Virus record (IMG/VR): IMGVR_UViG_3300042473_001265 | Coordinates: 186,001 to 250,000 of that record | Direction: 5' to 3' (one strand) | DNA length: 64,000 nucleotides | Shown: positions 1 through 64,000 of the stretch, piece after piece | How positions within the stretch are numbered: position 1 is the first letter of the stretch | Layout of the letters: each line of letters opens with the position of its first letter | Made by a program: the position numbers and the translations under genes | The notes under the pieces: generated by a model | The model's database searches: none | What the model was told of the DNA's origin: nothing | What the model saw: only the letters and a program-made list of their open reading frames with translations

Positions 1-2
1 GC

Positions 3-617
3 CTGGCCGCAAGATCTGTTGAAGCTGATCCATATGATGAACAAATTGAAGAAATGCAAGCACAGGCCTTGCAAGAAGTCAGCTACGACACTGTGAACGA
101 GTTTACAAGACTGCAGGAACACCAGGAGTTTTTGTTGAAACTGCTGACCAGCAAGGACAGTTTCATTCGTAAAAAGATCATAGAACAAAATCTAAGTTAC
201 CTGAACACAAGACTCACACACTATCTTGATCGCATTGGATTGCCACACACTGTGGTGTTCCAAAATGATTTGAGCGTGAGCATTGAAGAATTGGGTCGCG
301 AACTGGACTTTGACAATCTGAGTCGTGGCGAACGCAACAGACTTATACTCAGCATGAGTTGGGCATTCCGAGATGTGTACGAAAGTTTGTACCAACCAAT
401 TAATGTGTTGTTCATTGACGAGATGATCGATTCTGGAATGGATACGCAAGGTGTCGAAAACAGCCTGGCCCTGCTCAAGCACATGAGTCGAGAACGTCAC
501 AAGAGTATTTGGCTTGTGAGCCATAGAGACGAATTGGCTGGCCGTGTTGAAAACATTCTCAAAGTGGTGAAAGAAAACGGCTTCACCAGCTATAATACGG
601 ATATTGAACTTGTTTAA
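3..617 (+). CDS. gp46: Recombination endonuclease ATPase subunit (gp46/SbcC/Rad50-like), C-terminal part; gene starts before the window
   Basis: Frame is open from position 3. ABC signature LSRGE, Walker B/D-loop LFIDEMIDSGMD, H-loop LVSHR. Confidence 0.9.
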   Translation: MAARSVEADPYDEQIEEMQAQALQEVSYDTVNEFTRLQEHQEFLLKLLTSKDSFIRKKIIEQNLSYLNTRLTHYLDRIGLPHTVVFQNDLSVSIEELGRELDFDNLSRGERNRLILSMSWAFRDVYESLYQPINVLFIDEMIDSGMDTQGVENSLALLKHMSRERHKSIWLVSHRDELAGRVENILKVVKENGFTSYNTDIELV

Positions 618-1572
618 CTATAAAACAGTACATCTTGAAATCAGTAGCAAATGCGTACTCAAATGTCCGCGCTGCCCTAGGACTGAGTTGAAGTTGGACC
701 GATTAAATCAAGAAATAACACTGAGCGACTTCAAGTCTGGATTTCCAGTGGATGTGCTGAGTCATATTGAACATTTTATATTTTGTGGTGACATTGGTGA
801 TCCAATATATGCTACAGAGTTTTTAGAAATTATACAATACATCAAACAACACAGCAAGATTCGTGTACGCATTGTGACCAATGGCAGTTACAAAAAACCC
901 GAATGGTGGCAACAGTTGGGTGCAATATTAACCGGTAACGATCAGATCACATTCAGTGTTGATGGATGGGACAACCAGTCAAACAATCAATATCGTGTCA
1001 ACAGCGATTTTGAAAGTATTGTATCAGGTATCACTGCGCTGAGAGCATCAAGCAGTTGCGTAATACAATGGTCTGCAATTTATTTTGCGTTTAATCAAGA
1101 CAAAATCAATGACATGCGTGATTTTGCAAAATCTTTAGGGTGCAACCAATTTCAAACTGTTAAAAGTTCAAAGTTTGATAATAGATACCTGGCCGACGGT
1201 ATAGACGAATTAAAGCCTGCCACAGAGTTTGTTGCAAGTACTTTGGTATACGAAACTAGTACAGAATTGTTAAATCAAACTGATTATATACCAATTGTAC
1301 CCAGAACCTCTGAACGGCCACATGCCTGGGCCAAATGTTTAAATTATAAAAAAGATTTGTTTGTTGGAATCAACGGACTAGTAATGCCGTGTCCTTGGTT
1401 CAACAACGGTTACAATGATAACGAGTTTATAAAAAAAAATCATACTCTCATGTCTATCAAAACTCGGCCATTTTTAGAAATAATAAATGATGTCGGTCTA
1501 TGGCAAAAATTACTAGATAGTTTTGATACATCGCCTTTGGAAATTTGTCAATTAAAGTGTAAAAATGGATAA
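604..1572 (+). CDS. Radical SAM protein with C-terminal SPASM/twitch-like Cys motif
   Basis: CxxxCxxC (CVLKCPRC), GDIGDP, TNGS, FSVDG; C-terminal C..PCPW..CxxxC. Confidence 0.85.
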   Translation: MNLFNYKTVHLEISSKCVLKCPRCPRTELKLDRLNQEITLSDFKSGFPVDVLSHIEHFIFCGDIGDPIYATEFLEIIQYIKQHSKIRVRIVTNGSYKKPEWWQQLGAILTGNDQITFSVDGWDNQSNNQYRVNSDFESIVSGITALRASSSCVIQWSAIYFAFNQDKINDMRDFAKSLGCNQFQTVKSSKFDNRYLADGIDELKPATEFVASTLVYETSTELLNQTDYIPIVPRTSERPHAWAKCLNYKKDLFVGINGLVMPCPWFNNGYNDNEFIKKNHTLMSIKTRPFLEIINDVGLWQKLLDSFDTSPLEICQLKCKNG

Positions 1573-2836
1573 TAAAAAAATATTTTGTACAGTACCTTGG
1601 TTTGAAGTTCATGTTAATGCTGACGGAACCTACCATACCTGCGGGGCACAGCCGACACCCAGCAGCATGCCGATGCTGTCGGGATTTACAGAAAAAAATA
1701 ATGTACATTCGATGCATATACAGGACTGGGTCAATGGTGAATACCAAAAAAGAGTCAGACTAGATAAACTCAATGGAGTTTACGAAAAAAGATGTTTGAT
1801 GTGTTATTCAGAAGAGGCCACTGGATCGTCTAGTAAAAGAATTAAAGAAAATTTAAAAAGCAAAATCTACGATGTCAAGTTTGATTTAACTTATAAACAC
1901 AGTCCAGATTTAGCAACCTTTGAGTTTTCAAGGCAAAATCAAGGACTGACTGATATTGTTAAGCCAATCAGCTATCACTTGAATCTTGGTAACGAATGCA
2001 ATTACGCTTGCAAAATGTGCGGACCGGCATGCAGCAGTAAACTAGCAGTTGAAGGAATAAAAGATGGCACATATAGCGGGCCAGCCAAATTAAACTGGAC
2101 CGAAGACACCGCTGCATGGAACTCGGTAACCGATTACATCTGTGCCACCGAAGATTTAAAATATGTTCATATCATTGGTGGCGAGCCACTGTTGAATCCA
2201 CGCTTTGAAGAACTGATTGATAAACTAATAGCAGCCGGCCGAACTGACATCTATTTTGGGTTCACTACAAACGGTTCTATAGTTGATATCAACTTGATTA
2301 AAAAACTAAATGTGTTCAGACATGTTGATATTGGTATCAGTATTGAATGCACCGGAACATTGAATGATTATATTAGAAAAGGTACCCGTACCGCAGAAGT
2401 GTTGGATAATATCGATATCTATTTAAAATATCGAAAAGAATCACATGTGTATGTCACAATCAGAACTGTACCTAGTGCGTTGAGTGTCGGCACTCTAGAC
2501 AGTCTTTATGCCTGGTGTGTAAATCGTCAACTTGATGTTATGACAAATTTATTAGTTAGACCAGATTATTTACAAATAAAAAATTTACCACTAGATGTAA
2601 AACAACGATTAATTAATCAATACGAGCAATGGGAACACAGTAAACCCATTGAAGGTTTTAGTAACCCTCGCGATCCTAACCGATTTAAAGAACACATTGA
2701 CAACGAAATTAATGTGGTACTTAGAAATTTGAAACTGGACAACGATCCAGTTATGACAACAAAATTATACGATATGCTGAAAAAATGGAATTGGCTCAGT
2801 AATCCTGAGATAGCAAAATATTTTGAAACCAAATAA
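1565..2836 (+). CDS. Radical SAM protein with N-terminal SPASM/twitch-like domain
   Basis: N-terminal FCTVPW..TC..CLMC; CNYACKMC; GGEPLL; TTNGS. Confidence 0.88.
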   Translation: MDNKKIFCTVPWFEVHVNADGTYHTCGAQPTPSSMPMLSGFTEKNNVHSMHIQDWVNGEYQKRVRLDKLNGVYEKRCLMCYSEEATGSSSKRIKENLKSKIYDVKFDLTYKHSPDLATFEFSRQNQGLTDIVKPISYHLNLGNECNYACKMCGPACSSKLAVEGIKDGTYSGPAKLNWTEDTAAWNSVTDYICATEDLKYVHIIGGEPLLNPRFEELIDKLIAAGRTDIYFGFTTNGSIVDINLIKKLNVFRHVDIGISIECTGTLNDYIRKGTRTAEVLDNIDIYLKYRKESHVYVTIRTVPSALSVGTLDSLYAWCVNRQLDVMTNLLVRPDYLQIKNLPLDVKQRLINQYEQWEHSKPIEGFSNPRDPNRFKEHIDNEINVVLRNLKLDNDPVMTTKLYDMLKKWNWLSNPEIAKYFETK

Positions 2837-2904
2837 CTGCAAAAATTTATACAAACACACTCAAAGGCATAACTATACAGCAAAGGTAATACAACAGATT
2901 CCGC

Positions 2905-3333
2905 ATGACATGGCACTATCAAAACACCCCAGTTGAGACACTGCCCGAAGAATGCATAGGATTTGTTTACCTGATCACCAATAATCTTTCTGGTCGCAAG
3001 TACATAGGCAAAAAACTAGCTAAATTTTCAAAAACCACTTACAAAACTGTAAAACAAAAAAACGGCATCAAGAAAAAAAAGAAAATTAGAACCAAAATTG
3101 ACAGTGATTGGCGCGAGTACTACGGTTCAAGCGAAAATCTAACTGTTGATGTCAACACCTTAGGCACCGAAAACTTCACCAGAGAAATACTTTACTATTG
3201 CACATCAAAAGCACAATGCAGTTACATTGAAGCTAGAGAACAGTTCAATCGCAAGGTATTGGAATCCACAGATTATTACAACGGCCAGATCTCAGTCAGA
3301 GTTCATGGCTCACACATCATAAACAAAATTTAA
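2905..3333 (+). CDS. Short GIY-YIG family nuclease (Seg-like catalytic domain only)
   Basis: GFVYLITN..RKYIGKK, YYGSS, conserved E (YIEAREQ) and YYN motifs; Lys-rich insert KKKKKIR. Confidence 0.8.
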   Translation: MTWHYQNTPVETLPEECIGFVYLITNNLSGRKYIGKKLAKFSKTTYKTVKQKNGIKKKKKIRTKIDSDWREYYGSSENLTVDVNTLGTENFTREILYYCTSKAQCSYIEAREQFNRKVLESTDYYNGQISVRVHGSHIINKI

Positions 3334-3747
3334 GGCAACACAAACGACACTGTGCCGGATGTTTGATTCGGCTCCATTGAGGAACGGTGAGATACCCGGT
3401 CTGGACTTGGACGTCAAAGGCAATTGCTAACTTAAGGCAACAAATGGTCGGGGCTCTGTGAAACAGATACAACCCCTGCTTATAGGACTTGGATCTATAT
3501 CGGGTTACTAGGGTTCCGTTGATATGTGAAGCTTGAGTAGGGGGTACCGGTCAACCGCCTCCGCGTAGGAAACTACAATCTCATTACTATAGATGACTGC
3601 TGTCACTCGGATGATGCTTTCAATTCACCGTGCATACGGTGAATTATGACCACATAATCTGGATGATACTAATACTTACTTTTCTAATTCAAACAAATGT
3701 CTGAGCGATAGCGATAGACATAGATACACGAAGTGTATCTTGAACTG
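3334..3747 (+). ncRNA. Putative large structured non-coding element (ncRNA or origin); family not recognised, strand inferred
   Basis: Longest ORF-free gap in a gene-dense window. Stem-loops at 3354-3372, 3450-3476, 3565-3576 (GAAA tetraloop), 3622-3645 (perfect 10-bp stem), 3697-3721 and 3722-3740. Confidence 0.55.
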
Positions 3748-4086
3748 TTAGAGATTAGTATCAGGCCAATCTCTAAACAAGGCATGTTGTATAGTTGAAC
3801 AATCTACAAACTGATTAAAGCTCTTGTGTTTGACTTCAAGTTCGCCTTCTAAAGGTGCTACTCTTTTAAATGCCTGATCCATTTGGGCCATGCCTGTGAA
3901 CTCCATGATGATCATCCATTCAGGCATGTCTGCAATGCTACGGAATCCCATCTTGCAGCGGGTGATTCTATAGTTCTCCATGTTGCCTTCAGAGATCAAA
4001 TGATCAAAGAAACTTTTCATGCCCGCGACCCATTCAAGGTCTGTGATGTCGCCTTCTTTGTTTGCCCAAATTGTGTATAAATCCAT
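3748..4086 (-). CDS. Conserved hypothetical protein (DUF6614-like)
   Basis: 112-aa ORF; MDLYTIWA..YRITRCKMGF..PEWMIIMEF..FRDWPD resembles DUF6614 from memory. Confidence 0.6.
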   Translation of the reverse strand: MDLYTIWANKEGDITDLEWVAGMKSFFDHLISEGNMENYRITRCKMGFRSIADMPEWMIIMEFTGMAQMDQAFKRVAPLEGELEVKHKSFNQFVDCSTIQHALFRDWPDTNL

Positions 4087-4088
4087 AG

Positions 4089-4532
4089 TTACTCCAGTGG
4101 TCCTAGTATTTCAAATCCGTCCATGTCAGATTTGTACAAGTGTGCCTGTTCAAGATACAAGTATTCAAACCCTCGTTCCTTGTAGATAGCACACTCTGCT
4201 TTCATTGTTTCAATACCCAGTCTCAGCCGGGGCTTGTGATATGTCCATGCAAATTGATCACACAAGGCATTGTGCTGATCAAATCTGCGTATCAAGCTCC
4301 AGGCTACCAGTTGATCTTGATCAAAGTATCCAATGATGTCTGCCATGGGGTCAAAGTATCGACTGTGAAATATTGGCATTACTGATGCAAAGTGTTTGTA
4401 TGTGCAGTAAGTTTTGTAGATACTGTCCAACTGATCCAGTACTGACGGTTCTCTACTGGTGATATACTGCCACTTGATTGTGGGAACATAGTTGGTCTTG
4501 CTCAAGTCTATTCTAGCAAATTGATAGCTCAT
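4089..4532 (-). CDS. Aminoacyl-tRNA-protein transferase C-terminal (ATE/Bpt GNAT)-like protein
   Basis: GYFDQDQLVAWS..RLGIETMKAECAIYKERGFEYLYL resembles the ATE_C pattern (G.LVAV..SLG...L.EI..A...GL.YLYLG). Confidence 0.6.
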   Translation of the reverse strand: MSYQFARIDLSKTNYVPTIKWQYITSREPSVLDQLDSIYKTYCTYKHFASVMPIFHSRYFDPMADIIGYFDQDQLVAWSLIRRFDQHNALCDQFAWTYHKPRLRLGIETMKAECAIYKERGFEYLYLEQAHLYKSDMDGFEILGPLE

Positions 4533-5035
4533 GCTCTGGGATCCTGTCTATGCTGAAACAACTGTTCAAGATACTGGTTGGGCCAAGAATTATAAAATCC
4601 TTTTGTATGCATTTGTGCTGCTGCTGTGTTCAGTTTGCTGAGACTTTGCAACATGGCCAGGGCATAGGTGCCTTGATTCATGCTGATGCCGTTGACAATT
4701 TCAGCATCTGCAGGATGATCTTCCAGCACCAGTAAATCATTCGCTAACAAAAAATCCTGGTTGGCCTGGTCCAGGCTAGAATGAAACAGATCATACGCCC
4801 ATTCTGCAGGATCATAAGCATAGATTATGACTTCTGCTGTGCCCAAGCCGTCTCTGCAGCGATTGCGTAGATCATAATATGGGTCTGACCCAACGATGAT
4901 TTTAACTGTGCCTGACAGTCGTGCTTTTCTAGCAAATGGACAAGGAGCCCAGTTGCCCAGTGCAGGATGCGGAACTTCTACAAAATTCTCTACCCAGTGC
5001 AGGATGTCTCGGGTTACAGCGTCTAAGTCTAACAT
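4529..5035 (-). CDS. Hypothetical protein, DUF1415-like
   Basis: W...FV......LG...PCPFARKA and DHP motifs; 4-nt overlap with the next gene. Confidence 0.55.
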   Translation of the reverse strand: MLDLDAVTRDILHWVENFVEVPHPALGNWAPCPFARKARLSGTVKIIVGSDPYYDLRNRCRDGLGTAEVIIYAYDPAEWAYDLFHSSLDQANQDFLLANDLLVLEDHPADAEIVNGISMNQGTYALAMLQSLSKLNTAAAQMHTKGFYNSWPNQYLEQLFQHRQDPRA

Positions 5036-5036
5036 T

Positions 5037-5213
5037 TTAAAAAAACGGCAGTCCTGTCTTTTTTGTAGTTTCTAAATTTTCTTTGATAAGTGCAGAAATG
5101 GTAGTGCGCTCATCTGGACTGAGATTCAGCGCAGATTCATACGACAACCCACCACGCATGTACCATACCATTTTTAACGCCTCTTGCTTGATTTCTCTGC
5201 TTTCTTTTTCCAT
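5037..5213 (-). CDS. Small baseplate-hub assembly/chaperone ORF (gp51-like); may be expressed as a -1 frameshift extension of the upstream gene
   Basis: MEKESREIKQEALKMVWYMRGGLSY..ER..LIKEN; the frame stays open upstream across the slippery site at 5267-5273. Confidence 0.6.
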   Translation of the reverse strand: MEKESREIKQEALKMVWYMRGGLSYESALNLSPDERTTISALIKENLETTKKTGLPFF

Positions 5214-5251
5214 TTGGTCCACCCAGTTGGAAATTTGTTCAGAGTCCAAGA

Positions 5252-6088
5252 CTAAGAGGCGTCCTCGAAAAAACTTGTCATGTCCAAGGTAACAGCTTGT
5301 TGGTAGTCTTTTTCGCATGCAGCACATTTCAACGTCATTGGTTGAATCTCTGCTTGGGATTTTATATTAACAATGTGATCTCGTATTTTAGCAAACAATC
5401 GTCGATCACAGTGTTTCAACATGTCTTCGATGTGTTCAGGATCACTGACCAATGCGTCGGGTGTTTTTACAGCAGCAATACTCTGTGACAACGCATGCAC
5501 TGTGATTTCTGTAATTTTCATCAAGGCTGCACTCAGTGCGGACATTCTCTGTTCGTTTGGCATTTCTACGCCAGGTAATGTTTCTAAGATTTTTTGTTCT
5601 TCAAACTGACGTTGATTGTTATCGTTGAGATTCTTATAAGTCATTGGTTTGAAAAAAATCTCAAGATCGCCAGCCGTCACTGGCATAGAATAGTCCGGCG
5701 CCTTCATGCGTTCCAACATTGTTCTCAAATCCATTCCGTAATCATCTTCGTTTTTACAATGAGGACAGGTGGTTGAAACTTCCATGATATGACCGTAACT
5801 GGCAATGCGAATAGCTACAAGAATAGTGTCAACATCCATAGCAGGTATTGCCCATGGATCAACAATGTTGGGTATACAACTTTTAATGACATTGGTAACA
5901 GCATTGCCGTTGAACAAGGCATCAGGAGTTCTGTAGGTAATTTCGTCAATGGCAGTCATTGGATAAACTGGCAGCTCACGGTTGGCTGGCATGGTCAACG
6001 CCCCGGGTGTATAATGCTCTCCGTTGCTGGGCAGTTTGACATAGATTGCTGGCTGTCTAAAATACTGTGTTAGCGGGTTAATTGACAT
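5252..6088 (-). CDS. Baseplate hub subunit / tail assembly chaperone (T4 gp26-like)
   Basis: LPSNG, PMTAIDE, D.DTILVAIRIASYG, and two CxxC pairs (CPHC, CAAC). Confidence 0.75.
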   Translation of the reverse strand: MSINPLTQYFRQPAIYVKLPSNGEHYTPGALTMPANRELPVYPMTAIDEITYRTPDALFNGNAVTNVIKSCIPNIVDPWAIPAMDVDTILVAIRIASYGHIMEVSTTCPHCKNEDDYGMDLRTMLERMKAPDYSMPVTAGDLEIFFKPMTYKNLNDNNQRQFEEQKILETLPGVEMPNEQRMSALSAALMKITEITVHALSQSIAAVKTPDALVSDPEHIEDMLKHCDRRLFAKIRDHIVNIKSQAEIQPMTLKCAACEKDYQQAVTLDMTSFFEDAS

Positions 6089-6143
6089 GAGATTTTCCTA
6101 TATAAATATAGTTATGGCAATTATTACCCAAGGCGAATAAAAT

Positions 6144-8435
6144 ATGGCTGGATTTACACCCGAAGAAGCAGCAGCAATCAAACAGCAAGAGATAGAGGAC
6201 ATCCTACGGTTTGGGCGAGCCAGTGACGAAACTCGTAAACAGCTAATGGACTTGTCAGTTGGCGTCAAAGGCACCACTGAAGGGCTAACTAGAAATTTTA
6301 AAGCTCTTGGCACTAGTGGAATAAGTTTAGCCAAAGAACTAAATGCAGGTGTAGTTGGCGCCAGTGTTTTCAACGATTCCATTGGCAGTGTGTCTAATGC
6401 TTTGGGGGATTTGGTTGGACTAATTCCTTATGTGGGAGGTGCTCTTAAAACGCTGGTCAAAGGAGCAAGCGAGTATACTCAAGCAGTAAACAAGCAGGCT
6501 GATCAGCTGTATAGCACCTATAAACAAATGGGTGCAATTGGTGCAGCCGGTGCCGGCGGCATGCAGTCAGTGTATGACAATCTAAAAAAACTCAATCTTG
6601 GCGTCAACGAACTAAGCGACTTTGCCAGTCTCGTTGGTGAAAATGCTCAAACTCTGGCCAGTTTTGGAAAAACAGTTGGCAGTGGTCTTGATGAATTTGC
6701 AAACATATCCAATGCAATTCAACAAAGCGATGTAGGTGCAGAATTCCGTGACATGGGTATCAGCGTCATGGAAATAAACAAAGGCATTGCTGGTTACACC
6801 AAGATGCAAAATTTGGTAGGCGGCCGTCAAAAAATGACCACAGATCAATTGATTGCTGCGTCACAAGACTACATCAGAGAAGTGGATCTGTTGGCCAAGA
6901 TCACAGGCAAAAATAGAGCCGAGCAAGAAGCATCTAAAGAAAGTGCCATGGCAGAAGAACGCTATGCTGCTTACAAATACGAGTTGGATCAACGAGCCAA
7001 AATGGGCGACGAAGCAGCCAAGGCTCAACTGGCTACTGTTGAAGGCACACAAATCATGTTGGACAAGATGGCGCCAGAAACACGCAAAGGTTTCTTGAAC
7101 ATTCTTTCTGGCACATTAGATACTCCAGAAGCTGCTAAACTACTGATGACCATGCCTAATGCAGCAGCAATAGCCGGCAAACAAACATTTACACAAGCTG
7201 AATTTCAAGCAGCAGCACTCAAAGACATTACCAGCAACCTGCAAGGTGGCGGCCTGCAATTGGCCAAAATGGGATCTAATAATGATACATTTTTGTCTAT
7301 TCAAGAACAAATGAAGCTAAAAGCCCATCTTGAAGGCGCAACCTACGATGAAAGACTGGCTGCTGCCAAAACAGGTCAAAAGTTAACCGACCAAGCCACT
7401 AAAAACATGGGCAAGATCGAAGATGCAAATCGTACATCTCGTGACAATCTCAATGATTTGGTCAATGCCGGCATAGAACCTGTTACTGCAGGTATGAAAG
7501 GCTTGGCCAACGCTACTGATGCCACTATCACTGCCATGACAAAAATGGCAGGAATGGCAGGTGTAACAGTCAAGAAGCGCGATGCAGCACCAGCAGCAGC
7601 ATCAGCACCGCCAGCAGCGCCAACACCAAGTGGAGCAGCACCTAGAGCAAATATTAGTGGACAGTTAAAAGACGATTTATTAAGTCGTCTGTCATCTTCT
7701 GGAATCACTGATAAAAAAGCTCAAGCCAATGTATTGGCACAGTTTGATGCCGAGTCTGGTGGCAACACAGGCGCACAAGAAAAATTAGGCTACAGTGCCA
7801 AACGATTGTTAGAAGTATTTCCAAAGAAATTCAAAGATTTGCAGGATGCTGAATCTGTTGCATCAGCTGGACAAGAAGCCATAGGTAATCGAATCTACGG
7901 CGGCCGGATGGGCAATGCCGCAGACGAAGGATTCAAATACCGTGGTCGTGGTCTGGTACAGTTGACTGGCAAAGACAATTATAAAAAGTTTGGCGAGTTA
8001 TTGGGAATTGATTTAGTTAAAGATCCAGATTTGGCTGCAACTCCTGAAATTGCCAAAGCAATTGCTGTAGAATATGTCAAACAAAAACAACAATCTGGTA
8101 CAGATTTGACCAACATTGCAGATCTTGGCAAGGCCATTGGCTATGCTGGTGGCCAAGCAGAAACTGCAAAACGAGCCAACATAGCCACAGCATACATGGC
8201 AGGTGGTGGAGTAATCAAAGCCACGCCTGGTGGTGTAGATCTTGTAGCGGGAGAAGCTGGACAAAACGAAGCAATAGTTCCATTGCCTGATGGCAGATCA
8301 ATACCTGTGCAAATGCAAGGAGCTGATCAACAAACTGGAATTATGGCTGAACAATTGGCCCGTCTGGATGATATTATGCGTGTGTTGCAAAATCAATTGG
8401 GTGTGTCAGAAAAGATTTTAAAGTATGCACAGTAA
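6144..8435 (+). CDS. Tape-measure-like protein with a C-terminal GH19 (chitinase/lysozyme-like) muralytic domain
   Basis: Long Ala/Gln-rich helical region, then AQFDAESG..E.LGYS..GNRIYGGRMGN..YRGRGLVQLTGKDNY, and a GEAG.EAIVPL tail. Confidence 0.75.
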   Translation: MAGFTPEEAAAIKQQEIEDILRFGRASDETRKQLMDLSVGVKGTTEGLTRNFKALGTSGISLAKELNAGVVGASVFNDSIGSVSNALGDLVGLIPYVGGALKTLVKGASEYTQAVNKQADQLYSTYKQMGAIGAAGAGGMQSVYDNLKKLNLGVNELSDFASLVGENAQTLASFGKTVGSGLDEFANISNAIQQSDVGAEFRDMGISVMEINKGIAGYTKMQNLVGGRQKMTTDQLIAASQDYIREVDLLAKITGKNRAEQEASKESAMAEERYAAYKYELDQRAKMGDEAAKAQLATVEGTQIMLDKMAPETRKGFLNILSGTLDTPEAAKLLMTMPNAAAIAGKQTFTQAEFQAAALKDITSNLQGGGLQLAKMGSNNDTFLSIQEQMKLKAHLEGATYDERLAAAKTGQKLTDQATKNMGKIEDANRTSRDNLNDLVNAGIEPVTAGMKGLANATDATITAMTKMAGMAGVTVKKRDAAPAAASAPPAAPTPSGAAPRANISGQLKDDLLSRLSSSGITDKKAQANVLAQFDAESGGNTGAQEKLGYSAKRLLEVFPKKFKDLQDAESVASAGQEAIGNRIYGGRMGNAADEGFKYRGRGLVQLTGKDNYKKFGELLGIDLVKDPDLAATPEIAKAIAVEYVKQKQQSGTDLTNIADLGKAIGYAGGQAETAKRANIATAYMAGGGVIKATPGGVDLVAGEAGQNEAIVPLPDGRSIPVQMQGADQQTGIMAEQLARLDDIMRVLQNQLGVSEKILKYAQ

Positions 8436-8473
8436 TTGCGGTAAATACTACCGTATATTAAAGGACAACTCAA

Positions 8474-10300
8474 ATGGCTGAACAAAAATCAGTAGGTAAT
8501 GGCAGAAACGGCGGCTGGCGCAAGTATTTCAAAGTCGCCGACGGTGGCGCCAACGGACAACTCAGCCCTATTTCTGGAAACAACGCCAATGGTTTGCCTG
8601 GTTACAATCGACAAACTGGGTCGGGCAGCAACACAGCCACTGGCAACGATTTTGCTTTTCGCAACTATGCCAGCCGATTACCCGAAGTATATTCAGGTCA
8701 TCCCAACCGTGTCGAACGCTACAATCAATATGAAAACATGGACATGGATTCAGAGATCAATGCATGTCTGGACATCATTGCTGAGTTCAGCACACAAAAC
8801 AACGAAGACAACAATACTCCGTTTGACATAGTGTTCAAAGATACTCCCACTGACCACGAAGTGGAAATTATTAAAAAACAACTGCAACAATGGTGCAAGT
8901 TGAACAAACTGGACCAGCGCATGTTCAAGCTGTTTCGCAACACCATCAAGTATGGTGATCAAGTGTTTGTGCGCGACCCAGAAACATTTGAAATGTACTG
9001 GGTTGACATGGTCAAAGTCAGCAGAGTCATTGTGAATGAAAGCGAAGGCAAGCGTCCCGAGCAGTATGTTATCCGTGACATCAATCCCAACTTTGAAAAT
9101 CTAAGTATTGCTCCCAAAACCACCAGCGATTACTATGTGAGCCGTGCCACAGGATCTGTGGGGCAGAACAACTACTCGGCACCCAATGGCGGCGGTGGAG
9201 GCGGCTATGGTGGATCAGCCGGCAACAGCAGATTCACACAGGCCATGAACGAAACCACAGTGGATGCCAAGCATGTGGTACACCTGAGCTTGAACGAAGG
9301 TCTTGACTATTTTTGGCCGTTTGGACAGAGTATTTTAGAAAATATTTTCAAAGTTTACAAACAAAAAGAACTGTTGGAAGACTCAGTGCTGATATATCGT
9401 GTGAGTCGTGCTCCAGAACGCAGAGTGTTCAAGATTGACGTTGGCAACATGCCCAGCCACATGGCCATGGCCTTTGTGGAACGAGTAAAAAATGAAATGC
9501 ATCAGCGCAGAATTCCCACTGTGAGTGGTGGCGGTGCCAACATGATGGATGCTGCATACAATCCATTGAGCATCAACGAAGATTACTTTTTTCCGCAAAC
9601 AGCCGATGGTCGTGGCAGCAGCGTAGACACCTTGCCCGGTGGCACAGGATTAGGCGAAATTGACGATTTGAAGTATTTCAACAACAAAATGGCTCGTGGT
9701 CTGCGTGTGCCATCCAGCTATTTGCCCACTGGTCCCGACGACTCAGACCGTACAATGAACGACGGAAAAGTAGGCACAGCCCTGATACAAGAGTACAGAT
9801 TCAACCAATACTGTGAACGACTACAGCGTTTGATCATGCAAAAACTTGATGATGAATTCAAGATGTTTATGAAATGGCGTGGATTCAACATCGACAACAG
9901 CATTTTTGATATTGTGTTGGGTCCACCACAAAACTTTGCAAGTTATCGTCAAGCAGAAATGGACACCAGCCGTGTGAGTACATTTGGCGCATTGGAACAA
10001 TTGCCCTACATGAGCAAGCGTTTCTTGATGGAACGATACCTGGGTCTGAGTCAGGAAGAAATTACTGAAAACGCAAAACTTTGGAAAGAAGAGCGCGACG
10101 AGCCTGATCTGCAAACCACACAAGGGCAGGATCTGCGTAGTATTGGCATTACCCCAGCCGGCATGGAAAGTGATATTCAAGCTGGTGAAGCATTGGCTGC
10201 AATGCCGCCCGAAGGCAGTGCTGATGTAGGTGCAGTACCTGGTGCACCGCCTGGTCCTGGAACAGCACCCTCGGCTGTTCCTCCGCCGCCAACTGCATAA
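8474..10300 (+). CDS. gp20: Portal vertex protein
   Basis: LLEDSVLIYRVSRAPERRVFKIDVGNMP, EDYFFP, LPGG..LGEIDDLKYF, LRVPSS motifs. Confidence 0.95.
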   Translation: MAEQKSVGNGRNGGWRKYFKVADGGANGQLSPISGNNANGLPGYNRQTGSGSNTATGNDFAFRNYASRLPEVYSGHPNRVERYNQYENMDMDSEINACLDIIAEFSTQNNEDNNTPFDIVFKDTPTDHEVEIIKKQLQQWCKLNKLDQRMFKLFRNTIKYGDQVFVRDPETFEMYWVDMVKVSRVIVNESEGKRPEQYVIRDINPNFENLSIAPKTTSDYYVSRATGSVGQNNYSAPNGGGGGGYGGSAGNSRFTQAMNETTVDAKHVVHLSLNEGLDYFWPFGQSILENIFKVYKQKELLEDSVLIYRVSRAPERRVFKIDVGNMPSHMAMAFVERVKNEMHQRRIPTVSGGGANMMDAAYNPLSINEDYFFPQTADGRGSSVDTLPGGTGLGEIDDLKYFNNKMARGLRVPSSYLPTGPDDSDRTMNDGKVGTALIQEYRFNQYCERLQRLIMQKLDDEFKMFMKWRGFNIDNSIFDIVLGPPQNFASYRQAEMDTSRVSTFGALEQLPYMSKRFLMERYLGLSQEEITENAKLWKEERDEPDLQTTQGQDLRSIGITPAGMESDIQAGEALAAMPPEGSADVGAVPGAPPGPGTAPSAVPPPPTA

Positions 10301-10308
10301 ATACCTGT

Positions 10309-10530
10309 ATGATTTTAAACGAACTGTATCAGAAGCAACCTGAAGGATATCAAGATATTTCTCAGGACAACAGTCAGCCTCAACGAGGTCAGCTTCGTAA
10401 AACTCGTTTGACTTTGCGACAGTTGAGCAAATTGCGTCAGATGAATGATGTTAGAACCTTTGAGTACAAAGAAAAACTCAAAGACATTCGCAAACAGTAC
10501 GCACCTCCAGCAGCGCCACCAGGCCTGTAA
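10309..10530 (+). CDS. Small head-module protein
   Basis: 73-aa ORF between portal and scaffold genes, with TAAATA 5 nt upstream. Confidence 0.7.
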   Translation: MILNELYQKQPEGYQDISQDNSQPQRGQLRKTRLTLRQLSKLRQMNDVRTFEYKEKLKDIRKQYAPPAAPPGL

Positions 10531-10540
10531 ATTTCCTTCA

Positions 10541-10566
10541 AAAACGCCACTTTTGGCGTTTAAATA
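10541..10566 (+). promoter_or_regulatory. Hairpin AAACGCCA-CTTT-TGGCGTTT adjoining a TAAATA late-promoter box
   Basis: Inverted repeat at 10542-10561; TAAATA at 10561-10566. Confidence 0.5.
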
Positions 10567-10629
10567 TGCTAAGTTTACTACTTTTGTGTAAGTAATAAAC
10601 ATGAGCCATAACCCTTTGGAGGAAACAAT

Positions 10630-11391
10630 ATGACATCAAAATTTGAACAGTTAATTGAATTCGTAATTAACGATGAAGACGCAAAAGCTAGAGAACTTTT
10701 CCATGATATCGTAGTTGAGAAATCTCGCGAAATCTATGAAAGTCTGATGGATGACGATCAAGACCCAGTCGAAGAAGGCATGGATCCAATGGAAATGAAC
10801 GACGGCGATGCTGCCGACGATTTGATCACTGACGTTGAGACTGAAGAAGAAGGTCTCAGCGAAGAAGACGACATGGATGCTGAGTTTGACGATGGCGCAG
10901 AACAAGCCGGCGATGATCTCACACATGACATCGAAGGTGCCCACGACGAAGGCGACATCGAAGATCGCGTGGTTGACTTAGAAGACAAGCTAGACGAACT
11001 AATGGCGGAATTTGAAGCCATGATGGGCGGCGATACTGGCGATCAAGATTCGGAAGAATTTGAAATAGATGCCGGTGGCGATTCAATGGAAATGGATGAC
11101 ACCGCTGACATTATGCCAGAAATGGGCATGATGGAAAACGTCGATCTCAAAGCTGCTCCAAAGCCAGTTACTTCAGAACCAGCTGGTACAAACAGCCGTT
11201 CCACAGTGGCTGCCAACAGTGGTGCCCGAGGCATGCAAGGTTCCCCAGTTAGAATGACTGGCGACACAGCCCAAGGCCGCCCTGCTCCGTCTGCTAAAGA
11301 CATGGGCATGACAACCAGTCCCAAGCAAGGCGCCGCTCCAAAGCCTGTTACAACACAAGCTGCTGGCGTAAACACCAAGTCTCCAGTCTAA
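10630..11391 (+). CDS. Acidic prohead core/scaffold-associated protein
   Basis: Very Asp/Glu-rich; lies between portal and protease genes, the position of T4 gp67/68; GGAGG SD. Confidence 0.7.
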   Translation: MTSKFEQLIEFVINDEDAKARELFHDIVVEKSREIYESLMDDDQDPVEEGMDPMEMNDGDAADDLITDVETEEEGLSEEDDMDAEFDDGAEQAGDDLTHDIEGAHDEGDIEDRVVDLEDKLDELMAEFEAMMGGDTGDQDSEEFEIDAGGDSMEMDDTADIMPEMGMMENVDLKAAPKPVTSEPAGTNSRSTVAANSGARGMQGSPVRMTGDTAQGRPAPSAKDMGMTTSPKQGAAPKPVTTQAAGVNTKSPV

Positions 11392-11397
11392 GAGAAT

Positions 11398-12045
11398 ATG
11401 GCTCGTTATCTACAAGAACATCTCAGCTTCTCGCAAGCGCAGGTAAAACTGCTGAGCGAGGACGCTGTTGATGGCTCTGGTAAAACCCTTTACATGCAAG
11501 GCATCTGCATTGAAGGTGACAAGCGCAATGCTAACGAAAGAATATACCCGGCTCACGAGATCCGCAAAGCAGTTGGCACTATCAATGAACAACTTGAAAA
11601 TGGCAACTCGGTATTAGGTGAAGTAGATCATCCTGATGATCTTAAAATTAACTTGGATCGTGTCAGCCACATGATAGACAAAATGTGGTGCGACGGCGCA
11701 ATAGGTTATGGAAAATTAAAAATATTACCAACCCCAATGGGTCAACTGGTTAAAACCATGTTGGACAGCGGTGTTAAATTAGGTGTTTCAAGTCGTGGGT
11801 CAGGAAACGTCGACGACAGAACAGGACATGTCAGTGACTTTGAAATCGTCACTGTAGATGTAGTTGCACAACCCAGTGCTCCAAATGCATATCCCACAGC
11901 AATTTACGAAGGACTCATGAATATGAAGTACGGACATAGATTGTTGGAAGTGGCACGCGAAGCCGGTGCGGACAACAAAGTACAAAGATATTTGACCAGC
12001 GAAGTAAAAAAGCTGATCAGAGATCTTAAAATTAGGGAGGAATAA
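11398..12045 (+). CDS. gp21: Prohead core protease
   Basis: NANERIYP, LGEVDHP, LGVSSRGSG, DVVAQPSAPNAY. Confidence 0.95.
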   Translation: MARYLQEHLSFSQAQVKLLSEDAVDGSGKTLYMQGICIEGDKRNANERIYPAHEIRKAVGTINEQLENGNSVLGEVDHPDDLKINLDRVSHMIDKMWCDGAIGYGKLKILPTPMGQLVKTMLDSGVKLGVSSRGSGNVDDRTGHVSDFEIVTVDVVAQPSAPNAYPTAIYEGLMNMKYGHRLLEVAREAGADNKVQRYLTSEVKKLIRDLKIREE

Positions 12046-12047
12046 GC

Positions 12048-13148
12048 ATGTTAGATGCTATTAAACCGTTACTAGATAGCGATTTGATCACCGAGGAAAC
12101 TCGCCAGGAGATCTCTGAAGCTTGGGAAGCCAAGATGACAGAAGCTCGTGAACAAGTTCGTGCGGAACTTCGTGAGGAGTTTGCACAGCGCTACGAACAT
12201 GACAAAACAGTGATGGTGGAAGCCCTAGATCGTATGGTTACAGATGGTCTGACCGCAGAGATCCAAGCAGTTGCAGCTGAAAAGCAAGCACTTGCTGAAG
12301 ACCGCGTTAAATTCACTGGCAAAATGAAAGAATCCGCAACGAAGTTTAACAGCTTTATGGTTTCTAAATTAGCCGAAGAAATTGGCGAACTGCGCAAAGA
12401 TCGCAAGCAGCACAACGAAGGCCTCCAGAAATTGGAAGGATTCATTGTGCATGCATTGGCCCGTGAGATTCAAGAATTTGCGACTGACAAACGAGATGTT
12501 GTAGAAACAAAAGTTCGTCTAGTTCGTGAAGCACGAGGCCAGTTGGAATCATTGAAGCGCAGATTCGTAAAAGAATCTGCACAGAAAATGACTCAGTCTG
12601 TAAGTCGTCATCTAAAGGCCGAACTCAGCCAACTACACGAAGACATTAAAGTTGCTCGCGAGAACAATTTTGGTCGTCGTATTTTTGAAGCATATGCCAG
12701 TGAATTTGGTGCTACCCATCTCAATGAGAAAGCGGAAGTACGCAAGTTACACGACACCATTGCACACAAAGATGCCAAGTTGTCTGAAGCCATCAAACTT
12801 ATTAAGAACGCAAAAGTTCTTAACGAGTCCAAAGAGCGTGAAATACGCATGATCAAGGAATCCAATGAGCGTCAAAGCACATTAGATGACTTGCTGGCTC
12901 CCTTAAACCGGGAAAAAGCAGCGGTCATGAGTAGTTTACTCGAAAGCGTCCAAACTAGCCGTTTGAAAAACGCATTTGAAAAGTATCTTCCAGCTGTTCT
13001 AACAGACCGCTCTGTAAAAGCCCCAAAAGTGATTACAGAATCCGTGTCCACAGTCACTGGCGATAAATCTGCCCGTAGCCAATATGAAGAAGAAACTGCT
13101 GAACACAGCAATGTAATCGACATCAAGCGGTTGGCAGGGTTGAATTAA
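12048..13148 (+). CDS. gp22: Prohead scaffolding protein
   Basis: Coiled-coil, Glu/Lys-rich ORF between protease and major capsid genes. Confidence 0.8.
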   Translation: MLDAIKPLLDSDLITEETRQEISEAWEAKMTEAREQVRAELREEFAQRYEHDKTVMVEALDRMVTDGLTAEIQAVAAEKQALAEDRVKFTGKMKESATKFNSFMVSKLAEEIGELRKDRKQHNEGLQKLEGFIVHALAREIQEFATDKRDVVETKVRLVREARGQLESLKRRFVKESAQKMTQSVSRHLKAELSQLHEDIKVARENNFGRRIFEAYASEFGATHLNEKAEVRKLHDTIAHKDAKLSEAIKLIKNAKVLNESKEREIRMIKESNERQSTLDDLLAPLNREKAAVMSSLLESVQTSRLKNAFEKYLPAVLTDRSVKAPKVITESVSTVTGDKSARSQYEEETAEHSNVIDIKRLAGLN

Positions 13149-13166
13149 TTTTAAAGGAGACATTAA

Positions 13167-14375
13167 ATGTCACAACAATTATTAGAAGGTCGCTGGGACG
13201 AGACCAAGGAAGCACTGCTTGAAGGTCTAAACGGTTCAAAGCGTAGTAGTATGAACGTTATTCTTGAGAATACTCGTAAGTACTTGAAAGAGAATGCAAG
13301 TGCTGGTTCCACAGCATCTGGTAACATTGCCACATTAAACCGTGTGATTCTGCCAGTGATTCGACGTGTTATGCCAACTGTTATTGCTAACGAGTTGGTT
13401 GGCGTTCAGCCAATGACAGGTCCGGTTGGTCAGATCCACACTCTGCGTGTGCGTTACGCCTCTGCGTTGACAGACAATTCAGCTGCACAAACAAGTGTTG
13501 CTGCTGGTCAAGAAGCACTGAGCCCGTTCACAATTGCCACAGCTTATTCATCAAGCCCAGCTGCTGCTGCTAACGCAGGCACAACTACTACCAACTACCA
13601 GGGCGCTAGCACAGCATCCATGGAAGGTAACGGCGGTAAGACTGTGTCTGTTCAAATCTTGAAGCAAGCTGTTGAAGCTAAAACTCGTAAGCTACAGGCT
13701 CGCTGGACATTTGAATCTGCACAAGACGCACAAGCCATGCATGGTATTGACGTTGAAGCAGAAATCATGGCTGCTCTTGCACAAGAGATTACAGCTGAGA
13801 TTGACCAAGAGATTTTACTCAGCTTGAGCAGTCTGGCTGCCACTGAGTACACATACAACCAAGCTACTGTGAGTGGTACTGCTACATTCGTTGGTGATGA
13901 ACACGCTGCTCTAGCTGTTCTGATCAATCGTGTTGCCAACCTGATCGCTCAGCGTACACGTCGTGGCGCTGGTAACTGGGCTGTTGTTTCACCAGCTAGT
14001 TTGACAGTGCTGCAAAGTGCTACTACCAGTGCGTTTGCTCGTACTACAGAAGGCACATTCGAAGCACCTACAAACACCAAGTTTGTTGGTACATTGAACG
14101 GCGCAATGCGTGTGTTTGTTAACAGCTATGCTAACGATTCGTCACCAGTTCTGGTCGGATACAAAGGTTCTAGTGAGGCTGATGCAGCCGCATTCTATTG
14201 CCCTTACATTCCGTTGATGAGCTCTGGTGTTGTGTTGGATCCAAGCACATTCGAACCAGTCGTGTCATTCATGACAAGATATGGCTTCGTCGAATTGACA
14301 AATACTGCAAGCAGTTTTGGTAACGCTGCCGATTATGTTGGCGAAATAGCAGTACAAAACCTTAGTTTCTCCTAA
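13167..14375 (+). CDS. gp23: Major capsid protein
   Basis: GVQPMTGPVGQI, VEAKTRKLQARWT.E..QD..A.HG.D.EAE, FYCPYIPL, FMTRYG. Confidence 0.97.
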   Translation: MSQQLLEGRWDETKEALLEGLNGSKRSSMNVILENTRKYLKENASAGSTASGNIATLNRVILPVIRRVMPTVIANELVGVQPMTGPVGQIHTLRVRYASALTDNSAAQTSVAAGQEALSPFTIATAYSSSPAAAANAGTTTTNYQGASTASMEGNGGKTVSVQILKQAVEAKTRKLQARWTFESAQDAQAMHGIDVEAEIMAALAQEITAEIDQEILLSLSSLAATEYTYNQATVSGTATFVGDEHAALAVLINRVANLIAQRTRRGAGNWAVVSPASLTVLQSATTSAFARTTEGTFEAPTNTKFVGTLNGAMRVFVNSYANDSSPVLVGYKGSSEADAAAFYCPYIPLMSSGVVLDPSTFEPVVSFMTRYGFVELTNTASSFGNAADYVGEIAVQNLSFS

Positions 14376-14418
14376 TCAGAGATTGTTTGTTTTATTCATC
14401 TCAGGGATGGGAAGAATC

Positions 14419-14444
14419 AAAAAAGCGCCGCAAGGCGCTTTTTT
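14419..14444 (+). terminator. Rho-independent terminator after gp23
   Basis: AAAAAAGCGCC-GCAA-GGCGCTTTTTT. Confidence 0.9.
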
Positions 14445-14445
14445 G

Positions 14446-14474
14446 TTGACTTATGTATCTATAAATGTTATTAT
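14446..14474 (+). promoter_or_regulatory. Sigma70-like promoter for the HNH gene
   Basis: TTGACT-17 nt-TATTAT with TG extension. Confidence 0.5.
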
Positions 14475-14499
14475 AGAGCTTACTAACATAAATAAACAT

Positions 14500-15249
14500 A
14501 TGAACAAATATAACCAATGGTACAAAAATATTACAGAACAAGCTAAAAATCGTGTTCTGGAAACATATACTGAAAGTCATCATATAGTGCCTCGTAGTTT
14601 AGGTGGCAGTGATGACCCAGACAATCTAGTCAATCTTACAGCCAGAGAGCATTTTATTTGTCATTGGCTATTAGTTAAAATAACAGTAGGAGACTCTAGA
14701 TCTAAAATGATCTATGCTTTGCGTATGCTAAGAGCAGAAAAACACGGACAACAACGATATCATACCAAAATTACTAGTAGAGTTTATGAAAGTATTAAAC
14801 AAGAATATTCTAAAATAGCGTCAAACAACAGCATGGGAGAAAAAAATTCCATGTGGGGTAAAACACACACCCCAGAAGCAAGAGAAAAAATTAGACAAAA
14901 GAATTTAGGAAATAAACTAACACCAGACCAACATGCTAGATTGGTAGCAAACACAACTGGTAAAAAGAAACCTCCTATCACTGAAGCACATAGAGCAAAG
15001 TTATCTGATAATCATAAAAGCAAGCAACCTGATTTTAATGGGTCGTTGTCAGATGATACTCGTAAAAAAATTGGCGATAAAATTCGTGGTCGCAAACAGA
15101 CCGAAGAAGAAAAACTGGTTCGCAGTTTGGCCAACATGGGCAAGAAGCGTGAGAAACGACTCTGTCCGCACTGTGATCAACTAGTGGCAGTGAATGGGTA
15201 CGCTCGCTGGCACGGTGCCCATTGCCGCCACCGGATAAATATGTCATGA
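14500..15249 (+). mobile_element. Free-standing HNH homing endonuclease with NUMOD3 DNA-binding repeats
   Basis: ESHHIVPRSLGGSDDPDNLVNLTAREHFICHWLL; repeats MWGKTHTPEAREKI and similar. Start reassigned to ATG 14500, which follows TAAATA. Confidence 0.88.
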
Positions 15250-15380
15250 TCAACCAAATAAAATACTCGGGCCTGTTTCCAGAACCGCATATCAGTCCAG
15301 TGGGCACCGTCCTGGGACTTAATCAACCTCAACCGCAGCCAGCAGTGGTGCCAGTGGCGCAGCAGCCCGTTAAATCTTAA
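15246..15380 (+). CDS. 44-aa Pro/Gln/Val-rich small protein (below the ORF-track cutoff)
   Basis: MINQIKYSGLFPEPHISPVGTVLGLNQPQPQPAVVPVAQQPVKS*; TAAATA 4 nt upstream; ATGA overlap with the HNH stop. Confidence 0.55.
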   Translation: MINQIKYSGLFPEPHISPVGTVLGLNQPQPQPAVVPVAQQPVKS

Positions 15381-16530
15381 ACAGTTTCAAGTGTAGGTTG
15401 ATTCGTTTGACCACCGTAGCCCAGTCGCCCATTGCAGGTTGTCGGAATAGTCTGGCTGTGGCATACCACGGAGTATCGTCTCGGTTCAACAGCCAGCGCC
15501 AGCATAGTCCATAACTGTTCAGCATGATCCAAGTGGGCTTGCCCAGAGCAGCAGCCAAGTGTGCAGTAGCAGTGTCCACACTCACAACCACATCAAGATT
15601 GGTCATCAATGCAGCAGTGTCATTGAATGTGGGCAAGCCACCGGGAAAACAATGAACCCCTGCTGCTACCAATTGCGCTTGTTCCGCCGCGGTGCAATCC
15701 GTTTGCAAGTTGTACCAGTCATAGTCAGTGTTGGATTGGATCAACTCCAGCATGGTTTCAAATGGCATTCCCTTGTGTTGGTTGATCCAACTGTCCCTGC
15801 GTCCTGACCAGGCAAATCCCACTCGTAATTTATGCTTGGCGCCTAGGTTCCTTCGCCAATCGTCAATGAGATTACGATCGGGTTTTAAATACTGTATGGT
15901 TGAGGGCAAGTTTTCCACACGCACATTTATTCGACCCGGAATAGTCATCAAGGGAATCCAATAATCAAAATGATCACCAGGCGATTGCGTATAAGTCAAC
16001 ACTGTGACACCTTGTCCCACATCACTGCTTTGAATCAGTGTGACCATGGCATCAGTAACTTGTATGGTCACAACAGCACCAATGTTTTTTAAGTTTTGTA
16101 CAAATCGCACAAACTGTATGATATCACCATGACCTTGTTCGCCACGAACAAAAATAGTCTTGCCTGTCAATTCTTCACCGTTCCAAACGGGCCAAGGATA
16201 ATCAGGCAAGGTGCCTTTCAAATGTTCAAAGTTGTGTCTTGCTTCGTATGCAGGCCATCCACGCTCATAGTCACCACTCATCAAATAAGCAACAGCAAGA
16301 TTAAAGTGATTGGTCACTGTGCCAGGATCCAGCTGTATGGCTCGTTGGTTGAACGGAATGGCGCCCTCAGGATCTCCCAGTTCTCTCAACACATTGCCGT
16401 AGTTGTTGAATGCACTGGCACTAGATCGATCTCCAACCATGGCATGCATGTACTGCTGTAAGGCCAGTTCTGGTTGATGTTGTTCTCTAAAGGTGTTGCC
16501 CTGGGCAATGAGTAATTCTGTGTTTTGCAT
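15370..16530 (-). CDS. TPR-repeat protein with a GT-B (GT9-like) glycosyltransferase domain
   Basis: TPRs (AFNNYGNVLRELG, HFNLAVAYL), EQGHGDIIQFVRF, LDVVVSVDTATAHLAAALGKPTW, WYATARLFRQ. Start set at ATG 16530. Confidence 0.85.
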   Translation of the reverse strand: MQNTELLIAQGNTFREQHQPELALQQYMHAMVGDRSSASAFNNYGNVLRELGDPEGAIPFNQRAIQLDPGTVTNHFNLAVAYLMSGDYERGWPAYEARHNFEHLKGTLPDYPWPVWNGEELTGKTIFVRGEQGHGDIIQFVRFVQNLKNIGAVVTIQVTDAMVTLIQSSDVGQGVTVLTYTQSPGDHFDYWIPLMTIPGRINVRVENLPSTIQYLKPDRNLIDDWRRNLGAKHKLRVGFAWSGRRDSWINQHKGMPFETMLELIQSNTDYDWYNLQTDCTAAEQAQLVAAGVHCFPGGLPTFNDTAALMTNLDVVVSVDTATAHLAAALGKPTWIMLNSYGLCWRWLLNRDDTPWYATARLFRQPAMGDWATVVKRINLHLKLFKI

Positions 16531-16577
16531 GGCAATATTTACACAGTATTGGGGCAGGTTGAAAATATCATTACAGC

Positions 16578-16670
16578 TAAATAACACTAACGCAATACTG
16601 TGTTTTATGCGGCACACCAGCCGCGTAGTAGGCTAGAACCTGCATCGGACTTCTTTAAGGAGAAAACAAA
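16578..16670 (+). promoter_or_regulatory. Late promoter and structured 5' leader
   Basis: TAAATA at 16578-16583; hairpins at 16589-16604, 16606-16627 and 16628-16643; AAGGAG SD. Confidence 0.55.
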
Positions 16671-17486
16671 ATGGGTCGTCCTCTAAAAATTCAAAAATAT
16701 TCTGCCAATTCTGGCATCAACTCACCTGGCGCTGCTGTTGCTATTGACCAGGGTTACAATCCGTTTGCTGCACCCACTGCATTGGACACTGCCACTGTGG
16801 TACTACCAAGCCCGGCAACATCACCATTGCCATTTACCGGCGTGGTTGGCGGTATTGACGGCGCTGGAGTCAGCACTACATATCCCATTGTTTCAGTCAC
16901 TTGCAACATTGAAAACAGCTATTCTGGATCTGCTGCTGGCGCAATTATTCGCCAGAAAGGTTCTCACAAATTCCTAGTGGCCACTACCACTGCTATTGAT
17001 CCTGAAAATGCAGTAGTTGGCGTTGCTCTTCAGATTGCAGTGCTGGGCGATACAGACTGGCAAGCCATGGGTGCTCCAGTTGGCGCCGATGTTGGTACCT
17101 TGTTCACTGCAACAGCAGCCGCAGGCGCAGGCACATCTGGCACAGCATTTGAAGTTGGTCAGTGTGTGTTGGCCAACGATGCAACTCCGGCCGCTGGCGA
17201 AATGAACATTGCAATGGCAGTGTCCAACGACAGTACCAATGTTTACATCAGCAAATTGACCAACAAGTTTGTACAAGACTTCAACGGTGGCGGCACTGGT
17301 GGTGTTGCCAACACTGGCGATGTTTGGGCATACACAGATGTAGTTGACGACATCGAGTATGCAGCTAACTTCTTCACTGACGTGTCTACATTTGCCAAAT
17401 CTGGTGCAGAAGTTGCTACTTGGGCAAGTACTCAACAAAACAGTGATGGCACTTTGGGACTGGCACAAGTTGACAGTACAACCTAA
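16671..17486 (+). CDS. Putative virion structural protein
   Basis: Ala/Gly/Thr-rich; strong SD, late promoter and its own terminator; MGRPLK..IIRQKGSHKFLV. Confidence 0.7.
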   Translation: MGRPLKIQKYSANSGINSPGAAVAIDQGYNPFAAPTALDTATVVLPSPATSPLPFTGVVGGIDGAGVSTTYPIVSVTCNIENSYSGSAAGAIIRQKGSHKFLVATTTAIDPENAVVGVALQIAVLGDTDWQAMGAPVGADVGTLFTATAAAGAGTSGTAFEVGQCVLANDATPAAGEMNIAMAVSNDSTNVYISKLTNKFVQDFNGGGTGGVANTGDVWAYTDVVDDIEYAANFFTDVSTFAKSGAEVATWASTQQNSDGTLGLAQVDSTT

Positions 17487-17515
17487 TAGTTCAGTTAGGT
17501 AATTTTCAACAGCCG

Positions 17516-17547
17516 ATCCCCGCAGTTAAATACTGTGGGGATTTTTT
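17516..17547 (+). terminator. Terminator hairpin carrying TAAATA in its loop
   Basis: ATCCCCGCAGT-TAAAT-ACTGTGGGGAT-TTTTT. Confidence 0.7.
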
Positions 17548-18135
17548 ATGACCGTAGCATTTGTGTTGGGAAACGGCGTCAGCAGGTCTGGCCTTCCGTT
17601 GGAACAGATTCAAAAATTGGGAAAAATTTATGGGTGTAATGCTCTCTACAGAGAGTTTACACCTGACGTTCTTGTGGCCACAGATCGTGCCATCGCTCAG
17701 CGAATACAAGAAACAGGATATTCTGCTAAAAATAAATTTTATACTCGCAAACCCATGGACGGCTTAGGTGCTCTGCGTGTGCCAACAGAATATTACGGAT
17801 TCAGTTCAGGTCCAAATGCAGTGGGCATTGCAGCCTTGGATCAGCACAATAAAATTTATATTCTAGGATTTGACATGGGACCAAGCGTACACAATCAATT
17901 CAACAACATATACGAAGGTACAGAGTTCTACAAGCCATCAGGATCCACACCCACTTATACTGGAAATTGGGTAAAACAATTGGCAAAGATAACAAAAGAT
18001 TTCTCAAACACCCAATTTATTCGCGTTTGCGGCAATACTACAGCACGATTACCAACTTTGGATAATATTACAAATTTGTCTCATGAGGATTTGGCCACCT
18101 TTCAAATGCGGATAAATAATCAAAAGGATCTATAA
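17548..18135 (+). CDS. Maf/DUF115 (MptE-like; glycosyltransferase-related fold) protein
   Basis: AFVLGNGVSR, YGCNALYR..PDVLVATD, SSGPNA, IYILGFDM. Confidence 0.6.
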   Translation: MTVAFVLGNGVSRSGLPLEQIQKLGKIYGCNALYREFTPDVLVATDRAIAQRIQETGYSAKNKFYTRKPMDGLGALRVPTEYYGFSSGPNAVGIAALDQHNKIYILGFDMGPSVHNQFNNIYEGTEFYKPSGSTPTYTGNWVKQLAKITKDFSNTQFIRVCGNTTARLPTLDNITNLSHEDLATFQMRINNQKDL

Positions 18136-18741
18136 ATGGCTACAGTAAAAAACACCAGCGACGACTACACTATCACAGTAGCAAATGGTCTTGGCCTGTT
18201 GACCATCAATGCTGATCTTGACGTTGTTGGTAACATCACATACATTGACTCCAGCGAACTTAGAGTCACAGACCCATTTATCACAGTGGCGTATGACAAC
18301 AATGGTGCAATACAGAGCATGGGTCTGGTGGCCCAAAAATCCACTACCACCTACGCAGGCCTGCGTTTCAACACAGTGGCAGGTGATTGGGAAATTAGCC
18401 CAGCGGTCGCAGCAAACGGTGCTCCGATAACAGCATATTCTACTATTTCAACCGGCGGCGCAGCCCCTGGCCTGCCATTTAATTCGGTGCAGTTCAATGG
18501 AGCAGGCACATTCACCGGCAACTCAGCTTTTACATTTGACGCTGGCAATGCCAAAGTAAACATAACAGGACAATTGGTGTTGGCCAACATAGTGTCAACA
18601 CCGGCTACCACGCCTGATGTGGCAGCACTGTACAACAAACAAGTTGGCTCCGGCGGCACAGGCGTTTATGTCATAAGTTCCGCAGTCAACGATGAACTGG
18701 TTAGCAAAACCAAAGCAATTGTATTTGGCATTATATTTTAA
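18136..18741 (+). CDS. Putative structural/fibre-associated protein
   Basis: LDVVGNIT..VTDPFITV and SVQFNGAGTFTG fibre-type motifs. Confidence 0.65.
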   Translation: MATVKNTSDDYTITVANGLGLLTINADLDVVGNITYIDSSELRVTDPFITVAYDNNGAIQSMGLVAQKSTTTYAGLRFNTVAGDWEISPAVAANGAPITAYSTISTGGAAPGLPFNSVQFNGAGTFTGNSAFTFDAGNAKVNITGQLVLANIVSTPATTPDVAALYNKQVGSGGTGVYVISSAVNDELVSKTKAIVFGIIF

Positions 18742-18750
18742 GGAATCAAC

Positions 18751-19068
18751 ATGGCAATCACCAACACTCGGTTATATGATACTAACCCAACCACTGTATT
18801 TGCAGCAACAGGACAACAAGCTATCACAGTAATGTATTTTTGTAACACAACTTCAACCACTTGCTTGATAGATGTGTTTGTAATTGACAGTTCTGACAGT
18901 ACGGGCGCTGCCTTTAGCAATATGGTATATTCTTCACTTGAACTCACAGCAAACGAAACATATGTTATATCATTGGAAAAACTCATACTTGACAACGGTG
19001 ATCTAGTTGAAGTAGAAGCCAGCGTAGCAGATTGTGTCACAGTAACAGTGAGTTCAATCGCTGTGTAA
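18751..19068 (+). CDS. Small structural protein
   Basis: 105-aa beta-rich ORF with SD; EKLILDNGD. Confidence 0.65.
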   Translation: MAITNTRLYDTNPTTVFAATGQQAITVMYFCNTTSTTCLIDVFVIDSSDSTGAAFSNMVYSSLELTANETYVISLEKLILDNGDLVEVEASVADCVTVTVSSIAV

Positions 19069-19069
19069 C

Positions 19070-19468
19070 ATGGGAAACTGGACAAAAAATCGTGTTTTGG
19101 AATCCGGCAGCACTTCAGTTGTAATGCCGTCGGGTAGTTCTGGAACTCGTCCATTGGCTCCCGTTTTTGGTCAGTTTAGATTCAACACCGATAGTGCCAG
19201 TGTAGAATTTTATAACGGATCAATCTGGGTTACTTTGGCCAACGGTGGCGGTGTGTCATATGATGTTGACAGTTTTGTTGGCGACGGCAGTACTACTGTG
19301 TTCACAATGTCTATTCCTGAAAGTCTGGCGTCACAACTGATTGTGTTTGTGGGCAGTGTCTATCAAATACCCACTACAAACTACACTGTAAACGGTGGTT
19401 TCAGTATTACATTTACCAGTGCTCCGCCAAATGGATTGCCAATCAATGTAATTCACAGCACCAGTTAA
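19070..19468 (+). CDS. Small baseplate/fibre-associated protein
   Basis: GQFRFNT and GDGSTTVFT..VYQIP...Y..ITFTSAP modules also present in neighbouring genes. Confidence 0.7.
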   Translation: MGNWTKNRVLESGSTSVVMPSGSSGTRPLAPVFGQFRFNTDSASVEFYNGSIWVTLANGGGVSYDVDSFVGDGSTTVFTMSIPESLASQLIVFVGSVYQIPTTNYTVNGGFSITFTSAPPNGLPINVIHSTS

Positions 19469-19498
19469 CTAACTAAATACCCTGTTAGGGAAAAACCA

Positions 19499-21589
19499 AT
19501 GGCCATTAGTAAAATTGCAGGACAGATGTTGAAAGACAATCTCGAAAGAGACGGTGCTAATCTGGCAATTTCTGACACTGTGGCTGATACTCCAGTGGTG
19601 TTTGTTGACATACCCAACAGTCGTGTTGGATTTAACACTGCTGCACCTAACGCTACCGTAGATGTAGTGGGAAATATTCTAGCAGGAAATATTGCTGCGG
19701 CAGCAAACATATCGTCTGTGACACAGATATCCAATGTGCTGGTAGTTGTACAAACTGCCAACATTGGTGGTGTTAATATTGTAGGCAATGCTATTTCTGC
19801 AGACTCTGGTATATTGGCACTGGGATCTGCTGCAAACATTTCAATCACCGGCGGCTCACTCAATTACATTCTATCCACAGACGGAACAGGCAATCTATCC
19901 TGGGCGTCAATTAGCAATGTTGGCGCCATCGGCAATAACATTGCAATGGGCACCAACACATTGGGAAATCTTGTTAGTAATGCAGTTACATTGACAACCA
20001 CAACATCTGTCACAGATGGTATAACACAATTGAACTTGGTGCTGGGCAAACTGGTACCACCTAGCCCGCCCAATTTTCCCGGCGGCCAAACACTCAGTAT
20101 ATCCAGTGTTGCGACCTACAGAATGGCCAACATTGTTCAGACTGACAACACTCCTGGTGCCAACAAAGCAGTTGCAGCCGGCACCTCGGTGGCCAGTGTG
20201 CGTAGAGCAGCTACTTACGCCACCAACACTATCAGCACAGTGGGGCCTGGAGATACTGGTGTAATTACCGCAGTGGTCAATGGTGCCAATGTGGGAACAG
20301 TGACACTCAATGCTGCGGCAACCCCAACTGCCAATGGCACATACGGCGGCAATCTTGTTATCACTAACAACTATGATTACAATGTGGCCAATGCCAGTGT
20401 TGCATCAGGTTTTTGGTATGTGTTTTCGTCGGCAATTTCTGGCAGTAATGCACCGGCCGGGTGGAATGAACTTTACATAGCAGATTCTGCTGTGGGCAAT
20501 ACCAATACCCCCAGCTGGTACTATGACAACAGCAGTCCTGCAACTCCCAGTTTCAGCAGCAGCACAATGACACCACCGGGGTCACCAACTGTGGCCTACA
20601 GCAGTACTATTCCGCATTACACCAGTGCTACTCAATTTGCCATTACTGCCAATGTGGCCAATGTCAGTGGCAATACATATCCAACTTCAAATGTGTTAGC
20701 GTCTGGCACTGCTGCCGGAAGTTTTGCAGCGCCTGCGTCAGTCAATTACAATGCCAGCAACATTGGCAGCAATGTGCTTAATTCTTTTGCATCAGCGTCT
20801 TTTTCAACAACCAGCACTGTGACCACTGGATTTGGATCTAGCTCAACAGGGCCCAGTATAAGTGTCAACAACAGTTACAGCACAGGTACATTGACGTTGA
20901 CCGCAGCACTGGGCAATATAGTACTGCGTAAAACTGGTTCTGCTACCGCAGTGGACGAAGGCAACATTGTTGTGACCAGTGTTGGTTCTGGCAGTGGAAA
21001 TGCTGTGCGTATTGTGAACCCCGGCAGTGGAAACACACCTGCGTACACGGGCAGCGAAGCAAATTTTGATAGCCAATCATCTACTTTGGAAACATACGAT
21101 GCTGTTGTGGTAGGCAGTGCGTCTCAGGGTGTGCTCAAACACGATCAAACCAACTATGCCACTGGGTATTTGCCAGCAGGCCCCAATCTAAGCGCAGGCC
21201 GATCTGGAACACAGTACTTTACATTTAAGTTTGTGCGGGCCGATGTGAGTAAATTTGATATCACCTATGCTGGCAATGTGGCCGGCATGTGGGTGGCATT
21301 GCCCGGCAGTGTGATAGACGCCAGTTCTGGAGCAAACGGTTGGATCAACATGACAGTGGCCTACGCAGGAGCCGGATATCCCGGTGTCAACTCGCCCGGC
21401 AACGGGTCTGATGGTTGCAGTCTTGGCGGTGTGGTTGTGCCCAATGTGAACACAGCAAGCGTCAGCAAGACCTGTACATTTGGCACAGTGTCAAGTTCAA
21501 GCACTGGCACAAACGAAATTTATGTGAGACTGAGTCTTACATCTGGTCAATCAGTTACTGGCCTTTCATTAAAAGCAGCGAGTAACTGA
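19499..21589 (+). CDS. Ser/Thr/Gly/Asn-rich structural (fibre/baseplate) protein
   Basis: 696 aa, low-charge beta-type composition; TAAATA upstream. Confidence 0.7.
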   Translation: MAISKIAGQMLKDNLERDGANLAISDTVADTPVVFVDIPNSRVGFNTAAPNATVDVVGNILAGNIAAAANISSVTQISNVLVVVQTANIGGVNIVGNAISADSGILALGSAANISITGGSLNYILSTDGTGNLSWASISNVGAIGNNIAMGTNTLGNLVSNAVTLTTTTSVTDGITQLNLVLGKLVPPSPPNFPGGQTLSISSVATYRMANIVQTDNTPGANKAVAAGTSVASVRRAATYATNTISTVGPGDTGVITAVVNGANVGTVTLNAAATPTANGTYGGNLVITNNYDYNVANASVASGFWYVFSSAISGSNAPAGWNELYIADSAVGNTNTPSWYYDNSSPATPSFSSSTMTPPGSPTVAYSSTIPHYTSATQFAITANVANVSGNTYPTSNVLASGTAAGSFAAPASVNYNASNIGSNVLNSFASASFSTTSTVTTGFGSSSTGPSISVNNSYSTGTLTLTAALGNIVLRKTGSATAVDEGNIVVTSVGSGSGNAVRIVNPGSGNTPAYTGSEANFDSQSSTLETYDAVVVGSASQGVLKHDQTNYATGYLPAGPNLSAGRSGTQYFTFKFVRADVSKFDITYAGNVAGMWVALPGSVIDASSGANGWINMTVAYAGAGYPGVNSPGNGSDGCSLGGVVVPNVNTASVSKTCTFGTVSSSSTGTNEIYVRLSLTSGQSVTGLSLKAASN

Positions 21590-22908
21590 TGGCCATTGCA
21601 ATTGCACAATATGTTGACCTGCTGTTCAAGAAGCTGCAAGGCGTAGCAAAAACAGCCAACAGTGTAACCAAAGGAGCATCCAACGAAAGCATTGCCAGCC
21701 CGGCATTTATCCGTGGCGACATTGTGTGGATGCAGTCCGACCAGATTACTTCTACGGCTGCGGCAATTGCCAACATTGCCAACGCTAGAATAAATGGAAA
21801 TTCTGTAGAATGCATAGCAGATATCACGGTGCCACCTATTGGCGGCATACGCCCCACTTGGTTGTCCAATGTGACCTACTGGATCCCGCAAGAATTTGGG
21901 CCCACTTGGTTGCCAAAAGTGTTTGTGGGCCCGACAGGCGCAGCCAATATACAAGCAACAGGCACACAGATATTCACTGCTGGTATCGGCGGCGTTGGTG
22001 AATACTTTTTTGACACACAGGCCGGGGTACTTAATTTCATTGGTGAAACTATTCCCAGCGTACTCACAGCAGGCAATGTGGTGTACATTTCTGGCTATGA
22101 ATACATAGGCGCTCTTGGGGTAACCAATAATCCAGGTAATGCAATCATTGGCAATTTAACCATAGCCAATACTACTATATCAACATCGTTGGTTGATGGC
22201 AACATAACTCTTGCTGCAACAGGCAACGCCATAGTACAAATTACCGGCACTGCCGGCGTGTCAATTCCATCGGGCAACACAGCTCAACGGCCGGATCCGG
22301 CCGTTGAAGGCACATTGCGATTCAACACAGCCACAGGCATTGTGGAAATCTACACAGGAACTGCGTGGAAAGGTGCTGGCGAAGTAATAGCATCCATTAC
22401 CAATCAAACAATCAATGGCGACGGCAGCACTGCCACTTTTACCCTGGATAACCCGGCCACCGCAGCCAGTATTTTGGTCACTATCAACGGCGTTAATCAA
22501 ACTCCAGCAGTTGATTACACTGTGGCCAATGATGTAGACATAACATTTACCACAGTTCCTATTACATCAGATGTGATACAAATTCGATTTATTTCACAAG
22601 TTACCACTGTTGCTTCGGTCACAAACGCCAGTGGCAACACATCAGTCACGGCCACAGACAGCGGAAACATCAACTTTGAGATAAATAATTCCACAGTAGC
22701 ACAGATAACCAATGCCAGCATTTTGGATATCAGTGCCAGCCACAGCCTTCAATTGCCCACATACACAGTGGCAGAGGCCACTGGTCTAGCCAATGTAGCA
22801 ACAGGACAGGTGATCTATGTTTCCAACGGAGCAGCCGGATCACCGTGTTTAGCGGTCTACAGCGGCGGCTGGAAACAAGTTGCCATCGGCAACGCCATCA
22901 CAACTTGA
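21589..22908 (+). CDS. Structural (fibre/baseplate) protein
   Basis: GNTAQRP..GTLRFNT and NGDGSTATFTL modules; translationally coupled to the previous gene. Confidence 0.7.
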   Translation: MAIAIAQYVDLLFKKLQGVAKTANSVTKGASNESIASPAFIRGDIVWMQSDQITSTAAAIANIANARINGNSVECIADITVPPIGGIRPTWLSNVTYWIPQEFGPTWLPKVFVGPTGAANIQATGTQIFTAGIGGVGEYFFDTQAGVLNFIGETIPSVLTAGNVVYISGYEYIGALGVTNNPGNAIIGNLTIANTTISTSLVDGNITLAATGNAIVQITGTAGVSIPSGNTAQRPDPAVEGTLRFNTATGIVEIYTGTAWKGAGEVIASITNQTINGDGSTATFTLDNPATAASILVTINGVNQTPAVDYTVANDVDITFTTVPITSDVIQIRFISQVTTVASVTNASGNTSVTATDSGNINFEINNSTVAQITNASILDISASHSLQLPTYTVAEATGLANVATGQVIYVSNGAAGSPCLAVYSGGWKQVAIGNAITT

Positions 22909-23054
22909 AATAATTTTTTCCCTGCTTCATTGTCAATTTAACAACTGCTGAGCAGTGTATTCCTACGATTTTGGTAAATAACACTGTAATACTATACATT
23001 TGGCAAAATAAGTTGTTGGGTGAGCGAAACAGAATACCAAAACGGGAGTTTTAA

Positions 23055-26000
23055 ATGGCTGTAACAAGAATTAAGAATAATCAGATCACTGATGCAACCA
23101 TTGTTGCCAGTTCAAAGTTGGTTGATTATTCGATCAGTGCGGCAAAAATCGCCAACAACTTGACATACGGGTCAGACTTGACCATCACCGGGAACTTGAC
23201 AGTTCAAGGTAATACCACTGCAATTGACACCAACATCACTACCATTGAAGATCCAGTTATTTTGCTGGCATCAACACAGACAGGTAATGCAGCAGTTGAC
23301 ATTGGTTTCATTGGACAACGCGGTTTGCAAACAAACATTGCGTTTGTGTGGGATGAAAGCCAGGGTGTTTTTGTAACAGCATTCACAGACACACCTGAAA
23401 CAGCAACAACAATCAACATCACTGCGTATGCCAGCACAAAAGTATTGAATTCAGAAGTGACTGGCAATCTAGCTGTCACCGGTCAGAGCAATTTGGCCAA
23501 CATCCTAGTTGCTGCAAATTCATCTGTGAGTTTTGGCAACAATAAAATTAGCAATGTGGCTGACCCAGTAGGCGCTCAAGACGCAGCAACCAAAAACTAT
23601 GTTGACAGTGAACTCAGTAGTTCTGCGTTTAGTATCAGTGATGGGGTTACTACAGAATCAATTGTTGGCGGCGACACCATTGACTTTGAAGGCAGCACAA
23701 ACATCACCGTTGCAGTTGCCTCGGTCACTGGCAATATAAGCAGTGTCACTGCCACACTGACAAACGACGTCTCTATCAGTGGCAACTTTAGTGCCACTGG
23801 AACAATCACATCAAATACCACAATCACAGGTGGCAATGTGGCCACTGGTGGCACAGTCAGTGCTACTGGCACAATCACAGGTGGCAATGTGGCCACTGGT
23901 GGAACTGTCAGCTCCACCGGAACTGCCACAGTGGGTAATTTGGACACAGGTGGAACTGTCAGCTCAACCGGAACTGCCACAGTGGGTAATTTGGCCACAG
24001 GTGGCACTGTCAGCGCGACCAGTACAATCACTGGTGGCAATGTCAGTGCAGGCAGTGGATATATTTCTACAACTGGCAATGTCAACGCTGGCAATGTCAA
24101 CACAACAAGTATTGTTGGTGCAACAGTAACTGTTACATCTGCAGGTACTATTACATTTGCTGGCACACAGATTGATGCCAACAGCACAAAAATTATTAAT
24201 CTGGGTACTCCAACTGCTGGAACTGATGCTGCCAATAAAGATTATGTTGACAGCGTAGCACAAGGATTGAATATCAAAGCGTCAGTTCGTGTTGCTACTG
24301 CTGCTGCACTGCCAGCATACACCTACAACAATGGTACTGCTGGAGTTGGTGCAACTATTACTGCCGATGCAGTTGGTGCATTGGTTGTGGACGGGCAAAC
24401 ACTCACAGTGGTAGGTACTAGAGTTCTAGTTAAAAACGAAATAGGTGATGTTTCCGGCGCAAACTCAGCATACAACGGTATCTACACATTGACCACAGTT
24501 GGCACTGGCGGCGTGGCATTTGTGTTGACTCGTTCATTGGATATGAATGTGGCAGCAGAATTTGATGGTGCATTTACTTTTGTTTCCATTGGTACTGTAA
24601 ATGCAGACACTGGTTGGGTACAAACAAATGAAATTGCCACAGTTGGTACAACTCCGGTGTATTGGACACAGTTCTCCGGCGCTGGAGAATACACTGCTGG
24701 CAATGGTTTAACTTTAACAGGCACAGTATTCAGCGTCAATGTTGACGAAGTCACAACCACAATCAGCGGTGACAATGTTATTGTCAAAGCAAGCGCTCAA
24801 TTTACCACACCAAACATTGGTGCTGCTACCGGTACAAGTTTAAGTGTCACTGGTACAATTGCTGCTGATGGCACAGCCACAGTAGGTAATGTTGCAACTG
24901 GTGGAACTGTCAGTGCAACCGGCAACATCACCGGTGGTAATATTTTAACAAGTGGTGCAGGCGGCGCCATTTCTGGTTCTGGTAATATCACAGGTGGTAA
25001 TATCTTAACAGGTGGATTAATTAGTGCAGCTGGCACTGTTACAGGTGGCAACATTGCCACTGGTGGAACAGTTAGTTCAACTGGAACTGCTACTTTAGGT
25101 AATGTTGCAACTGGTGGCACAGTCAGTGCTACTGGTACAATCACATCAGCCGACACAATCACCGGTGGCAACTTGGCCACAGGCGGCACAGTCAGTGCAA
25201 CTGGCACAGCCACAGTAGGCAATTTGGCCACAGGTGGCACAGTCAGTGCAACCGGCACTGCTACTGTAGGTAATGTGGCTACAGGTGGCACTGTAAGTGC
25301 TACAGGCAATATCACCGGCGGTAATATCACAACAGCTGGTACCAGCACACTGGGCAACATTGTGATCAGCGGTGACGATATCACTGACACAAATGGCCGA
25401 GTAAACTTCAACACAGCCGGTGGCGATGTGGACTTTGCAGTCAACGGCGACACAGTGGCCAATGTGTTCTATGTGGATGCCGGCACAGGCACAGCCAGTT
25501 TTGGTAGTGCTACACAAACTACCGGTGCTGTGCTAGCATTGAACGCTGTTACATCGTTCTTGGTTCCGGTTGGAAATATTGGTCAACGACCAACTGGTGT
25601 AACTGGTATGTTGCGTTTCAACAGCCAAGAAAACTATATGGAAGTGTTCGACAACACTGAATGGACAGCAGTTGCTGCGCCACCTATCACTGTGATCACT
25701 GACGACCAGTTCAACGGTGACGGCAGCACAACAGTGTTTACATTGAGTGTGGCATCTACCACAGCTGGTACTATTGTGGCAATCAACGGTGTACAACAGT
25801 TGCCCACAGTGGCCTACGCCATATCAGGTACAACACTGACATTCACAGAAGCTCCAGCATCAGGCGACGTGATTGACAGTCGTGTGTTGACCACTACCAG
25901 CTCTGTTACTGCTCTACAAAACGGCAACAGTTCTGTTCAAATTCCATCCAGCGCCGGCAACATTGTTACCGATGTCAACGGTACAACAATAATGACTGTG

Positions 26001-26972
26001 AGTCCCGGCCTAGTAAATATACAAGGCAACTTGACTGTGAGTGGCAACGCCACACTGAGCGGCAACATTCTAGGCGATAGAATCCAAAACGGCACAACCA
26101 GTTTGGATATTCAATCACCTGGTGGCAATGCCAACATCAGTATAGGTGGTACCAGCAATGTGGCAGTGTTTACCACTGCTGGATTAAATGTTACTGGGGT
26201 AATTAGTGCAACCGGCAACATCACTGGTAATTATATTTTTGGTAATGGCTCGCAACTGACTGGTATTGATGCAACTAGTATTCAAAATGGCACATCAAGT
26301 TTATCAGTTATTGCCAGTGGTGGAAACATCCGTGGCAACATAGCTGGCAACACCGTAACAACAACACACGCAGGCGGGTTTGATGTGACTGGCAATATAG
26401 TCTTGAGCGGTGGAATTCAAGACTATGCCCAATTGGATATCCAGACCACCGCCGGCAATGCCAATATCGTGTTGACACCCCATGGCACTGGTAATGTTAA
26501 CTTTGGCAGCAACATCATGCCAACAGCCAATGCCACTGCCAATATTGGCAGTGCTACATCAAGCTTCAACACTATATTTGCCAAAGCAACATCGGCACAA
26601 TACGCTGACTTGGCAGAGAAGTATGCAGCAGATGCTGAATACGCTCCAGGCACAGTGGTATCGTTTGGTGGTGATGCAGAGGTCACTGCCAGTATCGATG
26701 CCGACAGTCGTGTAGCAGGTGTGGTCAGTACAAACCCAAGTTACATCATGAACGGTGGATTACAAGCCGAACATGTTGTCACAGTGGCGTTGACAGGTCG
26801 TGTACCAACTCGTGTCACTGGAACTGTACGCAAAGGTGATTTGATGGTAAGCGCTGGCGATGGCGCAGCTCGTGCTGAAGCTGTTCCAGCACCAGGTACA
26901 ATCATTGGTAAAGCACTGGCCAACCATGACGGTGCAGAAGGTACTATAGAAGTGGTAGTGGGACGCTTCTAA
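23055..26972 (+). CDS. Long tail-fibre-like protein with 17-aa repeats and a C-terminal chaperone/peptidase-like domain
   Basis: DAATKNYVD motifs, GN(V/L)ATGGTVSATG repeats, YADLAEKY..VAGVVST.P..VALTGRVP..KGDL..IGKAL. Confidence 0.8.
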   Translation: MAVTRIKNNQITDATIVASSKLVDYSISAAKIANNLTYGSDLTITGNLTVQGNTTAIDTNITTIEDPVILLASTQTGNAAVDIGFIGQRGLQTNIAFVWDESQGVFVTAFTDTPETATTINITAYASTKVLNSEVTGNLAVTGQSNLANILVAANSSVSFGNNKISNVADPVGAQDAATKNYVDSELSSSAFSISDGVTTESIVGGDTIDFEGSTNITVAVASVTGNISSVTATLTNDVSISGNFSATGTITSNTTITGGNVATGGTVSATGTITGGNVATGGTVSSTGTATVGNLDTGGTVSSTGTATVGNLATGGTVSATSTITGGNVSAGSGYISTTGNVNAGNVNTTSIVGATVTVTSAGTITFAGTQIDANSTKIINLGTPTAGTDAANKDYVDSVAQGLNIKASVRVATAAALPAYTYNNGTAGVGATITADAVGALVVDGQTLTVVGTRVLVKNEIGDVSGANSAYNGIYTLTTVGTGGVAFVLTRSLDMNVAAEFDGAFTFVSIGTVNADTGWVQTNEIATVGTTPVYWTQFSGAGEYTAGNGLTLTGTVFSVNVDEVTTTISGDNVIVKASAQFTTPNIGAATGTSLSVTGTIAADGTATVGNVATGGTVSATGNITGGNILTSGAGGAISGSGNITGGNILTGGLISAAGTVTGGNIATGGTVSSTGTATLGNVATGGTVSATGTITSADTITGGNLATGGTVSATGTATVGNLATGGTVSATGTATVGNVATGGTVSATGNITGGNITTAGTSTLGNIVISGDDITDTNGRVNFNTAGGDVDFAVNGDTVANVFYVDAGTGTASFGSATQTTGAVLALNAVTSFLVPVGNIGQRPTGVTGMLRFNSQENYMEVFDNTEWTAVAAPPITVITDDQFNGDGSTTVFTLSVASTTAGTIVAINGVQQLPTVAYAISGTTLTFTEAPASGDVIDSRVLTTTSSVTALQNGNSSVQIPSSAGNIVTDVNGTTIMTVSPGLVNIQGNLTVSGNATLSGNILGDRIQNGTTSLDIQSPGGNANISIGGTSNVAVFTTAGLNVTGVISATGNITGNYIFGNGSQLTGIDATSIQNGTSSLSVIASGGNIRGNIAGNTVTTTHAGGFDVTGNIVLSGGIQDYAQLDIQTTAGNANIVLTPHGTGNVNFGSNIMPTANATANIGSATSSFNTIFAKATSAQYADLAEKYAADAEYAPGTVVSFGGDAEVTASIDADSRVAGVVSTNPSYIMNGGLQAEHVVTVALTGRVPTRVTGTVRKGDLMVSAGDGAARAEAVPAPGTIIGKALANHDGAEGTIEVVVGRF
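23790..24100 (+). repeat. Tandem ~51-bp (17-aa) fibre repeats, block 1 (boundaries approximate)
   Basis: Recurrent GCCACTGGTGGCACAGTCAGTGC-like units. Confidence 0.8.
24860..25340 (+). repeat. Tandem ~51-bp (17-aa) fibre repeats, block 2 (boundaries approximate)
   Basis: Same TxGNxATGGTVSATGT unit repeated several times. Confidence 0.8.
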
Positions 26973-26990
26973 ACAGGTAACGCTGTACAG

Positions 26991-27017
26991 GATAGGGTCT
27001 TCGGACCCTATCTTTTT
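26991..27017 (+). terminator. Rho-independent terminator (cUUCGg loop)
   Basis: GATAGGGTC-TTCG-GACCCTATC-TTTTT. Confidence 0.9.
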
Positions 27018-27036
27018 ATCGGATAGGTAGAATATT

Positions 27037-27360
27037 ATGACAGTAAGCATTGGACCAGGATGGACGATAGGAGCAGGTTGGCAAATAGGTGTAGAAGTAT
27101 TTCTTACTACTACAGGTGCTCAAAATTATGCAGCCGATGGTGCAACCATGAACACTTTCAGAGTGTTACTCAGAGGCGGCAACTGGGATGAGTTTTATGC
27201 AAATTATACCAACGGCACTTGGTCTTGTGTAGAAATTCCTGGATCAGTAGTCGTCAATATGGCTATCCCTGATCCTAGCGAACCAGAGAGTCCAAGCATT
27301 ACCATCACTGGTGGCACGTTTGTTCTGAATAACTCCTACACTTTCCAAGGATACGCATAA
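27037..27360 (+). CDS. Small protein, paralog 1 (IGPGWTIGAGW N-terminus)
   Basis: Shares N- and C-terminal motifs with 27363-27695. Confidence 0.7.
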   Translation: MTVSIGPGWTIGAGWQIGVEVFLTTTGAQNYAADGATMNTFRVLLRGGNWDEFYANYTNGTWSCVEIPGSVVVNMAIPDPSEPESPSITITGGTFVLNNSYTFQGYA

Positions 27361-27362
27361 TC

Positions 27363-27695
27363 ATGCCAGTAACAATAGGACCAGGATGGACCATAGGCGC
27401 AGGGTGGGCAATAGATGGTGGCCCCACTCTTGTCACGACCAGCAGTGGTCAAAACGTTGGCGGCAGTCCAAACACTCAAGGATTTTTCTTTGCTGTGTTA
27501 AACAGAAGCGAACCGGGTTGGGATTACTTTGCAGCCAATGGCAACAACGGAAATTGGACAGCCACTGGTGATTTTGGCAGCGGTACTGCCACTGTTCCTG
27601 TACTCAGCGTGCCACAAGATGCTGATTCAGTTTACCCAATAGTAAGCGGCGGCCTATTTCAGCCTGGGTTATTTTATACTTTCCAGGGATATTAA
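27363..27695 (+). CDS. Small protein, paralog 2 (IGPGWTIGAGW N-terminus)
   Basis: IGPGWTIGAGW.I ... YTFQGY, as in the preceding gene. Confidence 0.7.
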   Translation: MPVTIGPGWTIGAGWAIDGGPTLVTTSSGQNVGGSPNTQGFFFAVLNRSEPGWDYFAANGNNGNWTATGDFGSGTATVPVLSVPQDADSVYPIVSGGLFQPGLFYTFQGY

Positions 27696-27712
27696 ACTAT
27701 AATTTTTAACTC

Positions 27713-27743
27713 AAAACAGGACTCTTCGGAGTCCTGTTTTTTT
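27713..27743 (+). terminator. Rho-independent terminator (cUUCGg loop) followed by a TAAATA box
   Basis: AAAACAGGACTC-TTCG-GAGTCCTGTTTTTTT. Confidence 0.9.
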
Positions 27744-27776
27744 GGCTAAATACAGCTAACAAACTGGAAAAAATCA

Positions 27777-28850
27777 ATGGGATTAACTAGACCTCGCGCC
27801 GCACAGATTTTTGATATAGACTACAAGCAAGCAACTCGTGTAATTACCGTTGCCAACATAACTTTGGCCGGCGGAGCTCCAGCAGTGGTCGACGGTGTCA
27901 GCTTGGTCTTGAACGATCGTGTATTGGTCACAGGTCAAACCACAGCCAGTCAAAACGGTTTGTATGATGTAACTGTGGTGGGTGTGGGATCTGACGGCAC
28001 CTGGGAAAGAACCAGCGATGGCAATCAAACAGGAGAAATTCTTGCCGGCATGATTGTCATGGTGACCGAAGGTACAATCTATGCTGACACACAGTGGAAA
28101 CTAATAACAGACAATCCCATTGTGATTGGAACAACTGCACTGACATTTGAACTCAACACCAGTGGCAATTCAATTTCCAATGGCACAAGCAACATAACAG
28201 TTCTAAACAATGCCAATGTCAATGTCACAGTGGCCAATGTTCAAATTGCTGCGTTTGCATCAACTGGATCGTATGTAACCGGATTGATTTCCGCAACTGG
28301 TAATGTTACTGTAGGTAATTTATTAACTGGGGGGATCATCAGTACCACTGGCAACATCACCGGTAACAATATTCTGGGCAATGGCGCTGCTCTTTCTGGC
28401 ATCAATGCGTTCAGCAACGTCACTGTCACTGGCGGAAACAGTGCAGTAGCAGACTCAATTTCCGATACTCTAACTTTAACAGCTGGCAGCGGTATTAGTA
28501 TTGTGATTGATTCAACCACAGATACCATAACCATTGGCACTCAACTTGGTAGTGAAATTTTTGTAGACGGCGCAGATTTTGGCACAGTAACTGAAACAGT
28601 GACCGTGAGTGACGATCTAGGGCTGGTCACTGCCGCCGTGGAGAGTGAAGCAGATCTTGGCACACTGGTGTTGTCGGGCCTGATCTATCCAGATCAGTTT
28701 GTTTTGCCCAGTTATACCACCAGTACATTGCCCAGCGCCGCAGTGACAGGCTCCATGATATATGTGACCAATGAATCTGGTGGAGCAGTGCCAGCCTTTG
28801 CTGACGGCACAAATTGGCGCAGGGTAACAGACCGTGCCATAATAACATAA
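27777..28850 (+). CDS. Tail-fibre-associated structural protein
   Basis: DGVSL..NDRVLVTGQT.ASQNGLY.V module, related to one in the 23055 gene. Confidence 0.72.
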   Translation: MGLTRPRAAQIFDIDYKQATRVITVANITLAGGAPAVVDGVSLVLNDRVLVTGQTTASQNGLYDVTVVGVGSDGTWERTSDGNQTGEILAGMIVMVTEGTIYADTQWKLITDNPIVIGTTALTFELNTSGNSISNGTSNITVLNNANVNVTVANVQIAAFASTGSYVTGLISATGNVTVGNLLTGGIISTTGNITGNNILGNGAALSGINAFSNVTVTGGNSAVADSISDTLTLTAGSGISIVIDSTTDTITIGTQLGSEIFVDGADFGTVTETVTVSDDLGLVTAAVESEADLGTLVLSGLIYPDQFVLPSYTTSTLPSAAVTGSMIYVTNESGGAVPAFADGTNWRRVTDRAIIT

Positions 28851-28870
28851 ATAGCATATAGGAATTTAAA

Positions 28871-29950
28871 ATGTCTTCACAAGTACAATACAGACGCGGA
28901 ACTAACGCACAAAATGCAGCATTCACCGGCGCCTTGGCTGAAATCACTGTGGACACCACAAATGGCACTTTGCGAGTGCATGATGCCATCACAGTGGGCG
29001 GTAGCAATATTGCCACAGTGGCTTATGTAACATCACAAATCAGTGCTCTAAGTGCCAATTCAATTACATCTGGTACCAGCAATTTTTCAATCATTGCCAG
29101 TGGCGGCAACATCCGTGGAAATGTAGGCGGAGCAACTGTAACAAATATTTATTCTGGTGGTATAGAACTGACTGGATTGCTCAGTGCCACAGGCAACGTC
29201 TCGGCTGAAAACTTAAATATCACAGGTAATATTGTTGACACAGGTGCATTGAGTATTATCACAGGCAGCAACGGAAACATTGCATTGTCGCCCAACGGCA
29301 CTGGTATGGTCAATATCAGCAGTGCGTTAAGTGTTACAGGCAACATTACCACTGGTAATTTACTCATAGGTGGTGCAATTCAAGACTATGCTCAATTGGA
29401 CATTCAGACCACTGCTGGCAATGCTAATATTGTGTTGACACCCAATGGTACCGGTAATGTTAATTTTGGCAGCAACATTATGCCAACTGCCAATGCCACT
29501 GCTAATATTGGCAGTGCCACTTCAAGTTTCAACACTGTGTTTGCCAAGGCCACATCGGCACAATACGCTGACTTGGCAGAAAATTATCTAGCTGATGCTG
29601 CATATGCCCCGGGCACCGTGATTGAATTTGGCGGCAACAGCGAAGTCACAGTATCTACTGTGGACCACAGCACAGCCGTTGCTGGTATTGTCAGCACAGA
29701 TCCTGCTTATTTGATGAATTCACATTTGCAAGGCGTTTATGCTGTGGCTGTTGCTTTGATCGGTCGTGTGCCGTGTCGAGTGCAGGGGCCTGTGAAAAAA
29801 GGATCTGTATTGGTCACCGGCACAGTTCCTGGAACAGCTATGGCCATTGATAATTTAAAATTTAAACCAGGCTGTGTGGTTGGCAAGGCAATGGAAACAA
29901 TTGATTCCGTTGATGTAAAAACTATTGAAGTGGCCGTTGGACGATTATGA
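28871..29950 (+). CDS. Fibre protein with Mtd-N-like N-terminus and C-terminal chaperone-like domain
   Basis: VQYRRGT..FTGALAEITVDT..LRVHD; YADLAENY..VALIGRVP..KG..VGKAM. Confidence 0.75.
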   Translation: MSSQVQYRRGTNAQNAAFTGALAEITVDTTNGTLRVHDAITVGGSNIATVAYVTSQISALSANSITSGTSNFSIIASGGNIRGNVGGATVTNIYSGGIELTGLLSATGNVSAENLNITGNIVDTGALSIITGSNGNIALSPNGTGMVNISSALSVTGNITTGNLLIGGAIQDYAQLDIQTTAGNANIVLTPNGTGNVNFGSNIMPTANATANIGSATSSFNTVFAKATSAQYADLAENYLADAAYAPGTVIEFGGNSEVTVSTVDHSTAVAGIVSTDPAYLMNSHLQGVYAVAVALIGRVPCRVQGPVKKGSVLVTGTVPGTAMAIDNLKFKPGCVVGKAMETIDSVDVKTIEVAVGRL

Positions 29951-30612
29951 TCACGGCTCATTATCGTAGTGATTACGAAGGCGAATTTGTAATTACCGAA
30001 AGCCGATGGTCCGGCGGCAAAAAAACACAAACCAGAGAATGGATTGCCAATCCAATTGCTAACCAACACATCAGCGGCCGAGCTGCGTGTATTGCCAGCG
30101 GCATTGACAAAGAAAAATTTGATTACAAAAAATTAGAACGACATCGGGGCGGCTTGCTGGGCTCAAAAAAACTACAAACATACGGAACCGGTTCTATCAC
30201 AAAAGAAATGCGATTGGATTTTGCTGTTGAAATTAACAAACTGATTCTCAAAGACATATTAGATCGTGGATATTCCACTGACAACATTGTGTACACCACC
30301 ACACGAAATTGTTTGGTCAATCCCGGTGAGTTCTATTTGATACCATACAACACTCTCATGGCAATGGAAGCATTGATACTATGGCTGGCAGCATTTGACG
30401 GACATAAAGAAATATTCATGTTAGGCTACAACAACTTGACACCGGGCACCACCAGTGAATGGATGTCACATGTGAATTCAGTGATTGCTGCATTTCCGTC
30501 GGTTAAATTTATATTAGCTGGCGAAGAAACTGTTATGCCACGAGAATGGCGAAAAAATGCCAATGTTGAGTGTATAAATTATCGTGAGTTCGTCACTCAC
30601 TGCGACGTTTGA
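29947..30612 (+). CDS. Divergent Maf/DUF115-like protein
   Basis: AACIASG..LQTYG..LAAFDGHKEIFMLGY resembles the 17548 gene. Confidence 0.5.
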   Translation: MITAHYRSDYEGEFVITESRWSGGKKTQTREWIANPIANQHISGRAACIASGIDKEKFDYKKLERHRGGLLGSKKLQTYGTGSITKEMRLDFAVEINKLILKDILDRGYSTDNIVYTTTRNCLVNPGEFYLIPYNTLMAMEALILWLAAFDGHKEIFMLGYNNLTPGTTSEWMSHVNSVIAAFPSVKFILAGEETVMPREWRKNANVECINYREFVTHCDV

Positions 30613-31037
30613 ACGCCATGTTCCACTGTGGCCATTTTGTTACGCACAGCGTCAAAATTCACAGTTGACCACAGTCCTGGGTGCATGGGTCTAGGCCATG
30701 TGCCACTGGCAATCCAAGCCCATCCAATATGTTCGTCGTTGAGAGTTGGCGCAAATTCTTCTGCAACACTGCAAAAGAATGTGTGATAAGAAAATCCACC
30801 GTCGGCACTGGTAAATTTTTCAATGGGAACCAGCTTTATATAATCCGGCATTGAACCCAATTCTTCTTCACACTCGCGAATCATTGCCTGCATAAGTGTT
30901 TCGTGTTCTTCAATTTTGCCACCAGGCAGACCCCATGAATCTGGATGCCGAGCGTCATTGCGCATGAGATATAGATATCGCTGTGTGCTGATGCTGTAAA
31001 ACCAAACTCCCACTGCGTTCAAAGCACTATTCTCCAT
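30597..31037 (-). CDS. NUDIX hydrolase
   Basis: Nudix box GGKIEEHETLMQAMIRECEEELG; start position uncertain. Confidence 0.9.
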   Translation of the reverse strand: MENSALNAVGVWFYSISTQRYLYLMRNDARHPDSWGLPGGKIEEHETLMQAMIRECEEELGSMPDYIKLVPIEKFTSADGGFSYHTFFCSVAEEFAPTLNDEHIGWAWIASGTWPRPMHPGLWSTVNFDAVRNKMATVEHGVQTSQ

Positions 31038-32431
31038 TGACCGCCAGGATACAAGCCTTGGTAACTCTTGACCCAAGTTGCACCAGTCCATTTGTACTGT
31101 ATTGCAGTGGTGATATTGGTGACATATTGCGCATTGTCCGGGCTTGATGTGTTATCAAACACCACTTGCCAACGCCCATCAATGTATTCAATGATGTCAT
31201 TTGTCTTGGCCGTCAATGGCTGTCCTGATGTGCCAGTCCATGCTGCTGCATTACCGTTGTCGCTGCCAGTGTTTTCGGTCAGCAAGTATCTCTGACCTGC
31301 CACCGCAGCCGGCAATCCAACACCAGGTCCACTGCGCAACGGATCAATTACTGAACGCACCGGAGATAGAGTATTTTGTGGTTTGGTGTCTTCATCAATG
31401 GTAAACAGCATAAAGCGATCGTCGCTGGGGTCATAGGCCACTGTGCCAGCAACTTCTGTGCCGTCTGCTTGTTCTAAAAATACTTGACTAATGCCCGGTC
31501 GTAACACGCCGTACGCACCAATCAATGCGGTCCACAACAGGTTGCTGGCCGGTGAGTCCGGCGGTGTCAAACTGGAGTTGGGTTGATCTACCACAGCACT
31601 GGGGCGTAACGCTTGTAATTTATTGCCAATCAGCAAAGTTTGATATTCCCACGGTGTAATCACCAGTCGTGTGCCCAGCAATAAATCATTGTCTACGACC
31701 GCGTTGGCAGCATCACCATTGGCATCATGTATGTTGGAAATGATTCGTTCAACAACACCCAACTTCTTAACTTTGGCAGGACTACTGATCCAGATTGGCA
31801 ATGAAAATGTCATTGTGGCAATGTCAATGGCATCATCAGTGCCAGTGGGAATTGATCGGCTACTCCATTGTGTTGACTCCAGCTGTACTATGCTCAAACT
31901 GGTCCAGTCAATGTAGTTGTCGGTGCTTTGTATTTCCAGCGCTGGATTAAACAGCACAGCAATCTGCTCCAGCAGTTGCATTTTTTGATTGGTGTTGGAT
32001 GTCCATATATCCAACTTGAGAGTGAGTTTGTATGGCACTGGCATCAAGCGTTCAATTGTGAATGCATTGCCCTGTGTTGTTTCGTAGGTTTGAGTGTTGT
32101 CGTCGTAGGTGCGTTGACGCACTGCAATGTTGTTTACAAAATACGGTTCTTGCATTCTGGGACGATCGTAATCAAATCCTGACACATAAAAACTCATCAT
32201 GGGAACAGATGTCATAAAGTTTGCAGAGTTGTTCTGCATCACAGTTTGTACTTGTCGACTGGAGTCGCCGTAGCGAATTGGCACCCGCACTAGGGTGTGT
32301 GCTGTTCCTTCCTCGTTGCGTCCGTATTCGACTTGAAAGTTTGAAAAGATTCGTGTGAATTGCAGCAGGAAACGACGAATTTGTTCATCGTAGAAAAAAT
32401 ATGGATTGGTGTTGGAAGGTGTAGTTGCCAT
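31019..32431 (-). CDS. gp15: Tail sheath stabiliser/terminator (gp15-like) with C-terminal extension
   Basis: QIRRFLLQF..FSN, VPIRYG, MPVPY.L...L.IW, QLLEQI..LFNP. Confidence 0.75.
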   Translation of the reverse strand: MATTPSNTNPYFFYDEQIRRFLLQFTRIFSNFQVEYGRNEEGTAHTLVRVPIRYGDSSRQVQTVMQNNSANFMTSVPMMSFYVSGFDYDRPRMQEPYFVNNIAVRQRTYDDNTQTYETTQGNAFTIERLMPVPYKLTLKLDIWTSNTNQKMQLLEQIAVLFNPALEIQSTDNYIDWTSLSIVQLESTQWSSRSIPTGTDDAIDIATMTFSLPIWISSPAKVKKLGVVERIISNIHDANGDAANAVVDNDLLLGTRLVITPWEYQTLLIGNKLQALRPSAVVDQPNSSLTPPDSPASNLLWTALIGAYGVLRPGISQVFLEQADGTEVAGTVAYDPSDDRFMLFTIDEDTKPQNTLSPVRSVIDPLRSGPGVGLPAAVAGQRYLLTENTGSDNGNAAAWTGTSGQPLTAKTNDIIEYIDGRWQVVFDNTSSPDNAQYVTNITTAIQYKWTGATWVKSYQGLYPGGQWRIVL

Positions 32432-32433
32432 TA

Positions 32434-33759
32434 TTAACCGCCGTTGTCTGCGTTGGGTTTGAGTATGTCACTTAGACTCTGACGACTTGGGATAGCACCA
32501 CGATCATTGGTCTGCACAGTTTCTCTGTTGTTGACAAATCCTGCTCGCAATGAAGAATTTTTGTATGTGGTTTCATTGTAGCCAGTTGTGGGTTCAAACA
32601 CCGGTGCAGTACGAACACTGTCTTCGATCTTGACCCAGGCCACACCATCGTAACGGAACAGTCGATTGGGAAAGTAATCCAAACGCAAGGTGTAATCACC
32701 AGCAGCCGCACCAGATGGAAATCCAACACCAGCAGTGATTGGCAACCCGTTGGGAGCAACACCGTCACCGGTCAGGTACCCAACTGTGTAGCCGTCGCTG
32801 CGTGGTGTAGTACCTTCGCCGCCCTGTGTACCGTCCACAGTGGGCGGTGTTTGATCCGCAGTGAGTCCAGACGCAGCCGGTTGCCCATCTTCTGTGGTAG
32901 GAAGAATATAAAACTTAACAGTATCATAGCCAGTCAGGGGCACTTCCACAGCGGCCTGTGTCAGGATAGCATCGTTGATCTCTAGATCTTTTGTGCGGGT
33001 AGAAGTTTTACCTCCAATGGTATCTGGAGTTTTTTCGGTCCAGTATGTGGTGTTGGTAATGTCAGTGCCTGGAGGAACTTCTCTGATGGCAGTGTAAAAT
33101 TTATCGCCATTGTTGACCACAGTGCCAGCAGGATACAAATTGCCCGGATCCCAGATGTTGTTGGGCTCAAACGCCTGTTTGGTAATGCTGTTGTATTCTT
33201 GAGCATTGACCATGGGTGTGGCCTTGACACGCCACAGGTGCGGCAACCAAGTTTGGCTAAATCCTTCGCTGGCATACGAAGCGTCCTGTATCACATACCA
33301 TTTGGGCAGTGCTTTGACAATGCTGGTATCCAGCGGATGGTAATCTTTCAAGTTCGGCACTTCGATCACATCGCCGCTCATGAGTTTGCGTCCAATGGTG
33401 TCAATCATGTCATTGTAATGAAATGTGATAAACAGTGTGTCGTTGTTCAGAAACAGGCCAAATTGAGTCAGATCAAAATCAATGTCAGCCACACGATAAA
33501 CGCCACGCTGCACATACACATCCGGATCGTAGGTGCGGTCTCTGTTTTCCAACAGCAGTAAATCTTCAATGAACAAGGGATTTTGTGTGTCGTACACTGG
33601 TAATGTAGCATCTGCATCGCCAGGATCACCAGTGGATGGGCCGATGTATTTGTGGATATAGATATCTAATCCGCCAACAGTGTACATTTCTGATATAGTT
33701 CTGTCCAGAAACTTATAGTCGGATGTTTTATTTGGGCGATACAGTGAGAGTCTCGGCAT
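32434..33759 (-). CDS. Neck protein (gp14-like)
   Basis: Immediately upstream of the gp15-like gene; LTQFGLFL..D..FITFH..GRKLMSGDVIE.P motif. Confidence 0.6.
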   Translation of the reverse strand: MPRLSLYRPNKTSDYKFLDRTISEMYTVGGLDIYIHKYIGPSTGDPGDADATLPVYDTQNPLFIEDLLLLENRDRTYDPDVYVQRGVYRVADIDFDLTQFGLFLNNDTLFITFHYNDMIDTIGRKLMSGDVIEVPNLKDYHPLDTSIVKALPKWYVIQDASYASEGFSQTWLPHLWRVKATPMVNAQEYNSITKQAFEPNNIWDPGNLYPAGTVVNNGDKFYTAIREVPPGTDITNTTYWTEKTPDTIGGKTSTRTKDLEINDAILTQAAVEVPLTGYDTVKFYILPTTEDGQPAASGLTADQTPPTVDGTQGGEGTTPRSDGYTVGYLTGDGVAPNGLPITAGVGFPSGAAAGDYTLRLDYFPNRLFRYDGVAWVKIEDSVRTAPVFEPTTGYNETTYKNSSLRAGFVNNRETVQTNDRGAIPSRQSLSDILKPNADNGG

Positions 33760-33779
33760 ATAGTTATTTATCGCACCAC

Positions 33780-33808
33780 TTGACCAATAAATCCAGAAGT
33801 GCTACAAT
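33780..33808 (+). promoter_or_regulatory. Sigma70-type early promoter 1
   Basis: TTGACC-17 nt-TACAAT with TG extension. Confidence 0.7.
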
Positions 33809-33814
33809 GGCTGT

Positions 33815-34087
33815 ATGAAAGTAGTCAAACTGAACCGCAGATTTCGCCAATTCAAAGAACACGGGCACACCATTGCTCTAAGATTTCCCTCATACACTGA
33901 ATCTGTGCCATACGAAAAAACAACTCGCAATAAATTGGGCGTTGGCGGCTGGCAGCGGCATGATTCATGGTACAGTTACTTTGGACACGGTCGGGTTGCC
34001 GGGTACCGTCCGTACTGGATCACATTCCGCAACGAAGCAGATGCTACTTTAGTGTTGCTTTGTACTGACTTGACCAAAAATACATGA
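33815..34087 (+). CDS. Hypothetical early protein
   Basis: 90-aa ORF starting 6 nt after the -10 box. Confidence 0.65.
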   Translation: MKVVKLNRRFRQFKEHGHTIALRFPSYTESVPYEKTTRNKLGVGGWQRHDSWYSYFGHGRVAGYRPYWITFRNEADATLVLLCTDLTKNT

Positions 34088-34098
34088 AGTGCTATAAT
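34070..34098 (+). promoter_or_regulatory. Sigma70-type early promoter 2
   Basis: TTGACC-17 nt-TATAAT with TG extension. Confidence 0.8.
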
Positions 34099-34125
34099 TA
34101 ACACTTAAACAACAAAGGAGCCACT

Positions 34126-34416
34126 ATGTTAGCATTTGCCCCGCAAACACAAAAGCAATTTACCGCATTGTTGCAGTATGTAGATAAAAACAGGCCTGCC
34201 ATTGAGTCACGCAAAACAGCAGAATATAAACAGGCAGTGGCCAATGTGCGCGAGATAATGCGGGCATATTTTGCAGTTAATCCTCCTAAACTAACTGCTT
34301 TTTCCCCATGGAAACATTTGGGCACAAGAGATATGTGTGTGCAAATAGCAGAAAAATACAGTATCCCCATATGGGATATACGGGGAGAGGCAAACCCGTA
34401 TACTTACAGTAACTAA
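34126..34416 (+). CDS. Hypothetical early protein
   Basis: AAGGAG SD; has its own promoter and terminator. Confidence 0.7.
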   Translation: MLAFAPQTQKQFTALLQYVDKNRPAIESRKTAEYKQAVANVREIMRAYFAVNPPKLTAFSPWKHLGTRDMCVQIAEKYSIPIWDIRGEANPYTYSN

Positions 34417-34421
34417 CAGTC

Positions 34422-34450
34422 AAAACCCGTCATTTTGGCGGGTTTTCTTT
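34422..34450 (+). terminator. Rho-independent terminator
   Basis: AAAACCCGTCA-TTT-TGGCGGGTTTT-CTTT. Confidence 0.75.
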
Positions 34451-34453
34451 TGG

Positions 34454-34482
34454 TTGACAATAATTATCAAAACTGCTATAAT
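34454..34482 (+). promoter_or_regulatory. Sigma70-type early promoter 3 (perfect consensus)
   Basis: TTGACA-17 nt-TATAAT with TG extension. Confidence 0.88.
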
Positions 34483-34511
34483 TACACTAATTGAACAAAG
34501 GAGCTGACACA

Positions 34512-35651
34512 ATGATTGCACACACTCGCGTTAAAGCACTGAATCCCCGTAGCCCTGACACCAAATTTATGGGGCAGGAACCCACCTGGGAAGTGCAGCC
34601 ACGCCCAGAATTGCGAACCGGATTGATGTCGGCTGCATTCACATGGTACAATTACTTTTACAATAAAAAAGATGCTAGAGACATGATTGTTTCATATCTG
34701 GAACAGCATGGCCGTCGGGCAGATATCAAACGCCTGCGTGGCGTCAGCGACAGCACTATTGTTTTGACAGCGGCATGGCTGTGCCGTATGAGTGCGGTGG
34801 GACTGGAATTGACCGATTCAGAGTCAGCCAAACTACAATCGCTGTTGGAGCAAACCATGGGCTCGAGACCGCAAGAAGTGGCAGAAGTGGATCCTGGTGC
34901 TGCCAGTGCAGTCAAGCTGACCATTCAAGACCGTCTGCGTGACAAGGTGACTGAATGCGCCGGCGAGTTGGAAGGCATGCTGGACGATTTTATTGCCGCC
35001 GGCGCCAAGATGAGTGCAGACTGGAAACCCATTGCACAAATCCGCGGCATGAATGTGGCACCACAAATGGTCAAAGATATTGCCGAAGTTTGGCAACGAA
35101 AGCTACCGGAATTTGAAGCAGTGGTAGCCGGCAAAGATGCAGACCTAACAGAAGCCTACAGTCATCTCAGCAAAATCCAAATGCGCAATGTAATCAAGTT
35201 TTGTGAAGCAGTGATCAACGACTGCGGTGCTTATGTGCAAATCAAGAAAGTTGAACGCAAGCCCCGTGCAGTCAAAGCAATTGCACCAGAAAAACGAGCT
35301 GCAAAATTCAAACATCAGCTTGAGTTTGCGGAACTCAAGCTCAAAGGCCTGCCGGCTGCAAATCTTGTTGAAAAAACTGAAGCCTGGTTGTACGACACCA
35401 AAAAGCGCAAACTTATCCATGTGGTAGCAGACAGTCATGTGGGCACATTCACTGTGAAGAGCAACAGTATCATTGGGTTTTCCACAGTGGAAAGCCAACA
35501 ACGCACTGTTCGCAAGCCAGCTGACATTCTAAAAGCAATGAGTGCCGCAGGCAAGCCGGCAGCCAGGAAGATATACAAAGATCTTACCACAGCAGAAACA
35601 GTGTTCAACGGGCGTGGCACAGAGAATTTGATCATTCTAAAAGCCTGGTAA
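34512..35651 (+). CDS. Conserved hypothetical early protein
   Basis: Long ORF; ATG 34512 follows an AAGGAG SD; basic C-terminus NGRGTENLIILK. Confidence 0.75.
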   Translation: MIAHTRVKALNPRSPDTKFMGQEPTWEVQPRPELRTGLMSAAFTWYNYFYNKKDARDMIVSYLEQHGRRADIKRLRGVSDSTIVLTAAWLCRMSAVGLELTDSESAKLQSLLEQTMGSRPQEVAEVDPGAASAVKLTIQDRLRDKVTECAGELEGMLDDFIAAGAKMSADWKPIAQIRGMNVAPQMVKDIAEVWQRKLPEFEAVVAGKDADLTEAYSHLSKIQMRNVIKFCEAVINDCGAYVQIKKVERKPRAVKAIAPEKRAAKFKHQLEFAELKLKGLPAANLVEKTEAWLYDTKKRKLIHVVADSHVGTFTVKSNSIIGFSTVESQQRTVRKPADILKAMSAAGKPAARKIYKDLTTAETVFNGRGTENLIILKAW

Positions 35652-35697
35652 GACTGGATTCATTCAGTGCCATAAATATAAGCAACGGAGTTCTTAC

Positions 35698-36468
35698 ATG
35701 GCCATTGAAGTCGAAACCAGTCTTAACACACTAAAACAAAATCTCATTGAATATGTGCGCCTGCAACTGGGCTCACAAATTATTGACCTTGAGCTGGATG
35801 CAGAACACTACGAATCCGCATACCAACGCACCCTTGGAGTTTATCGTCAGCGAGCACAGAATGCCTACGAAGAAAGCTACAGTTACCTGGAACTGGTAGA
35901 CGGTGTGGCCATCTACGATTTGCCACAGGAAGTTATTCAAGTCAAACAGATCTTCCGAAGAACATTTGGAAATTCCCAAGGCCCATTTGCATCAAACTTT
36001 GATCCGTTTGCTCAGGCACAAATGAGCGTGTATCTCATGAACTTCAATGTAGCAGGCGGTCTGGCCACATACGACTTTTACAGCCAATATGTGGAACTGG
36101 CCGCAAGAATGTTTGGTGGTTACATGAACTTCACATGGAATCCAGTTACTAAAAAGCTGCAACTGATCCGCGATCCCAACGGATCCGGCGAAAATGTACT
36201 GTTGTGGACCTACAATCTCAAGCCAGAATTCAATCTGTTGCGTGACTTTCAAATATCACAATGGATTCGTGACTACATGGTGGCCAACTGTAAAATGATC
36301 ATTGGTGAAGCTCGTGAAAAGTTTGGTACCATTGCTGGACCGCAAGGTGGCGGCACACTAAACGGTGCTGCAATGAAAAGCGAAGCACAGACACAAATGG
36401 ATAACTTATTGGTAGATCTCAAGAACTATATAGATGGATCCGAACCACTCAGTTGGGTAATTGGCTAA
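35698..36468 (+). CDS. gp13: Neck protein (gp13-like)
   Basis: YVRLQLG..IIDLELD, WIRDY..A.CK.IIG..R.KF..I.GP.GG.TLNG. Confidence 0.8.
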   Translation: MAIEVETSLNTLKQNLIEYVRLQLGSQIIDLELDAEHYESAYQRTLGVYRQRAQNAYEESYSYLELVDGVAIYDLPQEVIQVKQIFRRTFGNSQGPFASNFDPFAQAQMSVYLMNFNVAGGLATYDFYSQYVELAARMFGGYMNFTWNPVTKKLQLIRDPNGSGENVLLWTYNLKPEFNLLRDFQISQWIRDYMVANCKMIIGEAREKFGTIAGPQGGGTLNGAAMKSEAQTQMDNLLVDLKNYIDGSEPLSWVIG

Positions 36469-36531
36469 TAAAACCAGTTGTTTGAACAAACACTGCTAGG
36501 CAAATTGTCATAAATCTGTTATACTATCAGT

Positions 36532-37056
36532 ATGGCAGACTTAATGATCGATCTTGAAGGACTTGGTACAGGTCCCGACACCACAATACTAACCATAGCC
36601 GCCCAGAGCTTTGATCCCTTGGGCACCGGTTACTACCAACGGCATTACTATGCTCGTATTGATCTTGAAAGTCAATCCGCTCGCAGTATACAGCAAGACA
36701 CTATAGACTGGTGGGCGACCCAACCCGCTGCGGCTCGCGACGAAGCATTCAATGAAGCAGATCGTGTTCCATTGGATCAAGCCCTGGACGAGCTGGGCAA
36801 ACTGATATGGCAAAGCAAGCGCATATGGGCGCAAGGTCCCACATATGATATGAATATTCTTGAACATGCATATAAAAGTTACAGCAAACCCCTGCCGTGG
36901 TTGTTTTATGTAGTTCGTGATAGTCGTACTGTGTTCGGGCTGTGGCCCGAGCTGCCTAAGCCGCCCACAAGCCACCACGCTTTGGAAGATTGTCGTAGGC
37001 AAATTGCCATGTTGCAGACAACCCTGCAACATCTAAATGTAACGGAACTGTCATGA
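36532..37056 (+). CDS. DEDDh 3'-5' exonuclease (DexA/RNase AS-like)
   Basis: MIDLE, WAQGPTYD, RDSRT, HHALEDC. Confidence 0.85.
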   Translation: MADLMIDLEGLGTGPDTTILTIAAQSFDPLGTGYYQRHYYARIDLESQSARSIQQDTIDWWATQPAAARDEAFNEADRVPLDQALDELGKLIWQSKRIWAQGPTYDMNILEHAYKSYSKPLPWLFYVVRDSRTVFGLWPELPKPPTSHHALEDCRRQIAMLQTTLQHLNVTELS

Positions 37057-37769
37057 AAATTGGTATATTTGGTGATAGTTATGCAGCAGAAAAGTATGGC
37101 CCTATAGCCTGGAGTCACTTATTGCGAACACAATATCACTACAACATATACAATTATGCGTGGTCTGGTACTTGTTTGTTCTGGTCGTATCAACAGTTAA
37201 TAAAACATATTGATAATCTCGACACTGTAATATTTGTTGCAACTCAAAGCGGTCGGCTTGCCGGACCGGATCCGACCACGACGCCGGATTCACTGCATAA
37301 TATTTCTTGTATGTTCAACACCCAATATGCAATTAAAAATAATCCATCAATGGATCTAAATCGTTTGGCTGTGTTTAAAGCTGCTGAGCAGTATCATTTA
37401 AACTTGACCAATGACCAGTTTGATACATTTGTGCATAATCAAACTATAAAAGAGATTATCAGGCTATGTGGGAAACGCGGAAAAAAACTCATAATGATTC
37501 CGGCATTTGATGTGAACATTACTCGTCGGTCGGCATTTCGGTGTTCGCTAACCGATGTATCACATAAGGAATTAACTACACAATTTGGTTCACAACATCA
37601 AGGATATGTTCTGGAAAAGGGTACACGAGCCAATCACATGAGTAAAGAAAATAACATAGTCTTTGCTGGAATTGTTGATAGACTGTTGCGTGACGAAGTC
37701 TTTTCAATCGGCCTAGACGATTTTGTATTTAAAAAAGTTGCTGATCCCGAGTTGTATTGGGACATTTAA
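37053..37769 (+). CDS. Hypothetical protein, SGNH-hydrolase-like
   Basis: IFGDSY, NYAWSG and NH motifs. Confidence 0.55.
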   Translation: MKIGIFGDSYAAEKYGPIAWSHLLRTQYHYNIYNYAWSGTCLFWSYQQLIKHIDNLDTVIFVATQSGRLAGPDPTTTPDSLHNISCMFNTQYAIKNNPSMDLNRLAVFKAAEQYHLNLTNDQFDTFVHNQTIKEIIRLCGKRGKKLIMIPAFDVNITRRSAFRCSLTDVSHKELTTQFGSQHQGYVLEKGTRANHMSKENNIVFAGIVDRLLRDEVFSIGLDDFVFKKVADPELYWDI

Positions 37770-37784
37770 AATAAGGTAAAATTT

Positions 37785-38447
37785 ATGATCATTGGTGTAT
37801 GCGGATTCATTGGTAGCGGCAAAGACACTGTTGCGGATTACTTGACTAACTTTCATGGATTTCGTCGAGAATCGTTTGCCAACAGTTTAAAAGATGCTGT
37901 GGCACAGGTGTTTGGATGGGATCGAATCATGCTGGAAGGTCGCACAACACAAGCTCGTGCCTGGCGCGAACAAGTTGATCCATGGTGGGCTCAGCGGCTT
38001 GATATGCCCGATCTTACACCGCGTTGGGTACTGCAACACTGGGGCACTGAAGTGTGCCGAAAAGCGTTTCACGATGATATTTGGATTGCTTCATTAGAAA
38101 ATAAACTGCGAAACAGCACCGACAACATTGTTATCAGTGACTGTCGCTTTCCCAACGAAATTCGATCAATTAAAGATGCAGGTGGCATTGTTATTCGTGT
38201 AAAACGTGGCGCTGAGCCAGACTGGTACAATGATGCTGCGGATATGAATGCCGGCGATCGGTGTTTAAACTACATGACTGCTAAAGTACGGATGCAAAAA
38301 CTAGGAATACATGCCAGTGAAACAGCATGGGTAGGCACCAAGTTTGATGCAGTATTGCTCAATGACTCTACCATCGACGATTTGTTTGAGCAAGTTAAAA
38401 GTCTGGCGTTAAGTCACCTGGCTGCCAAGGCAAATCAGACTTTTTGA
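37785..38447 (+). CDS. gp1: Deoxynucleoside monophosphate kinase
   Basis: GFIGSGKDT P-loop, FANSLKD, TPRWVLQHWGTE, ISDCRFPNE, HASE. Confidence 0.92.
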   Translation: MIIGVCGFIGSGKDTVADYLTNFHGFRRESFANSLKDAVAQVFGWDRIMLEGRTTQARAWREQVDPWWAQRLDMPDLTPRWVLQHWGTEVCRKAFHDDIWIASLENKLRNSTDNIVISDCRFPNEIRSIKDAGGIVIRVKRGAEPDWYNDAADMNAGDRCLNYMTAKVRMQKLGIHASETAWVGTKFDAVLLNDSTIDDLFEQVKSLALSHLAAKANQTF

Positions 38448-38742
38448 TTTCAACTGTACAATTCAAACATACGGTCTTTAAATTGGTTGCATTGGTATTG
38501 TGCAGATTACTGTCTGCATGATATACCAACAACTGAGCTGCATATTTTGATTTGAACCCACACCGGTCACAGGTGGTTTTTTTCTTGTAGCCGGCTGATT
38601 GCCATCGAGCCACCGGAGGTTTGATGCGCCGTTTTTTCTTAATGCATTGATCGCATCGAGATCTATAGTGTGCCATGCCATCACGATAGTAGTTAACAGC
38701 ACACAGTCGTTGGCTGCAAGCAGTACACATTGGTCTTTCCAT
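38395..38742 (-). CDS. Zn-finger protein with a degenerate HNH-like motif
   Basis: CTAC, CDQC, CDRC, YHADSNLHN..NLKTVCLNC. Confidence 0.7.
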   Translation of the reverse strand: MERPMCTACSQRLCAVNYYRDGMAHYRSRCDQCIKKKRRIKPPVARWQSAGYKKKTTCDRCGFKSKYAAQLLVYHADSNLHNTNATNLKTVCLNCTVEIKKSDLPWQPGDLTPDF

Positions 38743-38837
38743 GATGTATTTACCATAAAACCTTTCCTAAAGGACAACATCGTGGCGGTTTTTCTGCGCA
38801 AGCGCTAAATATTAGCAACTAGGAAAAGGACCAGACC

Positions 38838-41800
38838 ATGGCACTAACATCACCAGGCGTAGAAGTAACCATCATTGACGAGAGTCAGTATATCCCGTCG
38901 GCTACCAATTCGGTACCGTACATTTTATTGGCAACTGCCCAGAACAAAGCCAGTGCAGCCGGAGTAGGCGTAGCACCAGGAACATTGGCAGCCAACGCTA
39001 ATAGAGTATACTTAATTACAAGTCAGCGTGATTTGGCCGCCACATACGGTAATCCATTCTTCTACAAAACAACTGCTGGTACACCAATCAATGGTTACGA
39101 GCTGAACGAATACGGATTATTGGCTGCTTACTCTGCATTGGGTGCAAGCAATCGTGTGTATGTTCAGCGTGTTGACATTGACTTGACTGAGCTAACAGCC
39201 ACATTGACTCGCCCAACTGGTTCGCCAAACAACAATACTTACTGGTTAGATACTACCAACTCACGATGGGGTATTTTTCAATGGAATGAAACCACTGCTG
39301 CGTTCACTGTGCAAACTCCATTGGTGATTACAAGCACAACACAATTGGAAGTTTCCAGCACAGTTCCTTTACAAACAGTTGGCAGCATTGGTGATTATGC
39401 TATCACCGCTGCTACCGCTGCCACAACATTTAATCCAGGATATTTCAAGCGTGGAGGTCCAACATCTGCTCAGACCAGCTCTGTAGAATTGGCAGACCTG
39501 TACAACACTTGGGTGTTGATTGGCAGCGATGAATGGAAAACTTCATGGCCCACAGTTTCTGGCACATTGGCTCCAACATCATTGACTGCCGGCAATACAT
39601 TCACAGTGAATGACACTTTGATCACTGTGCCAGTTAGCCCTAACAACACAGTAGATGGTATTGCAGATGCAATCAACAGTGCAAATATCACAGGTGTATA
39701 TGCTGCTACCATTGGTGGTAGACTGTACATGTACGCTGATTCTACCGCGTCCAATGACGGTAGCACAGGCAACGGCGGCATTATTTCAATTGCAACCGGC
39801 ACAGGCACGCCACTAACTACATTGGGCATTACAGCTGGTGATTCGTATGCTCCGGCTTTCTTGGCTGCACCTAGTTATGATGCACCACGCTGGGGTTCCA
39901 CACAAACTCAACCACACCCAACTGGCAGTGTATGGCAAAAGATTTCAAGCGTAAACGAAGGTGCTGCATTATCTGTCAAGCAATGGAGCACTGCCTTGGC
40001 CTTGTTTGTACAGCAGGCCTGCCCATTGTACACAACTACTCGAGAGGCAACATATGACCTTGACCCAAGTGGCGGCGGCGCAAATATTCCAGCTGGATCC
40101 ACAATTGGCCGAATTGATGACCTCAACAACAACACCAGTTCTATAGTCATATTTGAACGATTTGCTACCGGTGCAACAGAGATCACCGGTGATGACGACA
40201 CCCCGGGTCCGTTTGTAAACGGCAACTCGTTTACAATAGCTGCTTCACAACCAGGAACATCAGCATTGACAACTGCCACTGCTACCGTGCTTGGCACTAC
40301 CACTGCTGATTTTATTGCCGCAGTCAGTGCAGCAAACATTCCTTATGTCAGTGCTGCTGTCAACAGCGCTGGCGCAATTGTGTTTACACATGCCACTGGC
40401 GGTCAAATAACTTTGACCAACGTGACAGGAACACCTATTGCTACAGCTGGATTTAATTCATCTGTGCGCGGATGTAGTCTATCTTATACCGCAGGCGTAG
40501 CCACCGGACTGGTTTTGATGAACTGGGTATCAACACCAACATTTACCTACATTGCCAGTGCGGATGCCCCAGATCAAGATCCAGCAGACGGTCGTTTATG
40601 GTACTACAGTGCAGTTGATGAGGTTGATATCATGATTCAAGACAACGGATCATGGCAAGGTTATCAAAATGTAACAAACGATGTTCGTGGTTACGATTTG
40701 AGCAATACCAATGCCACCGGTCCTATCATCAGTGCCACTGCACCAGTTACACAAACTGATGAATCCGAGTCTCCATTGGTGTACGGTGACTTGTGGATTG
40801 ACACAAGTGACTTAGAAAATTATCCAGTGATCAGTCGCTGGGAGTCAGTCAGCGGACAAGACCAATGGGTTCCGATCGACAACACTGACCAGACCACACA
40901 AAGTGGTGTGTTATTTGCAGATGCTCGTTGGGCACCAAATGGTACTACAGATCCTATCACAGGTGCCTTTCCAACAATTACAAGTTTATTAACCAGCGAT
41001 TATTTGGATTTAGATGCTCCTACGCCAACACTATATCCACAAGGCATGTTGTTGTTCAACACACGCCGTTCGGGATTCAATGTCAAGAGTTTCCAGGTAA
41101 ATTACTTCAACTCCGTCACATTCCCAGACGACACATTACCGGCTGAAACCAATGCATGGGTAACAGCAAGTGGACTAAGAGCCGACGGTTCTCCATACAT
41201 GGGCCGTCAAGCTCAACGAGCATTGATTGTTGCTGCCATGAAAGCAGGTATTGATACAAACACTGATATCCGTGAAGAACAGCGTCAATTCAACTTGATG
41301 GCAACACCTGCATATCCAGAACTAATGCCCAACATGATTGCACTGAACAATGAGCGTGGCAACACTGGCTTTATCATCGGTGACACTCCGTTGCGTTTAG
41401 ATCCACAAGATATTTTGACTTGGGCAAGCAACAACAACGGTCTAGGATTGCCCACTGGTGATGGCCTGATTGCCGGTAACCAATACATGGGTGTGTTCTA
41501 TCCAAGTTGCCAAACAACTGATTTAAGTGGCAGCCCAGTGGTAACTGCGCCAAGTCACATGATGATTAGAACAATTATCCGCAGTGACGAAGTATCGTTT
41601 CCTTGGTTTGCACCAGCTGGTACACGCCGTGGTGTAGTTGACAATGCTTTACAAATTGGCTACATCAATTCGGGCACAGGCGAATTTGAGTCATTGGGTG
41701 TTCGCCAAGGCCTGCGCGATGTACTGTATGAAAATGCAATCAACCCAATAACATTTATTCCTGGAGTTGGTATCACCAACTTTGGTAATAAAACAACAAC

Positions 41801-42143
41801 TTCGATCACAAGTGCGTTGGATCGTATCAATGTGGCCCGCTTGGTTGCGTTCATACGTGGTCGCTTAGACGTGATTGGCAAGCAGTATTTGTTTGAACCA
41901 AACGATCAAATCACTCGCAATCAGATCAAGAATGCCATTGACGGTCTGATGATTGACCTGGTTGCCAAGCGTGGTTTGTATGACTACTTGGTTGTGTGTG
42001 ATTTGACAAACAATACGCCAGCTCGTATTGATCGTAACGAGTTGTATGTTGACATTGCAATTGAGCCGGTCAAGGCAGTTGAATTCATCTACATTCCAGT
42101 GCGTATCAAGAACACAGGAGAGATATCTGGCGTAGCTAGCTAA
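38838..42143 (+). CDS. gp18: Tail sheath protein (large, with inserted domains)
   Basis: SPGVEVTIIDES, PWFAPAGTRRG, LDRINVARL, FEPND..TR, VVCDLTNNTPARIDRNEL, PVKAVEFI. Confidence 0.95.
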   Translation: MALTSPGVEVTIIDESQYIPSATNSVPYILLATAQNKASAAGVGVAPGTLAANANRVYLITSQRDLAATYGNPFFYKTTAGTPINGYELNEYGLLAAYSALGASNRVYVQRVDIDLTELTATLTRPTGSPNNNTYWLDTTNSRWGIFQWNETTAAFTVQTPLVITSTTQLEVSSTVPLQTVGSIGDYAITAATAATTFNPGYFKRGGPTSAQTSSVELADLYNTWVLIGSDEWKTSWPTVSGTLAPTSLTAGNTFTVNDTLITVPVSPNNTVDGIADAINSANITGVYAATIGGRLYMYADSTASNDGSTGNGGIISIATGTGTPLTTLGITAGDSYAPAFLAAPSYDAPRWGSTQTQPHPTGSVWQKISSVNEGAALSVKQWSTALALFVQQACPLYTTTREATYDLDPSGGGANIPAGSTIGRIDDLNNNTSSIVIFERFATGATEITGDDDTPGPFVNGNSFTIAASQPGTSALTTATATVLGTTTADFIAAVSAANIPYVSAAVNSAGAIVFTHATGGQITLTNVTGTPIATAGFNSSVRGCSLSYTAGVATGLVLMNWVSTPTFTYIASADAPDQDPADGRLWYYSAVDEVDIMIQDNGSWQGYQNVTNDVRGYDLSNTNATGPIISATAPVTQTDESESPLVYGDLWIDTSDLENYPVISRWESVSGQDQWVPIDNTDQTTQSGVLFADARWAPNGTTDPITGAFPTITSLLTSDYLDLDAPTPTLYPQGMLLFNTRRSGFNVKSFQVNYFNSVTFPDDTLPAETNAWVTASGLRADGSPYMGRQAQRALIVAAMKAGIDTNTDIREEQRQFNLMATPAYPELMPNMIALNNERGNTGFIIGDTPLRLDPQDILTWASNNNGLGLPTGDGLIAGNQYMGVFYPSCQTTDLSGSPVVTAPSHMMIRTIIRSDEVSFPWFAPAGTRRGVVDNALQIGYINSGTGEFESLGVRQGLRDVLYENAINPITFIPGVGITNFGNKTTTSITSALDRINVARLVAFIRGRLDVIGKQYLFEPNDQITRNQIKNAIDGLMIDLVAKRGLYDYLVVCDLTNNTPARIDRNELYVDIAIEPVKAVEFIYIPVRIKNTGEISGVAS

Positions 42144-42145
42144 GG

Positions 42146-42172
42146 AAAAAGGAGTGGCAACACTCCTTTTTT
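42146..42172 (+). terminator. Rho-independent terminator after the sheath gene
   Basis: AAAAAGGAGTG-GCAA-CACTCCTTTTTT. Confidence 0.88.
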
Positions 42173-42218
42173 GACCAGACTCAATCACCATAAATAACAG
42201 TATATAGGAGAACAACAA

Positions 42219-42863
42219 ATGGCCGTATCATCACTAAGCAAAATGACAGTTCCTTTGGCCAGCGACCAAAGTGCTTCGACACAGGGTGTATTAATGCCCA
42301 AACTCAAATATCGCTTCAGAGTGTTATTTGAAAATTTCGGAGCCGCTAACAATGCTGCACCTGTAACAGAATTGACCAAGCAGGTGATTGATTTTACCCG
42401 GCCAACTGTTACTTTTGCACAAATTGATTTGCCAATTTACAATTCCACAATCAAGCTGGCTGGCAAGCATTCATGGAATGATATCACCTGCAATCTGCGT
42501 GATGATGCTGGCGCAAATGTACAAAAACTTGTGGGCGAACAGCTACAGAAACAACTGGACTTTATGGAAATGGCCAGCGCCAGTGCTGGTATTGACTACA
42601 AGTTCATTACCAAATTTGAAGTGCTGGACGGCGGCAACGGTGCTGTACAACCAGTGGTTCTTGAATCATGGGAACTGTACGGTTGCTACCTGAAAGAAGT
42701 AAACTACAACGACGCCAACTATGCTTCCAGTGAAGCAATGACCATTGGATTGTCGATCACATTTGACAATGCCAATCAAGTTGTTGGTGGCGGTGTTGGT
42801 TCAGCAGGCACATTGGTTGGTCGAGCAGGAGACGTTGCTACTGGCGTAACTACTGGACTCTAA
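42219..42863 (+). CDS. gp19: Tail tube protein
   Basis: Follows the sheath gene; YRFRV, RP...F, LAGKHSW, W.LYGCY. Confidence 0.85.
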   Translation: MAVSSLSKMTVPLASDQSASTQGVLMPKLKYRFRVLFENFGAANNAAPVTELTKQVIDFTRPTVTFAQIDLPIYNSTIKLAGKHSWNDITCNLRDDAGANVQKLVGEQLQKQLDFMEMASASAGIDYKFITKFEVLDGGNGAVQPVVLESWELYGCYLKEVNYNDANYASSEAMTIGLSITFDNANQVVGGGVGSAGTLVGRAGDVATGVTTGL

Positions 42864-43987
42864 TGAGTTTTGGACAAGATTTTCTCAAAGGTTTTATTGG
42901 CGACAACGGGTTAAGAGATTATACCCACGCTAGTAAAACCTTTCGCACGAATGGCTACGAACTTGCGCCTCGGCTCAAGTTTCTGTTCCATACATATTTC
43001 AATCTGAATCCACAAATACCCGGCGTACAACAACTGTTGGGCAACGGCAATGTTGCCAGCATAGGATTATCTGTCAAAACAGTCGACCTGCCCAGTTATC
43101 AAATCAGTGTTGACACACTGAATCAATACAATCGTAAGCGCCTGGTACAAAGTAAAATTAAATATCAGCCCATTCAAATAACATTCAACGATGACGGCGG
43201 CGACCTAATTCGTAATTTGTGGTACACTTATTTTAACTATTACTACAAAGATCCAGTGAACAAGTACGAAGGTGTTCCCAACACCAATGGCAACAGTGGC
43301 GATTTACAAACAACACCTGCAGGATTCAGTTACAACGCCAGCGATACCTACAGCAATCGTTTTGTGAACGACTGGGGCTACGCTGGCGAATCATATTCAG
43401 ACGGCACATTCACTGGCGCTGGAAAACCTGCATTTTTTAAAGACATTAAAATTTACGGCCTAAATCAACACAAGTTTGCTGCGTATGTGTTGATAAATCC
43501 CATGATCACCGACTGGCGCCACGACACCTACGACTACAGTCAAGGCAACGGCACAATGACACACACTGTCACAATAGATTATGAAACTGTAAAATATTAT
43601 TCTGGTGCCATTGGTGCAGCACGACCAGATACCAATGTGGTTGGGTTTGCTGATCCAAATTATTATGATCAAATTAGAAGTTCGTTGGCACGGCCCGGCA
43701 GTCAGGCCACTGTGTTGGGTCAAGGCGGACTGCTTGATGCTGGAGTGGGTATAATGGAAGATATTCAAGCCTTGGCCTCTGGCAACGGAAGTCTTGCCAA
43801 TGTGTTGGGCGGAGTACAAAAAGCTCTCAATGTGAATGCCACATTGAAAAAGAACTCCATTGGCGATTTGGTAAGAAACGATGCCAAAACAGTACAACAA
43901 GATGTGTTGCGCAACAGCTTGCCCGGCGCAGTTAGAGCTGCTGCAAATTCAGTCAACAGTCAAATATTTCCCAAGGCACCACGATAA
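42863..43987 (+). CDS. Tail-tube-fold baseplate/tube initiator protein (gp48/gp54-like)
   Basis: VKTVDLPSY..NQYNRKR..YQPIQITF.DD..LINP.IT.W.HD..DY. Confidence 0.65.
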   Translation: MSFGQDFLKGFIGDNGLRDYTHASKTFRTNGYELAPRLKFLFHTYFNLNPQIPGVQQLLGNGNVASIGLSVKTVDLPSYQISVDTLNQYNRKRLVQSKIKYQPIQITFNDDGGDLIRNLWYTYFNYYYKDPVNKYEGVPNTNGNSGDLQTTPAGFSYNASDTYSNRFVNDWGYAGESYSDGTFTGAGKPAFFKDIKIYGLNQHKFAAYVLINPMITDWRHDTYDYSQGNGTMTHTVTIDYETVKYYSGAIGAARPDTNVVGFADPNYYDQIRSSLARPGSQATVLGQGGLLDAGVGIMEDIQALASGNGSLANVLGGVQKALNVNATLKKNSIGDLVRNDAKTVQQDVLRNSLPGAVRAAANSVNSQIFPKAPR

Positions 43988-44349
43988 TGGGCACCATTAA
44001 CGATACCAACTACAACATAGATCTCACAGTTCGTGTGTTTGACGAATTTTACGGATTTGAATCGGTTGTTCCTGTGAATGAATGGGACGCTGTGAGTTCG
44101 TATTTTGAATCAATCTACACCACACGAGAAGCAGCAAGAAATTTTGCAACTGCCATATTCAGAGTTGCTAACCAACAAGGCATATCTGCCATGACCTTGC
44201 TGGCACAGATACAAACAGCCAGCGGTCCAGCAGAATTAGATATAACCATTGCGTACTATCTCAATAACCTGCGCAGCAACAGCACTTTGTTGGGTGTGTC
44301 ACAGCCGGTGCAGCCAAACTACTATGCAGCCCGCAATGTCCGAGCATGA
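43987..44349 (+). CDS. Hypothetical tail-module protein
   Basis: 120-aa ORF translationally coupled on both sides. Confidence 0.65.
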   Translation: MGTINDTNYNIDLTVRVFDEFYGFESVVPVNEWDAVSSYFESIYTTREAARNFATAIFRVANQQGISAMTLLAQIQTASGPAELDITIAYYLNNLRSNSTLLGVSQPVQPNYYAARNVRA

Positions 44350-44777
44350 GCAAGTTTGCACAAGGTCCCTACACCGTTAAAAATGCCGCCAAGTATGTGG
44401 GCAAGGGTGTTCCGCGTTATAGATCGGGCTGGGAGTTGTCATTTATGCAATTTCTCGACAACAACGACCATGTGATGCAATGGGCCAGTGAATCAATTCA
44501 GATACCCTATCGTAATCCCATCACTGGCAAACAAAGCATATATGTTCCGGACTTTTTGATCACCTATAGAACACGGCAAAACACCCTGATTGCTGAAGTG
44601 GTTGAAATCAAACCCAAGAAACAAAGCGTAATTGAAAGCAAAATGAGCAACCGAGATCGTATGGTAGTTGCTATCAACTATGCCAAATGGGACCAGGCCA
44701 CCAAGTGGTGCAACCGTAACGGCTTGAAGTTCCGTGTCATTACTGAAGACGACATGTTCAGGAACGGCGGAAAATAA
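44346..44777 (+). CDS. gp4: Head completion protein (T4 gp4-like, TnsA-type nuclease fold)
   Basis: KYVG..YRSGWE..FM..LD..WASE..IPY..YVPDF..EIKP..N.AKW..FRVITE. Confidence 0.88.
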   Translation: MSKFAQGPYTVKNAAKYVGKGVPRYRSGWELSFMQFLDNNDHVMQWASESIQIPYRNPITGKQSIYVPDFLITYRTRQNTLIAEVVEIKPKKQSVIESKMSNRDRMVVAINYAKWDQATKWCNRNGLKFRVITEDDMFRNGGK

Positions 44778-44810
44778 GCTACCCTAAACCGTAGATGCGG
44801 TAAATACGGC

Positions 44811-45317
44811 ATGACGAGAAAACTTGAAGAGCTTTTTGATTTGCCATCCGGCACCGCTGACACAGATGAAACTGTGACAGACATTGCGGCCACACAATAC
44901 AGCATAACAGAAATTGATTCGGCCATTGACAAAATTGATGCAGCCCTGCCCGGCATCCGCGACCTTGAAACCAGCGATAAAGAAATGGATGATTTGGCTG
45001 TCAAAGCAACAGAAACATTCGACGATCTAATGGATCTTGGCATGCAGGTGGACAGTCGTTATGCCAGCGAAATATTTGCTGTGGCCGGTGCCATGCTGGG
45101 TCATGCACTCACTGCCAAAACAGCCAAGATGAACAAGAAATTAAAGATGATTCAGTTGCAGTTACAAAAAGCCAAACTGGATCTTGACAAGGAAAAAGCT
45201 GCTGGTCACGACGACGATGACGACCCTGCTGCAACTGCCGAAGGACAAGTGCTGAGCCGCAATGATTTACTTGAGCGCTTGATTGGCACACGGGATCAAA
45301 AGAATAAACCTGCATAA
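44811..45317 (+). CDS. Helical protein, possible terminase small subunit
   Basis: DDLMDLGM..SEIFAVA..RNDLL pattern; late promoter. Assignment is tentative. Confidence 0.45.
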   Translation: MTRKLEELFDLPSGTADTDETVTDIAATQYSITEIDSAIDKIDAALPGIRDLETSDKEMDDLAVKATETFDDLMDLGMQVDSRYASEIFAVAGAMLGHALTAKTAKMNKKLKMIQLQLQKAKLDLDKEKAAGHDDDDDPAATAEGQVLSRNDLLERLIGTRDQKNKPA

Positions 45318-45337
45318 ATATCATATAGGGATCAAAC

Positions 45338-45943
45338 ATGAAACACTTCAGAGAATATTTGTTAGAAAACGAAAGAGTATACAACTACCGCATTAAAATC
45401 GCCGGTGATACTCCCAAAGACTTTGTTCGAGCTCTTGAAGAAAAACTTCAACAGTTTGACATTGTTAAAATTTCTGCACCAAAAACAACGCCGGTTATGG
45501 CCAAGTTGGCAGACTTTCCAGCGTTTGACAACGAAAGTTGCACACACATGGATGTGGAGTTTCGCTATCCAGCCATTGAACCACAGATACAACAGATAGC
45601 ACAATTGCTGGGCCTTGATCCAAATCGTGTGCGTATGTTGACTGTGCCATATGAAAACAGCAATGAAAAACTCACTGCTGATGTAGAAGCACAAAACAAA
45701 GATTTACTAAATTCTCCTTACCCTGCTCCGGACGCTGAACAAAAGGCCTTGTACAAGGACTACTCGGCTGCACCGATGGATCATGCAGTGTTGAAGAATA
45801 CCTATCGCAGTGAATTCACAGTGGCTGGTGGCAAGACACCACCTGCTGTGACCACAAACAGTTTACCAATGGGCAACAAGAGCCCAATGACCTCGGTCAA
45901 GCGTCCACCACGGCCAGCAACTGGTTACAACCCAAGAGGATAA
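45338..45943 (+). CDS. Putative internal head protein
   Basis: N-terminus MKHFREYLLE resembles the T4 capsid-targeting sequence. Confidence 0.55.
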   Translation: MKHFREYLLENERVYNYRIKIAGDTPKDFVRALEEKLQQFDIVKISAPKTTPVMAKLADFPAFDNESCTHMDVEFRYPAIEPQIQQIAQLLGLDPNRVRMLTVPYENSNEKLTADVEAQNKDLLNSPYPAPDAEQKALYKDYSAAPMDHAVLKNTYRSEFTVAGGKTPPAVTTNSLPMGNKSPMTSVKRPPRPATGYNPRG

Positions 45944-45947
45944 TACA

Positions 45948-47825
45948 ATGAGCTTTTTTCACAACCTAAACAAAAAACTAGATGGCATTGCTGCCCGCCC
46001 TGAATCTGCACAGCTGAATGAGCGTGACATGGGCAAGCACAACAATGCCACAACCGGCTTTGCAGCCTTGGCCAAGAAAGCCGGTGGCGGCGAAAAGGGT
46101 CAAAAGATTGCCGGCGCACAATTCCAGAAGATGAAGAAAGCTGGCCAATTAGAAGAAGGCAATGATTACGACGAGCTACATGATAAAATACAATGGCTGA
46201 TGGGCGCACCAAATTATCTAAGTCGCGACGAAGCTAAAGAAACAGCAGCTTACAATGAAGATCCTGCTATATGGAAAGACAGCGAGTGGGAGGTTGAACT
46301 CGACGAAGGTGTAGACAAGGTAGCATTTGCTGCATTGGCACCCCCTAAAAACAAAATTACTTTTGCTGACAAGATAGCCGGCGCCAAAAAAGAAGTTGAC
46401 GAAATGCTGGGCGACGTTGCTGCTGAAGCAATGAAGAACGCACTCAGTGGCGGCCAAAAGAAATTGGATAAAAATCAAAACGGCAAACTAGATGCCATGG
46501 ACTTTGAGATATTGCGCAAAGGCGCTGGCAAACAATCCATGGGCGAGACGCAAGGCGCCACCACTTACACAGTTGCTTATAAAGATCCTAGCAAACCTGG
46601 CAAGTCATACAGCACTCAAGTCAAAGCCACCAGCGCAGCACAAGCAAAAGCAGCGTTTCAGGAATGGAATCACACAGGTCGTTTCACTTATCTAGGTTCT
46701 AGACCCGACGTTGATGAAGTTTATGAAACCGATCGTGAAAATGCATTCACTGCACACAAACGCCCTAGAGCCGAAACGCCTAAGGTAGGTACAATTACTC
46801 ATGGTTCCAAACATGATGTGGAAGAAATTCCCGGTGGTCGCAGAGTCACTCGTCGCACTGATGCACAAGGCATCAGTGTTGGCGCTGATGATGGTCAAGG
46901 CAGCAGCGATGCTCCACGCGGTCGCGGTCGTCCAAAAGGACCTGCCAAAGCACCTGAGCGTGTGACCGGTGGAGCCACCCGTCACAAAGGTGGTCGTAAA
47001 ATGACCAAAGAAGGCGACATTGAAATTACAGATCAAGGCGAGTACGATCAAGAAGGCGACATGGCCAAAGACAGCATCAAGACTGTGGTGCGTCATGCTC
47101 AGGCTTTGGAAAAAATACTGGGCGACAACGATAACTTGCCAGAATGGGTACAATCCAAATTGGCCAAGATTGAAAGCATGATGACTGCGGTAGATGACTA
47201 CATGCAGAATCAAGAAACTGATCAAGACGATGAAATGGCCATGGGCGAAGAAAAAACTTCTACTCGTGACAACCGTGCTGAAAAGGCCGGCAAGCGAGTG
47301 GCCAAAGATATTGAGCACGATGAAAAAGAAGACGACGAAAAAGAAGACGAACCCAAGAAGTCCAAGAGCAAATTCAAGTTCGGCGGCAGTGTGTATGAAA
47401 ACCTAGATGCACAATTGGAAACCTTGATCAACGAAAGCATGAATGTCACCGTCAACATGGCCACAAGCGACGACGGTCAAGGCGACAACACTATCACTGT
47501 CACTGCCAGCGGCGAAGATGCCATGACATTGGCTCAGTTGTTAAAGAGTGCTGGACTAGCACAGAGTTCACATTCAGGTTGCTCCACTTGCGGTCAAAGC
47601 AGTTGTGGTTGCGAACAAGTGGATGAGAACAGTCCAGACTATCCAACCAATACTGAAACCAGCAACAATGCATTTCAGTATTCGGGTGGTTTAAACAAGC
47701 CCAAGTCAACCGGACAAACAACTACTCCTGTGCTGGCCAGTCAACTGCGCCGCCAGGTCAGTATGGAAGAAAGTGTAAAGATTGAACGCAATTTGTTTGA
47801 CCTATATAAAAATTTTGCAAAATAA
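45948..47825 (+). CDS. Modular, charged putative internal head protein
   Basis: Repeated [LVIM]xE motifs, EF-hand-like DKNQNGKLD, AT-hook-like RGRGRPK. Confidence 0.55.
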   Translation: MSFFHNLNKKLDGIAARPESAQLNERDMGKHNNATTGFAALAKKAGGGEKGQKIAGAQFQKMKKAGQLEEGNDYDELHDKIQWLMGAPNYLSRDEAKETAAYNEDPAIWKDSEWEVELDEGVDKVAFAALAPPKNKITFADKIAGAKKEVDEMLGDVAAEAMKNALSGGQKKLDKNQNGKLDAMDFEILRKGAGKQSMGETQGATTYTVAYKDPSKPGKSYSTQVKATSAAQAKAAFQEWNHTGRFTYLGSRPDVDEVYETDRENAFTAHKRPRAETPKVGTITHGSKHDVEEIPGGRRVTRRTDAQGISVGADDGQGSSDAPRGRGRPKGPAKAPERVTGGATRHKGGRKMTKEGDIEITDQGEYDQEGDMAKDSIKTVVRHAQALEKILGDNDNLPEWVQSKLAKIESMMTAVDDYMQNQETDQDDEMAMGEEKTSTRDNRAEKAGKRVAKDIEHDEKEDDEKEDEPKKSKSKFKFGGSVYENLDAQLETLINESMNVTVNMATSDDGQGDNTITVTASGEDAMTLAQLLKSAGLAQSSHSGCSTCGQSSCGCEQVDENSPDYPTNTETSNNAFQYSGGLNKPKSTGQTTTPVLASQLRRQVSMEESVKIERNLFDLYKNFAK

Positions 47826-47843
47826 ACGACAAAGGAAAACAAA

Positions 47844-48146
47844 ATGCCAACACAAGTAGTCAATGCAGCAGGCAATGTATTATGGACCTCCGACAAGGTA
47901 GAAATTTCTGCGGTAACTGATGTTACATTTCAAGTGGGCGTAACAGAACTTGGTAACACTGCCAACATCACCGGTAACTTGTATGCCAATGCAGTATCTG
48001 TGCCAGCCGGCACTTCAACACAGGCCTATGTTGGTGTGGGCAATCGACTTTATCTCACTGGTAATACCTTTACTGCGGTAGCACTAGGAACAGAAAGTTC
48101 TGCTCAGGCCAGCATATACACTGGCCCATCTTACGGCGCTGTGTAA
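47844..48146 (+). CDS. Small structural protein
   Basis: 100-aa Ala/Thr/Gly-rich ORF with SD. Confidence 0.65.
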   Translation: MPTQVVNAAGNVLWTSDKVEISAVTDVTFQVGVTELGNTANITGNLYANAVSVPAGTSTQAYVGVGNRLYLTGNTFTAVALGTESSAQASIYTGPSYGAV

Positions 48147-48155
48147 CAGTATCAT

Positions 48156-48530
48156 ATGAGAGCTACAGAATTTGTTTTGGAAGCTAGCCAGGGCAAAATA
48201 TCTAAACGTCAACAACAATCAACCCGTGGGTTAAATATTTTCTCAAAGAAAATAGACACTTATGACAGGATGTATGATTTGAATCGTTTAATGATGGCAG
48301 TTGCAAGCAGTGACGGAGTAAACCCAATTGAGATGGACAGTGAAAGTTGGGTAGGTAAACACAATACCACACATCCCTACACTAAAGAAGAACAGGCCAT
48401 GCTCAAGTTGGCATACAAAGCAGCCGACCTAGAATATATAGATTTAAACAACGGTGATATGGACAGTGAAGAACTGCCGGATACAAATGTCAAAAGCATA
48501 GTTAAACCCTTCAAAGGCTATCCAAGATGA
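48156..48530 (+). CDS. Small protein, MRAxEF...KGYPR paralog 1
   Basis: MRATEFVLE..RLMMAVA..EELPDTN..VKPFKGYPR. Confidence 0.7.
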   Translation: MRATEFVLEASQGKISKRQQQSTRGLNIFSKKIDTYDRMYDLNRLMMAVASSDGVNPIEMDSESWVGKHNTTHPYTKEEQAMLKLAYKAADLEYIDLNNGDMDSEELPDTNVKSIVKPFKGYPR

Positions 48531-48913
48531 GAGCTCGTGAGTTTATTGCGGAGCAAAAAGATCTGCCAGATGAATATGCTGATCCGATGCGTTATACCTT
48601 TGTGATTCCTGGACTCAGTGCCAGCGATCCTTATAACAACTACAGGTTTGGTGTGGCCATGGCTCGAGCAAGAAGTGATGCCGGCACCGACGGGCTAACC
48701 AAAGATATGCCTGAGTGGAGCGCAGAAACAGCATTTGGCGAACACGGAGTAGTAATAGGCATGAACAGCGATATTGAACAAATTATTGATCAAGCACTGG
48801 CAATGACCGACACTGCTGGCGGCAAAAAATTAGTTGGCTCGCCCAACAGTGAAGAACCCGCATTTGTTGATACACAAAGTCCTGTCAAGGCATTCAAAGG
48901 CTATCCAAGATAA
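48527..48913 (+). CDS. Small protein, MRAxEF...KGYPR paralog 2
   Basis: MRAREFIAE..RFGVAMA..EEP..VKAFKGYPR. Confidence 0.7.
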   Translation: MRAREFIAEQKDLPDEYADPMRYTFVIPGLSASDPYNNYRFGVAMARARSDAGTDGLTKDMPEWSAETAFGEHGVVIGMNSDIEQIIDQALAMTDTAGGKKLVGSPNSEEPAFVDTQSPVKAFKGYPR

Positions 48914-49548
48914 TGGCCAATCCACCACCACCATACGACAACATCACAGGCATCAGCCGTGCTGTGATGAAAGACAACGCACAAGAGACATTAGTCAACT
49001 ACGACGGTAATGCTCGTCCTGGCGAAATGACTGTTAATCTCACGAACAATAATGTATACATTGGTAATACTAACGGTGATTTAACGTTAATAGCTCGAGG
49101 TACTGGCTTATCGGCATACATTAATTACTTTGATTTCAGCAATGATTTAACTACAGGGCCGTTTGCTGATCCAATAGGCGGGCCAAATTGGATAAAACTA
49201 AATGCTAATACTACCTCGCCTTATTCTAGTGGCACACTAACTGCTACAAACAATCGAGTAACAAATACAGGCACAGTTTCTATGATAATTAAAATGGAAG
49301 GCATTATTTCTGTAGCACCTACATTAGACTACTCAGAGATTGGTGCTGCCTTTTTTCAAAATGAAACATTGATTCCATGTAGCGCACAAACAGTGTTATG
49401 TGGCCTTATTGGAGAGACATCAGCATTACCATTCCATTGCGTTACGCAACTAGACCCAGATGATTATGTTGAAGTTTGGGTTCAGAATATTTCAAATGAA
49501 ACCAGTATAACGCTAGACAATGTTAACGTAATTATTACTCAACTGTAA
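48913..49548 (+). CDS. Putative structural protein with a C1q/BclA-like beta-sandwich C-terminus
   Basis: RPGE..VN..YIG N-terminal motif; L...DYVEVWVQN. Confidence 0.55.
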   Translation: MANPPPPYDNITGISRAVMKDNAQETLVNYDGNARPGEMTVNLTNNNVYIGNTNGDLTLIARGTGLSAYINYFDFSNDLTTGPFADPIGGPNWIKLNANTTSPYSSGTLTATNNRVTNTGTVSMIIKMEGIISVAPTLDYSEIGAAFFQNETLIPCSAQTVLCGLIGETSALPFHCVTQLDPDDYVEVWVQNISNETSITLDNVNVIITQL

Positions 49549-49556
49549 ATAATAAC

Positions 49557-49994
49557 ATGAAAAAACTATTCTTACTATTATTGATCGTGCCTGTGCTGGC
49601 TGTTGCACAACCCCGACAAAAACCAGGCGTGACCTATGACGCTGTGATCACCAGAGTCATAGACGGCGATACAGTGGCTTTTCAAGCAGACTTTTTGCCT
49701 GCACCACTCAAAAAAGAACTCAGTATTCGTGTATACGGTGTGGACACTCCTGAAAAAGGACATCGTGCGGCTTGCCCAAGTGAAGCACAGCGTGGCGAAG
49801 CAGCAAGTGCATTTACCAAACAAGCTGTTGCAGCCAGCACCAAGCGTCAGGTTGTACTGATGGACTGGGACAAATACGGCGGCCGAGTGCTAGGCGACGT
49901 TTTACTCAACGGCCAAAGCCTGCGAGTCATGCTGATACAGAATGGATTTGCACGAGAATACTACGGCGAAGCCAAAACATCCTGGTGCAATTAA
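49557..49994 (+). CDS. Thermonuclease (SNase family) with signal peptide
   Basis: MKKLFLLLLIVPVLAVA; RVIDGDT, RVYGVDTPE, DKYGGRVLG. Confidence 0.9.
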   Translation: MKKLFLLLLIVPVLAVAQPRQKPGVTYDAVITRVIDGDTVAFQADFLPAPLKKELSIRVYGVDTPEKGHRAACPSEAQRGEAASAFTKQAVAASTKRQVVLMDWDKYGGRVLGDVLLNGQSLRVMLIQNGFAREYYGEAKTSWCN

Positions 49995-50024
49995 TCTCCC
50001 GTCAACACTGGTGAATAATTCAAA

Positions 50025-51059
50025 GTGAAAGTTTTTGACTTTATGAATCCCACTTCTTGTCAAGAAATTGTGGGAACTACCAATGCCTATCGCATGCTTC
50101 CAGACAACTCAATAGTGTTAATGGGTACTCCGTACACCACTATTGATCGAACCTCATGGGCAAACTACTATAAAAATTTGCAAACACTCAAGGATCAGTC
50201 AATTACAGATCGCTATGTGTTTATTGATGCCAGCTGTGATCCTCTGTGGTTCAGCAATCAAGCCATGCTGGATCATCTTGCTGCCACAAAAGAATTTTTT
50301 CCTAACGCCAAAGTTGCAGTTTTAACCAGTCGATGTCAAAACTGGTTTGATGATATTCCAGGATTGATATACTATCCATTTTTCTTTAATATTATATACA
50401 ATTCATATGAGCCACGACCAAGAGCTGGACGAATTGGCTGCCTCAATAGACAAAACAGTCCACATCGTGCCTGGCTCATGCACTCTTTGTTGAGTGAAAA
50501 TTTGATTGATTCTTCTCGGGACGTTTATAGTATAGGATTTGCCAATCCTTACGACCTTACATTTTACTGTAGATTAAGTTCGTTTATCGAGAACAGACAT
50601 GATCTCGATGAAGCTATCCAAAAATATCCACCGCAGATAGCCACACACCCAGATAATTTTCCCAACGACTACACTATCAATCATCCTGCTTGGCATACAG
50701 GCATTGCTGTGGTGACAGAAACTCATCCAGGTGACAAAACTTTGATTACTGAAAAAACAGCCAAAGCCATAATCAGCCAAAGTTGTTTTTCCATCTACAT
50801 GGCAGAAGCAGGCTACAAAGTTTTAGAAGAATTAGGCTTTGAGCCTAGATTTTTCCCTGACCATGCCAGCGAAACCAACATCGAACCCATTATACAACTG
50901 TGCAAAACCATTGACACTGAATCAGCAGCCATGGATTATAGACAACAGCACATGGACAAAATCAATCACAACGCAGAATGGTTCAATCAAGGTCCAGTAT
51001 TTGGGCCATGGTATGATCAATACAACCCAAAATTTCAACGCGACCTAGACCGTCTGTAA
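50025..51059 (+). CDS. Hypothetical protein (possible glycosyltransferase-like)
   Basis: CLNR...HR and VVTET...ITEKT.KAI..L.ELGF motifs. Confidence 0.5.
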   Translation: MKVFDFMNPTSCQEIVGTTNAYRMLPDNSIVLMGTPYTTIDRTSWANYYKNLQTLKDQSITDRYVFIDASCDPLWFSNQAMLDHLAATKEFFPNAKVAVLTSRCQNWFDDIPGLIYYPFFFNIIYNSYEPRPRAGRIGCLNRQNSPHRAWLMHSLLSENLIDSSRDVYSIGFANPYDLTFYCRLSSFIENRHDLDEAIQKYPPQIATHPDNFPNDYTINHPAWHTGIAVVTETHPGDKTLITEKTAKAIISQSCFSIYMAEAGYKVLEELGFEPRFFPDHASETNIEPIIQLCKTIDTESAAMDYRQQHMDKINHNAEWFNQGPVFGPWYDQYNPKFQRDLDRL

Positions 51060-51066
51060 ATACAGC

Positions 51067-52215
51067 ATGAGTAATTTTTATTGTGCTGCACCCTGGCGTG
51101 GCCTTCATATAAATGTCCGCGGTGACATCAAAACCTGTTGTGCCGGCAATCCCAACATGCTGGGCAATCTCAACAGCAAAACAATTGAACAAGTATTGAA
51201 CGGGCCAGAGCTAACAGAAATTAGAAAAACATTGAGTCAAGGCAAACAACATCCTTATTGCGTTAACTGTATCAATGCCGAAACAAACAGCACCAGCAGC
51301 GAGCGTGAATGGCACAACAATATAAATGAGGGCTTTGATACTACACAAGCCGGCGACAATTACGATTTCCCCGCACTGCTTGATATAAGATGGAATACCA
51401 CTTGTAATCTAAGCTGTAATTATTGTGGACCACTGGACAGTTCAACATGGTCTGCACTTAAAAAAATACCAATAAACACCAGCACTAGAAAATACTATGA
51501 AGATGTATGTGATTTTATTGCCAAACATCAGCAGCATGTAAAAGAAGTAGCACTGGTTGGTGGCGAACCCTTGCTGCTGCCAGAAAATGAAAGATTGCTG
51601 GATGTGCTGCCAGAAGATTGTGTGATAACTGTCATTACCAATCTGAGCAATCCATTGGAAAACAACAAAATATTTAAAAAACTAGCTCAACGAAAAAATG
51701 TTGGGTGGAGCATGAGTTTTGATAATATTGGTCCGCAATTTGAATATGTACGCCACGGCGCAGCTTGGTCTATGATTTTACATAATCTTGACATCTTGCA
51801 ATCCATCATGAATGATCCTGCTCGCAAGCACTGGGGAGGGATACATGCAGTTTATAATTTATACAATGCCACAAGACTGTGCGACCTCAAACAATTTGCT
51901 GTGGATAGAGGATTGTCAATACACTGGCAAAATCTTGGCGGCAACATAGCACTTGATACTCGCAAACACGGTGTTGAGATTGCTGCCAAGGCCGCCGCGG
52001 AAATTGAAAAATTTTTTGCCACATTTGATCCAAGTGAAGAAGAAAAAATGTTGTTTGGTGCTGCCCTGCAACACTATCGGTCTATAACCAATTCCAAACC
52101 AGACATGATTGCAGTATTACAAAAATTTGTGTCAGACATTGAAGATGTTTACCATCCTGATGCCAAAGGTCAATTTGCCGCACTGTGGCCGGAGTTAAAT
52201 AAAAATTATGGCTAA
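51067..52215 (+). CDS. Radical SAM protein with N-terminal SPASM/twitch-like domain
   Basis: YCAAPW..TCC..CVNC; CNLSCNYC; GGEPLL; ITNLS. Confidence 0.88.
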   Translation: MSNFYCAAPWRGLHINVRGDIKTCCAGNPNMLGNLNSKTIEQVLNGPELTEIRKTLSQGKQHPYCVNCINAETNSTSSEREWHNNINEGFDTTQAGDNYDFPALLDIRWNTTCNLSCNYCGPLDSSTWSALKKIPINTSTRKYYEDVCDFIAKHQQHVKEVALVGGEPLLLPENERLLDVLPEDCVITVITNLSNPLENNKIFKKLAQRKNVGWSMSFDNIGPQFEYVRHGAAWSMILHNLDILQSIMNDPARKHWGGIHAVYNLYNATRLCDLKQFAVDRGLSIHWQNLGGNIALDTRKHGVEIAAKAAAEIEKFFATFDPSEEEKMLFGAALQHYRSITNSKPDMIAVLQKFVSDIEDVYHPDAKGQFAALWPELNKNYG

Positions 52216-53782
52216 AAGTTTAGAAGGCGTACTGATCAAGGCGCCTCATCGTCGGCAAGCATTCACTGAAGCTGAAATGATAGAATTCATGCACTGCGCT
52301 GACAGTGCAACTGGGCCAGCATATTTTCTTGATCATTATTTCTACATACAGCATCCTACACAGGGAAAAATGTTGTATCATGCTTTTGAATATCAGGAAC
52401 GATTGGTTGATGTGTACCACAACTATCGTTTCAGCATATCAATGATGCCGCGCCAAACTGGTAAAAGTACCAGTGCAGCAGGATATCTGCTGTGGTATGC
52501 AATGTTTGTTCCGGATTCAACTATTCTTATTGCTGCACACAAGTACACTGGTGCTCAAGAGATCATGCAGCGTATTCGTTTTGCATACGAGTTGTGTCCA
52601 GATCATATCCGAGCAGGTGTCACCAGCTACAACAAAGGCAGCATAGACTTTGAAAATGGCAGTCGTATTATATCGGCCACCACAACTGAAACAACTGGTC
52701 GCGGTATGAGTATATCCCTGCTGTACGCTGACGAATTTGCATTTGTACGCCCTACCATTGCCAAAGAATTCTGGACTAGTATCAGTCCTACCTTGGCCAC
52801 AGGCGGTAAAGCAATCATCACAAGTACGCCCAACAGTGACGAAGATCAGTTTGCATTGTTGTGGAAAAGCGCTCTCAAGTGCGAAGACGAATATGGCAAC
52901 CCGACGCCGTTGGGCATAAATGGATTCAAAGCATTCCGTAGTTATTGGCAGGAGCACCCAGATCGCGACGAGGCTTGGGGCAAAAGTATGGAAGCCCAAT
53001 TGGGCGTTGATCGATTCCGCCGAGAGATTGGATGTGAATTTATCATCAACGATGAAACACTCATTGCGCCAGCCATACTGGTCGATCTGCAAGGCCAACA
53101 CGATCCCTTGTTTAGAACCGGTCAAGTGCGATGGTACAAGAAGCCTGAGCCCGGCAAAATCTATGTAGTGGCACTGGATCCCAGTCTGGGTACCGGCAGC
53201 GATCCTGCAGCCATACAAGTTTTTGAAGCCAACACCACTACACAGATAGCCGAATGGCGTCACAACCGAACTGCAATTCCGGCACAGATACGCATACTGG
53301 CAGATATTTGTAAATTCATAAATGAAACTGTAAAAGATTCAAAGAGCATCTACTACAGCATAGAAAACAACACCATCGGTGAAGCAGCACTTATTTCTAT
53401 TGCTGAGTACGGCGAAGAAAAAATTGAAGGATACTTTCTAAGCGACAACTCAGTAGCCGGCGGCGCAAGACGCATACGAAAAGGCTTCAATACTACACAT
53501 AAAAGCAAGCTGTCGGCCTGCAACAAGTTAAAAATTTTGGTAGAATCTAAAAAAATGCAAATCAACAGTGCGCCGTTAATATCAGAACTAAAAACATTTG
53601 TGGCGCACGGCACCAGCTATGCGGCCAAGCCCGGCGAAACAGATGACCTAGTGATGGGCACAGTGCTGGCCATTCGCATGATGATGCTGCTGCAAAATTA
53701 TCACACTGAAATGGACTCGCAGATGCGTGATTTTGGCGACACTATGGTGGAACCAATGCCGTTTTTTGCCACATTCCGCTAA
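52208..53782 (+). CDS. gp17: Terminase large subunit
   Basis: PRQTGKST Walker A, LLYADEFAF, ITSTPN, ALDPSLG, DDLVM. Confidence 0.95.
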   Translation: MAKSLEGVLIKAPHRRQAFTEAEMIEFMHCADSATGPAYFLDHYFYIQHPTQGKMLYHAFEYQERLVDVYHNYRFSISMMPRQTGKSTSAAGYLLWYAMFVPDSTILIAAHKYTGAQEIMQRIRFAYELCPDHIRAGVTSYNKGSIDFENGSRIISATTTETTGRGMSISLLYADEFAFVRPTIAKEFWTSISPTLATGGKAIITSTPNSDEDQFALLWKSALKCEDEYGNPTPLGINGFKAFRSYWQEHPDRDEAWGKSMEAQLGVDRFRREIGCEFIINDETLIAPAILVDLQGQHDPLFRTGQVRWYKKPEPGKIYVVALDPSLGTGSDPAAIQVFEANTTTQIAEWRHNRTAIPAQIRILADICKFINETVKDSKSIYYSIENNTIGEAALISIAEYGEEKIEGYFLSDNSVAGGARRIRKGFNTTHKSKLSACNKLKILVESKKMQINSAPLISELKTFVAHGTSYAAKPGETDDLVMGTVLAIRMMMLLQNYHTEMDSQMRDFGDTMVEPMPFFATFR

Positions 53783-53806
53783 TGCTAAAACTTTAATAAA
53801 TACACT

Positions 53807-56800
53807 ATGGCACAAAATAATCCAGGACAACAACTTTCAGACCTTTTGGTCACCCGCGGCTACGACCCAGAGATGCTGGACAGCGCAGGCAAAGCAGCGC
53901 CCACAGCACAAGATGCTGAAATTTTCAGCTTTGATTTTGTCACAGCAAATGGCACCAATCACGGATCAGTGGTTGTGATGCTGGGCGATGATAAAGAATT
54001 AACTGTGTTCAGCGGCGACAATGTTGGCCGTAACATGGACAGCGAAGACAAAACAGAATGGTACGAGTTTCAGCATCAATTGAAAAACTTTGCCACAAAG
54101 AATTTTATGACATTTGCTAGTCAAAACATCAACAAACTCAAATACAGCATGCAAGGGCAAGCAGCCCTTAAAGAAGGCCTGTGCGAAAGTTGGAACGGCA
54201 CAAAGAATGTCAGTTGGAACGGTGGTCCTGATTCTGTTCGACTGATGATACGTCACAAGCGTCCAATGGGCATTGACGAAGCCAGATTTCGTCAGGTAGA
54301 AAGTCTGTTTGTAGAAACCGCAGATGGTGAACGCTACCGATTGCCATTCCGCAATCTAGCCGGCGGTCGTGCCATGGTCGAACATGTTCGTCAAGGCGGT
54401 AAGCCATATGACATGCGCGGCCACCATATTGCTACCATAATTGAAGAACTCAATGTGCTGAGTCGTTTCCGCAGAGCCAGCAAAGGCCAAGTGTTTGAAG
54501 GCGACACAGCCAATTTGATAGCAGAAGCCAATAACTACTACGAAACAATGTGTCGAACCGTAAAAGGACTGTCATCCAGCAAAGGATACAACAGCTATTT
54601 TGAAAGCTGGAATCCTGGCAATATAACTGAACAAGATTTGATCATTGAAGATATCAAAACATTATTCGTGCAAGAAACAATTGATTCACGAATTGAACAG
54701 GCCCTACCTATCCTGGCCCGCATACAACAACAAGGAACCGCTATGAAAGAAGCAAACATATTTGAAGCCTGGGCTGAACGCCTGTTAGAAGGCACATGGG
54801 CAACACCAAATACCCCAGAACAAAAAGAACAGTTGATTGAGTTACTGTCACAAGAACTGCCAGTCGGACCTGACGCCACCAATGCAACAGAACAGTTGTA
54901 CAGTTTGTTTGGCGATGACGAATTGTTTGATCAGTTGCAAGAACTGGCCGAAACCGATCCCGACGCTGATGCTCGTGAAATAGTCATTGCTCGTATGACA
55001 GAATTGGCAGACAGCGGATCAGATCCTGACCTTATGGAAGTACTTGCTGCGTTAGAACCCACAGTGCCTGAACCACAAGCTGCGGCCAACCCAGAAGCCG
55101 TAGTGGAAAGTTGGGTAGGCAATATTGTAAATACCGCTAAATCTATGTTTGCTAAAAATGCAGACCCGGTACCAGTGAGTGAATCTGCAGAACTCAACAC
55201 CATACTGAAGTATGCTGGCATTCCATTAAGAGAAGGCGTGTTAGATGACGTCAGAGCCAGAATGGATGCAAGACGCAATCCTGCTGCAACTCCTGCTACT
55301 GCACAGCCGGCACAATCTCCTACTACACAGGCACCTAAATTCAAAGTTGGGGACACTGTGAGTTTTGGTATAGGTAGAGGCATACCGAGCACCGGTACAA
55401 TTACTGCTATGGGTCCAGGCCCTACTCAACTGACTGTTAAAACTGCTGAGGGTGAGAATCAATTAGATACCAGAATGAAAAGTCTGTATCTACAGTTAGT
55501 ACCGTCAACAACATCTGCAGAGTCCCAACAATCAACACCTGATCTGCCGCGGGCAGAAGTGGTGTCCACAATGGGCATGCCTAGCCGATCTCTGATTGGT
55601 TATAAAGACAACACATATACACCTTCAGGACCATATACCAAGGCGCCAGAGGGTGCAACCGGAACACAAGTACTTGTGCCTGCCGCAGCATTTGGTATTA
55701 GAAGCATGGGTGATGTTGTTGCTTTGCTAACTGACGATGGTACAGCCTATGCTGAACAACCAATAAAAGTGTCTAATCCTTTTGGTCGAGCAGCAGGCAG
55801 CGCAAGTCGTCAACCAAACCCAACACAAGGGCTAGACGAAGCTGGTGAGTGGAAAGCAGAAGCCGAAGACTTTAAAGAATGGTCAAACCATGTCAAAGAC
55901 TCATTGCTTGGTGTTGCTCCAAGTCAACGATTTGCTATGGCAAAACGACTAAGTCAAATTGAAATGAAACATTTTGGCGACAGTCAGGCAGCTAGCTCAT
56001 TCAATGCACAAACAGGCCGACCAACGGGCAATACCAGTGGCATGACAACCACAGTACAACACATCTTGGATGCAATTAACGATGGTAAACTTACCAATGC
56101 AAGCTCGCCGGATGCTGCTGCTGCTGTAGCCAGTGGCGGAACTACACAACAAACACCGTTTGGATCAGTTACTAGACCAGCAGGCCAACCAGATCCGTAT
56201 CAAGCATCACCCGCTTTGCCTAACGGCGACCGTCCGGCTGCTGTTGCTGCACAGAATCGACCAAGACCACAAAAAGGCGGCGGCAGTATCCAAATATTAA
56301 AAACTGAAGAAGATTGGGAAGAAGCGTTAAGTAACCCTGACCTAGGGCGCGACTTAGACGCTGATAATCGTCCAACAACTGCTGCTGGACTTGATTCGGC
56401 AATGTCAAAATTACCAAGTTGGAAAGTAATGCTGGCAACTATTATAATGGGTTCAAAACTTCCTATCATTGGTGACAAGATAAAAAATACAATAGTATCG
56501 TCAATTGAAAAAGAGTTTGGAGTACGCATGTCTTTTAAAGATGCACTGGAATATATGAAGCATGTTAGAAATACTCCAGCTGCACAAATTGTACCACCAG
56601 CTGTTTGGAAGTTTGAAAGAGATGGCGGCGATTATGAAACTGCCATTGAGCAATTGCCCGATGACGCAGTAGACGTACAACCAGCAGAAGTTATGTCTAC
56701 CATTGCAACTGACTTGATCGACGCTGGAGTAGCCCAAGAGATCAAACCCGGAGACGAAACTCCAAGCAATGCTGGCGCAGATGCATTTGGTAATATGGCA

Positions 56801-57769
56801 TCACAATTGACAAAAAAGGATGAACCAGTGGCAGAATCTACAGAACTCAACACCATACTGAAGTATGCTGGTATCCCGGTGGCCGAAAGCCGTGTGCTGG
56901 ACGAAGCAGGCGAAACAATCGATCACATATTGAATCGTTTCAAACACGAAGTCAAACAGTTCGAACAAGGCCACGACTTGGATTCCGACCTGTATGAAGC
57001 CCTGTTTGACTACTATTCAGACGCAGGAGAACTGCCATACGGCATTGCCAAAGCCCGCACAGGTGATCCATTCAACTGGGTCAGTGACAAATTGGCTGAT
57101 CATCTTGGTGTGAACGAAGGATGGAAAGGTGCAATTGCAGGCGGCCTAGCAGGCGGAGCACTGGGCAGTGTAGTGCCAGCACTGGGTACATTGGCTGGCG
57201 CAGCCGCAGGCGCCTACGCTGGTCACAAACTAGGCGATGAAGGATTTAAAGATCCAGACGCAGAGTATAAAAAGGCGCAAAAACTCAAACAAACACCACC
57301 AGTAGCCGAAGGTCCGGTTGGTAGTTTAGTGGGCGGAATTGCTGGCGCAGCACTTACCAAAACACCCAGCGGCGCAATGGCAGGTTCTAGACTGGGCAGT
57401 GCTGTGGGCGATGCAATGTCGGGTAGCGAAGAAACAGACGAAGGCCAGCATACACAGCATGGCATGGATGCCACTCCGGGTCGCGTTGATTACAAAGATG
57501 AAAAATTTTCAGACATAAAACCAATGGGTTTTCGACAAGACCCAATTCAGGCAACTACAGATCGTGCTCTCAAGTACAGCGCACAAGGCGTAAACAAGTT
57601 GCGTGACCTGTTCCGCGAAGACGAACAGGCCGTGGTTGAGAATCAGGACAAATTTTCGGCCTTGAGCGGACAATACGGACATTCGGGCAAACTGCAAAAG
57701 TTTGATGATGTTGAACAGGATGTGCTGGCCAGACTCAAACAACTGTCCGGAATGATTAGACCAATGTAA
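53807..57769 (+). CDS. Large modular protein (putative internal/ejection polyprotein)
   Basis: 1320 aa; many [LVI]xE[SGA] motifs, an internal duplicated linker, two glycine-zipper segments; the C-terminal LARLKQLSG resembles the scaffold C-terminus IKRLAGL. Confidence 0.6.
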   Translation: MAQNNPGQQLSDLLVTRGYDPEMLDSAGKAAPTAQDAEIFSFDFVTANGTNHGSVVVMLGDDKELTVFSGDNVGRNMDSEDKTEWYEFQHQLKNFATKNFMTFASQNINKLKYSMQGQAALKEGLCESWNGTKNVSWNGGPDSVRLMIRHKRPMGIDEARFRQVESLFVETADGERYRLPFRNLAGGRAMVEHVRQGGKPYDMRGHHIATIIEELNVLSRFRRASKGQVFEGDTANLIAEANNYYETMCRTVKGLSSSKGYNSYFESWNPGNITEQDLIIEDIKTLFVQETIDSRIEQALPILARIQQQGTAMKEANIFEAWAERLLEGTWATPNTPEQKEQLIELLSQELPVGPDATNATEQLYSLFGDDELFDQLQELAETDPDADAREIVIARMTELADSGSDPDLMEVLAALEPTVPEPQAAANPEAVVESWVGNIVNTAKSMFAKNADPVPVSESAELNTILKYAGIPLREGVLDDVRARMDARRNPAATPATAQPAQSPTTQAPKFKVGDTVSFGIGRGIPSTGTITAMGPGPTQLTVKTAEGENQLDTRMKSLYLQLVPSTTSAESQQSTPDLPRAEVVSTMGMPSRSLIGYKDNTYTPSGPYTKAPEGATGTQVLVPAAAFGIRSMGDVVALLTDDGTAYAEQPIKVSNPFGRAAGSASRQPNPTQGLDEAGEWKAEAEDFKEWSNHVKDSLLGVAPSQRFAMAKRLSQIEMKHFGDSQAASSFNAQTGRPTGNTSGMTTTVQHILDAINDGKLTNASSPDAAAAVASGGTTQQTPFGSVTRPAGQPDPYQASPALPNGDRPAAVAAQNRPRPQKGGGSIQILKTEEDWEEALSNPDLGRDLDADNRPTTAAGLDSAMSKLPSWKVMLATIIMGSKLPIIGDKIKNTIVSSIEKEFGVRMSFKDALEYMKHVRNTPAAQIVPPAVWKFERDGGDYETAIEQLPDDAVDVQPAEVMSTIATDLIDAGVAQEIKPGDETPSNAGADAFGNMASQLTKKDEPVAESTELNTILKYAGIPVAESRVLDEAGETIDHILNRFKHEVKQFEQGHDLDSDLYEALFDYYSDAGELPYGIAKARTGDPFNWVSDKLADHLGVNEGWKGAIAGGLAGGALGSVVPALGTLAGAAAGAYAGHKLGDEGFKDPDAEYKKAQKLKQTPPVAEGPVGSLVGGIAGAALTKTPSGAMAGSRLGSAVGDAMSGSEETDEGQHTQHGMDATPGRVDYKDEKFSDIKPMGFRQDPIQATTDRALKYSAQGVNKLRDLFREDEQAVVENQDKFSALSGQYGHSGKLQKFDDVEQDVLARLKQLSGMIRPM
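55188..55218 (+). repeat. 31-bp exact direct repeat, copy 1
   Basis: CAGAACTCAACACCATACTGAAGTATGCTGG, also at 56841-56871. Confidence 0.9.
56841..56871 (+). repeat. 31-bp exact direct repeat, copy 2
   Basis: Identical to 55188-55218. Confidence 0.9.
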
Positions 57770-57794
57770 ATTTGTCATTAGAACAACCGCGTCA

Positions 57795-57911
57795 TAAATA
57801 CTCTTGACGCTAACACTAAAAGCGTGTACACTACATCAGTGCATACGCTTTTTTCTTTAGTATCACAGGCAACTTTAAAAACATTTTACAACACTTTGAA
57901 AGGCAATTAAA
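57795..57911 (+). promoter_or_regulatory. gp32 control region: late box, sigma70 promoter, hairpin and A/T-rich leader
   Basis: TAAATA at 57795; TTGACG-17-TACACT at 57804-57832; hairpin 57818-57852 with a T tract. Confidence 0.65.
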
Positions 57912-58904
57912 ATGGCAACATCACTAGCAGAAATCCGAGCAAGACTCGCAGCATCCGAAGGTAACAACAAAGGTGGTTCATCCACTGGTGGCGATAACGC
58001 AATTTATCCACACTGGAACATGGAAGAAGGATCATCAACTACACTCCGTTTCCTCCCCGACGGCAACACCAAGAACACATTCTTTTGGCAAGAACGAGCA
58101 ATGATTCGTTTGCCATTCAATGGTATCAAAGGTGAAATGGAATCCAAACAGGTATATGTGCAGATTCCCTGTATGGAAATGTGGCAAGAAACTTGTCCAG
58201 TGCTGACCGAAGTTCGCGGTTGGTTCAAAGACAAAAGTCTCGAAGACATGGGCCGTAAGTACTGGAAAAAACGCAGTTACATTTTCCAAGGCTTTGTGCG
58301 TGAAAATCCAATGGCCGATGAGAAAACTCCGGCAAATCCAATCCGTAGATTCATCATTGGTCCACAACTGTTCACCATCATCAAAGGTGCCCTAATGGAT
58401 CCAGAACTGGAAGAAATGCCAACTGACATTCTGCGTGGCTTGGATTTCCGTATCACAAAAACATCCAAAGGTGGATATGCTGACTACAACACATCAAAGT
58501 GGGCTCGTAAAGAATCTGCTCTGACTGAGGAAGAACAAGCAGCCATTGACACCAATGGTCTGTGGGACTTGAGCACATTCTTGCCCAAGAAACCAGATGC
58601 AGCCGCTGTTAAGGTGATCAAGGAAATGTTCGAAGCCAGTGTTGATGGACAGGCCTACGATGCCGAGCGTTGGAGCGCATACTTCCGTCCAGCAGGCGTA
58701 TCCGCGCCAGCAGGCAGTTCTGATTCGGCACCTGCTGCTCATGTAGCACCTGCGGCAAAAGCAGCGCCCGCTGCGGAATCAGACTTTGACGAAGACGTTG
58801 AAGTAGCAGAAAAATCGTTTGCTGCTGAACCTGTTGCTGCTCCAAAATCAACACAGAAGGCCGAAGACATTTTGGCCATGATTCGGGCTCGTCAACAAAA
58901 GTAA
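57912..58904 (+). CDS. gp32: Single-stranded DNA-binding protein
   Basis: LRFLPDG, C..CPV, YWKKRSY, G.DF.I.K..GGYADY..S.W, acidic tail. Confidence 0.88.
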   Translation: MATSLAEIRARLAASEGNNKGGSSTGGDNAIYPHWNMEEGSSTTLRFLPDGNTKNTFFWQERAMIRLPFNGIKGEMESKQVYVQIPCMEMWQETCPVLTEVRGWFKDKSLEDMGRKYWKKRSYIFQGFVRENPMADEKTPANPIRRFIIGPQLFTIIKGALMDPELEEMPTDILRGLDFRITKTSKGGYADYNTSKWARKESALTEEEQAAIDTNGLWDLSTFLPKKPDAAAVKVIKEMFEASVDGQAYDAERWSAYFRPAGVSAPAGSSDSAPAAHVAPAAKAAPAAESDFDEDVEVAEKSFAAEPVAAPKSTQKAEDILAMIRARQQK

Positions 58905-58908
58905 ATTA

Positions 58909-59574
58909 ATGCTATCGCAGTTAGATTGCATTATATTTCCAGACCGCTGTGAGGTAATAGAAATTATACCCTCACAGCGGTATGTTTACCCAATTTTTAA
59001 AAATTGTAGTTCGAGTATATCGGTTGCGGCCAAAAAAAATAAATGGCGCACTTGTCTAAACGAACAAATTAACAAAATTAATAGCATTGATGTAATTTTA
59101 CGAGAACCACAAGATCGTTTGATATCTGGAATCAATACATTTATACAACTCGTCTTACGAGACAATCCTGGTCTTGATCAAAAAACGGTGCAATGGTTTG
59201 CCCAAAACTATTTGTTTTTGAACCGTCACTATTGCTCTCAATTTTTATGGTTAGTTAACCTGGCAAGATTTTTAAATACTGATACAAAATTAAATTTTAT
59301 ATCAATGGATGATGTTCATACAATAACTACGCTTCATAAAAAGCCTAGCGGAATTACACCAGCGTCTGCTGATTTTGTTACCGAGATTAATGAAATAAAA
59401 AACAATGAAATGCATCATCGAATCGATACAATTTTATTCAGATGCATCGGCAAGTCAATGAGCTTTGGTCAACTGCTGCAACATATAAACAACACTGACC
59501 CCACTGCATACAAGTATGTAATTGGACGGAGCCAACAAATATTAAAATCAACTTATGCATTGCCCCAGGCTTGA
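58909..59574 (+). CDS. Sulfotransferase-family-like protein
   Basis: PIFKNCSSSI (5'-PSB-like), LREPQDRLISG (3'-PB-like), HYCSQ. Confidence 0.55.
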   Translation: MLSQLDCIIFPDRCEVIEIIPSQRYVYPIFKNCSSSISVAAKKNKWRTCLNEQINKINSIDVILREPQDRLISGINTFIQLVLRDNPGLDQKTVQWFAQNYLFLNRHYCSQFLWLVNLARFLNTDTKLNFISMDDVHTITTLHKKPSGITPASADFVTEINEIKNNEMHHRIDTILFRCIGKSMSFGQLLQHINNTDPTAYKYVIGRSQQILKSTYALPQA

Positions 59575-60439
59575 TCATTTTGTTCGATTTAATTCAAACG
59601 GAACAATAAGTCGTTGCGGACACATGATTGATCCGGCACAGTTCGACTCATTGGAAGCAATGGATTCTAGTTCCTGGTTGAGTAATATACAAGAACAATT
59701 TAATAAAGATATTTGGCCCAAAGAATGTCATCGTTGCCAGGAGATTGAACAAAAAAATCTTAGCAGTATACGAATGTATGCCATCGAAGTTGATCAAGCA
59801 GAAACACAAAGAGACTACTTACAAGTAGGTGGTGTGCTGGATAATATATGCAATGCTGCATGTCAGACGTGTAATCCAGAGTGCAGTACTCGTATCGGAG
59901 CACTGGCCGGGAAAAATTTTCCCATAGTAAACAACAGCAATCAATTTTGGAATCTTCCACAAGAACGCATTGTACATCTGGACATCAACGGCGGCGAGCC
60001 CAGCTACAGTAAAAATTACAAACGATTACTTGCAAATCTTCCACCAAATTTAAAGACACTGAGACTCAATACAAATTGCAATGTGGTGTTAGACGAGTTG
60101 ACAGATATAGTCTCCAAAGGAATAGAAGTCACAGTCACTGTGAGTTGCGACGGAATTGAGTCAATGCATGAATTTATGCGTTGGCCAATAACATGGGATA
60201 CCTTTTATAAAAACTTAATAACATACAAAAGTATGCCGGTCAAGTTAAATCTATGGACCACTGTTAGTGTATTAAATGTCAATGACTTGCCTAACATACA
60301 GGCATTTGCTCGGGATCATAATATAGATCATAGCTATGCCTATCTTAAACACCCATATGAATTGTCAGTGGACAATACAGACATAGCAGCAAGAAACAAA
60401 TACATACAAAAACAAAAAGAACTCAGGGGCATTGAATGA
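59555..60439 (+). CDS. Radical SAM protein
   Basis: MHCPR..RC..CHRC; CNAACQTC; GGEP; NTN; VSCDG. Confidence 0.85.
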   Translation: MHCPRLDHFVRFNSNGTISRCGHMIDPAQFDSLEAMDSSSWLSNIQEQFNKDIWPKECHRCQEIEQKNLSSIRMYAIEVDQAETQRDYLQVGGVLDNICNAACQTCNPECSTRIGALAGKNFPIVNNSNQFWNLPQERIVHLDINGGEPSYSKNYKRLLANLPPNLKTLRLNTNCNVVLDELTDIVSKGIEVTVTVSCDGIESMHEFMRWPITWDTFYKNLITYKSMPVKLNLWTTVSVLNVNDLPNIQAFARDHNIDHSYAYLKHPYELSVDNTDIAARNKYIQKQKELRGIE

Positions 60440-60909
60440 AATATTATACTCTAGTAGAGTGCGCCGACGCACAGGTCATTGCTGATAAGATTTATAACTT
60501 CTTAGAGACTCAAACGGATCTATTAGAAAAAATAAATTTTGGTTGGAATTTTATTGATTGCAACGCAGTGCTTGTTCATGTGCCAGAATTGTTTGAGTTT
60601 TTTAAAAAGAACAAACTAGTACCAAGAAATGCAGCCATTACCATAATTGAAACCAACAAACATTTATCTCGCCATATTGACGAGTTACCAGTTGTAGCAA
60701 AAATGAATTTTCCTGTAATCAACACTCAAGGCTGGTCCAATCGTTGGTATGTTGATAACAATTTGGTTGAAGAATTACAAGATATGCCTGCTCCAATTGT
60801 GTTCAATTCGCAAGTTGAACACAGTGTAGAACTGACACATGCAACTGAATTTCCTAGAATCGTTGCCAGTTTTACATTCCATAACGAACCATTGCATCTA
60901 CTACAATGA
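60436..60909 (+). CDS. 2OG-Fe(II) oxygenase/cupin-like protein
   Basis: HID..FNSQVEHSV..R facial-triad-like pattern. Confidence 0.55.
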   Translation: MKYYTLVECADAQVIADKIYNFLETQTDLLEKINFGWNFIDCNAVLVHVPELFEFFKKNKLVPRNAAITIIETNKHLSRHIDELPVVAKMNFPVINTQGWSNRWYVDNNLVEELQDMPAPIVFNSQVEHSVELTHATEFPRIVASFTFHNEPLHLLQ

Positions 60910-61445
60910 AAATAGCAGTAACTGGACATACCGCAGGAATTGGCATGGCGCTGAGTGGTCAACTGACCAAGCAAGGCCACGAAATTGTTGGTCTCAGCAA
61001 AAGACATGGCGATAACATACGCAACATACCTAAAATTTGTGATCAAATTGAACCTTGTGACATGTTCATTAACAATGCGCAAGCTGGGTATGCACAAACT
61101 GAACTGTTGTTTGAAATGGCCGATCGCTGGGCAGGAACCGGTAAACATATTTTGGTAATTTCGACCATAATGACACAACAGCCTGTGTCACCATTGACCG
61201 GGTTAGATATGGATCATTATCGTGTGCAGAAAATAGCACTCGAAGAAGCAGTAAAACAAATACGCAATCGTAAATTAAAAATAAAAATTACCATTGTCAG
61301 GCCCGGTAACATAGCTACCAGCGCGGACAAAACTGTGCCGCCAGCCGCTGATGTAGACAATTGGGCAAGAACATTGATAAACTTACTCGATACAGCCAAA
61401 AACAATAATTTAGTGATTCCAGACATATCACTAGGACCCATTTAA
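60906..61445 (+). CDS. Short-chain dehydrogenase/reductase
   Basis: VTGHTAGIG, FINNA, YxxxK (YRVQK), RPG. Confidence 0.85.
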   Translation: MKIAVTGHTAGIGMALSGQLTKQGHEIVGLSKRHGDNIRNIPKICDQIEPCDMFINNAQAGYAQTELLFEMADRWAGTGKHILVISTIMTQQPVSPLTGLDMDHYRVQKIALEEAVKQIRNRKLKIKITIVRPGNIATSADKTVPPAADVDNWARTLINLLDTAKNNNLVIPDISLGPI

Positions 61446-61446
61446 A

Positions 61447-62601
61447 ATGACACCAAAAGATGTATTAACAAATAAACATTTTTGTCCTATGCCGTGGACA
61501 GGGCTAATGTACAATTTTGATGGCAAAGTTAAAAATTGTATTCGCAGTGACACGGCAACCGGACTGCTAGGAAATATTAAAAAAACACCAATTGAAGAAA
61601 TACTATTGGGCCCTATCAATGTAACTAAACAAACAAACATAACAAATAACAAATCGGCAGCTGGTTGTCATACCTGTTATGATTTAGAACATGGTAAAGA
61701 AGGGCTTGACATTATCAGTGATAGAATTTTTTACATAAGAGAATTTAAAAAAACGCCACTGGACACTTACCGGCCCGGCAATTTTGACTTACAAACCATT
61801 GACGTGCGGTGGACCAATTTGTGTAATTTTGCCTGTGTATATTGTAGTGAACAATTCAGTAGCAAATGGGCCAACGAACTCAATATCAAAATAGAAACTC
61901 CGGCTGATAAACAATTGTCAGACTTTCGGGAATACATCTATCGTCATGCTAAACAACTCAAACATGTGTATCTTGCCGGCGGCGAACCGCTGCTGATGAA
62001 GGAAAATTTAGAATTACTTCAAGAATTGAATCCCGATGTCAATCTTAGGATAAACACTAATCTTAGCAAGGTAGATACTGGAGTGTTTGATGCTGTTTGT
62101 AGATTTAAAAATGTCCATTGGACCGTAAGTGTAGAAACTACTGAAGATGAATTTGAATACATACGATTTGGTGGCCGATGGCAGGATTTTTTAGATAATC
62201 TAAACACAATTAGAAAACTAGATCATAAGATAAGTTTTAATATGTTATGGTTTTTGCTAAATCATGACAGTGTTTTTGATTGTGTAGATTATTTAAAAGG
62301 ATTGGGATTTCATAACAATAGCTTTGTGATTGGAGCACTGCTAGGCCCTGATTACCTAAACATTAGACATTTACCGGAAAATGTGTTAAACTCATTGAAG
62401 TTAAAATTAGAATCACGAATCAATGAGAATCCTGGATATCTACTTGAAGACAGTTATCAGAACATGCTACACTATATAACGCAACCAATTGAAAAGAATT
62501 TAACAAATTCGTTTGATCAATTAGCAATAATGGATCAGCGGCGTGAAGTAGACAGCAGTAAAATTTTTACAGAATTATATACACTCAAAGAAGGAAAGTA
62601 A
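61447..62601 (+). CDS. Radical SAM protein with N-terminal SPASM/twitch-like domain
   Basis: FCPMPW..NC..CHTC; CNFACVYC; GGEPLL; NTNLS. Confidence 0.88.
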   Translation: MTPKDVLTNKHFCPMPWTGLMYNFDGKVKNCIRSDTATGLLGNIKKTPIEEILLGPINVTKQTNITNNKSAAGCHTCYDLEHGKEGLDIISDRIFYIREFKKTPLDTYRPGNFDLQTIDVRWTNLCNFACVYCSEQFSSKWANELNIKIETPADKQLSDFREYIYRHAKQLKHVYLAGGEPLLMKENLELLQELNPDVNLRINTNLSKVDTGVFDAVCRFKNVHWTVSVETTEDEFEYIRFGGRWQDFLDNLNTIRKLDHKISFNMLWFLLNHDSVFDCVDYLKGLGFHNNSFVIGALLGPDYLNIRHLPENVLNSLKLKLESRINENPGYLLEDSYQNMLHYITQPIEKNLTNSFDQLAIMDQRREVDSSKIFTELYTLKEGK

Positions 62602-62603
62602 TC

Positions 62604-63662
62604 ATGGCAAAACCATTTGACATCTCAAAGTTCCGCAAGGACATCACAAAAAGCATCCAAGGACTCAGCATTGGATTCAATGATCCCACAGACTGGATTA
62701 GCACAGGCAACTATGCACTCAACTATCTAATCTCAGGAGACTTCAACAAAGGCATTCCACTGGGTAAAGTTACTGTATTTGCTGGTGAATCCGGCGCAGG
62801 CAAGAGTTATATTTGCAGTGGCAACATTGTAAAGAACGCACAGGATCAAGGCATCTTTGTTATTCTTGTTGACACAGAAAACGCACTTGACGAATCTTGG
62901 TTACACGCACTTGGTGTCAACACGGGTCCAGACAAGTTGCTCAAACTCAACATGAGCATGATTGATGATGTTGCCAAAGCAATCTCCACATTCATGACAG
63001 ACTACAAAGCACTACCAGAAGAAGAACGCATGAAAGTTCTGTGGGTCATTGACTCATTGGGCATGTTGCTGACTCCTACTGATGTCAATCAGTTCGAAGC
63101 CGGTGACATGAAAGGTGACATGGGTCGTAAGCCCAAAGCACTGACAAGTCTTGTTCGTAACTCTGTCAACATGTTTGGCAGTTACAATGTGGGCTTGGTG
63201 GCCACAAACCATACCTATGCCAGTCAAGACATGTTTGATCCTGATGACAAGATCTCCGGTGGACAAGGCTTTATCTACGCAAGTTCAATCGTGGTTGCCA
63301 TGAAAAAAATGAAACTCAAAGAAGATGAAGATGGCAACAAGATCACTGATGTCATGGGCATCCGTGCCGGTTGCAAAGTGATGAAAACACGCTATGCCAA
63401 ACCGTTTGAAGGCATGCAGGTCAAGATCCCTTACTCCACTGGTATGAGTCCGCATTCGGGACTGGTTGACCTGGCAGAGAAGAAAGAGATTCTCAAGAAA
63501 GAAGGCAACAGTTTGGTACTTGTTACCAGCGACGGCGAAATTATCAAACAGTTCCGCAAAAAGTGGGAAGCCAATGAAGGCGGATGTTTAGATAAACTGA
63601 TGGCGGACTTTGCCAATCAGAAAGAAGAAAAACCGGTACTCGAAACAACAACGGAGGAATAA
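62604..63662 (+). CDS. uvsX: RecA-like recombinase
   Basis: GESGAGKS, VDTENA, VIDSLG, TNHTY, SGGQG..YASS. Confidence 0.93.
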   Translation: MAKPFDISKFRKDITKSIQGLSIGFNDPTDWISTGNYALNYLISGDFNKGIPLGKVTVFAGESGAGKSYICSGNIVKNAQDQGIFVILVDTENALDESWLHALGVNTGPDKLLKLNMSMIDDVAKAISTFMTDYKALPEEERMKVLWVIDSLGMLLTPTDVNQFEAGDMKGDMGRKPKALTSLVRNSVNMFGSYNVGLVATNHTYASQDMFDPDDKISGGQGFIYASSIVVAMKKMKLKEDEDGNKITDVMGIRAGCKVMKTRYAKPFEGMQVKIPYSTGMSPHSGLVDLAEKKEILKKEGNSLVLVTSDGEIIKQFRKKWEANEGGCLDKLMADFANQKEEKPVLETTTEE

Positions 63663-63664
63663 CC

Positions 63665-63922
63665 ATGTCAGTAGACCTATCAAGTGAAATCTGGAATGAA
63701 CTAAAACGATACATCAACACAGTTGATCGTACAGAAGCAGCAGAAGTGTTGGTTTCTGTACTGGTTGACAATGACGTTGCCCCGGACGAAATTCGTGCCA
63801 CATTCAAAGGCGACACGGATGTCAAAGCAGCATTGGCCGCGTATATCAAGGATCTCGACGACGAGCCCGAAGAAGAAGACTTTGATCAAGACGATGATAT
63901 TGAGTCCGAGTACGAAGATTAA
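63665..63922 (+). CDS. Small acidic hypothetical protein
   Basis: GGAGG SD; 85 aa with an acidic tail. Confidence 0.7.
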   Translation: MSVDLSSEIWNELKRYINTVDRTEAAEVLVSVLVDNDVAPDEIRATFKGDTDVKAALAAYIKDLDDEPEEEDFDQDDDIESEYED

Positions 63923-63924
63923 TC

Positions 63925-64000
63925 ATGTGGCTCAGCCGTGTCACTAGTGATCTGGGAGCAATCCCAGATTTCATTGCTCACTTTGAGCAAGAACTCACTG
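63925..64000 (+). CDS. Probable recombination mediator (UvsY-like), truncated by the window end
   Basis: MWLSRVTSDLGAIPDFIAHFEQELT, open to the window end; located downstream of uvsX. Confidence 0.5.
   Translation, partial: MWLSRVTSDLGAIPDFIAHFEQELT

What the first reader, a model, noticed from the sequence alone, without database searches (positions are those of the whole stretch)
2905..3747. Minimal GIY-YIG nuclease followed directly by a ~410-nt densely structured non-coding element: candidate nuclease-ncRNA system
Seen: the longest ORF-free stretch in the window begins at the nuclease stop codon. It contains stacked stems: GCCGGA/TTCGGC 3354-3372; GGGG-TCTG(TGAAA)CAGA-CCCC 3450-3476; GGGGG..CGG(TCAA)CCG..CCTCC 3540-3562; GTAG-GAAA-CTAC 3565-3576; a perfect 10-bp stem 3622-3645; and two terminal hairpins. 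G-T pairs and a GNRA loop favour a + strand RNA. Seen: the 142-aa protein has the catalytic GIY-YIG motifs and a Lys-rich insert, but no NUMOD or HTH DNA-recognition domain. Established: Seg-type homing nucleases normally carry such domains, while compact nucleases such as IscB and TnpB use an adjacent RNA. Inference: this could be an undescribed ribonucleoprotein in which the RNA scaffolds or guides the nuclease. I could not match it to any RNA family I know.
Basis: partly seen in the sequence, partly recalled or inferred. Interest (0 to 1): 0.85.

Follow-up and report, generated by a model that had tools for sequence, protein, structure and literature searches.

The report
Modular structured phage RNA after nuclease gene
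The gene-free stretch after the small GIY-YIG nuclease gene encodes a real, highly folded RNA of about 330-400 nt that matches no catalogued RNA family; it nearly always follows a small nuclease gene in a group of uncultured freshwater giant phages, but the evidence does not show that it guides that nuclease.

Summary
Window 3334-3747 is the longest ORF-free stretch, and it encodes a + strand structured RNA (core 3346-3669, plus two terminal hairpins to 3741). On 50 homologues, 96.9% of 80 modelled pairs are canonical on the + strand against 86.4% on the - strand. Forty pairs show two-sided compensation, against 23 in permutations. A 7-9 bp pseudoknot covaries. Rfam has no match. The RNA is modular: three unrelated 5' bodies (A as here, B, C) occupy the same slot and share a 3' module. 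Body C contains the orphan Rfam motif Polynucleobacter-1 (RF01718). The 3' module carries two about 13-nt boxes, 52 nt apart, that stay identical to each other while differing between lineages. No cis partner was found, so this is unexplained. Linkage to a nuclease gene is strong: 78 of 79 RNA-anchored loci have GIY-YIG or, instead, a PDDEXK resolvase-like gene upstream. The guide or scaffold idea is nevertheless poorly supported. Both nuclease families occur in hundreds of phages without the RNA. A 99%-identical GIY sits beside a different body and different boxes. ORFs often lie between gene and RNA, and there is no long hypervariable segment. Function unknown; my best guess is a trans-acting RNA co-transcribed with the nuclease operon.

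The parts
2905..3333 (+). Short GIY-YIG nuclease gene (142 aa; SegE_GIY-YIG domain only, Lys-rich insert, no DNA-binding domain)
   Evidence: Pfam PF19835, E = 5e-32. phrog_447 matches over the full length. Homologues in 496 GenBank phages are mis-annotated as 'NAD synthetase'. No PDB sequence match.
3346..3669 (+). Core of the structured RNA (body type A plus shared 3' module)
   Evidence: The nhmmer profile matches 3346-3675. It is conserved at 70-97% nt identity in more than 180 loci. alifold gives 74 pairs, 33 of them compensated.
3346..3415 (+). 5' three-way domain: P1 3346-48/3413-15, hairpin 3355-60/3366-71, and helix 3373-76/3408-11 enclosing hairpin 3381-87/3396-3402
   Evidence: Compensatory changes occur in every helix. 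The P1 pair 3346-3415 is seen as GC, CG, GU and AU.
3450..3476 (+). Helix GGGG/CCCC with a conserved internal loop
   Evidence: 3 of 4 pairs are compensated; pair 3450-3476 is among the highest mutual-information pairs.
3483..3510 (+). Hairpin H6 (3483-92/3500-10); its loop 3493-3499 forms pseudoknot PK1
   Evidence: 6 of 7 inner pairs are compensated. Loop and partner sequences change together over 7-9 bp in about 30 combinations.
3511..3533 (+). Near-invariant joining strand (GGGUUCCGUUGAUAUGUGAAGCU)
   Evidence: Invariant columns in alignment A1. It is also retained in body type C. GUUGAU is complementary to GUCAAC at 3550-55, but both are invariant, so that pairing is untestable.
3534..3583 (+). 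Central three-way junction: 3534-37/3580-83, invariant hairpin 3540-62 (used as the 21-mer probe), and GNRA hairpin 3565-76
3588..3594 (+). 3' strand of pseudoknot PK1 (pairs with loop 3493-3499)
3603..3615 (+). Box 1 of the 3' module (NNA-CUC-GGAUGAU)
   Evidence: It stays identical to box 2 in about 95% of 159 unique sequences, across more than 12 variants of the 7-mer. Positions 3609-3661, 3613-3665 and 3615-3667 are among the top mutual-information pairs with 0% Watson-Crick pairing.
3623..3644 (+). Hairpin H10 between the two boxes
   Evidence: 9 bp, 3 pairs compensated. A different hairpin sequence occupies the same place in types B and C.
3655..3667 (+). Box 2 of the 3' module (NNA-UCU-GGAUGAU), preceded by the invariant UGAC at 3647-50
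   Evidence: The type B profile matches window 3595-3742, E = 7e-8.
3692..3716 (+). Terminal hairpin 1: 6-bp covarying stem, tandem G.A, two G-C pairs and a GNRA loop
   Evidence: The G-C to A-U change in the inner pair and the GNRA loop make sense only on the + strand.
3719..3741 (+). Terminal hairpin 2 (8-bp covarying stem). It could also act as a terminator for the convergent gene.
   Evidence: No canonical U-tract terminator was detected on the + strand.
3748..4086 (-). Convergent DUF6614 gene (the right-hand neighbour, not part of the RNA)
   Evidence: Pfam PF20319. It is adjacent in only 33 of 76 RNA-anchored loci.

Best explanation
Window 3346-3741 encodes a stable, pseudoknotted non-coding RNA of a previously unrecognised modular family. 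The family is carried by uncultured freshwater T4-like phages whose contigs reach about 340 kb.

Shown: the RNA is made from the + strand as the distal part of the transcription unit that ends with a small nuclease gene. That gene is a short GIY-YIG here and a PDDEXK_15 resolvase-like gene in other lineages.

Shown: the RNA has two parts. The first is an exchangeable 5'/central 'body' with three unrelated or partly related versions: A (this window), B, and C, which contains the Rfam Polynucleobacter-1 motif. The second is a common 3' module. In that module two unpaired boxes of about 13 nt flank a hairpin, and GNRA-capped terminal hairpins follow.

Inferred: the RNA acts in trans rather than as the nuclease's guide. 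The body would be a folded recognition or scaffold domain. The two boxes, kept identical to each other while varying between lineages, would present the same 7-10 nt sequence twice to one partner. That partner is most probably a nucleic acid outside this operon.

Inferred: the neighbouring nuclease is a structure-specific (resolvase or EndoII-like) enzyme that needs no guide. The linkage would then reflect shared transcription, and possibly shared timing.
For: Structure and strand.

No known family.

Modularity:
- Type B occupies the same slot in 20 loci and has its own covariation (17 compensated pairs in 12 sequences).
- Type C is found in 31 or more loci and has a full-length RF01718 match (110.9 and 90.6 bits).
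- The shared 3' module occurs only in these RNAs.
- The type B profile hits window 3595-3742.

Box identity.

No partner in cis, in the RNA, the GIY mRNA or 400 nt downstream.

Expression: four independent lake and marine metatranscriptomes give contigs over 2865-3672, bridging the stop codon (3304-3536, 3148-3441, 3171-3441, 3298-3441). Coverage is about zero at 2500-2805.

Nuclease independent of the RNA.

RNA independent of nuclease identity: a 99%-identical GIY lies beside type B; PDDEXK replaces GIY; L163 and L191 have neither.
Against: - No trans target has been identified.
- 78 of 79 RNA-anchored loci keep a nuclease gene upstream, a tighter link than to the downstream neighbour (33 of 76). 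Replacement of one nuclease fold by another at the same spot could mean functional coupling.
- No promoter or canonical terminator of the RNA's own was found.
- Contig depth over the RNA is not higher than over the GIY mRNA, so a separate stable species is not demonstrated.
- Metatranscriptome contigs cannot exclude DNA carry-over.
Confidence: 0.4

Rival explanations
1. Ribonucleoprotein reading. The RNA binds the upstream small nuclease (GIY-YIG or PDDEXK) and scaffolds, targets or restrains it. For example, the two identical boxes could position two nuclease protomers, or could pair with two copies of a short DNA target.
For: - Every GIY gene with enough downstream room is followed by an RNA of this family.
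- 78 of 79 RNA-anchored loci have a nuclease gene upstream on the same strand, 62 of them within 250 nt.
- An unrelated nuclease fold occupies the same position in at least 4 lineages.
- Contigs bridge the gene-RNA junction.
- The GIY protein has no DNA-recognition domain.
Against: - Both nuclease families are widespread without the RNA, and the proteins are collinear with no extra domain.
- A 99%-identical GIY is paired with another body and another box sequence.
- ORFs are inserted between gene and RNA in about a third of loci.
- L163 and L191 lack a nuclease.
- The boxes are only 7-13 nt long, and no matching target was found in the window.
Confidence: 0.2
2. Cis-acting 3' UTR. The structure protects or terminates the nuclease-operon mRNA, or controls its decay or translation, and has no function of its own.
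For: - It is on the same strand, lies 8-60 nt after the stop codon in most loci, and is bridged by transcriptome contigs at similar depth.
- It sits at a convergent-transcription boundary with terminal hairpins.
- RF01718 was originally rated as probably cis-regulatory (PMC2864571).
Against: - The RNA is 330-400 nt long, with pseudoknots and long invariant unpaired strands. That is far more than a stabiliser needs.
- Three alternative bodies are each under strong structural selection.
- The RNA persists when other ORFs or other upstream genes replace the nuclease.
Confidence: 0.15
3. Self-processing RNA or ribozyme. The two identical boxes would be matching cleavage or ligation sites that release or rejoin the 52-nt hairpin segment.
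For: - It shares the hallmarks of ribozyme-class RNAs: size, pseudoknots and invariant junction nucleotides.
- The identical boxes flank a hairpin at a fixed spacing in all three types.
Against: - No Rfam ribozyme or intron model matches, even at E up to 10.
- No junction joining box 1 to box 2 (a 52-nt skip) appears among the joints seen in four transcriptomes, although contigs do drop rare forms.
- There is no exon context for an intron.
Confidence: 0.1
4. DNA-level element. The repeats would be iteron- or operator-like protein sites, or part of an R-loop replication origin, and the RNA structure would be secondary.
For: - Two direct repeats lie about five helical turns apart and evolve in concert, with an AT-rich spacer downstream.
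- The position next to the baseplate module recalls T4 ori(uvsY) (my own knowledge, not tested).
Against: - There is strand-specific G-U usage, and compensatory pairs run across the whole 330 nt, including the hairpin between the repeats.
- No further copies of the box exist in the 64-kb window beyond chance.
Confidence: 0.07
5. Decayed or recoded coding sequence, for example the lost DNA-binding half of a Seg endonuclease.
For: Full-length SegE relatives with NUMOD3 exist (L209, 357 aa).
Against: - No ORF of 30 aa or more on the + strand lies within 3334-3747.
- Substitutions follow base-pairing rather than codon periodicity.
- The short protein is collinear and conserved in hundreds of phages.
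Confidence: 0.02

Closest known systems
Polynucleobacter-1 RNA motif (Rfam RF01718; Weinberg et al. 2010, PMC2864571)
   Same: Sibling RNAs (body type C; L105, L072 and at least 29 more loci) sit in the same slot after the same GIY gene. They carry a full-length RF01718 domain, followed by the same central hairpin (GGUACNGGNCAACCGCCUC) and the same 3' module as the window's RNA. The habitat is the same (fresh water), and the function is likewise unknown.
   Different: The window's RNA (type A) has no RF01718 match at all; its 5' domain is a different fold. RF01718 describes only 141 nt and was thought to be cis-regulatory. The 3' module, the pseudoknot, the phage origin and the nuclease linkage were not part of that description.
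OMEGA guide RNAs of IscB/TnpB (HEARO RNA) and tracrRNA-type scaffolds
   Same: A large structured RNA encoded next to a compact nuclease gene on the same strand, with an unpaired 3' tail.
   Different: There is no RuvC or HNH effector, no transposon ends and no Rfam HEARO hit. There is no single hypervariable guide of 16 nt or more. The variable element is 7-13 nt long and is present twice in identical form. The nuclease families occur widely without the RNA.
Large orphan structured RNAs (GOLLD, ROOL, raiA, OLE)
   Same: Long, pseudoknotted and highly conserved in unpaired junctions. Often phage- or lake-derived, and known from comparative genomics only.
   Different: No sequence or structure match. 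It is smaller, at about 330-400 nt. It has exchangeable bodies and the identical-box module, which as far as I know are not described for those classes.
Phage group I introns carrying GIY-YIG homing endonucleases (I-TevI type)
   Same: A GIY-YIG ORF next to a folded RNA of about 300 nt in a T4-like phage.
   Different: The ORF lies outside the RNA. No host gene is interrupted, since the flanks are a stop codon and a convergent gene. No group I model hit appears at E up to 10. The GIY gene is fixed rather than sporadic.
Bacterial sRNAs with repeated seed motifs (e.g. S. aureus RNAIII C-rich loops, CsrB GGA repeats; my own knowledge)
   Same: The same short unpaired sequence is presented more than once by one structured RNA.
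   Different: Here the repeated sequence itself changes between lineages while the copies stay identical. No target or binding protein is known.

Membership tests
Rfam RF01718 Polynucleobacter-1 RNA | Match to the covariance model at or above the gathering score (37 bits) | tested here: not met
   The window has no hit, even at E up to 10. Siblings L105 and L072 score 110.9 and 90.6 bits.
Rfam RF01718 Polynucleobacter-1 RNA | Homology outside the modelled 141 nt (same locus, central hairpin, 3' module) | tested here: met
   The type A profile gives partial hits (profile positions about 120-330) in 27 of 31 type C loci. Alignment.
OMEGA / RNA-guided nuclease systems (IscB, TnpB, Cas9/12) | RuvC and/or HNH effector protein | tested here: not met
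   The protein is GIY-YIG only. The alternative neighbour is PDDEXK_15.
OMEGA / RNA-guided nuclease systems (IscB, TnpB, Cas9/12) | A conserved scaffold plus one hypervariable guide segment of about 16-20 nt at an RNA end | tested here: not met
   The variable unpaired elements are two identical 7-13 nt boxes. The 3' spacer is variable but lies before conserved hairpins.
OMEGA / RNA-guided nuclease systems (IscB, TnpB, Cas9/12) | Nuclease and RNA co-occur obligatorily and co-evolve | tested here: not met
   The co-occurrence is one-sided. Almost every RNA has a nuclease upstream, but the nuclease families are common without the RNA. A 99%-identical GIY lies beside a different RNA.
OMEGA / RNA-guided nuclease systems (IscB, TnpB, Cas9/12) | RNA-dependent target cleavage | not testable with these tools
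   Needs biochemistry.
Group I intron | Match to the intron model, an interrupted host gene and splice-site context | tested here: not met
   No Intron_gpI hit at E up to 10. The flanks are the GIY stop codon and a convergent gene.
Seg-type free-standing homing endonuclease | GIY-YIG catalytic domain of the SegE type | tested here: met
   PF19835, E = 5e-32.
Seg-type free-standing homing endonuclease | C-terminal DNA-binding module (NUMOD or HTH) | tested here: not met
   The 142-aa protein ends 13 residues after the domain. L209 shows what the long form looks like.
Seg-type free-standing homing endonuclease | Sporadic presence or absence among close relatives | tested here: not met
   It is present at this locus in essentially all related contigs and in 496 cultured phages.
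CRISPR array | Repeats of 23 nt or more separated by variable spacers | tested here: not met
   There are two 13-nt boxes, and the 'spacer' between them is a conserved hairpin. The CRISPR-DR hit at E = 6.4 lies elsewhere and is chance.

The most novel reading that the evidence does not exclude
The RNA is the partner of structure-specific phage nucleases. It could be a folded RNA whose two identical boxes pair with a short DNA or RNA sequence twice, building or mimicking a branched substrate for the adjacent GIY-YIG or PDDEXK enzyme. Alternatively it could hold that enzyme in check until late infection. The exchangeable bodies would tune when or where this happens. That would be a nuclease-RNA partnership unrelated to CRISPR or OMEGA systems.
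Probability: 0.15. Interest if true: 0.9.

Novelty: new variant of a known kind. Interest (0 to 1): 0.62.

Why it matters
This is a large, pseudoknotted RNA family with hundreds of members in lake viromes, and it is expressed in lake metatranscriptomes. Three points stand out.

1. It links an orphan Rfam motif (Polynucleobacter-1) to a longer phage RNA and to a defined genomic context.
2. It shows an unusual design: exchangeable folded bodies on a common 3' module.
3. It shows a rare kind of covariation, in which two segments are kept identical rather than complementary. That points to a partner not yet seen.

The near-obligatory position behind small nuclease genes of two unrelated folds gives a concrete hypothesis to test at the bench.

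If the RNA proves to work with the nucleases, it would be a new class of nuclease-RNA system. If not, it is still a new candidate for the short list of large bacterial and phage RNAs with complex folds and unknown biochemistry.

Tried and rejected
- Rfam at gathering and permissive thresholds on the window, type B and divergent members: nothing for types A and B. The RF01718 hit appeared only in type C.
- tRNA/tmRNA scan: none.
- GenBank phage blastn with the window region and with type C: no isolate carries the RNA.
- Bacterial genome scan with the invariant 21-mer: only phage-like MAG contigs are real; the other 11 hits are chance.
- Long-range helix GUCA 3413-16 / UGAC 3647-50, proposed by alifold: rejected. 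3413-15 covaries with 3346-48 instead, while UGAC never varies.
- GUUGAU/GUCAAC pseudoknot: complementary but invariant. The apparent covariation in the 159-sequence alignment is a misalignment artefact.
- T4 gene-60-like bypass (the boxes often read codon plus UGA/UAA): rejected. The frame is closed five codons upstream and no ORF enters it.
- K-turn or C/D-box reading of GAUGA: rejected, because the critical G varies freely.
- Alternative-helix (switch) model for the boxes. I searched for a common complement in the RNA, the GIY mRNA, the inter-box segment and 400 nt downstream, and tested the H6 3' strand. No consistent or covarying partner was found. The ATCATCC about 235 nt downstream is a coding coincidence in DUF6614.
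- Extra copies of the box or the module in the 64-kb window: none beyond chance.
- Sigma-70 promoter and intrinsic terminator scans: nothing convincing.
- PDB sequence search with the GIY protein: no hit.
- Literature searches: no paper describes this RNA. The supplement of the IMG/VR structured-RNA catalogue was not available.
- I did not use the count of structure pairs or build a covariance model, to avoid typing a long structure string. I ran equivalent counts and controls in a script instead.
Full report
WHAT IS THERE

The window comes from a large uncultured freshwater T4-like phage. Contig L081, of 340 kb, is identical over this locus. The local gene order is as follows:
- the 3' end of a gp46/SbcC-like gene;
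- two radical-SAM genes (604-1572 and 1565-2836);
- a 142-aa GIY-YIG gene (2905-3333);
- 414 nt without any ORF;
- on the other strand, DUF6614 (3748-4086), two more small genes and baseplate genes.

The 414 nt are the longest ORF-free stretch of the window. The protein is a SegE-type GIY-YIG domain and nothing else (PF19835, E = 5e-32).

IS THE RNA REAL?

Folding the single sequence is not persuasive (z = -2.6 on the + strand, -2.2 on the - strand). Comparison with relatives is.

I collected loci in three independent ways:
- through the GIY protein (L001-L080);
- through DUF6614 (L081-L160);
- through an invariant 21-mer of the RNA itself (L161-L280).

The region 3346-3669 is conserved at 70-97% nucleotide identity. 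That is at least as high as the neighbouring genes.

On 50 distinct sequences, RNAalifold predicts 74 pairs, and 33 of them keep pairing through changes on both sides. I replaced one unsupported long-range helix with two helices that mutual information revealed. The resulting model has 80 pairs:
- 96.9% of cells are canonical on the + strand, against 86.4% on the - strand.
- 40 pairs show two-sided compensation. Column permutations give a mean of 22.7 and a maximum of 29 in 300 trials. Sliding the partner by 1-3 columns gives 6-13.

The loop of hairpin 3483-3510 and the segment 3588-3594 change together over 7-9 bp in about 30 different combinations. This is a clear pseudoknot.

Long unpaired stretches are invariant, for example 3511-3533 and the hairpin 3540-3562. 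No ORF of 30 aa or more lies on the + strand within the stretch.

The two terminal hairpins covary as well. The first has tandem G.A pairs and a GNRA loop that only the + strand can form.

IS IT A KNOWN RNA?

- Rfam 15 gives nothing over this stretch at the gathering threshold or at E up to 10. The window's only Rfam hit is an unrelated freshwater-2 motif at 16588-16673.
- There is no tRNA or tmRNA.
- No GenBank phage has similar DNA.
- In 185,579 bacterial and archaeal genomes, the invariant 21-mer finds the RNA only on three MAG contigs that look like mis-binned phage.

A MODULAR FAMILY

Eighteen GIY genes seemed to lack the RNA.

Sixteen of them carry a different conserved ORF-free element of about 420 nt in the same slot. 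I call this type B. It is found in 20 loci in all. It has its own compensatory changes: 17 compensated pairs in only 12 sequences.

The other two, and at least 29 further loci that gave only partial profile hits, carry a third version, type C. The 5' domain of type C is a full-length match to the orphan Rfam motif Polynucleobacter-1 (RF01718; 110.9 and 90.6 bits against a gathering score of 37). That motif was described in 2010 from Burkholderiales and from freshwater and estuary metagenomes. It has no known function and no later literature.

Type C shares with type A:
- the central strand and the invariant hairpin;
- the whole 3' module.

Type B shares only the 3' module and the terminal hairpins. 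The type B profile hits window 3595-3742 with E = 7e-8.

In the protein-anchored samples the proportions are roughly 55% A, 25-30% C and 12% B. So every one of the 201 GIY genes with enough downstream sequence is followed by an RNA of this family.

THE 3' MODULE AND ITS ODD COVARIATION

The module reads: UGAC, a short variable piece, box 1 (NNA-CUC-N7), a linker, a hairpin, UGAC, a short variable piece, then box 2 (NNA-UCU-N7).

The strongest non-Watson-Crick signals in the mutual-information analysis are identities between the boxes, at 3609-3661, 3613-3665 and 3615-3667.

More than a dozen versions of N7 occur. Examples are GGAUGAU, AGAUGAU, AGAUAAU, GGAUAAU, AGAUGAA, ACAUGAA in type B, AGAUGAG, and ACGAAAU. 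In about 95% of 159 distinct sequences the two copies are the same, and the identity extends to the three bases before CUC/UCU.

The module occurs once in the window, and only in these RNAs among all loci.

Two segments that must stay identical normally share one partner. I looked for a complementary segment in four places:
- inside the RNA;
- in the GIY mRNA;
- between the boxes;
- 400 nt downstream.

I also tested the 3' strand of hairpin H6. Nothing consistent or covarying was found. The window contains no enriched match either.

I rejected three readings:
- Translational bypass: the frame is closed upstream.
- K-turn or C/D box: the key G varies.
- CRISPR-like array: the 'spacer' is a conserved hairpin.

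The partner is therefore outside this operon, or it is a protein. This remains unexplained.

LINK TO NUCLEASES

Among loci retrieved by the RNA's own 21-mer, with at least 2.5 kb upstream:
- 56 of 79 have the GIY gene within 200 nt on the same strand;
- 15 have it further away, with inserted ORFs between;
- 7 have a 170-aa PDDEXK_15 gene instead (PF24608; phrog 'Holliday junction resolvase'), 6 of them within 250 nt;
- 1 has neither.

(See.) L163, which has 2 kb of upstream room, has a MazG-like gene instead. By contrast, the downstream neighbour DUF6614 is adjacent in only 33 of 76 loci.

Lake and marine metatranscriptome contigs cover 2865-3672. Several bridge the stop codon. Nothing maps to 2500-2805 and little to 3659-3840. 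Depth over the RNA is similar to depth over the GIY mRNA, and no 52-nt-skip junction is seen. This fits co-transcription, but it cannot show a separate stable species or exclude DNA carry-over.

WHY THE GUIDE-RNA READING IS NOT FAVOURED

1. The short GIY-YIG protein is phrog_447, the cyanophage T4-like gene cluster 213. It is present in 496 GenBank phage records (Synechococcus and Prochlorococcus myoviruses, Methylophilales phage Melnitz, Sinorhizobium phiN3 and others) and is usually mis-annotated as 'NAD synthetase'. In Melnitz and P-HM1 there is no RNA of this kind downstream. The proteins are collinear with the window's protein.
2. PDDEXK_15 homologues occur in cultured phages, including the jumbo phages SCTP-2 and PA5oct and Campylobacter T4-like phages. 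In the SCTP-2 region I inspected there is no RNA.
3. L100 has a GIY 99% identical to the window's, yet it is followed by an 89-aa ORF and a type B RNA with different boxes.
4. About a third of loci have ORFs between the nuclease gene and the RNA.
5. There is no guide-like hypervariable segment.

A simpler reading of the two nuclease folds at one position is non-orthologous replacement of a structure-specific, resolvase-like enzyme. Such an enzyme needs neither a DNA-recognition domain nor a guide. This is an inference from the annotations and from what is known of SLX1 and Hjc-type enzymes. It was not tested here.

The near-universal nuclease neighbour still keeps a functional partnership possible. 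I give it about 0.2.

VERDICT

- The proposed mechanism (guide or scaffold of a minimal nuclease) is not supported, and several comparisons weaken it.

The element is best described as a new body variant of a modular phage RNA family. Only one domain of that family (Polynucleobacter-1) had been catalogued, and only as an orphan motif.

My preferred mechanism is a trans-acting folded RNA that presents one short sequence twice. It is an inference, held at about 0.4.

Noticed in passing
window 16588-16673 (+): Full-length match to the Rfam freshwater-2 RNA (RF02980, 64.4 bits). It ends in a ribosome-binding site and an AUG, so it is probably a 5' leader of the downstream gene.
   Followed up: no
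L003:3430-3850 (+), L100:3390-3800 (-) and 18 other loci: Type B: a second, unrelated structured RNA of about 420 nt in the same slot after the same GIY gene. It has its own compensatory changes and no Rfam match.
   Followed up: partly
L105:3140-3630 (-), L072:3427-3990 (+) and 29 or more other loci: Type C: the orphan Rfam motif Polynucleobacter-1 (RF01718) turns out to be the 5' domain of a longer phage RNA that lies behind a nuclease gene.
   Followed up: partly
window 2905-3333 and 496 GenBank phage records (e.g. NC_015280 PHM1_182): The short GIY-YIG family (phrog_447, cyanophage T4-GC 213) is widely annotated as 'NAD synthetase'. That looks like a propagated mis-annotation.
   Followed up: partly
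window 604-2836 and the flanks of most related loci: The region between the gp46-like gene and the baseplate genes is a hypervariable island. It holds different radical-SAM/SPASM genes, a 336-350-aa ORF with no family, and other inserts of about 1 kb on either side of the RNA.
   Followed up: partly
window 4089-4532 (-): This 147-aa protein has no Pfam or PHROG hit. By eye, its C-terminal motif recalls aminoacyl-tRNA-protein transferases. It is strongly syntenic with DUF6614 and a DUF6875-like gene.
   Followed up: no
L281 and L285 (NZ_JBBAKG010000003.1 and ...001.1, Haliscomenobacter MAG); L287 (Flavobacterium MAG): Contigs of 148 kb and 183 kb binned as Haliscomenobacter each carry a near-identical copy of the RNA. 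They are probably phage contigs binned with a bacterial genome, or possibly a hint about the host.
   Followed up: no
upstream of the RNA: window 3331-3345; L163, L213 and L239 upstream flanks: A short AGGCA(A/C) box precedes the RNA 5' end. In PDDEXK-type loci it is repeated two or three times as ACUUAGGCA. It may be a promoter or processing signal.
   Followed up: no
window 3670->3877 (run X7): One metatranscriptome contig joins the end of the RNA core to the inside of DUF6614, skipping 206 nt. This is probably a relative with a deletion or a different spacer.
   Followed up: no
L209:2526-4225: One lineage has a full-length SegE-like endonuclease with NUMOD3 (357 aa), then PDDEXK_15, then a weak partial match to the RNA. 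This is a possible intermediate arrangement.
   Followed up: no

What the first reader, a model, noticed from the sequence alone, without database searches (positions are those of the whole stretch)
3748..5035. Three-gene operon with a stand-alone ATE/Bpt-like aminoacyl transferase domain
Seen: tightly coupled DUF1415-like, ATE_C-like and DUF6614-like genes directly downstream of the baseplate-hub genes. Established: ATE/Bpt enzymes transfer amino acids from charged tRNA to protein N-termini for N-degron proteolysis. Inference: a phage-encoded tRNA-dependent tagging or peptide-modification module. The 147-aa protein has only one GNAT-like lobe, so a neighbouring protein may supply the missing part.
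Basis: partly seen in the sequence, partly recalled or inferred. Interest (0 to 1): 0.6.

Follow-up and report, generated by a model that had tools for sequence, protein, structure and literature searches.

The report
Phage ATE-like transferase with heme-type partner
A lake-water jumbo phage carries a tightly packed, highly conserved gene trio: a stripped-down relative of arginyl-tRNA transferases, a likely heme-type oxygenase of an uncharacterised family, and a small protein of unknown function. Together they look more like a small arginine/guanidine chemistry module than a protein-degradation tag system.

Summary
The three minus-strand genes are real and tightly packed: a 4-nt overlap and a 2-nt spacer. 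They follow a T4-type baseplate-hub gene in a 340-kb lake-water phage. The order p168-p147-p112 holds in 69/69 and 62/63 testable related viral loci.

- **p112** is a clear DUF6614 member.
- **p147** has no direct Pfam hit. Its family profile matches only Ate1 arginyltransferases in the PDB (E 7e-10), and longer relatives pass the ATE_C threshold. It keeps the Ate1 residues needed for Arg-tRNA use (W96, T109, E113, Y133/K134). It lacks ATE_N, which binds the protein N-terminus, and it lacks the acetyl-CoA motif.
- **p168** folds like DUF1415/DUF6875 (TM 0.82). Its only solved look-alike is AglA, a thiolate-heme guanidine N-hydroxylase, and a universally conserved Cys sits where AglA has its heme ligand.

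In argolaphos biosynthesis, AglA acts on a substrate made by an Arg-tRNA-dependent transferase, so this enzyme pairing has a precedent. In relatives, arginine amidinotransferase genes are inserted inside the trio and also accompany distant p168/ATE_C pairs.

My best reading is an Arg-tRNA-dependent transferase plus oxygenase that makes a modified guanidino compound. N-degron tagging and a partner that supplies a "missing lobe" are not supported. This is a new variant of a known kind, and no biochemistry has been done.

The parts
4089..4532 (-). p147: a minimal ATE_C-type GNAT, the predicted aminoacyl-tRNA (probably Arg-tRNA) dependent transferase. It lacks ATE_N.
   Evidence: It has no direct Pfam hit. 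The family profile hits only Ate1 in the PDB (E 7e-10 with alignment A2; E 0.008 with short forms only). Long relatives carry PF04377 above its threshold. The AF2 model has pLDDT 96. Its best structural matches are L-PGS (Z 14.6), FemX (14.3) and MprF (14.0). W96, T109, E113, Y133, K134 and G106 are conserved across 176 relatives.
4529..5035 (-). p168: a DUF1415/DUF6875-like protein with an AglA-like fold and an invariant CP[FY]A cysteine (C32). It is a putative thiolate-heme oxygenase.
   Evidence: The AF2 model has pLDDT 95. It matches ESM-Atlas DUF1415/DUF6875 clusters at TM 0.82. AglA (9ub3) is the single outlier in the wide PDB search, at Z 7.7 over 150 residues with the next hit at 4.3. 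Weak collinear profile matches place C32 on the DUF1415 'LCPFA' and YqcI 'YPC' motifs. Cys, HP, Q and [FY]Y are kept down to 25% identity.
3748..4086 (-). p112: a DUF6614 protein, probably with a ferredoxin-like alpha+beta fold. Its role is unknown.
   Evidence: It matches PF20319 at E 3e-21. It is the most conserved gene of the run, with a median of 85% identity across 75 loci. The only weak PDB match is the N-terminal domain of coproheme decarboxylase (E 0.02).
5037..5249 (-). A conserved small ORF (about 70 aa, probably starting at a TTG) between the hub gene and p168.
   Evidence: The listed ORF is 5037-5327. Relatives call a 72-aa gene here. It is present in 74 of 80 loci at a median of 53% identity. 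It has no family hit.
5252..6088 (-). The baseplate hub gene, first gene of the same-strand run (context).
   Evidence: It matches PF12322 T4_baseplate at E 1.9e-15 and phrog_150 'baseplate hub' at E 3.9e-16.
3344..3680 (.). A conserved non-coding element directly downstream of p112. It is a candidate structured RNA, and its link to the trio is unknown.
   Evidence: It shows 80-96% nucleotide identity in 40 or more related loci. Metatranscriptome contigs cover it. Seven base pairs show compensatory changes. It has no Rfam or tRNA match.

Best explanation
The trio is a phage-borne small-molecule (or at least non-N-degron) arginine/guanidine chemistry module.

p147 is an active aminoacyl-tRNA-dependent transferase of the ATE/Bpt lineage, reduced to the catalytic GNAT domain. 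It most likely takes arginine from Arg-tRNA(Arg), from the host or from the phage's own tRNA(Arg) genes, and joins it to an amine acceptor that is not a protein N-terminal Asp/Glu.

p168 is a member of the uncharacterised DUF1415/DUF6875 superfamily. It is predicted to be a cysteine-ligated heme protein with the AglA (YqcI/YcgG) fold, and it oxidises (N-hydroxylates) the guanidino group of the product or of the acceptor. p112 (DUF6614) is an accessory protein of unknown role.

Shown: gene structure, synteny, homology, and conserved residues. Inferred: arginine as the donor, heme binding, the order of reactions, and the nature of the acceptor.
For: 1. ATE lineage. The family profile matches only Ate1 among 177,635 PDB sequences, and it still ranks Ate1 first when built from short forms alone. 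Relatives at E 1e-18 to 1e-6 pass the ATE_C gathering score.

2. Catalytic residues. I mapped p147 through the alignment onto the KlAte1 mutagenesis data (PMC9351520). Essential E277 (Arg side-chain pocket) corresponds to E113. Essential Y303/K304 correspond to Y133/K134. W260 corresponds to W96 and S273 to T109. These are among the most conserved columns in 176 relatives. Bpt, which transfers Leu, has Gln at the E277 position (PMC9351520).

3. Not an acetyl-CoA enzyme by motif. No [QR]xxGx[GA] motif occurs anywhere in p147. Plain GNATs score lower and cover only residues 18-147.

4. p168. Its one solved structural relative is AglA, a thiolate-heme guanidine N-hydroxylase whose heme ligand is Cys44 (PMC12866846). 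p168's invariant C32 aligns with the YqcI 'YPC' and DUF1415 'LCPFA' cysteines.

5. Precedent. AglA's substrate, AMPn-Arg, is made by AglC from Arg, ArgRS and tRNA (PMC12866846 methods). The argolaphos gene cluster pairs a YqcI/YcgG gene with GNAT aminoacyl-tRNA ligases (PMC8976061).

6. Linkage. p168 lies upstream in 69/69 loci and p112 downstream in 62/63. The p168-p147 pair persists at 41-49% identity (L005, L006, L098). A long ATE_C form sits beside a p168 homologue at about 35% identity (L007/L008).

7. Arginine theme. Genes inserted inside the trio in 17 relatives, at two different junctions, are arginine amidinotransferases. Their profile hits HsvA, AGAT, SxtG and StrB1 at E 4e-27 to 1e-24, with the catalytic His and Cys kept. 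The same family flanks the distant p168/ATE_C pair in L007/L008 and a p168 homologue in L097.

8. Selection. p147 (median 77% identity) and p112 (85%) are far more conserved than the structural genes beside them (about 52%). The phage carries 30 tRNA genes, three of them tRNA-Arg.
Against: - No direct Pfam hit exists for p147 or p168.
- The link from p168 to heme enzymes rests on one middling structural match (Z 7.7) and on weak profile alignments (E 1e-3 to 5e-2, probability 1-17%). The heme-propionate ligands were not mapped.
- The fold alone does not separate p147 from tandem acetyl-CoA GNATs (VipF Z 14.0, MAB_4324 13.9).
- One of the four Arg-pocket positions is Bpt-like (L125).
- p168-like genes occur in cultured phages that have no p147 homologue (Syn1, S-RIM44, HMO-2011, CRP-810). 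Four of five long ATE_C contexts show no p168 nearby. The two families are therefore not obligate partners.
- In this phage the amidinotransferase paralogues lie elsewhere in the genome.
- No redox partner was identified.
- The position inside a baseplate gene run would also fit a virion or assembly role.
- The complex prediction gave no support.
Confidence: 0.45

Rival explanations
1. One reading: p147 tags host or phage proteins at their N-termini with an amino acid from aminoacyl-tRNA, creating or relaying an N-degron for Clp-type proteolysis. A neighbouring protein replaces the missing ATE_N domain.
For: p147 is homologous to Ate1/Bpt and keeps the donor-side residues. It is translationally coupled to its neighbours. 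In bacteria an N-terminal Arg is a secondary destabilising residue for the Aat-dependent Leu/N-degron pathway (established knowledge).
Against: The acceptor pocket of Ate1 is built from ATE_N (R80, Y25, Y87, Zn-Cys4; PMC9351520), and that domain is absent. The only ATE_N signal in the phage is a 12.5-bit hit at E 0.05, far from the trio, and comparable weak sub-threshold hits appear in 6 of the 14 control genomes. p168 has an AglA/DUF1415 fold, not an ATE_N fold. p168 and p112 do not resemble the extensions of the long forms. The complex prediction gave no support. The associated amidinotransferases are small-molecule enzymes.
Confidence: 0.15
2. p147 aminoacylates a macromolecular or envelope acceptor other than a protein N-terminus, in the manner of FemX or MprF. 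Candidates are a cell-wall precursor, a membrane lipid, phage DNA, or the conserved RNA element next door. This would serve superinfection exclusion, lysis timing or anti-defence.
For: The best structural matches are Lys-/Ala-phosphatidylglycerol synthases, MprF and FemX. A highly conserved, transcribed non-coding element lies immediately downstream. The phage also carries cell-wall enzymes, namely an S11 D-Ala-D-Ala carboxypeptidase and a GH19 domain in the 763-aa protein.
Against: At sequence level the family is specifically ATE-like, not FemAB- or DUF2156-like. p147 has no membrane domain and no second GNAT lobe of the kind FemX and aminoacyl-PG synthases use to bind their acceptor. This reading gives no role to p168 or to the amidinotransferases.
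Confidence: 0.15
3. The three genes are functionally unrelated accessory genes that travel together in a late (baseplate) transcription unit. p147 is a generic acyl-CoA GNAT or a non-catalytic assembly factor.
For: The genes follow the baseplate hub gene on the same strand. A p168-like gene also lies beside baseplate gp25 in cyanophage Syn1. Other genes can be inserted between the three without loss of any of them. Tandem acetyl-CoA GNATs score nearly as well by fold.
Against: The catalytic ATE residues are kept under strong purifying selection. The acetyl-CoA motif is absent. The p168-p147 pairing recurs in contexts without baseplate genes (L007, L098). The inserted genes are always of one arginine-using enzyme family, not random cargo.
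Confidence: 0.12

Closest known systems
Ate1 / Bpt aminoacyl-tRNA-protein transferases (Pfam ATE_N + ATE_C)
   Same: The GNAT catalytic core is homologous: Ate1 is the only PDB sequence hit. The Trp, Ser/Thr, Glu, Tyr-Lys and Gly positions needed for Arg-tRNA use are conserved (PMC9351520).
   Different: p147 is 147 aa and starts at the GNAT domain. It has no ATE_N, no Zn-Cys4 site and no N-terminal Asp/Glu acceptor pocket. It falls below the Pfam threshold. It is phage-encoded and coupled to a DUF1415-type protein.
The AglC + AglA pair of argolaphos biosynthesis (an Arg-tRNA-dependent GNAT ligase plus a YqcI/YcgG thiolate-heme N-hydroxylase)
   Same: The logic is the same two-enzyme scheme: an aminoacyl-tRNA-dependent GNAT transferase next to a protein with the AglA fold and a cysteine at the ligand position.
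   Different: By PMC8976061, the cluster's candidate aminoacyl-tRNA GNAT ligases (AlpF, AlpO) are PF13480 FemAB-like proteins; AlpF is 342 aa and not ATE-like. p168 is 168 aa, against 274 aa for AlpD (the YqcI/YcgG gene, taken here as AglA), has no PF08892 hit, and belongs to DUF1415/DUF6875. No phosphonate genes are present. The host is a phage, not Streptomyces.
FemX, MprF/aminoacyl-PG synthases and Sbb17/Sba18 (other aminoacyl-tRNA-dependent GNAT transferases)
   Same: These are the best structural matches for the whole 147 residues, at Z 12.6-14.6.
   Different: They all have two GNAT lobes or membrane domains, and there is no sequence-level similarity to them.
DUF1415 (PF07209) and DUF6875 (PF21780)
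   Same: p168 shares their predicted fold (TM 0.82) and the W..FV...CPFA and HP motifs.
   Different: p168 does not reach either Pfam threshold. The families themselves have no known function, and only two incidental mentions turned up in the literature library.
Arginine:glycine amidinotransferase family (AGAT, StrB1, SxtG, HsvA)
   Same: The genes inserted in the trio in relatives, and two paralogues elsewhere in this phage, match this family at E 4e-27 to 1e-24 and keep the His and Cys catalytic motifs.
   Different: These genes are not part of this window. They are missed by Pfam and are catalogued only as phrog_25854, 'unknown function'.

Membership tests
ATE/Bpt aminoacyl-tRNA-protein transferase | Match to Pfam ATE_C (PF04377) at or above the gathering score | tested here: not met
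   p147 has no hit at E<=1. A six-frame PF04377 search of the whole phage finds nothing at E<=10. Relatives of 225-268 aa do pass, at 27-34 bits against a cut-off of 25.
ATE/Bpt aminoacyl-tRNA-protein transferase | Profile-level homology of the GNAT core to solved Ate1 | tested here: met
   The A2 profile hits KlAte1 at E 7e-10 and ScATE1 at E 1.3e-7, with no other credible PDB hit. The short-form-only profile still ranks Ate1 first, at E 0.008.
ATE/Bpt aminoacyl-tRNA-protein transferase | Donor-side functional residues (KlAte1 W260, S273, E277, Y303, K304) | tested here: met
   These correspond to W96, T109, E113, Y133 and K134 through the alignment. They are conserved in the close, short and long relatives. 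Their functional importance comes from PMC9351520.
ATE/Bpt aminoacyl-tRNA-protein transferase | ATE_N domain with the Zn-Cys4 site and the acceptor pocket for N-terminal Asp/Glu | tested here: not met
   p147 begins at the GNAT domain. No ATE_N is found in p147 or its long relatives. The only phage-wide signal is 12.5 bits at E 0.05 at genome position 319102, which I judge to be chance.
ATE/Bpt aminoacyl-tRNA-protein transferase | Aminoacyl-tRNA-dependent transfer activity | not testable with these tools
   This needs a biochemical assay.
Acetyl-/acyl-CoA GNAT N-acyltransferases | GNAT fold | tested here: met
   About 210 PDB representatives score Z>=8. Plain GNATs reach Z 11-12 over residues 18-147.
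Acetyl-/acyl-CoA GNAT N-acyltransferases | Pyrophosphate-binding motif [QR]xxGx[GA], or a hit to a Pfam acetyltransferase model | tested here: not met
   The motif is absent from the whole protein. There is no Acetyltransf_* hit at E<=1.
YqcI/YcgG thiolate-heme N-hydroxylases (for p168) | Match to PF08892 | tested here: not met
   No hit at E<=1. hhalign against six YqcI/YcgG sequences gives only E 0.05.
YqcI/YcgG thiolate-heme N-hydroxylases (for p168) | AglA 'sandwich' fold | tested here: inconclusive
   9ub3_A scores Z 7.7, rmsd 3.8 A, over 150 of 168 residues. It is the only hit above Z 5, with the next at 4.3. Foldseek gives probability 0.8-0.85 but E 0.05-0.07 for the best AglA entries.
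YqcI/YcgG thiolate-heme N-hydroxylases (for p168) | Axial cysteine ligand at the equivalent position; heme binding | tested here: inconclusive
   Invariant C32 aligns with the YqcI 'YPC' cysteine in a weak local alignment. The position agrees with AglA Cys44, given the aligned ranges. Heme binding itself cannot be tested here.
DUF1415 / DUF6875 (for p168) | Pfam model match | tested here: not met
   PF21780 scores 18.9 bits against a cut-off of 24.5. PF07209 is not reported.
DUF1415 / DUF6875 (for p168) | Shared fold and CPFA / HP motifs | tested here: met
   TM 0.82 over 161-163 residues to atlas clusters that carry these families. The motifs are seen in real DUF1415 sequences. hhalign gives E 1.4e-3 over the CPFA region.
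DUF6614 (for p112) | Pfam PF20319 match above the gathering score | tested here: met
   E 3e-21, 76.1 bits against a cut-off of 25, covering residues 1-110. All 120 listed homologues carry PF20319.

The most novel reading that the evidence does not exclude
Freshwater and marine T4-like phages encode a self-contained pathway that diverts Arg-tRNA into a non-ribosomal product. It would consist of a minimal ATE-type arginyl transferase, a new class of small thiolate-heme oxygenases (this would give the DUF1415/DUF6875 superfamily its first function), DUF6614, and, in many relatives, arginine amidinotransferases. Together they would synthesise an N-oxygenated guanidino metabolite during infection, such as an antimetabolite, a signal or a virion cofactor. 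The conserved RNA element next door might take part in this or regulate it.
Probability: 0.2. Interest if true: 0.85.

Novelty: new variant of a known kind. Interest (0 to 1): 0.62.

Why it matters
Aminoacyl-tRNA-dependent transferases outside the ribosome are few. They are Ate1/Bpt, Aat, FemABX, MprF, cyclodipeptide synthases, PEARLs and some natural-product ligases. None turned up for phages in the literature library searched.

Here a very abundant viral family, with over 2,000 90%-identity clusters in lake and marine metagenomes, keeps the Ate1 catalytic residues but has dropped the protein-binding domain. It is welded to an uncharacterised DUF1415-type protein whose only structural relative is a heme N-hydroxylase of arginine derivatives.

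If the model holds, it would:
- give a first functional handle on DUF1415, DUF6875 and DUF6614;
- show that phages siphon charged tRNA into secondary chemistry;
- provide a compact 147-aa scaffold for tRNA-dependent ligation.

If it fails, the trio is still one of the most conserved accessory modules of this phage lineage and needs explaining.

Tried and rejected
- **Cultured-phage searches.** blastn and tblastn against 50,697 cultured-phage records found no DNA match. p147 and p112 have no protein match. Only p168 has distant hits at 25-28% identity.
- **Direct family scans.** Pfam, PHROG and NCBIfam scans of p147 found nothing. A PF04377 six-frame scan of the phage found nothing.
- **Complex prediction.** The p168 + p147 job scored ipSAE 0.00 in both runs. 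That is no verdict, and I count it neither for nor against binding.
- **'Split gene' idea.** p168 and p112 profiles against the 26 long (>=200 aa) relatives, nearly all ATE_C long forms, give only noise at 5 bits or less, so I rejected it.
- **ATE_N elsewhere in the phage.** There is one 12.5-bit, E 0.05 hit in a 179-aa ORF at genome 318931-319467. It happens to precede an amidinotransferase paralogue, but such weak hits are common in the control genomes. I treat it as chance.
- **Bacterial context of p168 relatives.** In Bdellovibrionia and Acidobacteriaceae MAGs (L099-L101) the neighbours are an Mrp/NUBPL ATPase and a class II aminoacyl-tRNA synthetase, which tells nothing.
- **Family searches in Bdellovibrionota genomes.** DUF6875 was sought in 151 genomes and DUF6614 in 201, with no hits anywhere. 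These were uninformative.
- **PDB sequence search with the p168 profile.** Only chance hits to RSV F appeared.
- **DUF6614 literature.** The sole mention is a 44-aa anti-Druantia protein, 'Druad1', assigned to DUF6614 by a prediction. It is too short and too weakly assigned to transfer any function.
- **T4 late-promoter motif.** TATAAATA occurs once in 64 kb, at 6101-6108 on the + strand. It does not explain transcription of the trio. The sigma-70 and terminator scans were no better than shuffled sequence.
- **Neighbours of the long ATE_C form in L007.** They are mostly without family hits.
Full report
**Setting.** The window is bases 186001-250000 of a 340,172-bp IMG/VR virus record that is 98% complete. 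Near-identical DNA is held in many lake-water metagenome runs from separate studies, so this is a freshwater jumbo phage with T4-type structural genes.

The minus strand carries a compact run of genes:
- a 278-aa baseplate hub gene at 5252-6088 (PF12322 at E 1.9e-15; phrog_150);
- a conserved small ORF, listed as 5037-5327, with its real start probably at a TTG near 5249;
- p168 at 4529-5035;
- p147 at 4089-4532;
- p112 at 3748-4086.

p168 and p147 overlap by ATGA. p147 and p112 are 2 nt apart. The small ORF ends 1 nt before the p168 start.

**p112.** This is an unambiguous DUF6614 protein (PF20319, E 3e-21). Its 889 homologous clusters are all unnamed. The only hint about its fold is a weak profile match to the ferredoxin-like N-terminal domain of coproheme decarboxylase (E 0.02).

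**p147.** No Pfam, PHROG or NCBIfam model reaches E<=1. The ATE_C model finds nothing in six frames of the whole phage.
- Language-model features put p147 at 0.98 next to viral clusters in which 10-21% of members carry ATE_C.
- An exhaustive phmmer search finds 119 representatives. These include 225-268-aa proteins that align over the whole of p147, and five of eight tested pass the ATE_C gathering score.
- A profile of 46 family members matches, among all PDB sequences, only the Ate1 arginyltransferases (KlAte1 at E 7e-10, yeast ATE1 at E 1.3e-7). A profile of short forms alone still ranks Ate1 first (E 0.008).
- The AF2 model (pLDDT 96) is a single GNAT domain. Its best full-length structural matches are the aminoacyl-tRNA-dependent enzymes L-PGS (Z 14.6), FemX (14.3) and MprF (14.0), and Sbb17 scores 12.6. 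Two tandem acetyl-CoA GNATs tie with the best of them (VipF 14.0, MAB_4324 13.9). Simple GNATs score 11-12 and miss the first 17 residues.

Fold therefore does not settle the cosubstrate, but the sequence does lean one way. I used the alignment and the KlAte1 mutagenesis paper (PMC9351520; chain index = native numbering + 4). The residues map as follows:

| KlAte1 residue | Role | p147 residue |
|---|---|---|
| E277 | essential; pocket for the Arg side chain | E113 |
| Y303 / K304 | essential | Y133 / K134 |
| W260 | 18-fold Km effect | W96 |
| S273 | pocket | T109 |
| S255 | pocket | C91 (A/S in relatives) |
| Y289 | pocket | L125 |

Across 176 relatives, W96, E113, Y133, K134 and G106 are nearly invariant, and position 109 is Ser or Thr in most. 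Bpt, which transfers Leu, has Gln at the E277 position (PMC9351520). The retained Glu therefore argues for a cationic donor, most simply arginine. The acetyl-CoA pyrophosphate motif [QR]xxGx[GA] is absent.

What p147 lacks is ATE_N. In Ate1 that domain carries the Zn-Cys4 site and the R80/Y25/Y87 pocket for the protein's N-terminal Asp/Glu. ATE/Bpt has only one GNAT fold, so 'one lobe missing' is better put as 'the protein-acceptor domain is missing'. The longer relatives have N- and C-terminal extensions of their own, and these are not detectably ATE_N.

**p168.** Pfam gives only a sub-threshold DUF6875 hit on the N-terminus. PHROGs gives two families of unknown function.
- The AF2 model (pLDDT 95) matches ESM-Atlas clusters annotated DUF1415/DUF6875 at TM 0.82 over the whole length (features 0.93).
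- Foldseek finds nothing below E 1e-3 in the PDB.
- The exhaustive aligner finds a single outlier: AglA of Streptomyces monomycini (9ub3_A), at Z 7.7 over 150 of 168 residues, with the next hit at 4.3.

AglA is the prototype of the YqcI/YcgG thiolate-heme enzymes, which N-hydroxylate guanidino groups. Its heme iron is bound by Cys44 (PMC12866846).

I fetched real DUF1415 and YqcI/YcgG genes from Bdellovibrionota genomes and compared profiles. The alignments are weak: E 1.4e-3 for p168 against DUF1415, 0.05 for p168 against YqcI, and 0.018 for DUF1415 against YqcI. They are collinear, though. They put p168's invariant C32 (in PCP[FY]AR) on the DUF1415 'LCPFA' and YqcI 'YPC' cysteines. A second shared 'G.HP...PY..L'-type motif appears in the DUF1415-YqcI alignment, and p168 has a similar DHP/MNQG stretch by eye. 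The Cys, the HP, a Gln and a [FY]Y motif survive down to 25% identity, including in homologues in cultured phages.

I therefore regard 'cysteine-ligated heme oxygenase' as the most likely function, at roughly even odds.

**Linkage.**
- Among 80 related IMG/VR loci (69-88% identical in p147), p168 lies upstream in 69 of 69 testable cases and p112 downstream in 62 of 63.
- The p168-p147 pair, with the same 4-nt overlap, recurs at 41-49% identity on unrelated contigs (L005, L006, L098).
- A long ATE_C form at 35% identity has a p168 homologue (34%) immediately downstream in convergent orientation (L007/L008).
- Median identities across the loci are hub 52%, small ORF 53%, p168 62%, p147 77% and p112 85%. 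The two smallest genes are under unusually strong constraint.
- The link is not obligate. p168-like genes occur without any p147 homologue in cyanophages Syn1 and S-RIM44 (again next to a baseplate gene, gp25), in Puniceispirillum phage HMO-2011, and in Roseobacter phage CRP-810, where it is coupled to a 2OG-Fe(II) oxygenase. Four other long-form contexts show no p168 nearby.

**The inserted genes.** In 17 of the 80 loci an extra gene sits inside the trio on the same strand and is tightly packed. It is a gene of about 410 aa between p168 and p147, or one of 323-338 aa between p147 and p112, or both. Pfam misses these genes, and PHROGs files them as phrog_25854, 'unknown'. Their profile, however, hits the arginine amidinotransferases HsvA, AGAT, SxtG and StrB1 at E 4e-27 to 1e-24 and keeps the catalytic His and the C-terminal 'GG.HC.T.D..R' cysteine motif.

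The same family lies next to the distant long-ATE_C/p168 pair in L007/L008. It also lies between a p168 homologue and a SPASM radical-SAM gene in L097. This phage has two paralogues elsewhere in its genome, at 133953-134981 and 319422-320381.

Three independent lines thus point at arginine or guanidine: the Ate1-type Glu pocket, the AglA-like partner, and the recurring amidinotransferases.

**Precedent and mechanism.** In argolaphos biosynthesis, AglA's substrate AMPn-Arg is made by AglC from arginine, ArgRS and tRNA (PMC12866846 methods). The gene cluster pairs the YqcI/YcgG gene with GNAT aminoacyl-tRNA ligases (PMC8976061).

By analogy, I propose that p147 transfers arginine from Arg-tRNA to an amine acceptor. 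The phage itself carries 30 tRNA genes, including three tRNA-Arg. p168 would then oxygenate a guanidino nitrogen. p112 remains unassigned. The acceptor, the order of steps and the electron donor are unknown. Confidence in the whole picture is about 0.45. Confidence that p147 is an ATE-lineage aminoacyl-tRNA transferase is about 0.75.

**Rivals.**
- N-degron tagging (0.15) is weakened by the absence of ATE_N and by the small-molecule nature of the partners.
- A FemX/MprF-like modification of the envelope, DNA or RNA (0.15) fits the structural matches but leaves p168 unexplained.
- Unrelated neighbours in a late operon (0.12) is weakened by the recurrence of the pair outside baseplate contexts and by the non-random identity of the inserted genes.
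- The idea that a neighbour supplies a missing lobe found no support.

**Novelty.** The kinds are known: ATE-type transferases, and the pairing of an aminoacyl-tRNA ligase with a heme N-hydroxylase. New here are an ATE_C-only enzyme, its fixed coupling to a DUF1415-type protein and to DUF6614, its viral home, and its abundance. I found no paper describing it. I classify it as a new variant of a known kind. Everything functional is inference from sequence and predicted structure.

**Side observations.**
- The roughly 330-nt non-coding stretch just downstream of p112 (3344-3680) is 80-96% identical across 40 or more related phages. It is the part of the 3.2-kb stretch best covered by contigs from four metatranscriptomes. 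It shows some compensatory base-pair changes. It matches no Rfam family and no tRNA. Its strand is unresolved.
- Two radical-SAM/SPASM genes (604-2836) and a SegE-type homing endonuclease (2905-3333) lie on the plus strand just beyond this element.

Noticed in passing
window 3344-3680 (between the p112 stop at 3748 and the SegE stop at 3333): This non-coding element of about 330 nt is conserved at 80-96% nucleotide identity in 40 or more related phage loci, more than the neighbouring protein genes. It always lies just after p112, or just after p147 in L032, which lacks p112. Metatranscriptome contigs from four runs cover it, and it holds the deepest bins of the 3.2-kb stretch. RNAalifold gives 59 pairs, 7 of them with compensatory changes. 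It has no Rfam or tRNA match, and its strand is unresolved. It is a candidate new structured RNA.
   Followed up: partly
related loci L012, L023, L025, L027, L045, L046, L047, L085, L019, L034, L043 (between p168 and p147); L026, L046, L047, L064, L081 (between p147 and p112); own genome G000:C1:133953-134981 and 319422-320381: A phage gene family filed as phrog_25854 'unknown function', and missed by Pfam, is an arginine amidinotransferase (PDB profile hits to HsvA, AGAT, SxtG and StrB1 at E 4e-27 to 1e-24). It has repeatedly inserted inside the trio. In this phage one paralogue sits beside a DegT-type aminotransferase, a carbamoyltransferase and an S11 D-Ala-D-Ala carboxypeptidase.
   Followed up: partly
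window 604-1572 and 1565-2836 (+), 2905-3333 (+): Two adjacent radical-SAM/SPASM genes run convergent to the trio, and a SegE-type GIY-YIG homing endonuclease lies between them and the trio. A SPASM radical-SAM gene also follows a p168 homologue plus an amidinotransferase in the distant contig L097, so the radical-SAM genes may belong to the same chemistry.
   Followed up: partly
own genome G000:C1:101006-111767 (outside the window): There is a block of 30 tRNA genes covering most amino acids, including three tRNA-Arg, plus a tmRNA-like gene.
   Followed up: no
L094 and L095 (contigs of 183 kb and 148 kb of a MAG labelled Haliscomenobacter sp.): Two large contigs binned into a Bacteroidota MAG carry the whole hub-p168-p147-p112-SegE-radical-SAM arrangement at 61-88% protein identity. 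These are either mis-binned phage genomes or a hint at the host.
   Followed up: no
L120 (cyanophage Syn1, Syn1_090, T4-like gene cluster 824): A p168-like gene of cultured cyanomyoviruses lies just upstream of the baseplate wedge gene gp25. DUF1415-like genes thus sit next to baseplate genes in two distant T4-like lineages. The reason is unknown.
   Followed up: no
window 6101-6108 (+): The only TATAAATA (T4 late-promoter consensus) in the 64-kb window lies in the divergent intergenic region, upstream of the 763-aa gene with a GH19 domain that starts at 6144. This phage evidently does not use that motif generally.
   Followed up: no
own genome G000:C1:318931-319467 (+): A 179-aa ORF immediately upstream of the second amidinotransferase paralogue gives the phage's only ATE_N signal (12.5 bits, E 0.05). 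It is probably chance, but the position is curious.
   Followed up: partly

Follow-up and report, generated by a model that had tools for sequence, protein, structure and literature searches.

A giant T4-like lake phage very probably uses a programmed -1 ribosomal frameshift at a U UUU UUC site to make both a short and a 72-residue-longer form of its gp26-like baseplate hub protein, and the signal is conserved, but not annotated as such, across a whole clade of jumbo phages. We base this on comparative sequence evidence alone, which strongly supports the slip without demonstrating the protein. The stretch of DNA that we analysed (hereafter the window) comprises 64,000 nucleotides, bases 186001-250000 of the 340,172-bp, about 98% complete IMG/VR virus record IMGVR_UViG_3300042473_001265 from lake-water metagenomes. 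On its minus strand, a gene of 278 aa (6088..5252) matches the Pfam family PF12322 (T4_baseplate, the gp26 family) with an E value of 1.9e-15 and 57.6 bits against a cut-off of 24.5. The match covers profile positions 39-219 of 219 and reaches the last profile position at residue 275, so this is a complete gp26-like protein. It also matches phrog_150, baseplate hub, and it is the only PF12322 gene in the 340-kb genome. The gene is transcribed divergently from a tape-measure-like gene on the plus strand (6144..8435, 763 aa) with a GH19/lysozyme-like domain, which is followed by a T4-type portal gene (8474..10300). This layout mirrors that of T4, where gene 26 diverges from the 51-27-28-29 block, and the RaK2 counterpart of the divergent gene is annotated as similar to a tail tape measure protein.

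The gp26-like gene ends AGT TTT TTC GAG GAC GCC TCT TAG, such that the heptamer T_TTT_TTC lies at 5273..5267 (minus strand) in the X_XXY_YYZ register of the zero frame, and the TAG stop at 5254..5252 follows four codons later. The -1 frame from 5273 reads FFRGRLLVLDSEQISNWVDQMEKES... and stays open for 78 codons, to the TAA at 5039..5037. The sequence-only reading, which had proposed a frameshift at this site joining the gp26-like gene to the downstream ORF, is thus confirmed in its observation, with two small corrections. The -1 frame is also open for 31 codons upstream of the heptamer in this phage. Furthermore, it had been argued that the downstream ATG has no strong Shine-Dalgarno sequence, but the ATG at 5213..5211 is preceded by GGGTGGACCAA, a moderate Shine-Dalgarno-like stretch that is not conserved in relatives (GGGTAGACCAA). 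This argument is weak, and it is not needed.

To ask whether the signal is conserved, we first searched isolated phages with the region by blastn, which found nothing; only protein-level searches worked. A tblastn search with the -1 peptide found Agrobacterium phage Atu_ph07 and Sinorhizobium phage Phosso (44% and 39% identity), and in both the match starts at the FF of the slip site, not at a Met. Three scans of IMG/VR gave about 160 loci. In 90 distinct junction sequences, spanning 56-100% identity in the extension, the seven bases TTTTTTC are invariant. Remarkably, the codon before FF changes (AGT 53, AAT 22, CGT 8, GAT 3, ACT 3, CAT 1), such that the residue (S, N, R, D, T or H) is free, yet its third base is always T, and FF is always TTT TTC, against a local background of 59% NNT and 69% TTT. 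A further 59 of 59 split loci, in which the extension lies in the -1 frame, also have the heptamer. Twelve isolated jumbo myophages from twelve host genera (PBECO4, RaK2, PA5oct, GAP32, CBB, SCTP-2, RsoM2USA, Vibrio 2.275.O, XaC1, fHe-Yen9-04, Atu_ph07 and Phosso) all carry an in-frame T_TTT_TTC, or T_TTT_TTT in RsoM2USA, at the same FF motif, each followed by a recognisably related -1 ORF of 72-84 codons. The zero-frame stop lies 4 codons after the heptamer in nearly all of about 86 metagenomic relatives (1 codon in one group of them, L091/L092/L095), and 1-11 codons after it among the isolates. T4 is a natural control. Its gp26 ends EFFELL, with GAG TTC TTT and hence no heptamer, gene 25 follows directly, and no extension-like sequence exists in the surrounding 12 kb.

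The conservation of the split arrangement also bears on the possibility that it is an artefact, i.e., a homopolymer sequencing or assembly error or a recent frameshift mutation in what is really a single 350-aa gene. In-frame versions of 319-351 aa do exist in other lineages (see below). However, the split arrangement is identical in more than 100 independent assemblies and in 12 finished isolate genomes from different laboratories, and the in-frame versions have a different junction (a single F, no T run) and a second paralog. Furthermore, at least 21 lake metagenome runs contain this very sequence, and one DNA contig from a run not flagged as a possible source spans the site with 0 differences. 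This explanation is effectively refuted.

The -1 frame (5273..5037) is coding from the heptamer onward. It is always exactly 78 codons long in 86 distinct relatives and contains no stop in 90 of 90 sequences, whereas the other two frames average 5.6 and 5.2 stops. Positional entropy is highest at zero-frame third positions upstream of the heptamer (1.48 bits) and at -1-frame third positions downstream of it, including codons 8-20 before any Met (1.52 bits), and the switch in phase occurs at the heptamer itself. Arg is kept through CGC/AGG changes, Leu through TTG/CTG changes and Val through GTG/GTA changes. In nine loci, a -1-frame stop lies directly 5′ of the heptamer, so entry from upstream is impossible.

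An alternative explanation is that there are two separate genes, with the 78-codon ORF translated on its own, either from its internal ATG (5213..5211, codon 21) behind a GGTGG Shine-Dalgarno-like stretch or by termination-reinitiation at the gp26 stop, and with the heptamer being a by-product of the conserved FF motif. In its favour, most lineages keep a Met near codon 17-21, an ATG overlaps or abuts the stop in Atu_ph07, Phosso and PBECO4 (ATGA or TAATG), GenBank annotators called a separate small CDS in several isolates, and two short paralogs that need no frameshift also carry a T_TTT_TTN, so the motif can arise from the FF codons alone. However, no initiator is conserved. Counting from the first F as 0, the first ATG lies at index 3, 8, 15, 16, 20, 34 or 38; in seven loci the usual Met is L or F, and two of these have no ATG, GTG or TTG before index 34 or 38. 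The ATG overlapping the stop is absent from L091, L095 and the whole window clade, and the TTG and GTG candidates of the window are CTG and GTA in close relatives. The coding signature and residue conservation start at the heptamer, 20 codons before the usual Met, and the third base before FF is invariant T. We thus consider this alternative unlikely, though some independent or coupled initiation cannot be excluded.

The decisive point comes from relatives that encode the same gp26-plus-extension protein in one frame. A profile of the extension, searched against 1.84 billion representative proteins, gave 438 hits, most of them short ORF calls. Interestingly, however, twenty clusters are proteins of 319-351 aa with the extension domain at their C-terminus, and ten of ten tested carry PF12322 above the cut-off in their N-terminal part. 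Their junction, ...LD..S..FR.[KR]L[IL]..., matches the predicted trans-frame junction ...LDMTSFFRGRLL..., and natural fusions join exactly at the point where the slip is proposed. DNA for nine distinct fused loci shows a single Phe codon and no slippery heptamer at the junction (9 of 9), and in every case there is a second, short gp26-family gene in tandem. One of these fused loci (L182) lies on a 327-kb contig with the same synteny of portal, tape-measure-like gene and divergent gp26. Conversely, all 118 split-type loci of at least 3.8 kb have exactly one gp26-family ORF, and the whole genome of the window has one PF12322 gene and one extension domain. The short paralogs carry a T_TTT_TTN in only 2 of 9 cases. 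In a quick maximum-likelihood tree, the long and short copies of another fused locus, L188, group with a split-type gene (97*) next to the window's clade, which is consistent with an interconversion between a frameshift-type gene and a duplicated pair, in a direction that the tree does not settle. The other short paralogs form a clade beside the split genes of the isolates, while the deeper nodes and the T4 root are unreliable. The simplest reading is that these phages need both a short and a long gp26, which they obtain either from one gene by frameshifting or from two genes. This lends independent support to the suggestion in the sequence-only reading that the phage makes both a short and an extended protein.

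With respect to the mechanism, we propose that most ribosomes read through to the TAG and release the 278-aa protein, whereas a fraction slip back one base while the two tRNA-Phe sit on UUU UUC in the P and A sites and re-pair, cognately, on UUU UUU. These ribosomes then read CGA GGA CGC... in the -1 frame. Motifs of the class H_HH.U_UU.Y are among the most efficient in E. coli, and stimulatory structures usually begin 5-8 nt downstream (PMC4066793). In the window, the 105 nt after the heptamer are predicted to fold into one long hairpin (5263..5176, minus strand; minimum free energy -36.8 kcal/mol, z -4.7), in which the 5′ arm GACGCCUCUU (5263..5254) pairs with AAGAGGCGUU (5185..5176); its conserved 5′ arm, CGCCUCUU, starts 5 nt after the heptamer. 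Analogous hairpins with different, mutually complementary arms are predicted in Atu_ph07 (GGCUCUUUG/CAAAGAGCC, z -5.6) and Phosso (GGCUCUUG/CAAGAGCC, z -2.8). Across 91 relatives, the GCCUC arm pairs with a GAGGC arm in 78 MFE structures, at one of two positions, and the named helix is 80.5% paired against 32-58% for slid controls. However, RNAalifold on 91 aligned junctions found no consensus structure, since the 3′ arm sits at two alternative places (columns 90-95 or 69-74) and one alignment-wide structure fails. The median z is only -1.5 across the 91 relatives, and several enterobacterial isolates have z near 0. Covariation at columns 19/90 (UA 28, CG 21) is diluted by 35 C-A or C-U mismatches, and we do not claim it as proof. 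Moreover, the conserved CGCCUC stretch also encodes the conserved R-L of the extension. A stem-loop beginning 3-5 nt after the heptamer, and perhaps the nearby zero-frame stop, may thus help the slip, but we rate this stimulator as plausible, not shown.

Transcriptional slippage, in which RNA polymerase adds one U in the U6 run, would give the same protein products (S F F R...), and a homopolymeric T6 run is present. However, the run is exactly six T in nearly all lineages, and the base before it is never T except in RsoM2USA, whereas slippage-based systems seem to favour longer runs. Also, the run sits in the exact X_XXY_YYZ register in every case, and a predicted structured element lies at the spacing expected for ribosomal frameshifting. 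Contigs from RNA libraries that cross the site show no indel, though this is weak evidence, because contigs drop rare variants. While not excluded experimentally, transcriptional slippage thus appears improbable.

The short product is 278 aa (31.3 kDa). The long product is 350 aa (39.7 kDa) and consists of the first 274 residues plus a 76-residue module, with the predicted junction ...LDMTSFF/RGRLLVL...; a peptide spanning it in this phage would be DYQQAVTLDMTSFFR. No alternative genetic code was used. The AlphaFold model of the module is a confidently predicted small, all-helical domain (pLDDT 89.6), and the body model (pLDDT 85.3) has four invariant Cys in two pairs. With the two parts analysed separately and joined only for length and mass, sequence-profile searches of the PDB were blank, and Foldseek searches of the PDB and BFVD for the extension, and of the PDB together with a wide VIA-align search for the body, gave no informative match, any matches being limited to generic helical hairpins. 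A search of the genome with PF06841 (T4 gp19 tube) found no tube gene. The CBB proteome table could not be mapped with certainty onto the gp26-like gene, because the locus tags differ.

The arrangement is reminiscent of the lambda gpG/gpGT tail assembly chaperones and the conserved -1 frameshift of dsDNA phage tail assembly genes (Levin 1993; Xu, Hendrix and Duda 2004, 2013, 2014; summarised in PMC5009743). There, as proposed here, a -1 slip on a heptamer near the 3′ end of a tail-morphogenesis gene neighbouring the tape-measure gene yields a short and a C-terminally extended protein that share the N-terminal body, and the two forms appear to be jointly required. In lambda, G and GT act at a fixed ratio, with the shared body on the tape measure and the extension on the tube protein (PMC5009743). 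However, membership of gp26 in this family, with which the sequence-only reading had drawn a comparison, fails on position and on homology. No sequence or fold similarity to known tail assembly chaperones was found, the body is a gp26-family protein much larger than gpG, and the gene is divergent from the tape-measure-like gene rather than upstream of it on the same strand, between the tube and tape-measure genes. Furthermore, some lineages here replace the frameshift by two paralogous genes. The comparison is one of mechanism and logic only.

T4 gp26 itself, which is listed as a hub assembly chaperone (PMC3004832), belongs to the same family, has the same C-terminal FF motif and is likewise placed divergently next to the hub and tape-measure gene block. 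Interestingly, T4 also makes two nested products from gene 26, but the second one, 26′ (NC_000866 annotation), is a C-terminal fragment made by internal initiation, not a C-terminal extension. By analogy with T4 gp26 and lambda G/GT, the two forms in the jumbo phages probably act together in baseplate hub and tail-tube initiation, at a ratio fixed by the slip efficiency. A bolder reading, which is possible but for now doubtful, is that gp26 and its extended form are the T4-superfamily counterpart of lambda G/GT, with a common body that handles the tape-measure/hub complex and a rare extended form that recruits the next component (tube or tube initiator). In this view, the requirement for two forms would be so strict that evolution has met it in three ways, by a -1 frameshift (RaK2/PA5oct/Atu_ph07-like jumbo phages), by tandem short and long paralogs (other jumbo lineages) and by a nested internal start (T4 gp26/26′). 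This would give T4-like phages the "missing" conserved tail-assembly recoding event and assign a mechanism to gp26.

Programmed frameshifting in tail assembly genes is one of the most conserved recoding events in phages, but T4-like phages appear to have no recognised equivalent. We found no mention of a frameshift in a gp26 or baseplate-hub gene in full-text literature searches, in the PA5oct, Atu_ph07 and CBB papers or in the 2016 recoding review. None of the twelve GenBank records examined annotates a joined CDS, and RaK2, PA5oct and RsoM2USA have no CDS over the -1 ORF at all. What appears to be new here is a probable conserved tail-morphogenesis -1 frameshift in an unrelated protein family and in a phage group where none was known. 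The clade includes phages studied as models or for therapy (RaK2, K64-1, 121Q/PBECO4, PA5oct, GAP32, CBB, Atu_ph07), and in practice these genomes need a joined ribosomal-slippage CDS. The natural contrast between one gene with a slip site and two paralogous genes makes a two-form requirement directly testable in cultivable phages, and it also offers a clean example of frameshifting and gene duplication as interchangeable solutions.

The 763-aa tape-measure-like protein encoded at 6144-8435 on the plus strand of the window carries a GH19 chitinase/lysozyme-like domain near residues 580-665 (Pfam PF00182, E 1.5e-6; phrog_181 'endolysin'), and would be a tape measure with a built-in muralytic domain. 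A T4-type portal gene follows directly at 8474-10300. Further along, a homing-endonuclease-like ORF (14383-15249, plus strand; phrog_655, E 5e-50) sits immediately after the major head protein gene (13167-14375), and a second small ORF at 2905-3333, also on the plus strand, matches phrog_447 and homing-endonuclease families. In addition, two adjacent radical-SAM-like proteins, at 604-1572 (phrog_21308) and 1565-2836 (phrog_14086) on the plus strand, lie just after an SbcC/gp46-like gene fragment at 54-617.

On the minus strand, the gene that comes next (4529-5035; 168 aa; phrog_28122, with a weak match to DUF6875) starts one base after the TAA of the -1 ORF (TAAAATG), such that the extension ORF is tightly packed into the same operon. 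Interestingly, the stretch CGCCUC, which is located 5 nt after the heptamer (5253-5263, minus strand; columns 13-18 of alignment A3, which includes the relatives), is almost invariant at all three codon positions in the window's clade, whereas it is replaced by AGCUUC in the RaK2 group and by GGCUCU in the Atu_ph07 group. Since this stretch encodes [RK]-L and at the same time forms the 5' arm of the predicted helix, its conservation may reflect either constraint, and it is unclear which of the two dominates. With respect to the public records, no CDS is annotated over the conserved -1 ORF in RaK2, PA5oct and RsoM2USA, and in fHe-Yen9-04 the gp26-like gene is labelled 'Lead, cadmium, zinc and mercury transporting ATPase', probably because of its Cys pairs.

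In two of the two-gene lineages, represented by the loci L179 and L180, it is noteworthy that the short paralog still carries an in-frame slippery motif at its FF/FL motif, namely TCT TTT TTC in L179 (about 1675-1704) and AAT TTT TTA in L180 (about 1010-1040). In L179, the -1 frame stops after one codon. This could be a relic of a frameshift-type ancestor, or it could have arisen by chance. T4 gene 26 is annotated with a nested second product, 26', that shares its C-terminus (3803-4090, minus strand, of the T4 locus L171; NC_000866 115802-116089), which is another way of making two forms from a gp26 gene.
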